DNA from: Candidatus Poseidoniaceae archaeon
GTDB lineage: Archaea > Thermoplasmatota > Poseidoniia > Poseidoniales > Poseidoniaceae
Length of the DNA: 32,000 nt
Assembly (NCBI GenBank): GCA_943789275.1
Contig: CALSTM010000002.1
Coordinates: 270,001 to 302,000 of the forward strand
Reading direction: 5' to 3'
The notes under the pieces were generated by a model. The model was not told the origin of the DNA and searched no databases. It was given only the letters and a program-made list of their open reading frames with translations. The position numbers and the translations under genes were made by a program. Below, piece by piece: positions 1 to 32,000 of this stretch. Position 1 is the stretch's first letter. Every line of letters starts with the position of its first letter.

Positions 1-34
1 GCTTCAATCGACGCTTTCGACAATGATGGCGTGA

Positions 35-802
35 TTAAGAATACTTTCCGATTGTGTACACTCCGGAACCTGCTTGGTCTCCAACGAACGGATTCGTTTC
101 TTTTTCATGACCAATCGTTGTGAGCGGCCCGTGACCCGGATAGACGATGGTCTCTGGGGCAAGTGGCCACAACTCGGTATGAATCGAATGAGCGAGAACA
201 GTGAAGTCTCCACCGGTATCTGGTAAATCTGTTCGGCCAACTGAACCTGCAAAAAGGGTGTCGCCAACGAACAAGTGGTCAGGCCCACCCTCAACCATAA
301 GTCGCAAGCAACATCCTCCAAGGGTATGACCGGGAGTATGATGAACATCAAATTCAAGTGAACCAACTGTCAGTTTCTCTCCGGCCTGAAGAGAGACATC
401 AGCCACAGCAGGTTCTGGAACTTCAAAACCATAGCGTAGGGCCGAACTTTGGGCTAATGTCTGCAAATAAGTGTCATCGGGGTGAAGATACCAATCCACA
501 TCGTATGCCTTTTTTAGATCAGGAATATGCCCACTGTGGTCGAAATGGGCATGTGTATTGAGAAGAGCGACGACCGTCCGGTTTGGTATGCTCGCCTTTT
601 GCATCTCCTCTGCCGAACGCGGCCCATTTGTCCAATCTGGGCCTTGACCGGAAAAAGAGTGTACCCAATCGATGATTCGTTCCGGTTCAGCACCTCCGTC
701 GATGATGACTGTATCGCCTGTAGCGACATCGGTTACGACTGAGCAGCGCATTTGGAGAATACCAACGAAAAAGTATTCCACCCACGGTTCCTTGACGGCC
801 AT
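35..802 (-). CDS. MBL-fold metallo-hydrolase (glyoxalase II-like)
   Basis: 255-aa ORF. It has the HxHxDH metal motif 'NTHAHFDHSGH', followed by 'HTPGHTLG' and 'GDTLFAGSVGRTD', which are typical of hydroxyacylglutathione-hydrolase-like MBL proteins. Confidence 0.85.
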   Translation of the reverse strand: MAVKEPWVEYFFVGILQMRCSVVTDVATGDTVIIDGGAEPERIIDWVHSFSGQGPDWTNGPRSAEEMQKASIPNRTVVALLNTHAHFDHSGHIPDLKKAYDVDWYLHPDDTYLQTLAQSSALRYGFEVPEPAVADVSLQAGEKLTVGSLEFDVHHTPGHTLGGCCLRLMVEGGPDHLFVGDTLFAGSVGRTDLPDTGGDFTVLAHSIHTELWPLAPETIVYPGHGPLTTIGHEKETNPFVGDQAGSGVYTIGKYS

Positions 803-839
803 GACACTTCGAACCGTTTCTCCTTCAAGAGACTAAGCC

Positions 840-2498
840 TCAGTCAATTACAACTTGCAACGAATCACTGGACCATTGTCCATCTCGGTCACACACCCGT
901 AATTCAAACCTGTAATTCCCACTACCCAGGCGAACTTTGACCTTGCTCGAAGAAGCAATCTCTTTGCCAGTTGAGTCAATCCAAGACCACGTTTGAATGC
1001 GACCCTGAGGGTCGTGGGAATGCGTCCCATCAAGAGTAATAATGGCTTTTCCGTCTGCATCCGCAACGTGTTGTTGGTCGTCACCCGAAACAGCTTGTGG
1101 AACTATAACCTCTCGGATTCCAGTGTTCAACTCATCCAACAGTCCTTCCTCAGGTAAGAGGGCCATGTTGGTAATCGCATCATCCAATTGAGAAAGCAAC
1201 TGTTCAGTATCGATGTCTAATGCACCGTCTGGAGTGACCTGTACAGTTTCACCTTGTAGATCTCCAAGCGCAGCCTGCAAAGCGTCAAGCCCCTCGTCAG
1301 AAGCATTTGCATTTTGTATGGATGCCAGTTCATCAGCGGTAAAGAATTCATTCATTTCATCATCTTCTCTATAGATTTCTTCAGCGGAAAGTGGTAACGC
1401 TTCATCGGTTTTTTCAAACCATAAAGTGAGTTCTGATGCATCCGTTTCAAGCAACGGGTCGGAAAGAGAGAATTGGCCAATTGGTTCTTCTTCGGTCCAA
1501 TCATTTTGGTCCTCTCCTGCAAATAAACAGATGGTCCCGTCGCTGCTCAATTCAAGGAAATTCGGCATACCTTGGTGCTCAATTTTCCATTCTGCACCGT
1601 CTTTATCCCGGCCAAAAATATAGAACCACGCTGAGGCCAGGACGCATCCATTGCGGGAGACAAGGTTTCGAATTGGATACTTACACTCCAAACGAACTTC
1701 ATGAATCAGTTCGGATGCATTGGCCGTCGAGTAAACTACTTTCCCGTCATCAAAGCCACACAGTAATCCATCATCACCGGGAATCGCTTGAACAAGACGA
1801 CTCTTTACATCGTACCGATGTCGCAATTTTTGGTGAACGACATCCCATATTTCAATTTCAAGAACTTCTTCATCACCAGCCACCAATGCATAGCCTTCTC
1901 GGCCAATGACAATATTGTGGTTTGAATCGCTTCCGATGCAGGTGATTGACTCACCTTTCTCACCCCTCATAGGGCGGCTCCACGCTAAAGCTCCGTTCAA
2001 AAGAGCTTGGACTTTGCCGTTTTCATACGCTAATACGAGATAATCTCCAACGCTTTGCATGTGTAAAATATCTTCGTAAGTACCCTGTAGGGGATACTCC
2101 GAACCGTCGTATCGAACTAGAAACAACCTGCCTAAACCATCGACTACTGCCAAACCAAAAGGAGTCTGTTGAAGATCGAATCCGCCTGCACCGACTTCCA
2201 GTTGCCATTCGACCTTTCCTGTGAAATCAAGACATGAGACTCCATGTGCGTCATCTAAGACGTACACAGAATTACCTCGCACCGCGATGCCACGTACCAG
2301 CGATGCGGCTTTCCAAGAACCGCTCACCGTAAATTTGGAGTGCTCTTGTTGAGCGATGAAAACTTGACCATCTCCTTCTGACCAAGCCACAACCTGTCCG
2401 TTCAGAGAAAGAACAAGCGCAGTGACTTTGGCTTCCGGTTGGAACGCAATTTGAACCGGACGACTTCTGAGCATGATGCGATGAGGCAGCGGCCTCAA
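840..2498 (-). CDS. Hypothetical protein: beta-propeller-like repeats, acidic linker and C-terminal PKD/Ig-like domain
   Basis: 552-aa ORF. The N-terminal ~340 aa are repetitive and beta-strand rich (PQQ/WD-like units such as 'FTGKVEWQLEVG' and 'ENGKVQALLNGALAWS'). A long D/E-rich linker follows. The C-terminus 'ITLDGTHSHDPQGRIQTWSWID...GNYRFELRVCDRDGQWSSDSLQVV' looks like a PKD domain. No signal peptide or TM helix is visible at the N-terminus. Confidence 0.6.
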   Translation of the reverse strand: MRPLPHRIMLRSRPVQIAFQPEAKVTALVLSLNGQVVAWSEGDGQVFIAQQEHSKFTVSGSWKAASLVRGIAVRGNSVYVLDDAHGVSCLDFTGKVEWQLEVGAGGFDLQQTPFGLAVVDGLGRLFLVRYDGSEYPLQGTYEDILHMQSVGDYLVLAYENGKVQALLNGALAWSRPMRGEKGESITCIGSDSNHNIVIGREGYALVAGDEEVLEIEIWDVVHQKLRHRYDVKSRLVQAIPGDDGLLCGFDDGKVVYSTANASELIHEVRLECKYPIRNLVSRNGCVLASAWFYIFGRDKDGAEWKIEHQGMPNFLELSSDGTICLFAGEDQNDWTEEEPIGQFSLSDPLLETDASELTLWFEKTDEALPLSAEEIYREDDEMNEFFTADELASIQNANASDEGLDALQAALGDLQGETVQVTPDGALDIDTEQLLSQLDDAITNMALLPEEGLLDELNTGIREVIVPQAVSGDDQQHVADADGKAIITLDGTHSHDPQGRIQTWSWIDSTGKEIASSSKVKVRLGSGNYRFELRVCDRDGQWSSDSLQVVID

Positions 2499-2524
2499 TT
2501 AACCTCATCCCTTTGTTGGGAGGT

Positions 2525-3454
2525 TCACTGGAACCAAGTCGTCGTGTCAGGATGTGGCCGGAAGAGGCTTGGCGATTCCAAATGTTTCCAGAGAGCCAAT
2601 TTTTCCCCTTCAGTCCAACCGCATAAAGGCTCTAACGTGCACAAAGGTGTCGTTTTGATGGCTTCTTCTCTTCGTTCAATAAAAGGCTGAGCTTGTTGGA
2701 TACTCAAGCCTACTGTACCCCATGCAGGCCGTTGAAATGTACGGTTTTTATCGTCCCGAGTTCGACTTCGAACACCAATGAATGGGTCCCATTTTTTCAA
2801 CACAGCGATATGCTCTTCCTTTGATTCGAGAACGGGAATAATTCTTGAACCTCTTCGCATAATTAAAAAACAACCAAGCACATCATCCCGAGTCCTAAGT
2901 TGGGCAAGAACATCACCTTGTACTCCTGTTGGTAACCCTCCTGGACCCAAAGTTCGTTTTTCGATGGAGGACACCTTGCCCGGTTCAAGAATAATTTTGA
3001 CCCACCAGTCCGGATGAGAGAGGTCAACAGACAAGGATGGGTCCATTTCAATCAAGATTGAACCGAGTGCACGGGCATACGATTGAGAATCCCATTCCTC
3101 TTTTTTCCCCAACCGCTTGATTCGGACTCCAAATGTCCGTGGCTCGCCCACTCGAGAATGGCGTTCAAGAACCTGCTTAGCGACCACATTCGGGTCGAGA
3201 TCTTCTGAAAGTTCAACAATGCGTTCAAAAGCCACAATACCGAGGCCATGGCAAATCAAATCTTCAACGGCTTCAGTGGGTGCTTCGGAATAGACGACAT
3301 CAAAATCCCTCAAGCGAGAACGTCGAATTGGAACCGAAGTATTTTTTGAAAGTTGAACCAGATTTTTACGCAGCGCACGCTGGAACGAACGCCGAACCAC
3401 TTTCGACTTTAATCCAAGTTCTCCAAAACGTAAAATCCACGATTGTTGAGCCAT
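2525..3454 (-). CDS. ThiI-like THUMP-domain protein with a degenerate PP-loop
   Basis: 309-aa ORF. It starts 'ILRFGELGLKSKVVRRSF' like ThiI ('RxGEIxLKGKNR'), has a THUMP-like middle and the 'GPGGLPTGVQG' junction. Where ThiI carries SGGxDS, this protein reads 'LRTRDDV'. The C-terminal half is shortened. Confidence 0.6.
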   Translation of the reverse strand: MAQQSWILRFGELGLKSKVVRRSFQRALRKNLVQLSKNTSVPIRRSRLRDFDVVYSEAPTEAVEDLICHGLGIVAFERIVELSEDLDPNVVAKQVLERHSRVGEPRTFGVRIKRLGKKEEWDSQSYARALGSILIEMDPSLSVDLSHPDWWVKIILEPGKVSSIEKRTLGPGGLPTGVQGDVLAQLRTRDDVLGCFLIMRRGSRIIPVLESKEEHIAVLKKWDPFIGVRSRTRDDKNRTFQRPAWGTVGLSIQQAQPFIERREEAIKTTPLCTLEPLCGWTEGEKLALWKHLESPSLFRPHPDTTTWFQ

Positions 3455-3463
3455 GTACAGGCC

Positions 3464-5005
3464 TCAATCTTCGGTGTCGTTGTGCATGTCTACGATTTCG
3501 TCGTCCTCGTTGGATTCTACTTTTGCAGTGTCGTTACGAGATGCATTGAGTGCATCAAGATAGGCTTGGTCAATCCCTCCAGTGACGTATTCACCGTTGA
3601 AACAACTGGTATCAAAACGAGAGGGTGGGTTGCTTCCGATGGATGTCGCCTCGATGAGGTCTTCCAGAGATTGATAGAAGAGACGGTCGCTTCCAATGAT
3701 GGCATTGATTTCATCGATGGATTTTCCGTCGGCAATGAACTCATTGATTGCAGGCATGTCAATCCCATACACATTTGGATAGCGAACAGGAGGTGCAGCT
3801 GAAGCAAAGTAAACTTTTGAAGCGCCAACATCACGAGCCATTTCGATGATCTGAGCACTGGTTGTACCCCGAACGATGGAATCATCAACCAAAAGGATGT
3901 TCTTGCCTGAGAACTCATGCTCGATAGCATTCAGTTTTCGACGGACGGATTTCTCACGAAGGGCTTGCCCTGGCATGATAAAAGTCCGGCCAACATAACG
4001 GTTCTTGACAAAGCCTTCTCGGTACGGCACGTCAAGAGCTTTCGCCATCTGCAATGCTGCAATCCGGCCCGAGTCTGGCACAGGAATGACCGCATCGATA
4101 TCGTGGTCTGGCCATTGCTCAAGGATACGTTTTGCCAACACATCTCCTTGGTTAAGACGTGCATGGTAGACCGAAATACCGTCAATCACTGAATCAGGTC
4201 GTGCGAAATAGACGTGCTCAAAAATACATGGAGATGCTTCGACTTTTTCGGCGCATTGCCGATGGAACAAGTGGCCCGAATTGGAAATGAAAATTGCTTC
4301 ACCAGGCTCAACATCTCGTACTATATCAAATCCGAGTGCGGTAATTGCAACCGATTCACTGGCGACAATCCATTCTGAGCGTCCATCAACTTCACGAGTG
4401 CCGAAAATCAACGGCCGGATACCGTATGGATCTCTAAAAGCAAGAAGGCCATATCCAGATATAATCGAAACACAAGCATAACTTCCTTCAACCCGTTGGT
4501 GGACATTGGACACCGCACTAAAAACGGTTTCAACATCCAAGTGGGGAGCACCCTCAATCGAAAGGCTTGAGCCGTTGGAATCCAGTTCAACAGCCAACAT
4601 ATTGAGCAGTAACTCGGAATCACTGGTGGTGTTCATGTGTCGGTGATGTTGATCGGTCAATTGGATTTGAAGTTCAGCAGCATTGGTGAGATTACCGTTA
4701 TGAGCAAGGCCCAAGCCATAAGGAGAATTGACATAGAAGGGTTGAGCCTCTGAACGTGAAGAAGAACCTGCAGTAGGGTAACGGACATGACCAATTCCGA
4801 CATGGCCTTGCAATCGACGCATGTGGCGCGTATAGAAGATGTCGGAAACCAAGCCGTTTGATTTCCTCAAGCGGAATTGCCCATTGAAATCGGTCATGAT
4901 TCCAGCAGCATCTTGACCTCGATGTTGAAGGACGGTGAGACCGTCATAAATGAGTTGGTTGACATGGACATTTTCACGTCCCACGATTCCAATGATTCCA
5001 CACAT
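3464..5005 (-). CDS. purF: Amidophosphoribosyltransferase (glutamine-PRPP amidotransferase)
   Basis: 513-aa ORF. It begins 'MCGIIGIVG' (Ntn-amidotransferase Cys2). It also has 'HVRYPTAG', '[10 protein letters not shown]', '[13 protein letters not shown]' and the PRPP-binding loop '[13 protein letters not shown]'. Confidence 0.95.
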
Positions 5006-5072
5006 TGTACTGCCTCAAATGTATCGAGTGCTTGGCGCTTTGTAGCCATTCCGGCTCAAGTCATCACCAGAA

Positions 5073-5252
5073 TCAAGCCTTAGGACGGTGTGCCTTCTTG
5101 GACCAACTGAACTTGCGCATGCGAGCAGTCTCCCCGTATCCGCACGATGCGCAGACCGACTTTTGCTTGTGATATGCATTACGGCCACAGCGGCGGCAGC
5201 GAATGTGAGTTGTCTTCTGACGCTTACCCATGGATGGAGTACCTTTCGACAT
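5073..5252 (-). CDS. rpl37e: 50S ribosomal protein L37e (eL37)
   Basis: '[40 protein letters not shown]' has the eL37 zinc-ribbon CxxC...CxxC. I chose the internal ATG at 5252. The track ORF extends 8 codons further, to 5276. Confidence 0.9.
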
Positions 5253-5328
5253 AGAAACACCGTATAATCGCTCCACCGACCTCCCCCTTATGAAATCGAC
5301 GGCGGAGGAACCCCCGTTTGATACGCCA

Positions 5329-5805
5329 TCACTCTTCTTCTAAAGTGAAATTAATACGGCGTTTTTGCGAAGTAATCACCGAAAATGTGGCTCCAAGGGA
5401 GACGCAGAATGCGAGTAAGACCGCTCCCGCAGAAACGAGTGTGTGAACGATGTTGTAAATGGCTTGGGCCTGTACAGAGCCATTGTTTTCGAGCAGCATT
5501 GGACCCTGGTTAATGAAAAACAATGTTGCAGCAACGCCCAACAACGAAGCACAGAGCATTCCAACCAAAGGAGCCAAGGGTCTATTTCTTGATTCGCCGT
5601 AGAAGAAAAGGTTGCCAAGCAGAGCTATTGAACACAGAGTGTAAGCCGTTAAGGTTGCATTCGCAAATCGAGTAAAGGTTACATCACGGTCAAAACTCTG
5701 AATCCCCGATGAAAGGGTAATCTCGATGGCCAGTATGAGGAGCAATGGAAGAACAAACGCAAGTGCCATCATTCGCCATGTTACGGCGAGACGTGAGCCA
5801 ATCAT
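5329..5805 (-). CDS. Hypothetical integral membrane protein (about 4-5 TM helices)
   Basis: 158-aa ORF with hydrophobic helices throughout. Its start overlaps the stop of the upstream membrane-protein gene by 4 nt (5802-5805), which suggests translational coupling. Confidence 0.6.
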
Positions 5806-6623
5806 TCTTCATTCCCCCCAATGTGTGAAGCAATGACATTGGCAACCTGTTTGAGTTCAGTAACGCTTGGTGCTTCGATCGTTGTCGGTGGAGGAAGCGT
5901 TTTTTCATAGATGAAGATGACAAGAGCAAAGATAAGTATTGAGAGCATACTTCCAACTGCAAGACCTGCAAGGTCAGCGACTGCAAGCCACAAATGCTCT
6001 CTAAAATCATCGGTTGTCATCAATGGCCCGTCAACATTCAATCCGAGTAAGAGCATGATGAACCCAAGGCCAGAAAGCAAGAACATGTAGTTTGATTCGT
6101 TCTTTCTCTCATCACCAATTGTGAGCAAAGCAATGGCTGCTAGCGAGGATAAACAAGTAGTAAGGAGGAGGAAGATTGGCCAAAAAACATACCAGTATAC
6201 GTTGATTTCTCCGCTTGCGATTTGGGGTGTAAGGATCCACCAATGCATCCCTGCAAACCAGGCAAACCCAACAGAAGACAGAATGATACCAAGCCTTCTG
6301 TCGCTTCGTGGCAAACGTCCAACAGGTACATTGCCAGAAAAGGAAATCAAGTATATCCCGAGGATAATCAGCACAGACGGCCCAATAATGGCGCCGAGTA
6401 AATGACCTGCGGCGGTTGATGGAGATGAGGGGACGGTCCACGGACTAACGCACACCATCACGAGGCCAAGGAACGAAAGAATTCGACCGAAAGATTTGCG
6501 TTGGTCGTTGGCAGAGGAAAGTAAAATCCACACCCCAAAAGGCACCACAGCGACGGGAAGCCAAAACAACAGTAAGGCCTGAAGCATCTCGTCCATACTA
6601 CCTCTCACAGTATGAATGTTCAT
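5802..6623 (-). CDS. Hypothetical integral membrane protein (about 7 TM helices)
   Basis: 273-aa ORF with multiple long hydrophobic segments and a polar acidic C-terminal tail. I did not recognise any family motif. Confidence 0.6.
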   Translation of the reverse strand: MNIHTVRGSMDEMLQALLLFWLPVAVVPFGVWILLSSANDQRKSFGRILSFLGLVMVCVSPWTVPSSPSTAAGHLLGAIIGPSVLIILGIYLISFSGNVPVGRLPRSDRRLGIILSSVGFAWFAGMHWWILTPQIASGEINVYWYVFWPIFLLLTTCLSSLAAIALLTIGDERKNESNYMFLLSGLGFIMLLLGLNVDGPLMTTDDFREHLWLAVADLAGLAVGSMLSILIFALVIFIYEKTLPPPTTIEAPSVTELKQVANVIASHIGGNEE

Positions 6624-6728
6624 TATCTATCCCCTTATTTTCACCTCAGTCGCTCGATTTTTACTTACCAACGATTGCGGCACTCCTAAATACCCGACTC
6701 TTGTGGGCCGAATGCTCAAGGTGCTCTT

Positions 6729-7013
6729 ATGGTGAAAATGCCACGACAAGTCAAGCGTTACAGCCCATCGGCTGGTAAGCATACTATGCACACCATCGAG
6801 CGTGTCAAGAAAAGACGCGCTTCTGAACTCCGATGGGGACAGCGCCGTTTCCGACGCGTTATGGCCGGTTACCGTGGTTTCCCACGTCCAAAGCCAGAAG
6901 GTCGTGAAAAGCCTACCAAGCGAGTGAACATTCTCTACCGTTGCACAGAAACTGGCAAGGCTCACTATGCGCCGTGCCAGCGTGCCAAGAAATTCGAATT
7001 AATTGACAAGTGA
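6729..7013 (+). CDS. rpl44e: 50S ribosomal protein L44e (eL42), cysteine-poor variant
   Basis: 'MVKMPRQVKRY...HTIERVKKRRASELRWGQRRFRRVMAGYRGFPRPKPEGREKPTKRVNILYRCTETGKAH' is collinear with archaeal L44e. An AGGTG lies about 7 nt upstream of the ATG. Confidence 0.9.
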   Translation: MVKMPRQVKRYSPSAGKHTMHTIERVKKRRASELRWGQRRFRRVMAGYRGFPRPKPEGREKPTKRVNILYRCTETGKAHYAPCQRAKKFELIDK

Positions 7014-7023
7014 GTTGAACGAC

Positions 7024-7194
7024 ATGGCACAAAATTTCCTTAAAGTATCCTGCAAAGATTGCGGTAACGAAACCACAATTTATTCTCGGGCAACCTCTGT
7101 CATTTCTTGCGGAGTTTGTGGTGCTACCCTTACCAGCCCCTCTGGCGGTAAGGCTGACTTGATTGGCTGCACTGTTGTGGAAGCACTTGAATGA
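7024..7194 (+). CDS. rps27e: 30S ribosomal protein S27e (eS27)
   Basis: 'MAQNFLKVSCKDCGNETTIYSRATSVISCGVCGATLTSPSGGKA' has the eS27 zinc ribbon. I preferred the ATG at 7024 over the TTG at 7003, which lies inside rpl44e. Confidence 0.9.
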   Translation: MAQNFLKVSCKDCGNETTIYSRATSVISCGVCGATLTSPSGGKADLIGCTVVEALE

Positions 7195-7209
7195 GGAGGC
7201 GAAGCCTCC
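7195..7209 (+). promoter_or_regulatory. Shine-Dalgarno (GGAGG) embedded in a perfect 6-bp hairpin between rps27e and aIF2-alpha
   Basis: GGAGGC (7195-7200), GAA loop, GCCTCC (7204-7209). The hairpin begins 1 nt after the rps27e stop (7192-7194) and ends 1 nt before the aIF2-alpha ATG (7211). Confidence 0.4.
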
Positions 7210-7210
7210 G

Positions 7211-7996
7211 ATGTCCGAAATCACCAATACGCCAAAAGAAGGCGAACTTGTTGTCGTAACGGTGACGACCGTAAAGCAAAACGGTTGCTACGTTAAACTT
7301 GATGAGTTCGAAGGTGTTGAGGGATTCATCTTTATTGGTGAAATTGCAAGCGGTTGGGTCAAAAACATCCGAGTCTTTGTTCGTGAAGGTCAACGGCTTA
7401 TCTGTAAGGTAATGCGAACGCGTAAAGATGGAACTTCACTTGAACTCTCGCTCAAATCTGTTTCAGAAGAACGACGCCGAGAACGCCTCCAAGAATGGAA
7501 AAATGAACAGAGAGCGCACCAACTTCTCAAAGTACTTGGTGAAAAGGTTGGCTGGGATGAATCCGAGATCAAATCATCTGGAGAAGAACTCACTGACGCC
7601 TTTGGGGGATTGTACACCGCTTTTGAAGAAGCCGCAATGAATGAAGGCGCACTTACCGACGCTGGGTTTGAAGGCGATTGGTTGAAAGAATTCATTGAGA
7701 TGGCCATTGAGAACATCATTCCTGCCTTCGTTGAAATTCGAGGCATACTCACGCTAAGCATCAACGACATCAATGGTGTTGAAGTTATTCAAAAGGCTCT
7801 CCTCGCAGCTGAATCGCTTTCTTCGGCCGAAGAAGAAATTGAAGTTTCATGCCACTACAACGGCGCACCAGAATACAGAATTGAACTGAAAGCACCTGAT
7901 TTCAAAACCGCTGAAAGTATTTGGGAGAATGCTACGAAAACAACCCTTGAGCATGTTATTGCAGCGGGTGGAGAAGCCACTGCTTTGCGAGAATGA
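7211..7996 (+). CDS. eif2a: Translation initiation factor aIF2 alpha subunit
   Basis: The N-terminal S1/OB domain reads 'PKEGELVVVTVTTVKQNGCYVKLDEFEGVEGFIFIGEIASGWVKNIRVFVREGQ', followed by 'LSLKSVSEERRRERLQEWKNEQRAHQLL'. The ATG at 7211 follows a GGAGG. The track ORF starts earlier, at 7163, inside rps27e. Confidence 0.9.
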   Translation: MSEITNTPKEGELVVVTVTTVKQNGCYVKLDEFEGVEGFIFIGEIASGWVKNIRVFVREGQRLICKVMRTRKDGTSLELSLKSVSEERRRERLQEWKNEQRAHQLLKVLGEKVGWDESEIKSSGEELTDAFGGLYTAFEEAAMNEGALTDAGFEGDWLKEFIEMAIENIIPAFVEIRGILTLSINDINGVEVIQKALLAAESLSSAEEEIEVSCHYNGAPEYRIELKAPDFKTAESIWENATKTTLEHVIAAGGEATALRE

Positions 7997-8035
7997 AGCG
8001 TTTGAGTCATAAGCAATGTCGATGCAGGTGATACC

Positions 8036-8278
8036 ATGGCACGACAACTGTTGCAACAATGTCTCGAGTGTGGAGCATGGACTTTGGCAACAACTTGCCC
8101 TTCTTGCGGCTCAAAAGCACAAGCCGCAGCACCTCTCAAATGGTCACCAGAAGATCACCGTGCTTCGATTCGCAGAAAGATGTACAATGTCGAATCCTCA
8201 GAATGGTCTGCTAATCTTGCAACCTTGCCTTCACTCGACGAAATGAAAGCATCACATCTTGCTTCAGAAGAAGAATGA
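8036..8278 (+). CDS. nop10: H/ACA RNP protein Nop10 with an acidic C-terminal extension
   Basis: 'LQQCLECGAWTLATTCPSCGSKAQAAAPLKWSPEDHRASIRRKM' matches the Nop10 zinc ribbon plus the 'SPED' linker. AGGTGAT lies 4 nt upstream of the ATG. The roughly 20-25 extra C-terminal residues end in 'ASEEE'. Confidence 0.8.
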   Translation: MARQLLQQCLECGAWTLATTCPSCGSKAQAAAPLKWSPEDHRASIRRKMYNVESSEWSANLATLPSLDEMKASHLASEEE

Positions 8279-8312
8279 TGCCGGTTCAAATCCACATCAA
8301 AATTGATTCTTT

Positions 8313-9122
8313 TTGCACGCTTTCGATGTCAAACATTATAGCGCGGCGGAAGACGATACGCAGTATATGGGATTAAATATCGAATGGCGGAGCTCCAACA
8401 ACAAAATTGGTGAACACGAAATCCTTCTCTTTGCACTCCCTGGGGTAGGCAACGTTGGAAAAGTAGCCATTGAAGGCATCAATTCTTGCCATGTGCAACA
8501 AGAAATTGCGCGACTCCACCACACCTCACTCCCGCCTTTGGCTACACTCGACGAAGATGGCTTACTCGCACCCCCACACCTCACCCTCTCCGCTATAGAA
8601 TCGGTCACTGGGAAACGGGTTTTGACCCTAACAGGCACCTCACAACCACTCGAACCTGAACATCAAGGCTCAATGGCCCATGAAGTTCTTGAATGGCTTT
8701 CATCGCAGGGCGTTACAGCGCTGTATGTTCTTGCTGGACTCATGGATTCACCGTCGCGGAAAGAAACGTTCATCGTTGCCTCAAACGCATCTCATCGTAT
8801 CGATTTAGAATCGCTTGGAGTCGATGTCCGAAGAGATGAGCCGAAATCCGGAGCAATTGGTCTGGCGGCCTTGATCGCTTCAATCGGGCCGTTGTACGCT
8901 ATTCATTCAGCATGCGCCATCGCCACTACAGTTGGTTCGAGTGGAGATGCTTTTGCCTCGCAAAGATTGCTGGAATCTCTTGACGCTTGGTTTGACCTTG
9001 GAATTGCATTGCCGAATGATGTTCAGTCAAAACTTACCGACAAGTTGGCAGCACTTGCACCCGGAAGCGTACCTGATATGGTCAGCGATTTGACTGAATC
9101 GCCTGATGCCTTCTACATGTGA
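8313..9122 (+). CDS. PAC2-family (proteasome assembly chaperone-like) protein
   Basis: 'ILLFALPGVGNVGKVAIEGI...LTGTSQP...ALYVLAGL' fits the PAC2/COG1938 pattern, and the gene sits in the usual archaeal position after nop10. The track start at 8313 is TTG. The first ATG is at 8367 ('MGLNIEW') and is an alternative start. Confidence 0.6.
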   Translation: MHAFDVKHYSAAEDDTQYMGLNIEWRSSNNKIGEHEILLFALPGVGNVGKVAIEGINSCHVQQEIARLHHTSLPPLATLDEDGLLAPPHLTLSAIESVTGKRVLTLTGTSQPLEPEHQGSMAHEVLEWLSSQGVTALYVLAGLMDSPSRKETFIVASNASHRIDLESLGVDVRRDEPKSGAIGLAALIASIGPLYAIHSACAIATTVGSSGDAFASQRLLESLDAWFDLGIALPNDVQSKLTDKLAALAPGSVPDMVSDLTESPDAFYM

Positions 9123-9125
9123 AAA

Positions 9126-9593
9126 CTAATTCCGAATATGAACTCGATTTGCACGGTTGACCAAATCGGGAATCAGAGCGATGTCAATAAGCCACAACAA
9201 TCCACAACCACCGAACGTCAAGAAGTAGAAAACCCCCATTCCAATTTGGTTGAGATAAAACCTATGACCGCCCAATGGGCCGAGGAAAAACCACAACAAG
9301 TACGTGACCAGAACATCCTTCTGTGAAGGGTTTTGGAGATACCGTGAACCGTGTTGCTGGTAAAAGTTCGTGAAGGGGGTTTGTGGCGCAGCTTGTTGCT
9401 GCTGATACTGAGGTTGCTGATGATGGAGAGAAGGGTTTGGATTTGCAGCCCTAGGAGGGACTGTTGGCTGCTGTGGTGTCGCCGGTGGCTGCTGAGGCAT
9501 GTGGTAATGATTGTGAATGACATTGCCGGTATGCAAATCTCCAGAGACAACGCTGTCTTTGACATTTGGGCCAGACGCAGGTGTAGGGTCCAT
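9126..9593 (-). CDS. TM2-domain membrane protein with a Q/P-rich N-terminal region
   Basis: The C-terminal 'YLLWFFLGPLGGHRFYLNQIGMGVFYFLTFGGCGLLWLIDIALIPD' is a TM2 domain signature. The N-terminal ~85 aa are low complexity and rich in Pro and Gln. Confidence 0.75.
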   Translation of the reverse strand: MDPTPASGPNVKDSVVSGDLHTGNVIHNHYHMPQQPPATPQQPTVPPRAANPNPSLHHQQPQYQQQQAAPQTPFTNFYQQHGSRYLQNPSQKDVLVTYLLWFFLGPLGGHRFYLNQIGMGVFYFLTFGGCGLLWLIDIALIPDLVNRANRVHIRN

Positions 9594-9620
9594 GTCAATC
9601 AGTTGATGATAAAGTCAATT

Positions 9621-9630
9621 GATAAAAAAG
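9621..9630 (-). promoter_or_regulatory. TATA-like box / oligo-T tract (CTTTTTTATC on the minus strand)
   Basis: It is centred about 32 nt upstream of the TM2 gene ATG (9593), which fits a short-leader archaeal promoter. The same T6 run lies about 20 nt downstream of the tRNA-Ser 3' end and could act as its oligo-T terminator. Confidence 0.3.
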
Positions 9631-9648
9631 CCTTGGATTGGAGTCAGG

Positions 9649-9731
9649 CGCCGAGAGAGAGATTTGAACTCCCGCGTCACAAGGACAGTGGATTTCGAAT
9701 CCACCGCAATACCGGGCTATGCGATCTCGGC
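9649..9731 (-). tRNA. tRNA-Ser(CGA): tRNA-Ser (anticodon CGA), type II with a long variable arm
   Basis: Folded by hand from the minus strand. Acceptor GCCGAGA/TCTCGGC. D stem GCA/TGC. Anticodon stem GTGGA/TCCAC with loop TTCGAAA. 14-nt variable arm TGTCCTTGTGACGC. T arm GGGAG-TTCAAAT-CTCTC. Discriminator G. Total 83 nt, with only CC of the CCA encoded. Confidence 0.85.
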
Positions 9732-9764
9732 CGTGATGCTCGCTCTAGCGCCACCGTCATAAGC

Positions 9765-9986
9765 ATGATGTTACCTCATGGTCTCATGGAGATTCACCTG
9801 CATGGTCGTGACCATGACGTCAAACTCGTTGCTGATTCACAGAAGACGGTGCGTCAAGTGTTGGTAGAGGCGGGAATACTGCCGTCAACGGTTCTCGTCA
9901 GTTTTGAAGGCACTATACTCCCTCATGCAACTGTTCTCTCACAATCAGTGAAATTACTGGTTACAACTGTTTCTTCTGGTGGTTAA
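9765..9986 (+). CDS. Small ubiquitin-like beta-grasp protein (ThiS/MoaD/SAMP-like) ending in Gly-Gly
   Basis: These are the last 66-73 codons of track ORF 9351..9986: 'MEIHLHGRDHDVKLVADSQKTVRQVLVEAGILPSTVLVSFEGTILPHATVLSQSVKLLVTTVSSGG*'. The size, alternating pattern and terminal GG match ThiS/MoaD/SAMP proteins. In-frame ATGs lie at 9765, 9768 and 9786, and the family alignment favours 9786. The upstream part of the track ORF is antisense to the TM2 gene and the tRNA and is not believable. Confidence 0.6.
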   Translation: MMLPHGLMEIHLHGRDHDVKLVADSQKTVRQVLVEAGILPSTVLVSFEGTILPHATVLSQSVKLLVTTVSSGG

Positions 9987-11824
9987 TCCCTTTCAACCCG
10001 TTTCGTGATGTGAATTTTGGAGTTACGAGTGACATTCCCTCTCACTTCAACTGCCCAAGCATCGATTCCGATGTTGGCTACAACGACCGTATCTCCAACT
10101 CCAGCAAGATCGTACTGAGGCCCCCAATCGTTGGCCCATCCTTCAACTTTCATTGCCCCAGTTGCATCAAGAAGCATCAATCCCTTTCGATGCCACTCTT
10201 TCCCATTGCGTCCAACACCTCTCTTTTCGAACTTGTACACAAGTTTCCCCGTCACGTTCCAGCGCGCTCTAAATTCCATGAGGTCAGAGGCTTCCTCATC
10301 TGAAGAAGCATGAACCATACAGGCGTGCGGGTCGACTTTCAATTCGATTTCACCTTTCCAATTCACCGTTGGAATAACGTTGTCCAAACGTACCATGTCA
10401 CCTTTGGCAAGTTCCGTTGGCCATGATGAAGTTCCGTCCTCATGTGAATCGACCAAAAAGACAACTTTAGCAAACTTACTTCCTTGAGAGACGGTCACTT
10501 GAGGTCGACGAGCCTCTTTCATACCCATCACAGTGAAAACTTCTGCCACCAGAGTAATCCGAGGGTCAAGCACACCTATTTTCGCGAGGTCGATTGGAGA
10601 AGAAGTACCTGGCAACTGAATGTCACCGCCTTCGGGCAAGTCATCGTCACCTTTGCCACCTGGACAAACTTCAGCCCAATCACAACGGTCACAGCGCACT
10701 TCGTCGGGCGCCTCAGTAGGAATCCCGCCGGCTTTGAAACCACGAACCGGAGAAGGTGTTGGCGGGCATTCGTCGAGTGAAGGCGTAGTATGACGAAGTT
10801 GTTGCCAAAGTTCTTCCAACTCAGATTCCATCTTTGCCATCTCTTGAGTACTCGGACATTGAATCGTTTTGATAGCGTTGGCTCCGAGATACCAAATTTC
10901 CAAACCGTCGACTTCCTCCTTCTTTCCGTGCGTCACCCACCACAACATAGCATACATTCGTAATTGTTCAACATAGTTTCCAGACCGGTCACCACGCCCA
11001 ATGCTGGCTTTCAAGTCGACAATTGTAATTCGTCCATCCCATCGGTACACAAGGTCATATTCTCCTTGGAACCAATGTTCAGGATGAACAGCATTCATGG
11101 CAAATTTACCCGCATTTGGGTCAACAAACCAGGGACGAGAAATTTCCCAAGCCTCAATGAGTGATACTCCACCTTCCTGGGCCAATGGGTGATTATTCGA
11201 AAGAGAATATCTTCGGGCATCAGGAGCTGGCCATTCGGGGCGTTTCCCTTGTCGCCATTGTTTCAGCATTGGGCCGCCATTGGCGTCAAGACAACGCTGA
11301 ACTTCTTTGAGGTGCATATCCAACCCATTGATGCACATTTCAAGACAATAGTCCGGATTCACAGAATCCCAATCTCCAGCTTTACGCTCGTTCTTCTGCC
11401 ACTCTTCTTTCATGGATTTTAGAGCAGGTTGAAGGTGCGCTTTCAGCCGTTCTATAGCCCATGAGCGCAAATCTTCCATCGACGAAGGCAGCAGGTTGAC
11501 CGGTAAACTCAGCAAGCGTTCCGCAGGCCATGGATCAACACTGGTCCGACTCGGAACGCCTTTTTCATCGAGAGGTATTGCAGAAATGGTGTCAGGGGAA
11601 GCTTTAGCCACCAACAAAGCCGGAGACTCCATGAGCATCCGGCAGAATACCTCTTCAACAGCCCTACCAACGTACAGAACGGGAATCTGTGGCATTTTGA
11701 ACCGACGCACTTTCTCGTAGAACCATAACCGAGGGCATGAGCGATATGCGTTGACTTGGCTTGAGGAGAGACGGTTGTAAGGGCCGACGGAATCGTCTGA
11801 TGGCTGAGCGAGTCGAACGGGCAT
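9983..11824 (-). CDS. Cas4/RecB-family Fe-S PD-(D/E)XK nuclease fused to two C-terminal RPA-like OB folds (paralog A)
   Basis: 613-aa ORF. N-terminal 'SSQVNAYRSCPRLWFY' carries the first cluster Cys. Nuclease core 'GEYDLVYRWDGRITIVDLKAS' gives D...DxK. 'QLRMYAMLWW' is the QxxxY motif. 'CDRCDWAEVC' is exactly CX2CX5C. The OB-like modules read '...GSKFAKVVFLVDSHEDGTSSWPTELAKGDMVRLDNV...GEIELKV' and 'WNVTGKLVYKFEKRGVGRNGKEWHRKGLMLLDATGAMKVEGWAND...GDTVVVANIGIDAWAVEVRGNV'. Confidence 0.7.
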   Translation of the reverse strand: MPVRLAQPSDDSVGPYNRLSSSQVNAYRSCPRLWFYEKVRRFKMPQIPVLYVGRAVEEVFCRMLMESPALLVAKASPDTISAIPLDEKGVPSRTSVDPWPAERLLSLPVNLLPSSMEDLRSWAIERLKAHLQPALKSMKEEWQKNERKAGDWDSVNPDYCLEMCINGLDMHLKEVQRCLDANGGPMLKQWRQGKRPEWPAPDARRYSLSNNHPLAQEGGVSLIEAWEISRPWFVDPNAGKFAMNAVHPEHWFQGEYDLVYRWDGRITIVDLKASIGRGDRSGNYVEQLRMYAMLWWVTHGKKEEVDGLEIWYLGANAIKTIQCPSTQEMAKMESELEELWQQLRHTTPSLDECPPTPSPVRGFKAGGIPTEAPDEVRCDRCDWAEVCPGGKGDDDLPEGGDIQLPGTSSPIDLAKIGVLDPRITLVAEVFTVMGMKEARRPQVTVSQGSKFAKVVFLVDSHEDGTSSWPTELAKGDMVRLDNVIPTVNWKGEIELKVDPHACMVHASSDEEASDLMEFRARWNVTGKLVYKFEKRGVGRNGKEWHRKGLMLLDATGAMKVEGWANDWGPQYDLAGVGDTVVVANIGIDAWAVEVRGNVTRNSKIHITKRVERD

Positions 11825-11872
11825 AGGAGTGAGTGTTTTGTCGAATGTTCTTGAACCCTACTCTCAAAAATA

Positions 11873-13645
11873 TTAATCCTTGACTTGCAATCGAGTTTTC
11901 CTTGAATCGATTCTCAATTGTGGTAAGCCAGCCCTCCAGCCAATTTCAGCAGCCATTAGTTTCAACCGTTGACCGGGACGCAGCGACTCCATTTGCCCGG
12001 TAATACTCGAACCGAAAGATGCCACTTCAACGACAGAATGCCCGTCCCAAAGATGGACATTCATCATCGTCCAAGGCTTTGCATCCAGTCGGACACCTGA
12101 ACGTTTCCTCACGCTCAAAATGATTCCTTCAACATTTGCTCTGGTACGCAGCAATCCAATTCGAGTGGTACGCTCAGACAATTGCTTCGAGGTGTTAGAG
12201 AACTCTTTCTGTGCTTCTGCAAGCGGGAGAATACGAGTTCTTGAATCGACGTACAGTCGAGGAGAGCCCCTCCAAACTCCCGGCAAAGCATCGAGAATGA
12301 CGATGTCTCCGTTTGGTTCATCATGCAACAATGGATAGGCCCCTGGTTCACTTTCCTCTACGGTGATCTGTGCACCTCCTGCAACAAGCATAGCGCCCAG
12401 TACCGGTTCGCCGAAGTGGTTCGGCAATGGACCCCAAGCTCCAGTGAACTTTCCTTGAACACTGACACGTTCTGGAATCGAGGACAACAATTCACTTGGT
12501 GGAGTAAGCGTAATGTCTCGAACTGAAGTAATATTTGAAAGGAGTTCGTCACCGAACCATTTCCCTTCAATGCTCCGAGATAAACTGCACCAGTGGCATC
12601 CTGCAGAACTGCCGTCGCAAGCATCAGAAGGGAGAGCAGGGAGAGTTGCTGGCCCTGAACCCATGTTTTGCATTTGTGTATTGATTTCCAGAAACTCCTT
12701 GCTCATCATTGGATAATCGGCTTTTTCTGGAGCGTCGTACATCACTTTGTGAGGGCCGTTAAGATACCATCCTTCCATCCCATCGACGCATTGTCCATCA
12801 TGAGTTTCATGCCAAAGCCAAGCATAGAATCGAAGTTGATGTTGGAGTGATTCAGCAAACCGTGAACTTGGGTCGCCAGATTTGATGTCAATTAAGCGTA
12901 TTCGGCCGTCCCACCGCAGGACTAAATCCAATTCTCCAGCAGCCCAACTCTCTGGATGAAAAAGGCGTTGAGGTTGATGCACACGAGGGTCTTTCATCCA
13001 TGGGCGAGCAATATCCCAAGCTTCATTCCAAGTCACTGGTGAATCGGGATGCGACCATTGCATGGATTGTTCAGGGTCGGACCATGTACGCAGGGAATAA
13101 TTCCGAACCTTGTCTGGAACCGGGAAGCGAGGTTCGTCACCCCATGCAGGAGAAGGTACGCTATAGGGTTGATTTCCAGAACGGAAAGCCTCTAAATGAG
13201 GGCCACCGTTCATAGCGTAACAAGACTCTACCTCTGCGATGAACAACTCAAGCCCGCAGTGGAGGCGTGATTCAAACGATTCAATTTCGACATCATCCCA
13301 TGAGGTTTCAGGTGCGTACCATAGCCCTTCATCCCACAACTTCTTCCCTTCCAAAAGCGCTTCTTTCGCTGCATTAGGGATGTGAGAAGTAATCCATGAT
13401 TTCAGTTGCTCTAAGGATTCAATACGAACGTTTGGACGCCTCATCATGAGCCCACACAAGGCATCTTCCAATACGATTCCAATCACTTGTGAGGGCCGGA
13501 GTGGCCCTGAAATGCCTACTTTAGAACCAAGGAACCATTGGCGTTTGCATCGCAGGAAAGTAGTGAGGCCACTCGCTGAGATTCGAGAACGTGAACGCCC
13601 TAATGGTCCTCCGAGCGGTGGAATTCCAACAGGCATTTGCTTCAC
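11873..13645 (-). CDS. Cas4/RecB-family PD-(D/E)XK nuclease fused to two C-terminal OB-like folds (paralog B)
   Basis: 590-aa ORF collinear with paralog A. Motifs: 'SASGLTTFLRCKRQWF', 'NGGPHLEAF' (A has 'NGGPMLKQW'), 'GELDLVLRWDGRIRLIDIKSG', 'QLRFYAWLW' and a Cys triad 'CDGSSAGCHWC' (CX6CX2C, different spacing from A). Two OB-like modules follow ('VSVQGKFTG...GDIVILDALPGVWRGSPRLYV' and 'VEGIILSVRKRSGVRLDAKPWTMMNVHLWDGHSVVEVASFG...GQRLKLMAAEIGWRAGLPQLRI'). The start is 3 nt after the ABCE1 stop. Confidence 0.7.
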   Translation of the reverse strand: MKQMPVGIPPLGGPLGRSRSRISASGLTTFLRCKRQWFLGSKVGISGPLRPSQVIGIVLEDALCGLMMRRPNVRIESLEQLKSWITSHIPNAAKEALLEGKKLWDEGLWYAPETSWDDVEIESFESRLHCGLELFIAEVESCYAMNGGPHLEAFRSGNQPYSVPSPAWGDEPRFPVPDKVRNYSLRTWSDPEQSMQWSHPDSPVTWNEAWDIARPWMKDPRVHQPQRLFHPESWAAGELDLVLRWDGRIRLIDIKSGDPSSRFAESLQHQLRFYAWLWHETHDGQCVDGMEGWYLNGPHKVMYDAPEKADYPMMSKEFLEINTQMQNMGSGPATLPALPSDACDGSSAGCHWCSLSRSIEGKWFGDELLSNITSVRDITLTPPSELLSSIPERVSVQGKFTGAWGPLPNHFGEPVLGAMLVAGGAQITVEESEPGAYPLLHDEPNGDIVILDALPGVWRGSPRLYVDSRTRILPLAEAQKEFSNTSKQLSERTTRIGLLRTRANVEGIILSVRKRSGVRLDAKPWTMMNVHLWDGHSVVEVASFGSSITGQMESLRPGQRLKLMAAEIGWRAGLPQLRIDSRKTRLQVKD

Positions 13646-13648
13646 CCC

Positions 13649-15427
13649 TCAATGGTCGAACGAATAGTAATCGCCAATACCACGCTGTTCTCTGTCTTTC
13701 CGACTTTCCATTTTGTTGATACGCGGGCGTTTTGAATCGTGGTCACGGCGGAAGGTTACGTTAACACCCTCAAGGAAACGATTCATTCCCTCACGAAGCT
13801 TGAACGGACCTTCGGCTTTACCGTGAACGCCACCCTCACCTTCAAAGACAAGTAAAGAATCACTTACAATGTCAATGAAGTAGACATCGTGGTCAATTAC
13901 GAACGCCGATTTCTCGTTGGCTTCCATTGTTCTACGAATCGCTTTAGCAGCCTCCATTCGTGCGTTTGCATCCAGGTGAGCAGACGGTTCATCGAGCAAG
14001 TACAGGTCGGCTTCTCGACCGAGACAAATAGCAATCGAGACCGCTTGGCGTTCACCACCTGACAATTTTTTGACACGCTTCGGTAGTAGTTGGTCAACAC
14101 CTAATGCTCGAATAACGTTGACGTTGTACTCACCTACGCGCCATTTCGGACCAATTTCACTGTCGAGCCACAGTTGTACACTGCAGTCCATATCGACATC
14201 GATATGTTGAGGTTTGTACGAGATGGTCGCGTTTTCAGTCACCCATCCTTCATCGTAACCGTGTTCACCAGCCAGGACTTTGATCATGGTTGATTTACCA
14301 GTACCGTTCGGCCCGACGACACCAACAACTTCTGAGCGGTGAACTGCACCTTCTCCAGTTGTTAATTGGAAATCTCCCAGTTTTTTGGTTAGCCCTCCCC
14401 AAGAAACTACTTCGGAACCTATTTCGGAAACTCGGTCACTGTGGTTAAGGAATTTGATGGGTTTATCTCGAATTCGAACGTTTTGTTCTGGAAGGAAACC
14501 ATCGAGATAGGTGTTGATCGCTTGCCGCGTGGTTCTTGCTGGAGTGAAAATCCCGAAGGCCCCTTTCTTACCGTAGACAATGTGTACTAAATCTGCCAGA
14601 ACATCCAGTACTGCAAGGTCGTGTTCGATGACAATGACTCTCTTTGTTTCAGCAAGTTTCTGGATAATTCGAACAATTCGCATCCGCTCGTGAATGTCGA
14701 GATACGAAGAAGGTTCGTCGAAGAAATACACGTCGACGTCTCGTAAAAGGGTAGCACAAATTGCCATTCGTTGTAATTCACCACCGGACAGTTGCTGAAC
14801 TGTTCGTTCAAGAAGATGGTCGATTCCCAAATCACGTGTTAATTGTTCAAACATGTTTCGTTCATCAACACGAGAGAGTAAATCACGCACAGTACCCTTG
14901 ATTTTCTTAGGAAGGCGGTCAACATTTTGGGGCTTGAGGGCAACACGAACATCACCGTTTTTGACGGCAACGAAGAAGTCACGTAATTCACCTCGAGGAA
15001 GTGATTCAATGACGTCATCCCAGTCAGCATCCTTATTGAGCCAATCACCAAGGTTCGGAATCATTCGTCCTGAAAGAGCATTGATTGCTGTCGACTTGCC
15101 CATTCCGTTTGGCCCGAGTATACCGACTACACTTTCTTTTGAAGGGGTAGGAAGTCGGAACAACCGAAAACCATTCATCGAATATCGGTGAATCATATCC
15201 GTTTCCAACTCACTTGGGAGCTGCTCGATGATGAGGGCGTCGTGAGGGCATTTGTTGATGCAGATACCACACCCGATACAGAGGCTTTCAGAAATGTGAG
15301 GCTTTCCAGTTTTCTCATCGAGAATTATACATTCTTGACCGTTGCGAACCGGTGGACAAAAGGCGTGACACTCGTCGTTGCACTTCTTCGGTTGACAATT
15401 GTCTTCTTTGAGGACTGCGACTCTCAT
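13649..15427 (-). CDS. ABCE1: ABCE1 / RNase L inhibitor-type ribosome recycling ATPase
   Basis: 592-aa ORF. N-terminal double 4Fe-4S domain ('CQPKKCNDECHAFCP', 'CIGCGICINKCP'). Two ABC cassettes with Walker A 'GPNGMGKST' and 'GPNGTGKST' and signatures 'LSGGELQR' and 'LSGGERQ'. Confidence 0.95.
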   Translation of the reverse strand: MRVAVLKEDNCQPKKCNDECHAFCPPVRNGQECIILDEKTGKPHISESLCIGCGICINKCPHDALIIEQLPSELETDMIHRYSMNGFRLFRLPTPSKESVVGILGPNGMGKSTAINALSGRMIPNLGDWLNKDADWDDVIESLPRGELRDFFVAVKNGDVRVALKPQNVDRLPKKIKGTVRDLLSRVDERNMFEQLTRDLGIDHLLERTVQQLSGGELQRMAICATLLRDVDVYFFDEPSSYLDIHERMRIVRIIQKLAETKRVIVIEHDLAVLDVLADLVHIVYGKKGAFGIFTPARTTRQAINTYLDGFLPEQNVRIRDKPIKFLNHSDRVSEIGSEVVSWGGLTKKLGDFQLTTGEGAVHRSEVVGVVGPNGTGKSTMIKVLAGEHGYDEGWVTENATISYKPQHIDVDMDCSVQLWLDSEIGPKWRVGEYNVNVIRALGVDQLLPKRVKKLSGGERQAVSIAICLGREADLYLLDEPSAHLDANARMEAAKAIRRTMEANEKSAFVIDHDVYFIDIVSDSLLVFEGEGGVHGKAEGPFKLREGMNRFLEGVNVTFRRDHDSKRPRINKMESRKDREQRGIGDYYSFDH

Positions 15428-15431
15428 TCAT

Positions 15432-15439
15432 TCACCTCC
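15432..15439 (-). promoter_or_regulatory. Shine-Dalgarno GGAGGTGA upstream of ABCE1
   Basis: The minus strand reads GGAGGTGA-ATGA-ATG, a full-length anti-SD complement 4 nt before the ABCE1 start codon (15425-15427). Confidence 0.5.
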
Positions 15440-15497
15440 ATTTGCTGTAGTGTTCGCTTTTGGTTCGGACTTAAGGAACTCTCGCCCAATAAGCCTC

Positions 15498-15537
15498 AAC
15501 AAACGAGGTTTGTTCGACATTGGGCTTGGGCCCAATG
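15498..15537. other. Two adjacent short hairpins in the L10e-ABCE1 spacer
   Basis: AACAAAC-GAG-GTTTGTT (15498-15514) and CATTGGGC-TTGG-GCCCAATG (15518-15537). They start 5 nt beyond the L10e stop (15542). No oligo-T follows in the minus-strand direction. Confidence 0.3.
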
Positions 15538-15541
15538 GTTT

Positions 15542-16081
15542 TCAAACGAGTCCCTTGAGGTGCTCGTGTCCCTTGATCAGACGGACTGTGCAAGGTGTTG
15601 GGAATTTCATGCTCGCCTTGCGAAGTGCATCTCGAGCGGTAAGGTAGTTCTCAGGATTTACTTGCAGAGAAATGACACGTTGGCCTCGCTTTACACGGGC
15701 AGCGGTTCCGACGTTCTTTCCGAAAGCACATCGCATACCTTGTGAAACACGGTCTGCACCTGCTCCAGTTGCTTGCTTGTTTTCACGGAGAACATGGTGT
15801 GGGAAGGTGTGGACACGGAGAGCGTATCCTTGGGTTCCCGCAATCTTACGGATGGTCGAATTGGAAATAACACGGGCTGCTTCAAGGGCCGTGTGACGAA
15901 TCTGACAGTTGTTGTCAGCACGGAGTTCCATGACGACAGGGAACATTCCTGTCTCCGCAGCAACACGGTTTCCAGCATGGAATGACTGGATTCTGTTGTT
16001 TGGCACACCGCCGATGTACTTACGTCGGGTGTAGGCAGGACCTTTGAGGCGGCGATACATAGATGCTGGTTTACGTGCCAT
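15542..16081 (-). CDS. rpl10e: 50S ribosomal protein L10e (uL16)
   Basis: 'MARKPASMYRRLKGPAYTRRKYIGGVPNNRIQSFHAGN...' is a typical archaeal L10e N-terminus. I chose the ATG at 16079-16081. The track ORF carries a 49-codon non-homologous extension up to 16228. Confidence 0.9.
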   Translation of the reverse strand: MARKPASMYRRLKGPAYTRRKYIGGVPNNRIQSFHAGNRVAAETGMFPVVMELRADNNCQIRHTALEAARVISNSTIRKIAGTQGYALRVHTFPHHVLRENKQATGAGADRVSQGMRCAFGKNVGTAARVKRGQRVISLQVNPENYLTARDALRKASMKFPTPCTVRLIKGHEHLKGLV

Positions 16082-16116
16082 GATACTCTCTCCAAGCACT
16101 CCTGCGACCAATGTTC

Positions 16117-16126
16117 CCTTTATCAT
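16117..16126. promoter_or_regulatory. Possible shared (bidirectional) TATA-like box CCTTTATCAT
   Basis: It is centred about 27-28 nt upstream of the plus-strand ATG at 16150, which would give a leaderless mRNA. It is also about 40 nt upstream of the minus-strand rpl10e ATG, which would leave a short leader containing GGAGAG. Confidence 0.3.
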
Positions 16127-16149
16127 CTCTCCGCTTCGGCCGTTGCGGC

Positions 16150-17475
16150 ATGAAATCATATTTTGAGGAAGAACTCCTACACTCCTTTTTCGACAAAAGG
16201 TTTCATGTGCTCCTTTCACACCCTGCAATCATGGCGAAGGGGTGGCGTGGTCTTCTTGAGGAAGAATCGGAACATCAATGGCTCGCCATGGGTGGATTTT
16301 TGGTATTCATTCTCGTCGGAGCTTTGTTGATTCAAGGCACATCTTCACTCCCTGGCGTCGACTATCGAACCGAAGGACTTGACCAGGACGGTCGGGTATT
16401 GGACATCATCTACGGAGATTCCGGCACGTACACGGCCTTAGTCATAAATAACGGCGAAGGAGAACTCTTCCACCTTAACCAGGCAGGAGAGATTCACGAT
16501 ATTGGCGGCGAATACCCAGATGTGATTGGACTTAATTTCATTACCCAGTTGCACGATGGTAGCATAGCGGTCTCACCGCAAAAGAACACACTCGACATCG
16601 TGCATGTGAATGCTGAAGTTGAGCAACGAACCGTACTTTCCCTCAACGATGGACAAGCGGAGTTTGACATCCTTGACCTGGCCGAACAGAAATCAAACGA
16701 ATCGTATCGATGGCTCATGGTCACCGATGAAGACGACTCGACTGGACTTCGAGGCTTTGGACCGGTGGGGAGTGAATTGCTTCCTGTCGATGAGCCTATG
16801 AAAAATGCAGACTTAACCTCAGCAACTCTGGCTCCAACGAACATTGACTGGAATATGGTTGAATCTCTTGGAGACGGACAGTGGGTTGCTGTAGGCTCCA
16901 TGGGCAGTGTATTCGGAAGCGATGACAGTCCAGCGACTCCAACCAAGCACCCAGTCATTGGATTCATTACATGGGACGACGGACCAGCTGCACCAATGCT
17001 CACCTCGATCGAAGAAGTCGACAAAGGAGAAATCCATTCCCTTGTACGACTCGATAACGGAACACTGCTCGCAGCAGGAACCGCTTCTGCAGTGCATATT
17101 GCCAAAGATCGTACAACGACATCAATCAATGTTGCCAGCGTTTCATCAACTCTGGATGAAAACGGTAAAGTCTGGATGCTTGGGAGTAAAGGAAGTACCT
17201 CCGTAATGCGGTTGGTAGACGGAGAAATGGAAACTTTACCGTTGTCTCGCCCGATTCCGCTCAATGTCCAAGTGTCCGATGTTTCCAACGACATCCTCTA
17301 TGCTCACGGCATCAACAACAACGGCGAACCTGTAACCTACTCCATAGACACCTTAGCAATAGGCTCTATAGAGAGTGGAAGAGGGTTTTTGAACCTCATG
17401 TTTGTAGGGATTTCAAGTATGGTACTCGGTGTAATGTTATGGACTGGAACCAAGAGATTGATTCAAAATCAATGA
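16150..17475 (+). CDS. Hypothetical membrane protein: N-terminal TM anchor, beta-rich ectodomain and C-terminal TM anchor
   Basis: The ORF is open from 16111 (454 aa), with alternative ATGs at 16150 and 16231. TM helices are 'WLAMGGFLVFILVGALLIQG' near the N-terminus and 'FLNLMFVGISSMVLGVMLWTG' at the C-terminus. Between them lie about 340 aa rich in G, D, S and T. The 266-aa antisense ORF (16494..17294) is Ser-rich shadow. Confidence 0.6.
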   Translation: MKSYFEEELLHSFFDKRFHVLLSHPAIMAKGWRGLLEEESEHQWLAMGGFLVFILVGALLIQGTSSLPGVDYRTEGLDQDGRVLDIIYGDSGTYTALVINNGEGELFHLNQAGEIHDIGGEYPDVIGLNFITQLHDGSIAVSPQKNTLDIVHVNAEVEQRTVLSLNDGQAEFDILDLAEQKSNESYRWLMVTDEDDSTGLRGFGPVGSELLPVDEPMKNADLTSATLAPTNIDWNMVESLGDGQWVAVGSMGSVFGSDDSPATPTKHPVIGFITWDDGPAAPMLTSIEEVDKGEIHSLVRLDNGTLLAAGTASAVHIAKDRTTTSINVASVSSTLDENGKVWMLGSKGSTSVMRLVDGEMETLPLSRPIPLNVQVSDVSNDILYAHGINNNGEPVTYSIDTLAIGSIESGRGFLNLMFVGISSMVLGVMLWTGTKRLIQNQ

Positions 17476-17583
17476 TGTTCCATCTTATCGAAGAAACAGC
17501 ACTTTGTTCTAGACAACGCGAGAACCTTCATGTGCTCTCGGCAACGACAGGAAACTCCAGCGAGAGCAAGGAGTGTATCAAGT

Positions 17584-20238
17584 ATGGCCAAAAGGGGGAT
17601 GATGGACCAATTCATGGACATCAAGGAACAACACCCCGACACCATTCTGTTCTTCAGAATGGGAGACTTTTACGAATTGTTCCATGAAGATGCTGTTGTT
17701 GGTTCTGAAGTCTTGGGACTCGCCCTCACCTCCCGGGACAAAAAAGCAGCAAAACCCATTCAAATGGCCGGTTTCCCTTGGCACGCATTGGAAGACAACC
17801 TGCGAGTCATGCTCAAAGCTGGTCACAAAGTTACCGTGGCTGAGCAGGAGCAGGAACTTCGGGAAGGAGCAAAACTTCTGGAGCGGATTGTCACTCGAGT
17901 CTACACGCCAGGTAGCCTTTATGAAGAATCATTACTCGGTACCGATGAACGTTCTCTGTTGGTTTCTGTGTCCCTTAGTAAAACTGCACTTGGACTCGGG
18001 ATATTCGATGCTTCAACTGGACAAGCCTGGGCTTCAAATCTTGAAGGTGACGACCGGTTCGCTCGAGCTTTAGATGAGATTCTGCGTTGGAGACCAACCG
18101 AAATTGTCGTCTCTCCTAAAGATGCTGAAGACGATGCACTGTGCGCCCTATTCTCGCACTTAGACGGCGTTCTAATCAGCCAACATCGTGCCAGCGAAAC
18201 CAAACGCCGGAACCGTTTGGAAAAAGTACTGAAGGTGGCCGACCTGGGTCATTTGGATTTAGACGATGCACCCTTGGCTCTCGCCGCTGCCGGACTTGCA
18301 GCAGACTATCTAGCGACCATGCACATTGCTGACGAGGTACCCATTCGTGATATCGAGGTGATCGATGAGGCTGGACACTTGGTTCTCGATCAGACTACGC
18401 TTCGTAACCTTGAATTAACCTCGACTTTAGCGGGTGAATACGAAGGAAGCCTACTTGCATCACTGAATGCGTGCAGGAGCGCAATGGGTCGGCGTCTGTT
18501 GAAAACTTGGATTCTTCGACCTCTGTGCAGTATTGAGGCTATCCATGCTCGGCACGAAGCCGTTGGTTCACTCTCCCGCTCGGCTCGGCGTCTGGACGCC
18601 ATTCGAGATGCTTTGCGTGGGTTGAGAGACATGGAACGTCTTGCGACACAATTGGCTTACAACAGGTCAAATGGACGTGATTTGATGGCGGTTTCCGATG
18701 CATTGGAACGCATGCCGGCCATCATTAACTTGTGCCAAGAAACAGATAACCCACTTCTTACCCACCTCTCGAATAACCTTGATTGCTTATCCGATATGGC
18801 AGAGGATATCCGCAGAACACTCGTTGATGAACCACCTTTGAGTATTCGAGATGGAGGTTTGATTCGTACTGGATTGAATCAAAATATTGACCGATTGCGA
18901 GAAACTTCCGCTTCGGGGCACTCGTGGTTCCGGGAACTGGAATCAAAACTGCGCTTAGAACTTGAGATTCCATCGCTCAAAGTTCGTATGAATCGCCAAA
19001 TTGGATGGTTCATTGAAGTAACAAAGACCAACGAAAACAAGGTTCCTGAAGAATGGCGTCGGAAGCAACAGATGACAAACGGTTCCCGTTACATTACCAC
19101 TGAACTCGCAGAGAGAGACGACCTTTTGCTTACAGCAGATACCAAAGTGAAAGAACTCGAATACCGAGAATACACAGCATTGAGAGAGCGATGTAAAACC
19201 CATGCCCAAGCTTTAGCCAACATCGCTGGAAGGGTCGCTGCCATTGATGTCCTCCAATGCTTCGCCTCCATTGCTCGAACACGCTCCTGGACTCGCCCTG
19301 AACTCACTGAAGGACATCATCTCAAAGCGGACGGTGCCCGTCACCCAACACTCGAAACCCAGTCGGGATTCGTCCCCAATGATATCCATCTCCAAAAGAA
19401 AAGGAATTTCCTCTTGATTACCGGGCCGAACATGGGCGGTAAATCGACCTACCTCCGTACCACTGCACTGATTACCATCCTCGCTCAATGTGGGAGTTTT
19501 GTCCCTGCTAAAAAAGCCAAAATTGGATTGGTCGATCGCATATTTACCCGCGTTGGTGCCAGCGATGACTTACGCCGAGGGCGTTCTACCTTCATGATGG
19601 AAATGATTGAAGTCGCCCATATTCTTCGCCGAGCAACCTCTCAATCTCTCGTTCTGTTGGATGAAATCGGCAGGGGTACATCCACTTTTGACGGTTTATC
19701 TATTGCCTGGTCGGTCACTGAAGATATCTGTCGCCGAATTGGGTCACGAACTTTGTTTGCGACACATTACCACCAACTCATCGGACTGGAGGGTGAAGTC
19801 GATGGTTTGGTGAACGTCCATGTCCAGGTTGCCCAATCGGACGGAGAATTGCGTTTCATGCATACCGTTGCAGACGGTCCTTGTGACGACTCATACGGAG
19901 TGCAGGTTGCTGCTTTGGCTGGACTTCCCAGAGCAGTGGTCGAACGAGCATCCGACCTTCTCGCCTTCCTTGAACAACAAGCAGATGGCGCAAAGGCTGG
20001 CGAATCCGGCACCCCTTCTTCTCGAGCACACGGTCAATCGAGCCTCATGGGCTATTTTGCAGCTGCCGCAATGAACCAATCGAACCAAACTTCGTCCTCA
20101 CAACCAAGCCTCTTGCCTGAGCAAAAGAATACACTGGAATATCTGAGGCAAATCGATGCTGATGAACTCTCTCCAAAACAAGCGCATGATGCCCTCTATA
20201 GACTAAAGAAACTCTTAGGAAGTGAAGAACGTGACTGA
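17584..20238 (+). CDS. mutS: DNA mismatch repair protein MutS (bacterial MutS1 type)
   Basis: N-terminal mismatch-recognition motif 'MMDQFMDIKEQHPDTILFFRMGDFYELF'. Walker A 'GPNMGGKSTYLR', 'STFMMEM', 'LLDEIGRGTSTFDG' and 'FATHYHQL'. I chose the ATG at 17584, while the track ORF starts at 17530. Confidence 0.95.
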   Translation: MAKRGMMDQFMDIKEQHPDTILFFRMGDFYELFHEDAVVGSEVLGLALTSRDKKAAKPIQMAGFPWHALEDNLRVMLKAGHKVTVAEQEQELREGAKLLERIVTRVYTPGSLYEESLLGTDERSLLVSVSLSKTALGLGIFDASTGQAWASNLEGDDRFARALDEILRWRPTEIVVSPKDAEDDALCALFSHLDGVLISQHRASETKRRNRLEKVLKVADLGHLDLDDAPLALAAAGLAADYLATMHIADEVPIRDIEVIDEAGHLVLDQTTLRNLELTSTLAGEYEGSLLASLNACRSAMGRRLLKTWILRPLCSIEAIHARHEAVGSLSRSARRLDAIRDALRGLRDMERLATQLAYNRSNGRDLMAVSDALERMPAIINLCQETDNPLLTHLSNNLDCLSDMAEDIRRTLVDEPPLSIRDGGLIRTGLNQNIDRLRETSASGHSWFRELESKLRLELEIPSLKVRMNRQIGWFIEVTKTNENKVPEEWRRKQQMTNGSRYITTELAERDDLLLTADTKVKELEYREYTALRERCKTHAQALANIAGRVAAIDVLQCFASIARTRSWTRPELTEGHHLKADGARHPTLETQSGFVPNDIHLQKKRNFLLITGPNMGGKSTYLRTTALITILAQCGSFVPAKKAKIGLVDRIFTRVGASDDLRRGRSTFMMEMIEVAHILRRATSQSLVLLDEIGRGTSTFDGLSIAWSVTEDICRRIGSRTLFATHYHQLIGLEGEVDGLVNVHVQVAQSDGELRFMHTVADGPCDDSYGVQVAALAGLPRAVVERASDLLAFLEQQADGAKAGESGTPSSRAHGQSSLMGYFAAAAMNQSNQTSSSQPSLLPEQKNTLEYLRQIDADELSPKQAHDALYRLKKLLGSEERD

Positions 20239-22237
20239 ACCAAATCGCATCATTCAACTGGATGAATCCACCATTGGCCATATTGCCGCAGGAGAAGTCG
20301 TTGAACGACCTGCCCAAGTGGTCAAGGAATTACTTGAAAACAGCCTTGACGCAAGTGCTGAACGCCTTGTCATCACAGTAGAGCGTGGCGGTTTTGATTT
20401 AATTCGAGTCGAAGATGATGGAAGTGGAATCGATGAAAACGATTTGCGACTTGCCCTCGACCGCCATGCAACTTCCAAATTAAAGAAGGCAGAAGACCTC
20501 AATTCAATTCACACTCTCGGGTTTCGTGGCGAGGCTTTAGCCAGCATCGGTATGGTATCTCACCTCTCCATTTCAAGTCGGCCTGCTGGAAAGGATGGAA
20601 AATCAATCACGATGAAAAATGGCGAAAAAGGAACTATCGAGCCGTTTGGAATGCAACATGGAACCCGTATTGATGTCGAACATTTATTCCGAAATACGCC
20701 GGCTCGACTTGCCTTTCAACGCCGGCCAGCAACGGAGAACTCTCGGATTGTGGACGTGGTGGTTGCTCATGCAATGGCCCATCAGTTGACCGGTTTTCGT
20801 TTGGTTATCGACGAGAGGGTCATGCTCGATATCCCTTCGGCTGATTCAATGACGGACCGATTGTTTGACCTCTTGGGCGGTCAAGTTGAATCGATGTTGG
20901 AAATGACGTCTCCAGACACCGATAATGAAGCACCTGGAAAGGAGAGATGGACCGGTTGGATCAGTACTCCGGATATTACCCGTGGCAAAGGTGACGATAT
21001 CCATATTTTGATTAACGACAGACCGGTTGCTGCCGGCCCGTTTTTACAAGCAATCCGACGAGGGTACAAAACCCGACTGATGCAAGGAAGACACCCTATT
21101 GCCGTCTTATCGCTCACATTGCCTCCAGATGAAGTCGATGTCAACGTCCACCCGACCAAACGTGAAGTTCGTTTGCGACACTCGTGGAGGGTTCTTGAAC
21201 GACTGGAACGGGCGATTGCTCACACTTTGGAATCTGTCCCTACCCAACCGGATGCTGCTGGAGGCATTCCTGCCCTTCAAGGCCTTGGAGTACAGAAAGT
21301 AAAATCCATTCAAGAACACCTTGCACCCCCAACCCAACAGCAAAACCCTCTCGATGCTGCTGCCGGTTCATCCACACTTGTGCTACCGAAAGAGAACAAA
21401 ACAGAGACCCCACCAGCTTGGGCCATTGCTGCGGGAGCACAACTCAATCTCCACGGCAGTCAAGCGACTGAACCAGAAGTTGAAGCCAAAAAACGACCGC
21501 AATCAACCTCGCCTGCTGCTCAAGATACATTACCGGGTTTGGATGAAAAACCAACTGCACCTGCCCTCTCTCACGCTGAAAGAACACTTCACCGGCATGC
21601 AGGTTGTGGGCACCAAGTCTCACCAAATGAAGAGGCTCCACTTGAAGGAATCATCAATGAACTTCCAGAGATGGAACCGCTTGCCCAATTTGCCGACTCC
21701 TACATTCTGGTTCAGGCTGAAGAGGAATTGCTCCTGATCGACCAACATGCTTTGCATGAACGCATTCGATACGAGCGCCTACGTAATGACGAATCGCTTT
21801 GGGAAAGTCAGACCAAAATTCAACCGGTGGAATTGAACCTTGATGCACGTCAATCCGTACGTGTTGCTGCAGCAGTTGACACGCTTTCTCAGGTTGGCTT
21901 TTCACTTCGAGAGGGTGAGAAAGGTTGGATGGTCGATGCTGCTCCGCAATTACTTGAAGGTGAGGAACTCGTACCTTTCCTTCTCGATTTACTCCAAGAT
22001 ACGGCTGAAGACGGCGCTCCGCTTGAAACGGTTGACAGAAGAAAAGACCACTTGGCATTCCTAAATGCCTGCAGAGGTGCAGTCAAAGCCAACGAAAAAC
22101 TGACATTACCTGAGATGAGAAGGTTACTTGACGACATGCGTAGAATTCCGAACCCTTGGGCATGCGTTCACGGAAGACCAACAGCACTACGCTTGCCACT
22201 AAACTCACTCGACCACCACTTTGGTCGTCACGGTTAA
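20222..22237 (+). CDS. mutL: DNA mismatch repair protein MutL (endonuclease-proficient type)
   Basis: GHKL ATPase N-terminus 'IAAGEVVERPAQVVKELLENSLDA', 'DDGSGI' and 'GFRGEALASI'. C-terminal endonuclease motifs 'DQHALHERIRYE' (DQHAx2Ex4E), 'ACRGAVKAN' and 'CVHGRPT'. The GTG start at 20222 (or 20231) overlaps the end of mutS. Confidence 0.95.
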   Translation: MKNVTEPNRIIQLDESTIGHIAAGEVVERPAQVVKELLENSLDASAERLVITVERGGFDLIRVEDDGSGIDENDLRLALDRHATSKLKKAEDLNSIHTLGFRGEALASIGMVSHLSISSRPAGKDGKSITMKNGEKGTIEPFGMQHGTRIDVEHLFRNTPARLAFQRRPATENSRIVDVVVAHAMAHQLTGFRLVIDERVMLDIPSADSMTDRLFDLLGGQVESMLEMTSPDTDNEAPGKERWTGWISTPDITRGKGDDIHILINDRPVAAGPFLQAIRRGYKTRLMQGRHPIAVLSLTLPPDEVDVNVHPTKREVRLRHSWRVLERLERAIAHTLESVPTQPDAAGGIPALQGLGVQKVKSIQEHLAPPTQQQNPLDAAAGSSTLVLPKENKTETPPAWAIAAGAQLNLHGSQATEPEVEAKKRPQSTSPAAQDTLPGLDEKPTAPALSHAERTLHRHAGCGHQVSPNEEAPLEGIINELPEMEPLAQFADSYILVQAEEELLLIDQHALHERIRYERLRNDESLWESQTKIQPVELNLDARQSVRVAAAVDTLSQVGFSLREGEKGWMVDAAPQLLEGEELVPFLLDLLQDTAEDGAPLETVDRRKDHLAFLNACRGAVKANEKLTLPEMRRLLDDMRRIPNPWACVHGRPTALRLPLNSLDHHFGRHG

Positions 22238-23667
22238 TCTTCAAGGGACGGGATTTGAACTGATTCAATACCAATTCCAGCGTCTTGTAAACGCTGAATA
22301 AAGCCCTCGTCTGCAACATGGTGCAATTTCTGACCAATAATTTCTCCACCGGTTTTTGAAGCGAGAAGAACGGCAGTCATGAACAATCGATGATCTTCAA
22401 ACGTAGGAACTGGAACACTGGGCTTTTTCGGAACTTGGTTTCCTTCAACTTCAATACCATCGGAAAGCAGTTCTGCCTTTAATCCAAAATGCTCGAGCAG
22501 TTCCACAGTACGGGTAAGGCGATTGCTTTCTTTGTGAGCTGCATGCGCTGCACCAGTGATTTTTCCACCTCCACCAAGAGCAAGCAGAGCGGCCATTGGC
22601 GGCAAGATGTCGTTGGAATCGGTGACATCCAAATGAGTGAAGTCTGCCCCTCCGGATAATTTCAAGCACCCCGGAGACCACTTTATGCCGTATTCTATAG
22701 CAGATTCTTGGAGTATTTCATGCCCAATAGCGTTCTCTCTTTCAGGCCAACCTTTCAGTTGTATCTCCGAAGAAAGGCAGAACGCTGCGAGAACTGCAAA
22801 CGAAGCCATTGAAGCATCCCCCGGTACTGAATACGAGTCTTCACCACTCACTGACCAAGGTCCCATTGAACACCCCTCTCTACCAATGTCAACCGAGCAA
22901 CCTGCATGACGAACCATTTCGGCTGTGAGGTTGGAATGACGATTTGAGACACCTTTCCCTTTGAGAGTAAGCGTCGTTTGAACAGGTAAGCTCGTGGATG
23001 CAAGAATCCAAGAAGAAAGCGGTTGACTGGATTGAGAGATGTCCAGGGTAATTCCAGATTCCAATTTCTCGGCGTCCCAAGGTCCCGAAAGGATGACTGG
23101 CAGGCGTTCGGAACCTTGCCCAATAGAAACTTCAACACCGGCCTGGCGAAGAGAGTCCCACAAGGCCTCGGAATCTCTCTTACGAAGTGACTGGTCGCCA
23201 TCAAGCATGATTGGCCCTTCCATACTGGCGACTAATCCTGCCAGAAACCGTAGAGCAGTACCGGAATTAGCGGCATTGAGTACGCTTGCTGGGCGGGAAA
23301 AACCGTTGACCCCTACTCCATGCATGACCCATTTTTCCGAATGAGGGTGCGGGCCGAGTTCCATAGGGTTGGTTTGCACCAACAATTCGCCGTTTGAATC
23401 GTAGTCTTCGAACTTCACACCCATCTGTGCAAGGCAATTCCGCATGGCACGGACATCGTCCCCGGATGCTGCCACGTTTTCCAAAGTAATGCTCTGAGTT
23501 GTTTGTGAATACAGAGCAAGAGCACGTATGAGATGGCTCTTGGAAGGAGGAAGACGCCATTCTACGGCTTTGGAACTCGTGCGAGGTGAAATGCGAAGAA
23601 TGCGTAAATCGTTGCGACGGTGGTCTTTGCCTGAAGTGGTCCAGCGCTTTACCCAACCCTTCGCCAT
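22234..23667 (-). CDS. aroA: 3-phosphoshikimate 1-carboxyvinyltransferase (EPSP synthase)
   Basis: 'LPPSKSHLIRALALYSQ' corresponds to the PxSKS..NR family motif. It also has 'NAANSGTALRFLAGL' and a repeated beta-alpha-beta-alpha-beta-beta architecture of AroA length. I chose the ATG at 23667. The longer track start (23793) would overlap moaA. Confidence 0.85.
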   Translation of the reverse strand: MAKGWVKRWTTSGKDHRRNDLRILRISPRTSSKAVEWRLPPSKSHLIRALALYSQTTQSITLENVAASGDDVRAMRNCLAQMGVKFEDYDSNGELLVQTNPMELGPHPHSEKWVMHGVGVNGFSRPASVLNAANSGTALRFLAGLVASMEGPIMLDGDQSLRKRDSEALWDSLRQAGVEVSIGQGSERLPVILSGPWDAEKLESGITLDISQSSQPLSSWILASTSLPVQTTLTLKGKGVSNRHSNLTAEMVRHAGCSVDIGREGCSMGPWSVSGEDSYSVPGDASMASFAVLAAFCLSSEIQLKGWPERENAIGHEILQESAIEYGIKWSPGCLKLSGGADFTHLDVTDSNDILPPMAALLALGGGGKITGAAHAAHKESNRLTRTVELLEHFGLKAELLSDGIEVEGNQVPKKPSVPVPTFEDHRLFMTAVLLASKTGGEIIGQKLHHVADEGFIQRLQDAGIGIESVQIPSLED

Positions 23668-23709
23668 GGTGCTTCCAAACTCCGAGCACCCATCAACCCT
23701 TGCAACACA

Positions 23710-23719
23710 GAATAAAAAG
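23710..23719 (+). promoter_or_regulatory. TATA-like box GAATAAAAAG in the aroA/moaA divergent spacer
   Basis: It is centred about 27 nt upstream of the moaA ATG (23742), the spacing expected for a leaderless archaeal transcript. On the other strand it reads CTTTTTATTC, about 48 nt upstream of the aroA ATG. Confidence 0.35.
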
Positions 23720-23741
23720 CCGAAGCCGCATAGGCTGTTCA

Positions 23742-24746
23742 ATGTCGATTGAGGATTCACTGGGTCGCCCCTTGAGGGACCTTCGCATCTCAATCACTGA
23801 CCGCTGCAATTTTAGGTGCACATACTGTATGCCCAGAGAGAACTTCGGCCCAGATCATACCTTCCTTGCTAAGCAAGAAATTCTCTCCTACGAAGAAATG
23901 ACCACCGTCGTCGAATCGCTTCTGCCGCTCGGACTCAAAAAAGTTCGAATCACTGGTGGAGAACCGCTCATGCGTAAAGACCTAGGAATCTTCATCGCAA
24001 TGCTTCGCAGCCTCGATGCTGAGATTGATATTGCGTTAACAACCAATGGAGTTCTCTTGAAAAAGCACGCACGCCAATTGTTCGATTCTGGCCTTAACCG
24101 AGTGACTGTAAGTATCGATGCGATGGATGTAGAGATGTTCCAAAGCATTACCGACAGTAAGAACACACCCGGAGAAGTGTTTGCAGGTATCGAAACAGCT
24201 CAGCAATGTGGCCTTCGTGTCAAAGTTAATTGCGTGGTAAAGAAGGGATTGAATGAAGAGCAAATCGTCCCATTGGTCGATGCTTGTTCATCACGTAACA
24301 TCCCCATTCGTTTCATTGAGTTCATGGACGTTGGGACGACAAATAACTGGAACCTTGAATCGGTCGTTTCAGGTGAAGAAATGCGACAAAGAATTTCAAA
24401 TCACTATGGTCCTTTGCGTAGGAATACGGCGAAGCATCCCTCCGATGTTGCTCGTATGTGGAGTTTAAAGAACGGAACCGAGGTCGGTTTTATTGAATCG
24501 GTGAGCAGCCCATTTTGTGGAGACTGTTCCCGAGCACGACTGTCAGCCCATGGCTCAATGTACACGTGCTTGTTCTCTGAAAAAGGATTTGATATTCGTG
24601 GAATCCTAAGGTTCGGCGCATCGAGTCAAGAAGTCGCTGAATTGATTCAAAACATTTGGACCAAAAGAGACGACCGCTATTCCGAAATCCGAGGGCAGGT
24701 AAACACGGAGCGGCAACCTGTCGAAATGTCCTTCATTGGCGGTTAA
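23742..24746 (+). CDS. moaA: GTP 3',8-cyclase MoaA (molybdenum cofactor biosynthesis, radical SAM)
   Basis: 'LRISITDRCNFRCTYCMP' has the CxxxCxxC radical-SAM cluster. 'ITGGEPLMR' is present. The C-terminal second cluster reads 'FCGDCSRARLSAHGSMYTCLF'. The protein ends with the family-typical Gly-Gly. I chose the ATG at 23742. Confidence 0.9.
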   Translation: MSIEDSLGRPLRDLRISITDRCNFRCTYCMPRENFGPDHTFLAKQEILSYEEMTTVVESLLPLGLKKVRITGGEPLMRKDLGIFIAMLRSLDAEIDIALTTNGVLLKKHARQLFDSGLNRVTVSIDAMDVEMFQSITDSKNTPGEVFAGIETAQQCGLRVKVNCVVKKGLNEEQIVPLVDACSSRNIPIRFIEFMDVGTTNNWNLESVVSGEEMRQRISNHYGPLRRNTAKHPSDVARMWSLKNGTEVGFIESVSSPFCGDCSRARLSAHGSMYTCLFSEKGFDIRGILRFGASSQEVAELIQNIWTKRDDRYSEIRGQVNTERQPVEMSFIGG

Positions 24747-25240
24747 GACTCAAGAGGCGGTAAAACAACATTCACCAAAACTGAATTGGTCGAAAGATCA
24801 ACCAGTTGGAACCGCCAAGTCCCAGTATCTGAGCCAATGGTCGTCGAATCAATAACAAAATAATCGCCCTGACTTACAGAATAGCCCGCATCACGGTCAT
24901 GGAACGATATGTTCGCACCAATCAGCCCATACACATCAGAATCACTTACCAGACCCCCTAAAGTATTGCCCTGCGAGACGTTTTCTGGGGCCAAAGAAAA
25001 TTGAATTTTCGCTGGGTCAATCGTCTGGTCCAGAGAAGTCATACGAACAACGTGGAAGCCATTGGATAAACCTCGAACGCTAACGGTTGCTTGGGCTGCA
25101 GGCTTCTCGTTGTTAGTGAGTGCTCCTTGCATCAGTACAAACACCATACTGGAAAGCATGACGGTGATAGCGAGGAGAAGAACAGTGGCGATAACCGGGC
25201 TCACAGCCTGGTTACTGTCTGCCCTCCGAACACTGCGCAT
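24743..25240 (-). CDS. Archaeal type IV pilin-like protein (class III signal peptide, DUF1628-like)
   Basis: The N-terminus 'MRSVRRADSNQAVSPVIATVLLLAITVMLSSMVFVL' has a charged leader, a probable prepilin-peptidase site before 'VSPVI' and a hydrophobic helix. A beta-rich domain follows. Confidence 0.75.
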   Translation of the reverse strand: MRSVRRADSNQAVSPVIATVLLLAITVMLSSMVFVLMQGALTNNEKPAAQATVSVRGLSNGFHVVRMTSLDQTIDPAKIQFSLAPENVSQGNTLGGLVSDSDVYGLIGANISFHDRDAGYSVSQGDYFVIDSTTIGSDTGTWRFQLVDLSTNSVLVNVVLPPLES

Positions 25241-25314
25241 GGTACCTCTGTGTCATCGATAGGTCTTGAACCAACCGTTTCAAATTCAGTAAAGAGAGAC
25301 GACTTCGCAATGAA

Positions 25315-26466
25315 TCAAAACAACCACATTGGTTTATCACATTCCATGGCTCTCTTTATGCCGCCAATAGGACCGAGAATTCTCAGCAATGTTTCAGTAA
25401 CAAGATCACCTTTGAAAAACGCGTAACCCATATTTTTAGAACGCAATGAATTCTTCAACGCACGGCCCATTGAAGCCCGAACACGAACTTCATATTCGTC
25501 GAGAGAAGTGCCGTGCTGTAAATGGTCAACTATTGCCTCAGCAGCAAAGCAGCCCGAAATGATCGCTTGAGAGATTCCACCGCCGTTACTTGGCATAACC
25601 AGACCAGCAGCATCTCCAACAGCCAAGGTCGTACCGTCAACCATCGATTTAACAGGACCTCCCATTGGAATCCATCCGCCGCCCCACGAGAGGATTTCGA
25701 GATTGAGGGAATCGCAAAATTCAGTCAAATGTTCTTTCAAGTTTCCTTTCAAGTAACCTGCTCGTACTCCGAGCCCCACGTTTGCAGTATCCGGCCCTTT
25801 TGGAATAATCCATGCATAACCTGATGGAGCAACAGAACCGAGGAATACATCGAACGTTTCAGGCACTTCACCTTGAACTTGAGCATATACTGTTGGGACT
25901 TGGTCTTTTGGTCTATAGCGTTCATCTTCGCCATGTCGTAGGCGTCCAACATGAGCCAAAGAGCCGCTGGCGTCGATGAGATAGTCGAAAGAGTAGCGGT
26001 TCTTGTTTGTCACCAAAAGGTCACGGTTCAGTTTTGACTGATGTTGTATACGCGTCATTGCTTCACCGGTGTGCACTTCGGCTCCGGCTTGGATGGCTTT
26101 GTCACAAAGGAAGCCGTCAAAATGCAAACGATGACCTGCAAAAGCATCAAGGTCGAAATGGTATGCTTTTCCAGAGGGTAAGAACACACGCATGTTATCC
26201 AAGTGATGCAATCTAAGGCGGTCAGGGAATTCGAAGTAATCCTTCAACCATTGATGGTCATCAAGGTTTGAGAAAGTGCCAACAACTTCACCCCAATTCG
26301 GGATACATTCACCGCACTGAGCTGGGTTTCCAACAATCTCGCGCCGTTCGATGATGAGAACATCAATGCCTTCTTCAGCCAAACGTTGAGCACAGGCAGA
26401 GCCTGCAGGTCCAGCTCCTATGACAATGACTTGCCGATGCTGAACCTCTTTTCGCCCCATACTCAT
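25315..26466 (-). CDS. Geranylgeranyl reductase family FAD-dependent oxidoreductase (archaeal lipid saturation)
   Basis: 'VIVIGAGPAGSACAQRLAEEGIDVLIIERRE' is the dinucleotide-binding fold. 'VGDAAGLVMPSNGGGISQAI' is the GDAAG motif. The length (383 aa) is typical. It starts 3 nt downstream of the polyprenyl synthase gene. Confidence 0.85.
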   Translation of the reverse strand: MSMGRKEVQHRQVIVIGAGPAGSACAQRLAEEGIDVLIIERREIVGNPAQCGECIPNWGEVVGTFSNLDDHQWLKDYFEFPDRLRLHHLDNMRVFLPSGKAYHFDLDAFAGHRLHFDGFLCDKAIQAGAEVHTGEAMTRIQHQSKLNRDLLVTNKNRYSFDYLIDASGSLAHVGRLRHGEDERYRPKDQVPTVYAQVQGEVPETFDVFLGSVAPSGYAWIIPKGPDTANVGLGVRAGYLKGNLKEHLTEFCDSLNLEILSWGGGWIPMGGPVKSMVDGTTLAVGDAAGLVMPSNGGGISQAIISGCFAAEAIVDHLQHGTSLDEYEVRVRASMGRALKNSLRSKNMGYAFFKGDLVTETLLRILGPIGGIKRAMECDKPMWLF

Positions 26467-26469
26467 CCC

Positions 26470-27453
26470 TCAAAGGTGTCGATTCATGACGTAATCCGTA
26501 ATATGCAGCATCAGTGATTTTGCATCGCTATCCGGGAATGAATCCAGTTCGTTTAGAGCGCGTTCAAGATGAGTGCGAACCAATATATCGGCATATTGCA
26601 AACTTTGTGAGTAATTGAGTAACGACATCAATTCATCGAACAGTCCATCATGAAAATTCTCGATGATGTGAGCAAGACGGAGACGTTCTTCACCGTGTGA
26701 AAGAGTCAATGCGTGAATCAATGGCAGCGTCATTTTACCTTCAATGACGTCTGCTCCACGTGGTTTACCCATTCGTTCATCACCGCGTAAATCAAGTAAA
26801 TCGTCAACAAGTTGGAAAGCAATACCCAGTTCCATGCCGAACCGTTGCAATGCTGATGCTTGCTCATCGCTCAAGCCTGCAACCAAACCTGCAGCATGAC
26901 ATCCTGCTGAAAATGGACCTGCTGTTTTTCCTCGAACGATGCCGAGGTAATCTTCTGGAGAGGTGGCAAGGTTGAGTACATGGTCAAGTTGATCGAATTC
27001 GGAAACAGCGATGTTAGCACAACACTGCGCCATGATTCGCACAATGTGTTCTTCATAGATTCCACCGAGCCCGAAGCCTTGAACAAACAACCAATCTCCG
27101 GCAATAACTGCTTTCGGAATTCCAACACGGGTGTGAATCGTATCGACTCCTCGCCGTTGAGAGGCCTCGTCGTTAATGTCGTCGTGGACTAGCGTTGCTG
27201 TATGGATTAGTTCGAATGCCAGAGCCAGAGGGATAATGTCGTCATCGCTAGAGCCTCCAGCGATTTCATGTGCGAGTAGAATAAGCAAAGGTCTGAGACG
27301 TTTACCCCCGGCTAAAAGAACGGTTCCACACAATTCGGCAACCTGCCCAGCACCGTTTTCAACCTCTGATTCAATCAAGGCTTCAAGCTCTGCATCAACC
27401 AAAAGCCGCATGGCCTCAAGGCGGTCACTCGCCTGTAACTGAATGCTCGACAC
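26470..27453 (-). CDS. idsA: Polyprenyl (geranylgeranyl) diphosphate synthase
   Basis: First Asp-rich motif 'LVHDDINDEASQRRG', second Asp-rich motif 'FQLVDDLLD', and 'GKRLRPLL' near the N-terminus. The start codon is GTG at 27451-27453. Confidence 0.85.
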   Translation of the reverse strand: MSSIQLQASDRLEAMRLLVDAELEALIESEVENGAGQVAELCGTVLLAGGKRLRPLLILLAHEIAGGSSDDDIIPLALAFELIHTATLVHDDINDEASQRRGVDTIHTRVGIPKAVIAGDWLFVQGFGLGGIYEEHIVRIMAQCCANIAVSEFDQLDHVLNLATSPEDYLGIVRGKTAGPFSAGCHAAGLVAGLSDEQASALQRFGMELGIAFQLVDDLLDLRGDERMGKPRGADVIEGKMTLPLIHALTLSHGEERLRLAHIIENFHDGLFDELMSLLNYSQSLQYADILVRTHLERALNELDSFPDSDAKSLMLHITDYVMNRHL

Positions 27454-27535
27454 ATATCATCCTACAGGGGTGTCCTTCTTAACCCGTAGTCTCCGCCCTT
27501 GTAATGTGAGGAGTCATCCTCGCCGAGGTGATTTT

Positions 27536-28642
27536 GTGACAGAAAAGGTCCGACTTGAGGTCTTAACCACTGCATCTCAACGTGACGGTGTGCGCTTACA
27601 AATCGAACGCTGCATCGAACAAAATCGGAATCAATTTGATTTCAAACTTAGTCAAATACCACACATTGAGGCTGCAATTGCAGCACTCAAGCAAGGCACT
27701 GGAGACCTGGTGGCCATGAGTGCTCTAAACTGGAGAGAGTACGATGTCGAGGGCTTGACCGTTGTCGGTATTCTGCCCAGAAGAGAACCTACATGGGTAC
27801 TCGTATCAGACGACAAACCGGAATACCTCGTTTCAAAGGCACTTGTAATCTGCGACAACGAATTGTTACGCAGACAAATGCGACGTTTACGCTCCGACCT
27901 AAAATTGGCCACATCAGAGGAGTTTGCTGCCATGATCGGCAAGTCAGAGGTTTTTGCAAACCTCGATGAAGAAGATAAAATCCACTGGATTGAAGAATGC
28001 CGTCAAGATGAACTTCTTGAAGGATACATTGTGGCACGTGGAGAGCATGCTGCACTCAAATTCAAGGCTCGACGCCACACACTCGGTTTGCAAAGAGAAA
28101 ACCCCGAACGAACGCATTTCGTCCCACCGCCGTTGTACGGTTTCACCTTGCTCGTTGCTCGCACGGGATTCCCTGCAGCCACTGTCGCTCCAATGATTGA
28201 TTCTGGTGCAATCCTATCGCATAGAATTGAAGCGGCCTTACTGGATTCACTTCCAGAACACCTTCACGGAATTATTGGTATTTTTGTGGAACAACGCAAA
28301 TTCAAAACCGTCCTCAAAGAAGCACAACGACGGGGTGATGATTTTACGAACGAGGTATTCCTCAATTCTGAACGGGCAAAGTCGCAGTCAGGACCATCCA
28401 AATGGAAACAATCCGTGCCTCGTAAGGAAGTTCCAACTACGCCTCGGATTGAGATGAAAGTGGAGACTTTGAATTATGAAGGTACGGTTTCTGCAAGTGT
28501 AGAACGCATTTGCACGATTGAAGAAAGCCATATGGGAATGGTCAATGTCTTGAAAGAATTTAACTGCTCCTTGAAAACATGCAATCTGAGCATGAAGAAA
28601 TGCTTCGTAAATTCCCTGGACTTCCAGATGAGTTTAGCCTAG
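27536..28642 (+). CDS. Hypothetical protein with a divergent hydroxymethylbilane synthase (HemC)-like fold; catalytic residues not conserved
   Basis: It is collinear by eye with HemC. 'VVGILPRREPTWVLVSDD' matches 'REDPRDALVS', 'ELLRRQMRRL' matches 'SSLRRxAQL', and 'TLLVARTGFPAA...SHRIEAALLDSL' matches 'iaie.r.d...aERaflr.L'. I chose the GTG at 27536 because GAGGTGA lies 4 nt upstream. The track start at 27443 overlaps idsA. Confidence 0.45.
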   Translation: MTEKVRLEVLTTASQRDGVRLQIERCIEQNRNQFDFKLSQIPHIEAAIAALKQGTGDLVAMSALNWREYDVEGLTVVGILPRREPTWVLVSDDKPEYLVSKALVICDNELLRRQMRRLRSDLKLATSEEFAAMIGKSEVFANLDEEDKIHWIEECRQDELLEGYIVARGEHAALKFKARRHTLGLQRENPERTHFVPPPLYGFTLLVARTGFPAATVAPMIDSGAILSHRIEAALLDSLPEHLHGIIGIFVEQRKFKTVLKEAQRRGDDFTNEVFLNSERAKSQSGPSKWKQSVPRKEVPTTPRIEMKVETLNYEGTVSASVERICTIEESHMGMVNVLKEFNCSLKTCNLSMKKCFVNSLDFQMSLA

Positions 28643-28673
28643 CAAGGCCTGCATTGTTAAACCTTGAAACCAT

Positions 28674-29255
28674 TCAAGCATCTTCATCTGAGGAAGAATG
28701 AGAAGATTGTTCAAGCAAAGGGGCGTATCCTTGCTTGACGATGAACTCTTCAAGTTCAACCAAATCTGCCGGCTCATTTTCATCGCATAATTCAAGAATT
28801 GATTCATCGATCTCTCTGCCGTTCCGCTCCCATGTGCCAGCGGAGCGTTGTAAGTCAGATGCAAATTTTTCAACCACTTCAACGGCAGTCAAATTGAGGT
28901 TGAGTACCGTATGCAGTGAATCGACAATCTTGTTGTTGGCTTCTCGCAAGCGTAGAATCCGGTCCGCCATTTCCAGCAAAAAATTTCTCAATTCTTCGAC
29001 GTCGTTCGAACGTGAAAAACGGCGTTGTGCTCGCTCAAAATCCTTCCGCATAACGCTGATTCCTGCGACAATTGCCAGTTTGGCTTTGGTTGCGTCGAGA
29101 ATAGTTTCTTCTGATTCTTTCACTCGCGAGTAAATCATATCTTCGAAGCCGTGGTAGTGCTTTTTCAAGTCAGTCCAAACCAGTTCTTTTAGTGAATCAA
29201 CAAGCGAATTCGCCTCTTTGAGACCCTGCTTGGTCGCCTTGACGGTCCTCGCCAT
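28674..29255 (-). CDS. Hypothetical alpha-helical / coiled-coil protein with an acidic C-terminus
   Basis: The track ORF of 203 aa starts at a TTG (29285). The first ATG is at 29255 ('MARTVKATKQGLKEANSLVDSLKEL'). Heptad-like helical sequence runs throughout, and the tail reads 'SSHSSSDEDA'. I recognised no family. Confidence 0.5.
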   Translation of the reverse strand: MARTVKATKQGLKEANSLVDSLKELVWTDLKKHYHGFEDMIYSRVKESEETILDATKAKLAIVAGISVMRKDFERAQRRFSRSNDVEELRNFLLEMADRILRLREANNKIVDSLHTVLNLNLTAVEVVEKFASDLQRSAGTWERNGREIDESILELCDENEPADLVELEEFIVKQGYAPLLEQSSHSSSDEDA

Positions 29256-29418
29256 AGTATCTATCGAACTGTCACAGTTCTTCAAACCATTCCCAGTGCG
29301 CTACCGTAGACTCTACGATGGAGCGCAGTAAAGTGTCGAAGAACAGCCCTCTTGGGTGCAACTTCACAGCGAAAACACATATACCCCTTAGAACGGAATG
29401 TAACCAGTAGGTGGAAGT

Positions 29419-31200
29419 GTGTCAGCGAAAAGTGAACTCTTGAACGAACTTTACCAAGCTCGTTTTGATGGTCTCAAAGAACTCGCTGTCACCTACCAAC
29501 TTCCGAAAAATGGTTCTGTAGAGACGCTGCGTGCTCGCTTAATCCAACACCTCATTCTTGAAAACTGGGACCTTTCACCAGATGGAATAAAGAAACTGAT
29601 GAATTCAGAAATTGGTGAAATCCTGGGCGTTTTCGGAATCAAAAAATCAGGCTCAGTTCGTGCACGTCGCCAACGGCTCTATCTTCACCTTAATCACGAC
29701 CCAAAGCAATTTGTTCCTGAATCGCTTGACTCCATGACGCGAGACCAGTTGCATGAACTTTGCAAGACTTTGGAACTTCCACTCTCTGGAAACAAGCAAA
29801 CATTGTTGGTCCGAGTTGCTGGTGTACTCGCCTACCAACAAGGTGGTTGGGGTAAAGTCAAGAAGAGTCTACGAAGACCAAAAAGTGGAGACGCCACTAT
29901 CGATATCCCGATTCCGAGTGATGACTCAAACAATGAGGCGCCTGTTCAAGAGAACGTAGGCGAACATGAGGCAGTCATCGAAAAAGTCGAAACGTTCGTT
30001 TCTGAACATCCGGAAGGATGGACTTTTGAGCAAGAAACGGAAATGAGAACAGAACTTGCCGAAAAGGGCATCCCAATATCACGAGCGCCTCTTGCTGCCT
30101 CAATCGACGATGCTCTACGAGCAGGACAGAATGAAACGTCTACTGAGACACCACCCGCAATGGTCCAAAGCGCTCACGTGGTAGAAGCAGACGACCACAG
30201 CTTAGAAACTGAAGCCTTACTGCTCGAATTAAACGCAAGGTCTGCTGAAATCGAAGCTGCTGGGCGTGACTACTTAGCAGTGAGCACAACCAGTGAAGTT
30301 GACGACCTTGAAGCATTTATCGGTAGCCTATCGAGCCATGGATTTGCAGTTGAAAGCCCAGCAGTAAGGGACAGTATTCGAAATACACTGATGGAACTTG
30401 AATTCCGTTCTCAAACTGAAAAAGATGCCGTCTTTTCAATGCCGAACTCATGGAGAGAAAGGGAAGCACTAAGGAACTTTGAACTCGGACGAGATGTCCT
30501 TCGTGACCAATTGAACAACACACTTGCCTCTTCAAGCGGAGACTTGGTCAAAGCAAGGATGGCCTTTGAGCAAATTGGCCATAACATGGGATTAGATTTA
30601 CGCATACCAAGCGTCTCAGGACGGCTCCACGCACTGTTTGACTTGCATGTGGAAATACATCAGGCTGAGGCATTGCAAGACCCTTCGATCGCCCGAAGAA
30701 ACAGAATATTGCGGGTGTTGCAACATGGCGCAGTCCACTTTACCGATGGTGAGCGCAGAACAATCGACCGACTGGAACGTAATATCGCCGGATTCGAGGA
30801 ATTGGTTGAAACGGTTCTTGAGTCGAGTGAAGGGACATTCTCCGAACCACAACAAGCGTTGGTCATTCGTTTCCTTGAGAACCGAGGCTATGAAGTCAAC
30901 ACTGCTGACCTACGCCCTCGAATCCTTGCATGTGCTGGCATAATTGGTGCTGAATTAGGATTCATATCTCCTGCCGAAATCCCTCGCATCGCACCTGGCG
31001 TGATGATTTCCGACACGCAAGTCGATGCCATTGTCACAGAGTTGAAAGCATTAGCTGAAGCATTCAAACCGAAGTCCGATGAGCCTGCTGATGTAGAAGA
31101 GATACTAGCAGAATCTGTGAGTGATGCCTCGGAACGAGTCAATTCGGCTCGAGGGAAAATCGATGCAATCGATGAATTACTGGCTCGCCTTCGTGGCTAG
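29419..31200 (+). CDS. Hypothetical protein with three N-terminal SAP/HeH-like DNA-binding motifs and a long helical C-terminal region
   Basis: GTG start preceded by AGGTGGA. The SAP-like units are 'LKELAVTYQLPKNGSVETLRARLIQHL', 'IGEILGVFGIKKSGSVRARRQRLYLHL' and 'LHELCKTLELPLSGNKQTLLVRVAGVL'. The remaining ~430 aa are acidic and helical with no motif I recognise. Confidence 0.6.
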   Translation: MSAKSELLNELYQARFDGLKELAVTYQLPKNGSVETLRARLIQHLILENWDLSPDGIKKLMNSEIGEILGVFGIKKSGSVRARRQRLYLHLNHDPKQFVPESLDSMTRDQLHELCKTLELPLSGNKQTLLVRVAGVLAYQQGGWGKVKKSLRRPKSGDATIDIPIPSDDSNNEAPVQENVGEHEAVIEKVETFVSEHPEGWTFEQETEMRTELAEKGIPISRAPLAASIDDALRAGQNETSTETPPAMVQSAHVVEADDHSLETEALLLELNARSAEIEAAGRDYLAVSTTSEVDDLEAFIGSLSSHGFAVESPAVRDSIRNTLMELEFRSQTEKDAVFSMPNSWREREALRNFELGRDVLRDQLNNTLASSSGDLVKARMAFEQIGHNMGLDLRIPSVSGRLHALFDLHVEIHQAEALQDPSIARRNRILRVLQHGAVHFTDGERRTIDRLERNIAGFEELVETVLESSEGTFSEPQQALVIRFLENRGYEVNTADLRPRILACAGIIGAELGFISPAEIPRIAPGVMISDTQVDAIVTELKALAEAFKPKSDEPADVEEILAESVSDASERVNSARGKIDAIDELLARLRG

Positions 31201-31202
31201 TC

Positions 31203-32000
31203 TCAGCGTGATGCGTAGAAGTTTTGGATAACTTGCGTTACGGTCTGAATATCGTTAATATCTCGGCGTGCTAAATCTTCAATGATTGCTTGACGTTGTG
31301 AAACGTGCCGTTCAAAGACATCGGGAGAGACACCAGCTGCGGTGCAAATAATCTCACGAAGTTTCGAAGGAATGCCAGTCTCTTCGATTTGGTCGGTTGC
31401 TGCATTGTACTTCCAAATTATGTTCAATCGGGGCTTATCGCCTTCCATTCCTGCGATTTCAGCAACTTCAGTGATCTTACGAGCAGTCTTACCGTTGACG
31501 TGTAACCTTGCTTGGATGATAATCAAGTCCAGCCCACTCAGCATGATCGGTGGCACAAGCATTGGGGGGTTAATCATACGAGTTACGGTTTCTTGAGCCG
31601 TGTTTGCGTGAAGTGAGCCAAAAGAACCGTCGTGACCGGTATTCATTGCAGTGAGCAATGTAGCCGCTTCAGGACCACGAACTTCACCGACAATGATGCG
31701 GTCAGGTCGCATACGAAGGCTGGATTTGAGGCAGTCGTTCATGTCAACTTCCGGCGTTCCATCCGGACGTTCCCGCCGTGTTTCCATTCGCAACCAATGG
31801 TCATGGTAAACTTGCAATTCAGCAGTGTCTTCTACGGTAAGCAATCGACGGTGCCATGGGATGTACATACCAAGGCAATTGAGTGTAGTGGTTTTACCAG
31901 AACCTGTACCTCCAGCAATAACAAAGTTTGCTGGCCGGCTATCAAGTCCTTCAATCCAAACCCACATCATTGCAGCAAGTCGGGAGTTAACGGTGCCGAA
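31203..32000 (-). CDS. Type II/IV secretion-system family ATPase (ArlI/PilB/VirB11-like), 5'-truncated by the window edge
   Basis: Walker A 'IAGGTGSGKTTTLN', Asp box 'LLTVEDTAEL', Walker B 'RPDRIIVGEVRGPEA' and His box 'MNTGHDGSFGSLHAN'. The reading frame stays open from 31970 to position 32000, so the N-terminus lies outside the window. Confidence 0.85.
   Translation of the reverse strand, partial: FGTVNSRLAAMMWVWIEGLDSRPANFVIAGGTGSGKTTTLNCLGMYIPWHRRLLTVEDTAELQVYHDHWLRMETRRERPDGTPEVDMNDCLKSSLRMRPDRIIVGEVRGPEAATLLTAMNTGHDGSFGSLHANTAQETVTRMINPPMLVPPIMLSGLDLIIIQARLHVNGKTARKITEVAEIAGMEGDKPRLNIIWKYNAATDQIEETGIPSKLREIICTAAGVSPDVFERHVSQRQAIIEDLARRDINDIQTVTQVIQNFYASR

What the first reader, a model, noticed from the sequence alone, without database searches (positions are those of the whole stretch)
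9983..15427. Tandem paralogous Fe-S Cas4/RecB-type nucleases, each fused to two RPA-like OB folds, coupled directly behind ABCE1
Two adjacent minus-strand genes of about 600 codons (11873-13645 and 9983-11824) are clear paralogs with the same architecture.
- Seen in sequence: each has an N-terminal Cys-containing helix ('AYRSCPRLWFY' / 'TFLRCKRQWF'). Each has a complete PD-(D/E)XK core ('GEYDLVYRWDGRITIVDLKAS' / 'GELDLVLRWDGRIRLIDIKSG') and a QxxxY motif ('QLRMYAML' / 'QLRFYAWL'). Each has a C-terminal Cys triad. In A this is the canonical Cas4/AddB spacing CX2CX5C ('CDRCDWAEVC'). In B it is rearranged to CX6CX2C ('CDGSSAGCHWC').
- Seen in sequence: two OB-like modules follow in each protein, with the RPA pattern (for example 'GLMLLDATGAMKVEGWAND...GDTVVVANIGIDAW').
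- Seen in sequence: gene B starts 3 nt after the ABCE1 stop, and gene A follows 48 nt later. There is no helicase, cas gene or CRISPR array in the window.
- Established knowledge: this nuclease module occurs in Cas4, AddB and eukaryotic Dna2, and Dna2 also combines it with an OB fold and a helicase.
- Inference: the pair may form a heterodimeric, helicase-less enzyme that processes ssDNA or DNA ends, comparable to a minimal Dna2 or AddAB nuclease. B may be a structurally diverged partner.
I cannot name a characterised family with this nuclease plus 2xOB architecture. The tight linkage to an essential translation gene is also unusual.
Basis: partly seen in the sequence, partly recalled or inferred. 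Interest (0 to 1): 0.75.

Follow-up and report, generated by a model that had tools for sequence, protein, structure and literature searches.

The report
Paired iron-sulfur nucleases with built-in RPA
Marine Group II archaea (Poseidoniales), among the most abundant archaea in the surface ocean, all carry two neighbouring sister genes for an uncharacterised DNA-cutting enzyme that fuses a Cas4/Dna2-type iron-sulfur nuclease to two RPA-like single-strand-DNA-binding modules, and one gene is always placed directly behind the ribosome-recycling gene ABCE1.

Summary
Genes A (9983-11824, minus strand) and B (11873-13636, minus strand) are paralogs (25% identity, E=1e-39). Each has a PD-(D/E)XK nuclease domain above Pfam's threshold. 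Each keeps an invariant D...D-x-K/Q...Y core and 1+3 cysteines of the Cas4/AddB/Dna2 "iron-staple" type. Each ends in a tandem OB module that matches RPA70 DBD-A/B by fold.

Both paralogs look catalytically intact. B is not a degenerate partner: its OB modules are more conserved than A's. Its unusual cysteine spacing occurs only in the Poseidoniaceae-type B proteins.

The duplication predates the order. The ABCE1-B-A order holds in all 80 related loci examined where the contig reaches that far, in a Thalassarchaeaceae (MGIIb) locus and in a high-GC Poseidoniales lineage, even where the flanks differ and ABCE1 itself has been replaced.

B follows ABCE1 after 8-52 nt (one outlier, L079) with a Shine-Dalgarno-like site. 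A has its own conserved BRE/TATA-like box and is probably leaderless.

The only outside relatives are single-copy, single-OB bacterial proteins. No characterised family or paper matches.

My best reading is a helicase-less nuclease pair for ssDNA ends or flaps that works like Dna2 plus RPA fused into one chain. Heterodimer formation and a functional tie to ABCE1 remain untested. I rate it a new variant of a known kind, of moderate to high interest.

The parts
13649..15427 (-). ABCE1/RLI ribosome-recycling ATPase, the gene immediately upstream of B
   Evidence: NCBIfam PRK13409 E=2e-246 (819 bits, cut-off 469). Pfam Fer4_RLI plus two ABC_tran domains.
13637..13648 (-). 12-nt ABCE1-B spacer, TGA-GGGGTGAAGCAA-ATG, with a Shine-Dalgarno-like GGGGTGA
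   Evidence: Sequence read. Across related loci the spacer is 8-52 nt (one outlier, L079, at 725 nt). 47 of 58 distinct upstream sequences have an SD-like pentamer at -16..-4. There is a G-rich information peak at -12..-6 and no TATA-like peak.
11873..13636 (-). Gene B (587 aa from the ATG; the longest ORF starts at GTG 13645): nuclease plus two OB folds
   Evidence: Most listed homologs are 571-591 aa and start MPV/MPF. PDDEXK_1 E=3.6e-13. AF2 pLDDT 86.0.
12572..13588 (-). B nuclease domain (aa 17-355), including N-terminal Cys30 (13547-13549), DLVLRWDGRIRLIDIK (12881-12928) and CDGSSAGCHWC (12587-12619)
   Evidence: Invariant C30, E235, D237, D250, K252, Q267, Y271, C340, C347 and C350 in 31 sequences. 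Coordinates verified by translation.
12221..12475 (-). B OB fold 1 (aa 388-472), with the highly conserved WGPLPNHFGEPVLGA and ALPGVWRG-PRLY motifs
   Evidence: Beta-strands 391-471 in the model. Foldseek hits to tandem OB proteins. 34% invariant columns.
11876..12148 (-). B OB fold 2 (aa 497-587)
   Evidence: The combined A+B family profile matches P. abyssi RPA over this region. 36% invariant columns.
11846..11858 (-). BRE/TATA-like box GGGTTCAAGAACA in the 48-nt B-A spacer, at -34..-22 from the A start codon
   Evidence: Information-content peak AGnnTTnAAAAGG at -34..-22 and T/C at -1 in 75 distinct upstream sequences, with no purine-rich SD. The same box sits at the same distance before the pilin and polyprenyl-synthase genes.
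9983..11824 (-). Gene A (613 aa): nuclease plus two OB folds
   Evidence: PDDEXK_1 E=1.5e-15. AF2 pLDDT 82.6, pTM 0.79. 530 homologs found.
10640..11776 (-). A nuclease domain (aa 17-395), including Cys30 (11735-11737), DLVYRWDGRITIVDLK (11009-11056) and CDRCDWAEVC (10664-10693)
   Evidence: Invariant C30, E255, D257, D270, K272, Q287, Y291, C378, C381 and C387 in 31 sequences. A nuclease-only profile hits Cas4 4r5q (E=8e-4) with three collinear motif blocks. Coordinates verified.
10307..10567 (-). A OB fold 1 (aa 420-506)
   Evidence: Beta-strands 423-505. Foldseek. This is the OB that aligns with the single OB-like C-terminal module of the bacterial relative (hhalign 99.7%).
9995..10267 (-). 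A OB fold 2 (aa 520-610), RPA-like
   Evidence: Sequence match to P. abyssi RPA E=6.6e-4. PF01336 is above its cut-off in homologs P0258 and P0440.

Best explanation
**What it is**

A and B are an ancient paralogous pair, specific to Poseidoniales, of metal-dependent nucleases for ssDNA ends or flaps.

**Shown**
- Each protein has a Cas4/AddB/Dna2-type PD-(D/E)XK domain.
- In each, one N-terminal and three C-terminal cysteines are placed to hold a 4Fe-4S "iron staple".
- Each ends in a tandem OB module of the RPA70 DBD-A/B type.
- Both keep all catalytic residues.

**Inferred mechanism**
- In Dna2 and AddB the iron staple supports a crossover loop. That loop turns the active-site groove into a tunnel that only a free ssDNA end can thread (PMC4716839).
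- Here the fused OB pair would bind the ssDNA with fixed polarity and feed or position the end at that tunnel.
- The protein would then work like the Dna2-RPA ensemble fused into one chain, without a helicase motor.
- The two paralogs have subfunctionalised. They probably handle opposite polarities or strands, either as a heterodimer that arose from a homomeric single-gene ancestor or as two separate enzymes.
- The likely role is housekeeping replication or recombination: flap trimming, end resection or fork processing.

**Gene expression**
- B is transcribed and translated as the distal cistron of the ABCE1 message.
- A is made from its own leaderless promoter.
- The ABCE1 link most likely reflects constitutive co-expression rather than a shared pathway.
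For: **Protein features**
- Pfam PDDEXK_1 is above its cut-off for both proteins.
- The D...D-x-K, Q...Y and 1+3 Cys positions are invariant in each family and across both.
- The nuclease profile hits Cas4 4r5q at E=8e-4, with collinear Cys-helix, DLV..K and CxxCxxxxxC blocks, and Dna2 faintly.
- Confident AF2 models have top fold hits to RPA70 DBD-A/B bound to ssDNA (4gop, 1jmc) and to archaeal RPA.
- There is a sequence match to RPA, and PF01336 is above its cut-off in homologs.

**Distribution**
- The pair is a core gene pair: 367 species genomes carry a relative of A.
- A and B are adjacent in all 80 fetched loci where the contig allows, in a Thalassarchaeaceae (MGIIb) locus and in a high-GC Poseidoniales lineage.
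- Every full-length archaeal representative sorts cleanly as A-like or B-like.
- The single-copy bacterial relative has one OB-like C-terminal module.
- No viral relatives were found, and PADLOC matches are only weak.

**Transcription and translation signals**
- B has a Shine-Dalgarno-like site in its short spacer.
- A has a BRE/TATA-like box and an initiator-like pyrimidine at -1.

**Reference mechanism**
- The iron-staple tunnel and control of cleavage polarity by RPA are described in PMC4716839.
Against: - No activity, cofactor or interaction was measured.
- A heterodimer is inferred only from strict co-occurrence.
- No helicase, recombinase or replication gene is conserved next to the pair. 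MutS/MutL lie close only in the Poseidoniaceae-type loci.
- The bacterial relatives have uninformative neighbours.
- The only partner conserved across the order is a translation factor, which a DNA role does not explain.
- I could not check whether Poseidoniales lack HerA-NurA, Dna2 or other enzymes that this pair might replace.
Confidence: 0.55

Rival explanations
1. RNA rather than DNA is the substrate. The pair, or at least B, works with ABCE1 in ribosome rescue or recycling as an mRNA-surveillance nuclease. The OB folds would bind RNA emerging from stalled or split ribosomes.
For: - ABCE1-B adjacency with an SD-coupled junction of 8-52 nt is the only linkage conserved in all Poseidoniales lineages examined. 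It holds even where both flanks differ.
- It also holds where ABCE1 itself has been replaced by an allele about 69% identical.
- PF01336-type OB folds also bind RNA, and some PD-(D/E)XK enzymes cut RNA (established knowledge).
Against: - All characterised iron-staple nucleases (Cas4, AddB, Dna2, Exo5) act on DNA (established knowledge; PMC4716839).
- The best fold and sequence matches of the OB pair are ssDNA-binding RPA domains.
- A has its own promoter.
- The bacterial relatives exist without ABCE1.
- Archaeal operons often mix unrelated housekeeping genes (established knowledge).
Confidence: 0.1
2. A and B are two independent enzymes, not a heterodimer. After duplication each took a different substrate or partner, and they stay adjacent only by inheritance.
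For: - The transcription signals are separate: B uses SD coupling to ABCE1, and A has its own leaderless promoter.
- Constraint on the OB modules is very different: B 34-36% invariant columns, A 8-18%.
- B has a conserved but disordered N-terminal peptide that A lacks.
- Both keep complete active sites.
Against: - Both genes are retained, in the same order, in every lineage examined over a divergence reaching about 25% identity between the paralogs.
- Paired nuclease subunits are the rule in AddAB and AdnAB (established knowledge).
Confidence: 0.25
3. The pair is a solo Cas4-like defence or mobile-element nuclease.
For: Weak matches to Cas4 and DruK models in PADLOC (E from 1e-6 to 1e-5) and to phage exonuclease PHROGs.
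Against: - The locus is fixed in a conserved housekeeping neighbourhood in every genome examined.
- There is no CRISPR array or cas gene.
- No relatives were found in 2.9 million viral contigs.
- TIGR00372 scores 23 bits against a cut-off of 65.
Confidence: 0.03
4. The proteins are non-catalytic alternative ssDNA-binding proteins (RPA paralogs) that carry a dead nuclease-like domain.
For: The tandem OB module resembles RPA70 DBD-A/B.
Against: - The catalytic D/D-x-K and Q...Y residues and all four cluster cysteines are invariant in both families and in the bacterial relatives.
- The nuclease core is the most conserved part of A.
Confidence: 0.04

Closest known systems
Dna2 nuclease-helicase acting with RPA (eukaryotes)
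   Same: - It has a RecB/AddB-like PD-(D/E)XK nuclease domain whose N- and C-terminal extensions are stapled by a 4Fe-4S cluster.
- It has an OB fold in the same polypeptide.
- It acts on ssDNA ends, with RPA OB domains setting polarity (PMC4716839).
- The nuclease profile gives a faint sequence match to Dna2 residues 302-410 (E=0.8).
   Different: - There is no SF1B helicase domain: Pfam finds only PDDEXK_1.
- Two RPA-type OB folds are fused C-terminally. Dna2 has one OB fold, which I recall as N-terminal, and recruits RPA in trans.
- It occurs as two paralogs.
Cas4 (CRISPR-associated, e.g. Pcal_0546, PDB 4r5q)
   Same: The N-terminal Cys helix, the D...E/D-x-K core, Q...Y and the C-terminal CX2CX5C are collinear. 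NCBIfam and PADLOC Cas4 models give partial hits.
   Different: - It is about three times longer, with a helical insertion of roughly 110 aa and two OB folds.
- It scores far below the Cas4 model cut-off (23 against 65 bits).
- It has no cas or CRISPR context.
- It is a core housekeeping gene.
AddB / AdnAB nuclease subunits (bacterial end resection)
   Same: These have an iron-staple nuclease domain, and two related nuclease-bearing subunits work as a pair on the two strands of a DNA end (established knowledge; PMC4716839 for the AddB-Dna2 similarity).
   Different: A and B have no helicase or helicase-like domain in either subunit, and they have OB folds instead. Pairing of A and B has not been shown.
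RPA70 DBD-A/B and archaeal RPA (P. abyssi RPA, PDB 8aaj)
   Same: The tandem OB arrangement is the best fold match, E about 1e-8. OB2 matches by sequence at E=6.6e-4.
   Different: It is fused to a nuclease. No zinc-finger DBD-C or trimerisation core was detected, so it is not an RPA subunit.
Single-copy bacterial PDDEXK_1 proteins of 429-477 aa (one source labels a member 'Planctomycetes bacterium')
   Same: These are true homologs through the nuclease domain, part of the helical insertion and OB1 (hhalign 99.7%, E=7e-26). The D/D-x-K and CX2CX5C positions are invariant.
   Different: - They have one OB-like module, not two (inferred from alignment to A's OB1, not modelled), and are single-copy.
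- They lack the Cys61/Cys178 pair.
- They have no ABCE1 neighbour.
- They are also uncharacterised.

Membership tests
PD-(D/E)XK nuclease superfamily (Pfam PDDEXK_1) | Profile match above the curated cut-off | tested here: met
   A scores 58.2 bits and B 50.5 bits against a cut-off of 22. The bacterial relative matches model positions 1-247 of 247.
PD-(D/E)XK nuclease superfamily (Pfam PDDEXK_1) | Catalytic D ... (D/E)-x-K residues conserved | tested here: met
   A D257, D270 and K272 and B D237, D250 and K252 are invariant in 31 sequences each, across both families, and in distant relatives.
Iron-staple nucleases (Cas4/AddB/Dna2/Exo5 type) | One N-terminal Cys plus three C-terminal Cys positioned to bind 4Fe-4S | tested here: met
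   A C30 with C378, C381 and C387, and B C30 with C340, C347 and C350, are invariant. All A-like proteins and the non-Poseidoniaceae-type B-like proteins have CX2CX5C.
Iron-staple nucleases (Cas4/AddB/Dna2/Exo5 type) | Actual 4Fe-4S cluster and a threaded ssDNA tunnel | not testable with these tools
   This needs UV-vis or EPR spectroscopy and an experimental structure.
Cas4 (CRISPR-associated) | Equivalog model TIGR00372 at or above its cut-off | tested here: not met
   A scores 23.2 bits and B 12.8 bits against a cut-off of 65, and only partial regions match.
Cas4 (CRISPR-associated) | Location in a cas operon or next to a CRISPR array | tested here: not met
   No array was found. The neighbours are ABCE1, L10e, tRNA-Ser and TM2, and the same holds in 80 loci.
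Dna2 | SF1B helicase domain C-terminal to the nuclease | tested here: not met
   No helicase or AAA family appears in the Pfam scan at E<=1. The C-terminal halves are OB folds.
AddB / AdnAB | N-terminal UvrD-like (in)active helicase domain and a helicase-nuclease partner | tested here: not met
   No such domain is present in A, B or the window.
RPA / replication factor A | OB folds of the RPA type | tested here: met
   Foldseek E about 1e-8 to RPA70 DBD-A/B and P. abyssi RPA. Sequence profile E=6.6e-4. PF01336 scores 30.7 and 27.9 bits against a cut-off of 27 in homologs.
RPA / replication factor A | Full-length equivalog match (NCBIfam replication factor A or SSB models) | tested here: not met
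   PRK07218 scores 14.6 bits against 447. PRK06386 scores 12.3 bits against 556.
Exo5 / NucS / other named archaeal nucleases | Match to the family's Pfam or NCBIfam model | tested here: not met
   At E<=1 the only nuclease models returned are PDDEXK_1 (Pfam) and a sub-threshold cas4 match (NCBIfam).

The most novel reading that the evidence does not exclude
B, and perhaps A, is a nuclease that works with ABCE1 on stalled or recycled ribosomes. That would make it an archaeal mRNA-surveillance (no-go-decay-type) endonuclease built from an iron-staple PD-(D/E)XK domain and RNA-binding OB folds. It would explain why B stays translationally coupled behind ABCE1 across the whole order, even after ABCE1 itself was replaced.
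Probability: 0.08. Interest if true: 0.9.

Novelty: new variant of a known kind. Interest (0 to 1): 0.6.

Why it matters
**Why the organisms matter**

[quoted passage not shown] Their DNA metabolism is known only from annotation. This pair is a core, order-wide gene pair that current annotation labels only as "PD-(D/E)XK nuclease family protein" or "hypothetical".

**What it would show if the model is right**
- A third way to build an ssDNA-end-processing machine. Dna2 fuses nuclease to helicase and recruits RPA. AddAB uses two helicase-nuclease subunits. Here an RPA-like tandem OB would be fused directly to an iron-staple nuclease, with no motor.
- A natural, compact system for studying how OB-fold polarity directs a threaded nuclease.
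- A clean example of duplication and subfunctionalisation from a single-gene bacterial-type ancestor.

**The ABCE1 link**

The strict ABCE1-B coupling is either a useful marker of constitutive co-expression or a lead to an unknown link between ribosome recycling and nucleic-acid cleavage.

Tried and rejected
**Searches that found nothing or could not run**
- phmmer of A against PDB sequences found nothing.
- The viral-contig scan found no relatives.
- Six literature searches found no paper on this family or on nuclease content in Poseidoniales. One further search failed on syntax.
- The archaeal replication phylogenomics paper mentions Marine Group II only for gyrase, Cdc6 and assembly incompleteness.
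- Gene neighbourhoods of the bacterial relatives showed only local synteny (cytochrome c, HEAT repeats, a small ferredoxin, M28 peptidase) and no repair genes.

**Ideas rejected**
- B as an inactive partner: its catalytic and cysteine positions are invariant and its OB modules are more conserved than A's.
- A Cas4 or defence role.
- MutS/MutL linkage as a functional clue: it is absent from the MGIIb and high-GC loci.
- The GTG at 13645 as B's start: most listed homologs start MPV/MPF, and an SD-like site precedes that ATG.

**Not attempted**
- A+B multimer modelling.
- A presence/absence survey of HerA-NurA, Mre11-Rad50 and Dna2 in Poseidoniales.

Full report

Yes. The ORF list shows three consecutive minus-strand genes: 13649-15427 (592 aa), 11873-13645 (590 aa from a GTG) and 9983-11824 (613 aa).

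- The first is ABCE1/RLI (NCBIfam PRK13409, E=2e-246; Pfam Fer4_RLI plus two ABC_tran domains).
- The other two, which I call B and A, align over their full length at 25% identity, E=1e-39.
- Both pass Pfam PDDEXK_1: 58.2 and 50.5 bits against a cut-off of 22.
I verified their coordinates by translation.

**2. Domain anatomy**

I aligned 31 sequences per family, with 52-89% identity to A and 54-91% to B.
- Invariant in A: C30, E255, D257, D270, K272, Q287, Y291, C378, C381, C387.
- Invariant in B, numbered from the ATG: C30, E235, D237, D250, K252, Q267, Y271, C340, C347, C350.
- The catalytic and Q...Y positions and C30 stay invariant when both families are aligned together and when distant relatives are added.

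A profile of the nuclease halves hits the Cas4 structure 4r5q at E=8e-4. The match has three collinear blocks: the Cys helix, GxxDLv...K, and CxxCxxxxxC. The same profile hits the Dna2 nuclease domain faintly, at E=0.8.

AlphaFold models are confident: A has pLDDT 82.6 and pTM 0.79, B has pLDDT 86.0 and pTM 0.84. After residue 420 in A and 388 in B, each shows two all-beta modules.
- Foldseek against the PDB puts RPA70 DBD-A/B (4gop_C, 1jmc), HIN-200 tandem OB domains and P. abyssi RPA (8aaj) at the top. E-values run from about 1e-8 to 1e-6 over 190-296 aligned columns.
- By sequence, the combined family profile matches P. abyssi RPA over OB2 at E=6.6e-4.
- Pfam PF01336 passes its cut-off in homologs P0440 and P0258.

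So the architecture is an iron-staple PD-(D/E)XK nuclease plus a tandem RPA-like OB module.

**3.

(a) The start of B.
- Most listed B homologs are 571-591 aa and begin MPV/MPF.
- In the window the sequence after the ABCE1 stop reads TGA-GGGGTGAAGCAA-ATG.
- B therefore starts at 13636, 12 nt after ABCE1, behind a Shine-Dalgarno-like GGGGTGA.

(b) B is not the degenerate partner.
- Its nuclease core is as conserved as A's: 38% invariant columns against 35%.
- Its OB1 and OB2 are far more conserved than A's: 34% and 36% against 8% and 18%.

(c) The odd cysteine spacing of B (CX6CX2C here, CX4-6CX2C in its close relatives) is confined to the Poseidoniaceae-type B proteins.
- B-like proteins of Thalassarchaeaceae and deeper Poseidoniales lineages have the canonical CX2CX5C.
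- So do all A-like proteins and the bacterial relatives.

**4. Who has it?**

The hits that carry a name are Candidatus Poseidoniaceae, Poseidoniales or Thalassarchaeaceae, i.e. Marine Group II archaea.
- A scan of one genome per species found a relative of A in 367 genomes. The 80 best were fetched.
- An exhaustive HMMER search of 1.84 billion cluster representatives with a combined A+B profile found only 525 proteins at E<=1e-3. About 30 of them are full-length clusters.
- Each full-length archaeal representative scores unambiguously as A-like or B-like. The duplication therefore predates the radiation of the order.

The only outgroup is a set of proteins of 429-477 aa. One source labels a member a Planctomycetes MAG, and another lies on a 4.3-Mb contig.
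- They align with A from the N-terminus through OB1 (hhalign 99.7%, E=7e-26).
- They are single-copy and have one OB-like C-terminal module. That is inferred from the alignment to A's OB1, not modelled.
- Their neighbours carry no repair or translation signal.

No relative exists in 2.9 million viral contigs.

**5. Is the ABCE1 linkage real?**

In all 80 loci the gene order is the same wherever the contig reaches that far. A's identity to the window ranges from 51 to 93%. The order is:

MutS <- hypothetical <- | L10e -> ABCE1 -> B -> A | <- PAC2 <- Nop10 <- eIF2alpha

That alone could be plain synteny. Three further observations argue otherwise.
- The ABCE1-B-A trio persists in a Thalassarchaeaceae (MGIIb) locus, L082, where both flanks differ: squalene/phytoene synthase genes lie upstream and PolB downstream.
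- It persists on a 3.0-Mb high-GC Poseidoniales contig, L081, whose upstream flank differs.
- ABCE1 occurs as two allele classes only about 69% identical among otherwise close relatives, and B still follows it.

Junction analysis separates the two genes.
- The ABCE1-B spacer is 8-52 nt, apart from one outlier (L079, 725 nt). An SD-like pentamer is present in 47 of 58 distinct sequences. There is a G-rich information peak at -12..-6 and no TATA-like peak. B is therefore most likely a translationally coupled distal cistron of the ABCE1 message.
- The B-A spacer has a sharp conserved element, AGnnTTnAAAAGG, at -34..-22. It has a pyrimidine at -1 and no SD, in 75 distinct sequences from all lineages.
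- This is the geometry expected of an archaeal BRE/TATA promoter driving a leaderless mRNA (established knowledge).
- The same box sits at the same distance before the pilin and polyprenyl-synthase genes of the window.
- A therefore very probably has its own transcript. This is an inference from sequence; no transcript data were available.

**6. How it most likely works**

Shown: both proteins combine an intact PD-(D/E)XK site, four cluster-type cysteines and a tandem RPA-like OB module.

Established knowledge: in Dna2 and AddB the Fe-S cluster staples the N- and C-terminal extensions together. These extensions hold a crossover loop that turns the catalytic groove into a tunnel, and only a free ssDNA end can thread it. 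RPA controls Dna2's cleavage polarity (PMC4716839).

Inference:
- The fused OB pair binds ssDNA directionally and presents its end to the nuclease tunnel. That gives Dna2-plus-RPA logic in a single chain without a motor.
- The single-gene bacterial homolog suggests a homomeric or monomeric ancestor.
- The archaeal lineage added an RPA-type OB2 and duplicated the gene.
- The asymmetric conservation of the OB modules indicates subfunctionalisation. So does B's invariant but disordered N-terminal peptide MPVGxPPLGGPLGRSRSR.
- The two may form a heterodimer that handles both polarities or strands, as AddAB and AdnAB do. Equally, they may be separate enzymes.

I put about 0.85 on the biochemical class (an Fe-S ssDNA-binding nuclease). 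I put 0.55 on the full statement, a DNA end/flap processing pair whose ABCE1 link reflects co-expression.

**7. Rivals**

- RNA/ribosome role with ABCE1, about 0.1. It is supported only by the conserved linkage. Against it stand the DNA specificity of every characterised relative, the RPA-like OB matches, A's separate promoter, and the bacterial homologs that lack ABCE1.
- Independent enzymes rather than a heterodimer, about 0.25. This is a variant of the main model.
- A defence or mobile nuclease, about 0.03, and a non-catalytic RPA paralog, about 0.04. The fixed housekeeping locus, the lack of viral relatives and the invariant catalytic residues count against these.

**8. Comparison with known families**

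The pair works most like Dna2 with RPA, or like the AddB/AdnAB nuclease modules.

It is a member of the PD-(D/E)XK superfamily and, by sequence criteria, of the iron-staple subgroup.

It fails membership tests for the following:
- Cas4: the model cut-off, the cas context and the size.
- Dna2 and AddB: there is no helicase domain.
- RPA: the full-length models do not match.
- Exo5 and NucS: there is no model match.

No paper in the searchable library describes the family.

**9. Verdict**

The feature is real, conserved across the order and uncharacterised. It is a new variant of a known kind: a known nuclease module in a domain combination not found in any library or paper searched here, and in a paralog-pair arrangement. 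Its linkage to ABCE1 is robust but unexplained. Interest is 0.6.

Noticed in passing
window 9786-9986 (+): A 66-aa ORF ending in Gly-Gly lies convergent with gene A and overlaps its stop codon by 4 nt. It is ThiS/MoaD/SAMP-like: E=0.063 to Pfam ThiS here, while its counterpart in L081 (10027-10227) passes the ThiS cut-off (24.4 against 22.5 bits) and weakly matches SAMP2. The mechanical ORF list hides it inside a spurious 211-aa ORF (9351-9986).
   Followed up: partly
window 9647-9731 (-): tRNA-Ser(CGA) lies about 250 nt downstream of A on the same strand and is followed by a T-run. It holds this position in 10 of 13 related loci checked. In L032 and L081 it lies just downstream of A on the opposite strand, and in L082 it is about 5.7 kb further downstream.
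   Followed up: partly
window 13649-15427 (-) and loci L004-L082: ABCE1 occurs as two allele classes only about 69% identical to each other. One class is in the window, L004, L007 and L019; the other is in L005, L008, L011, L014, L018 and L029. Genomes carrying different classes have L10e, B and A that are similarly close to the window (L10e 92-96%, B 76-79%, A 77-80%). The second class is nearer to the MGIIb ABCE1 (67% against 59%), and L035 and L073 look intermediate. This suggests replacement or recombination of an essential translation gene within Poseidoniales.
   Followed up: partly
window 13583-13636 (-), B residues 1-18: The N-terminal peptide MPVGxPPLGGPLGRSRSR of B is almost invariant in 31 sequences, yet it is predicted to be disordered (residues 1-13 have pLDDT below 50). 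It may be a short linear interaction motif. A lacks it.
   Followed up: no
A residues C61 and C178 (window 11642-11644 and 11291-11293); B C61 and C139: A pair of cysteines in two long helices of the insertion domain is invariant in both paralog families. It is absent from the bacterial single-OB relative. A also has an invariant C160, H130 and H171. This could be a second metal site or a disulfide.
   Followed up: no
window 11846-11858, about 25264-25272 and about 27477-27485 (all -): A shared GGTT(C/A)AAGA-type box sits about 24-33 nt upstream of the start codons of gene A, the archaeal pilin gene (start 25240) and the polyprenyl-synthase gene (start 27453). This is consistent with a BRE/TATA promoter driving leaderless mRNAs in this organism.
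   Followed up: partly
L076 (NZEQ01000046.1): This contig is labelled 'Verrucomicrobiales bacterium' but carries the complete archaeal L10e-ABCE1-B-A-PAC2-Nop10-eIF2alpha block, nearly identical to the Poseidonia locus L075. It is probably a misbinned contig.
   Followed up: no
window 17530-22237 (+): Bacterial-type mutS (all five MutS domains) and mutL overlap by 17 nt. They are transcribed divergently from the L10e-ABCE1-B-A block, 2 kb away. This proximity holds in the Poseidoniaceae-type loci only, not in MGIIb or the high-GC lineage.
   Followed up: partly
L082 6223-7990 and 13130-15363: In the MGIIb contig, ABCE1 is called as 508 aa plus an 83-aa ORF, and PolB as two adjacent genes (371 and 386 aa). 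These may be frameshifts, assembly errors or split genes.
   Followed up: no
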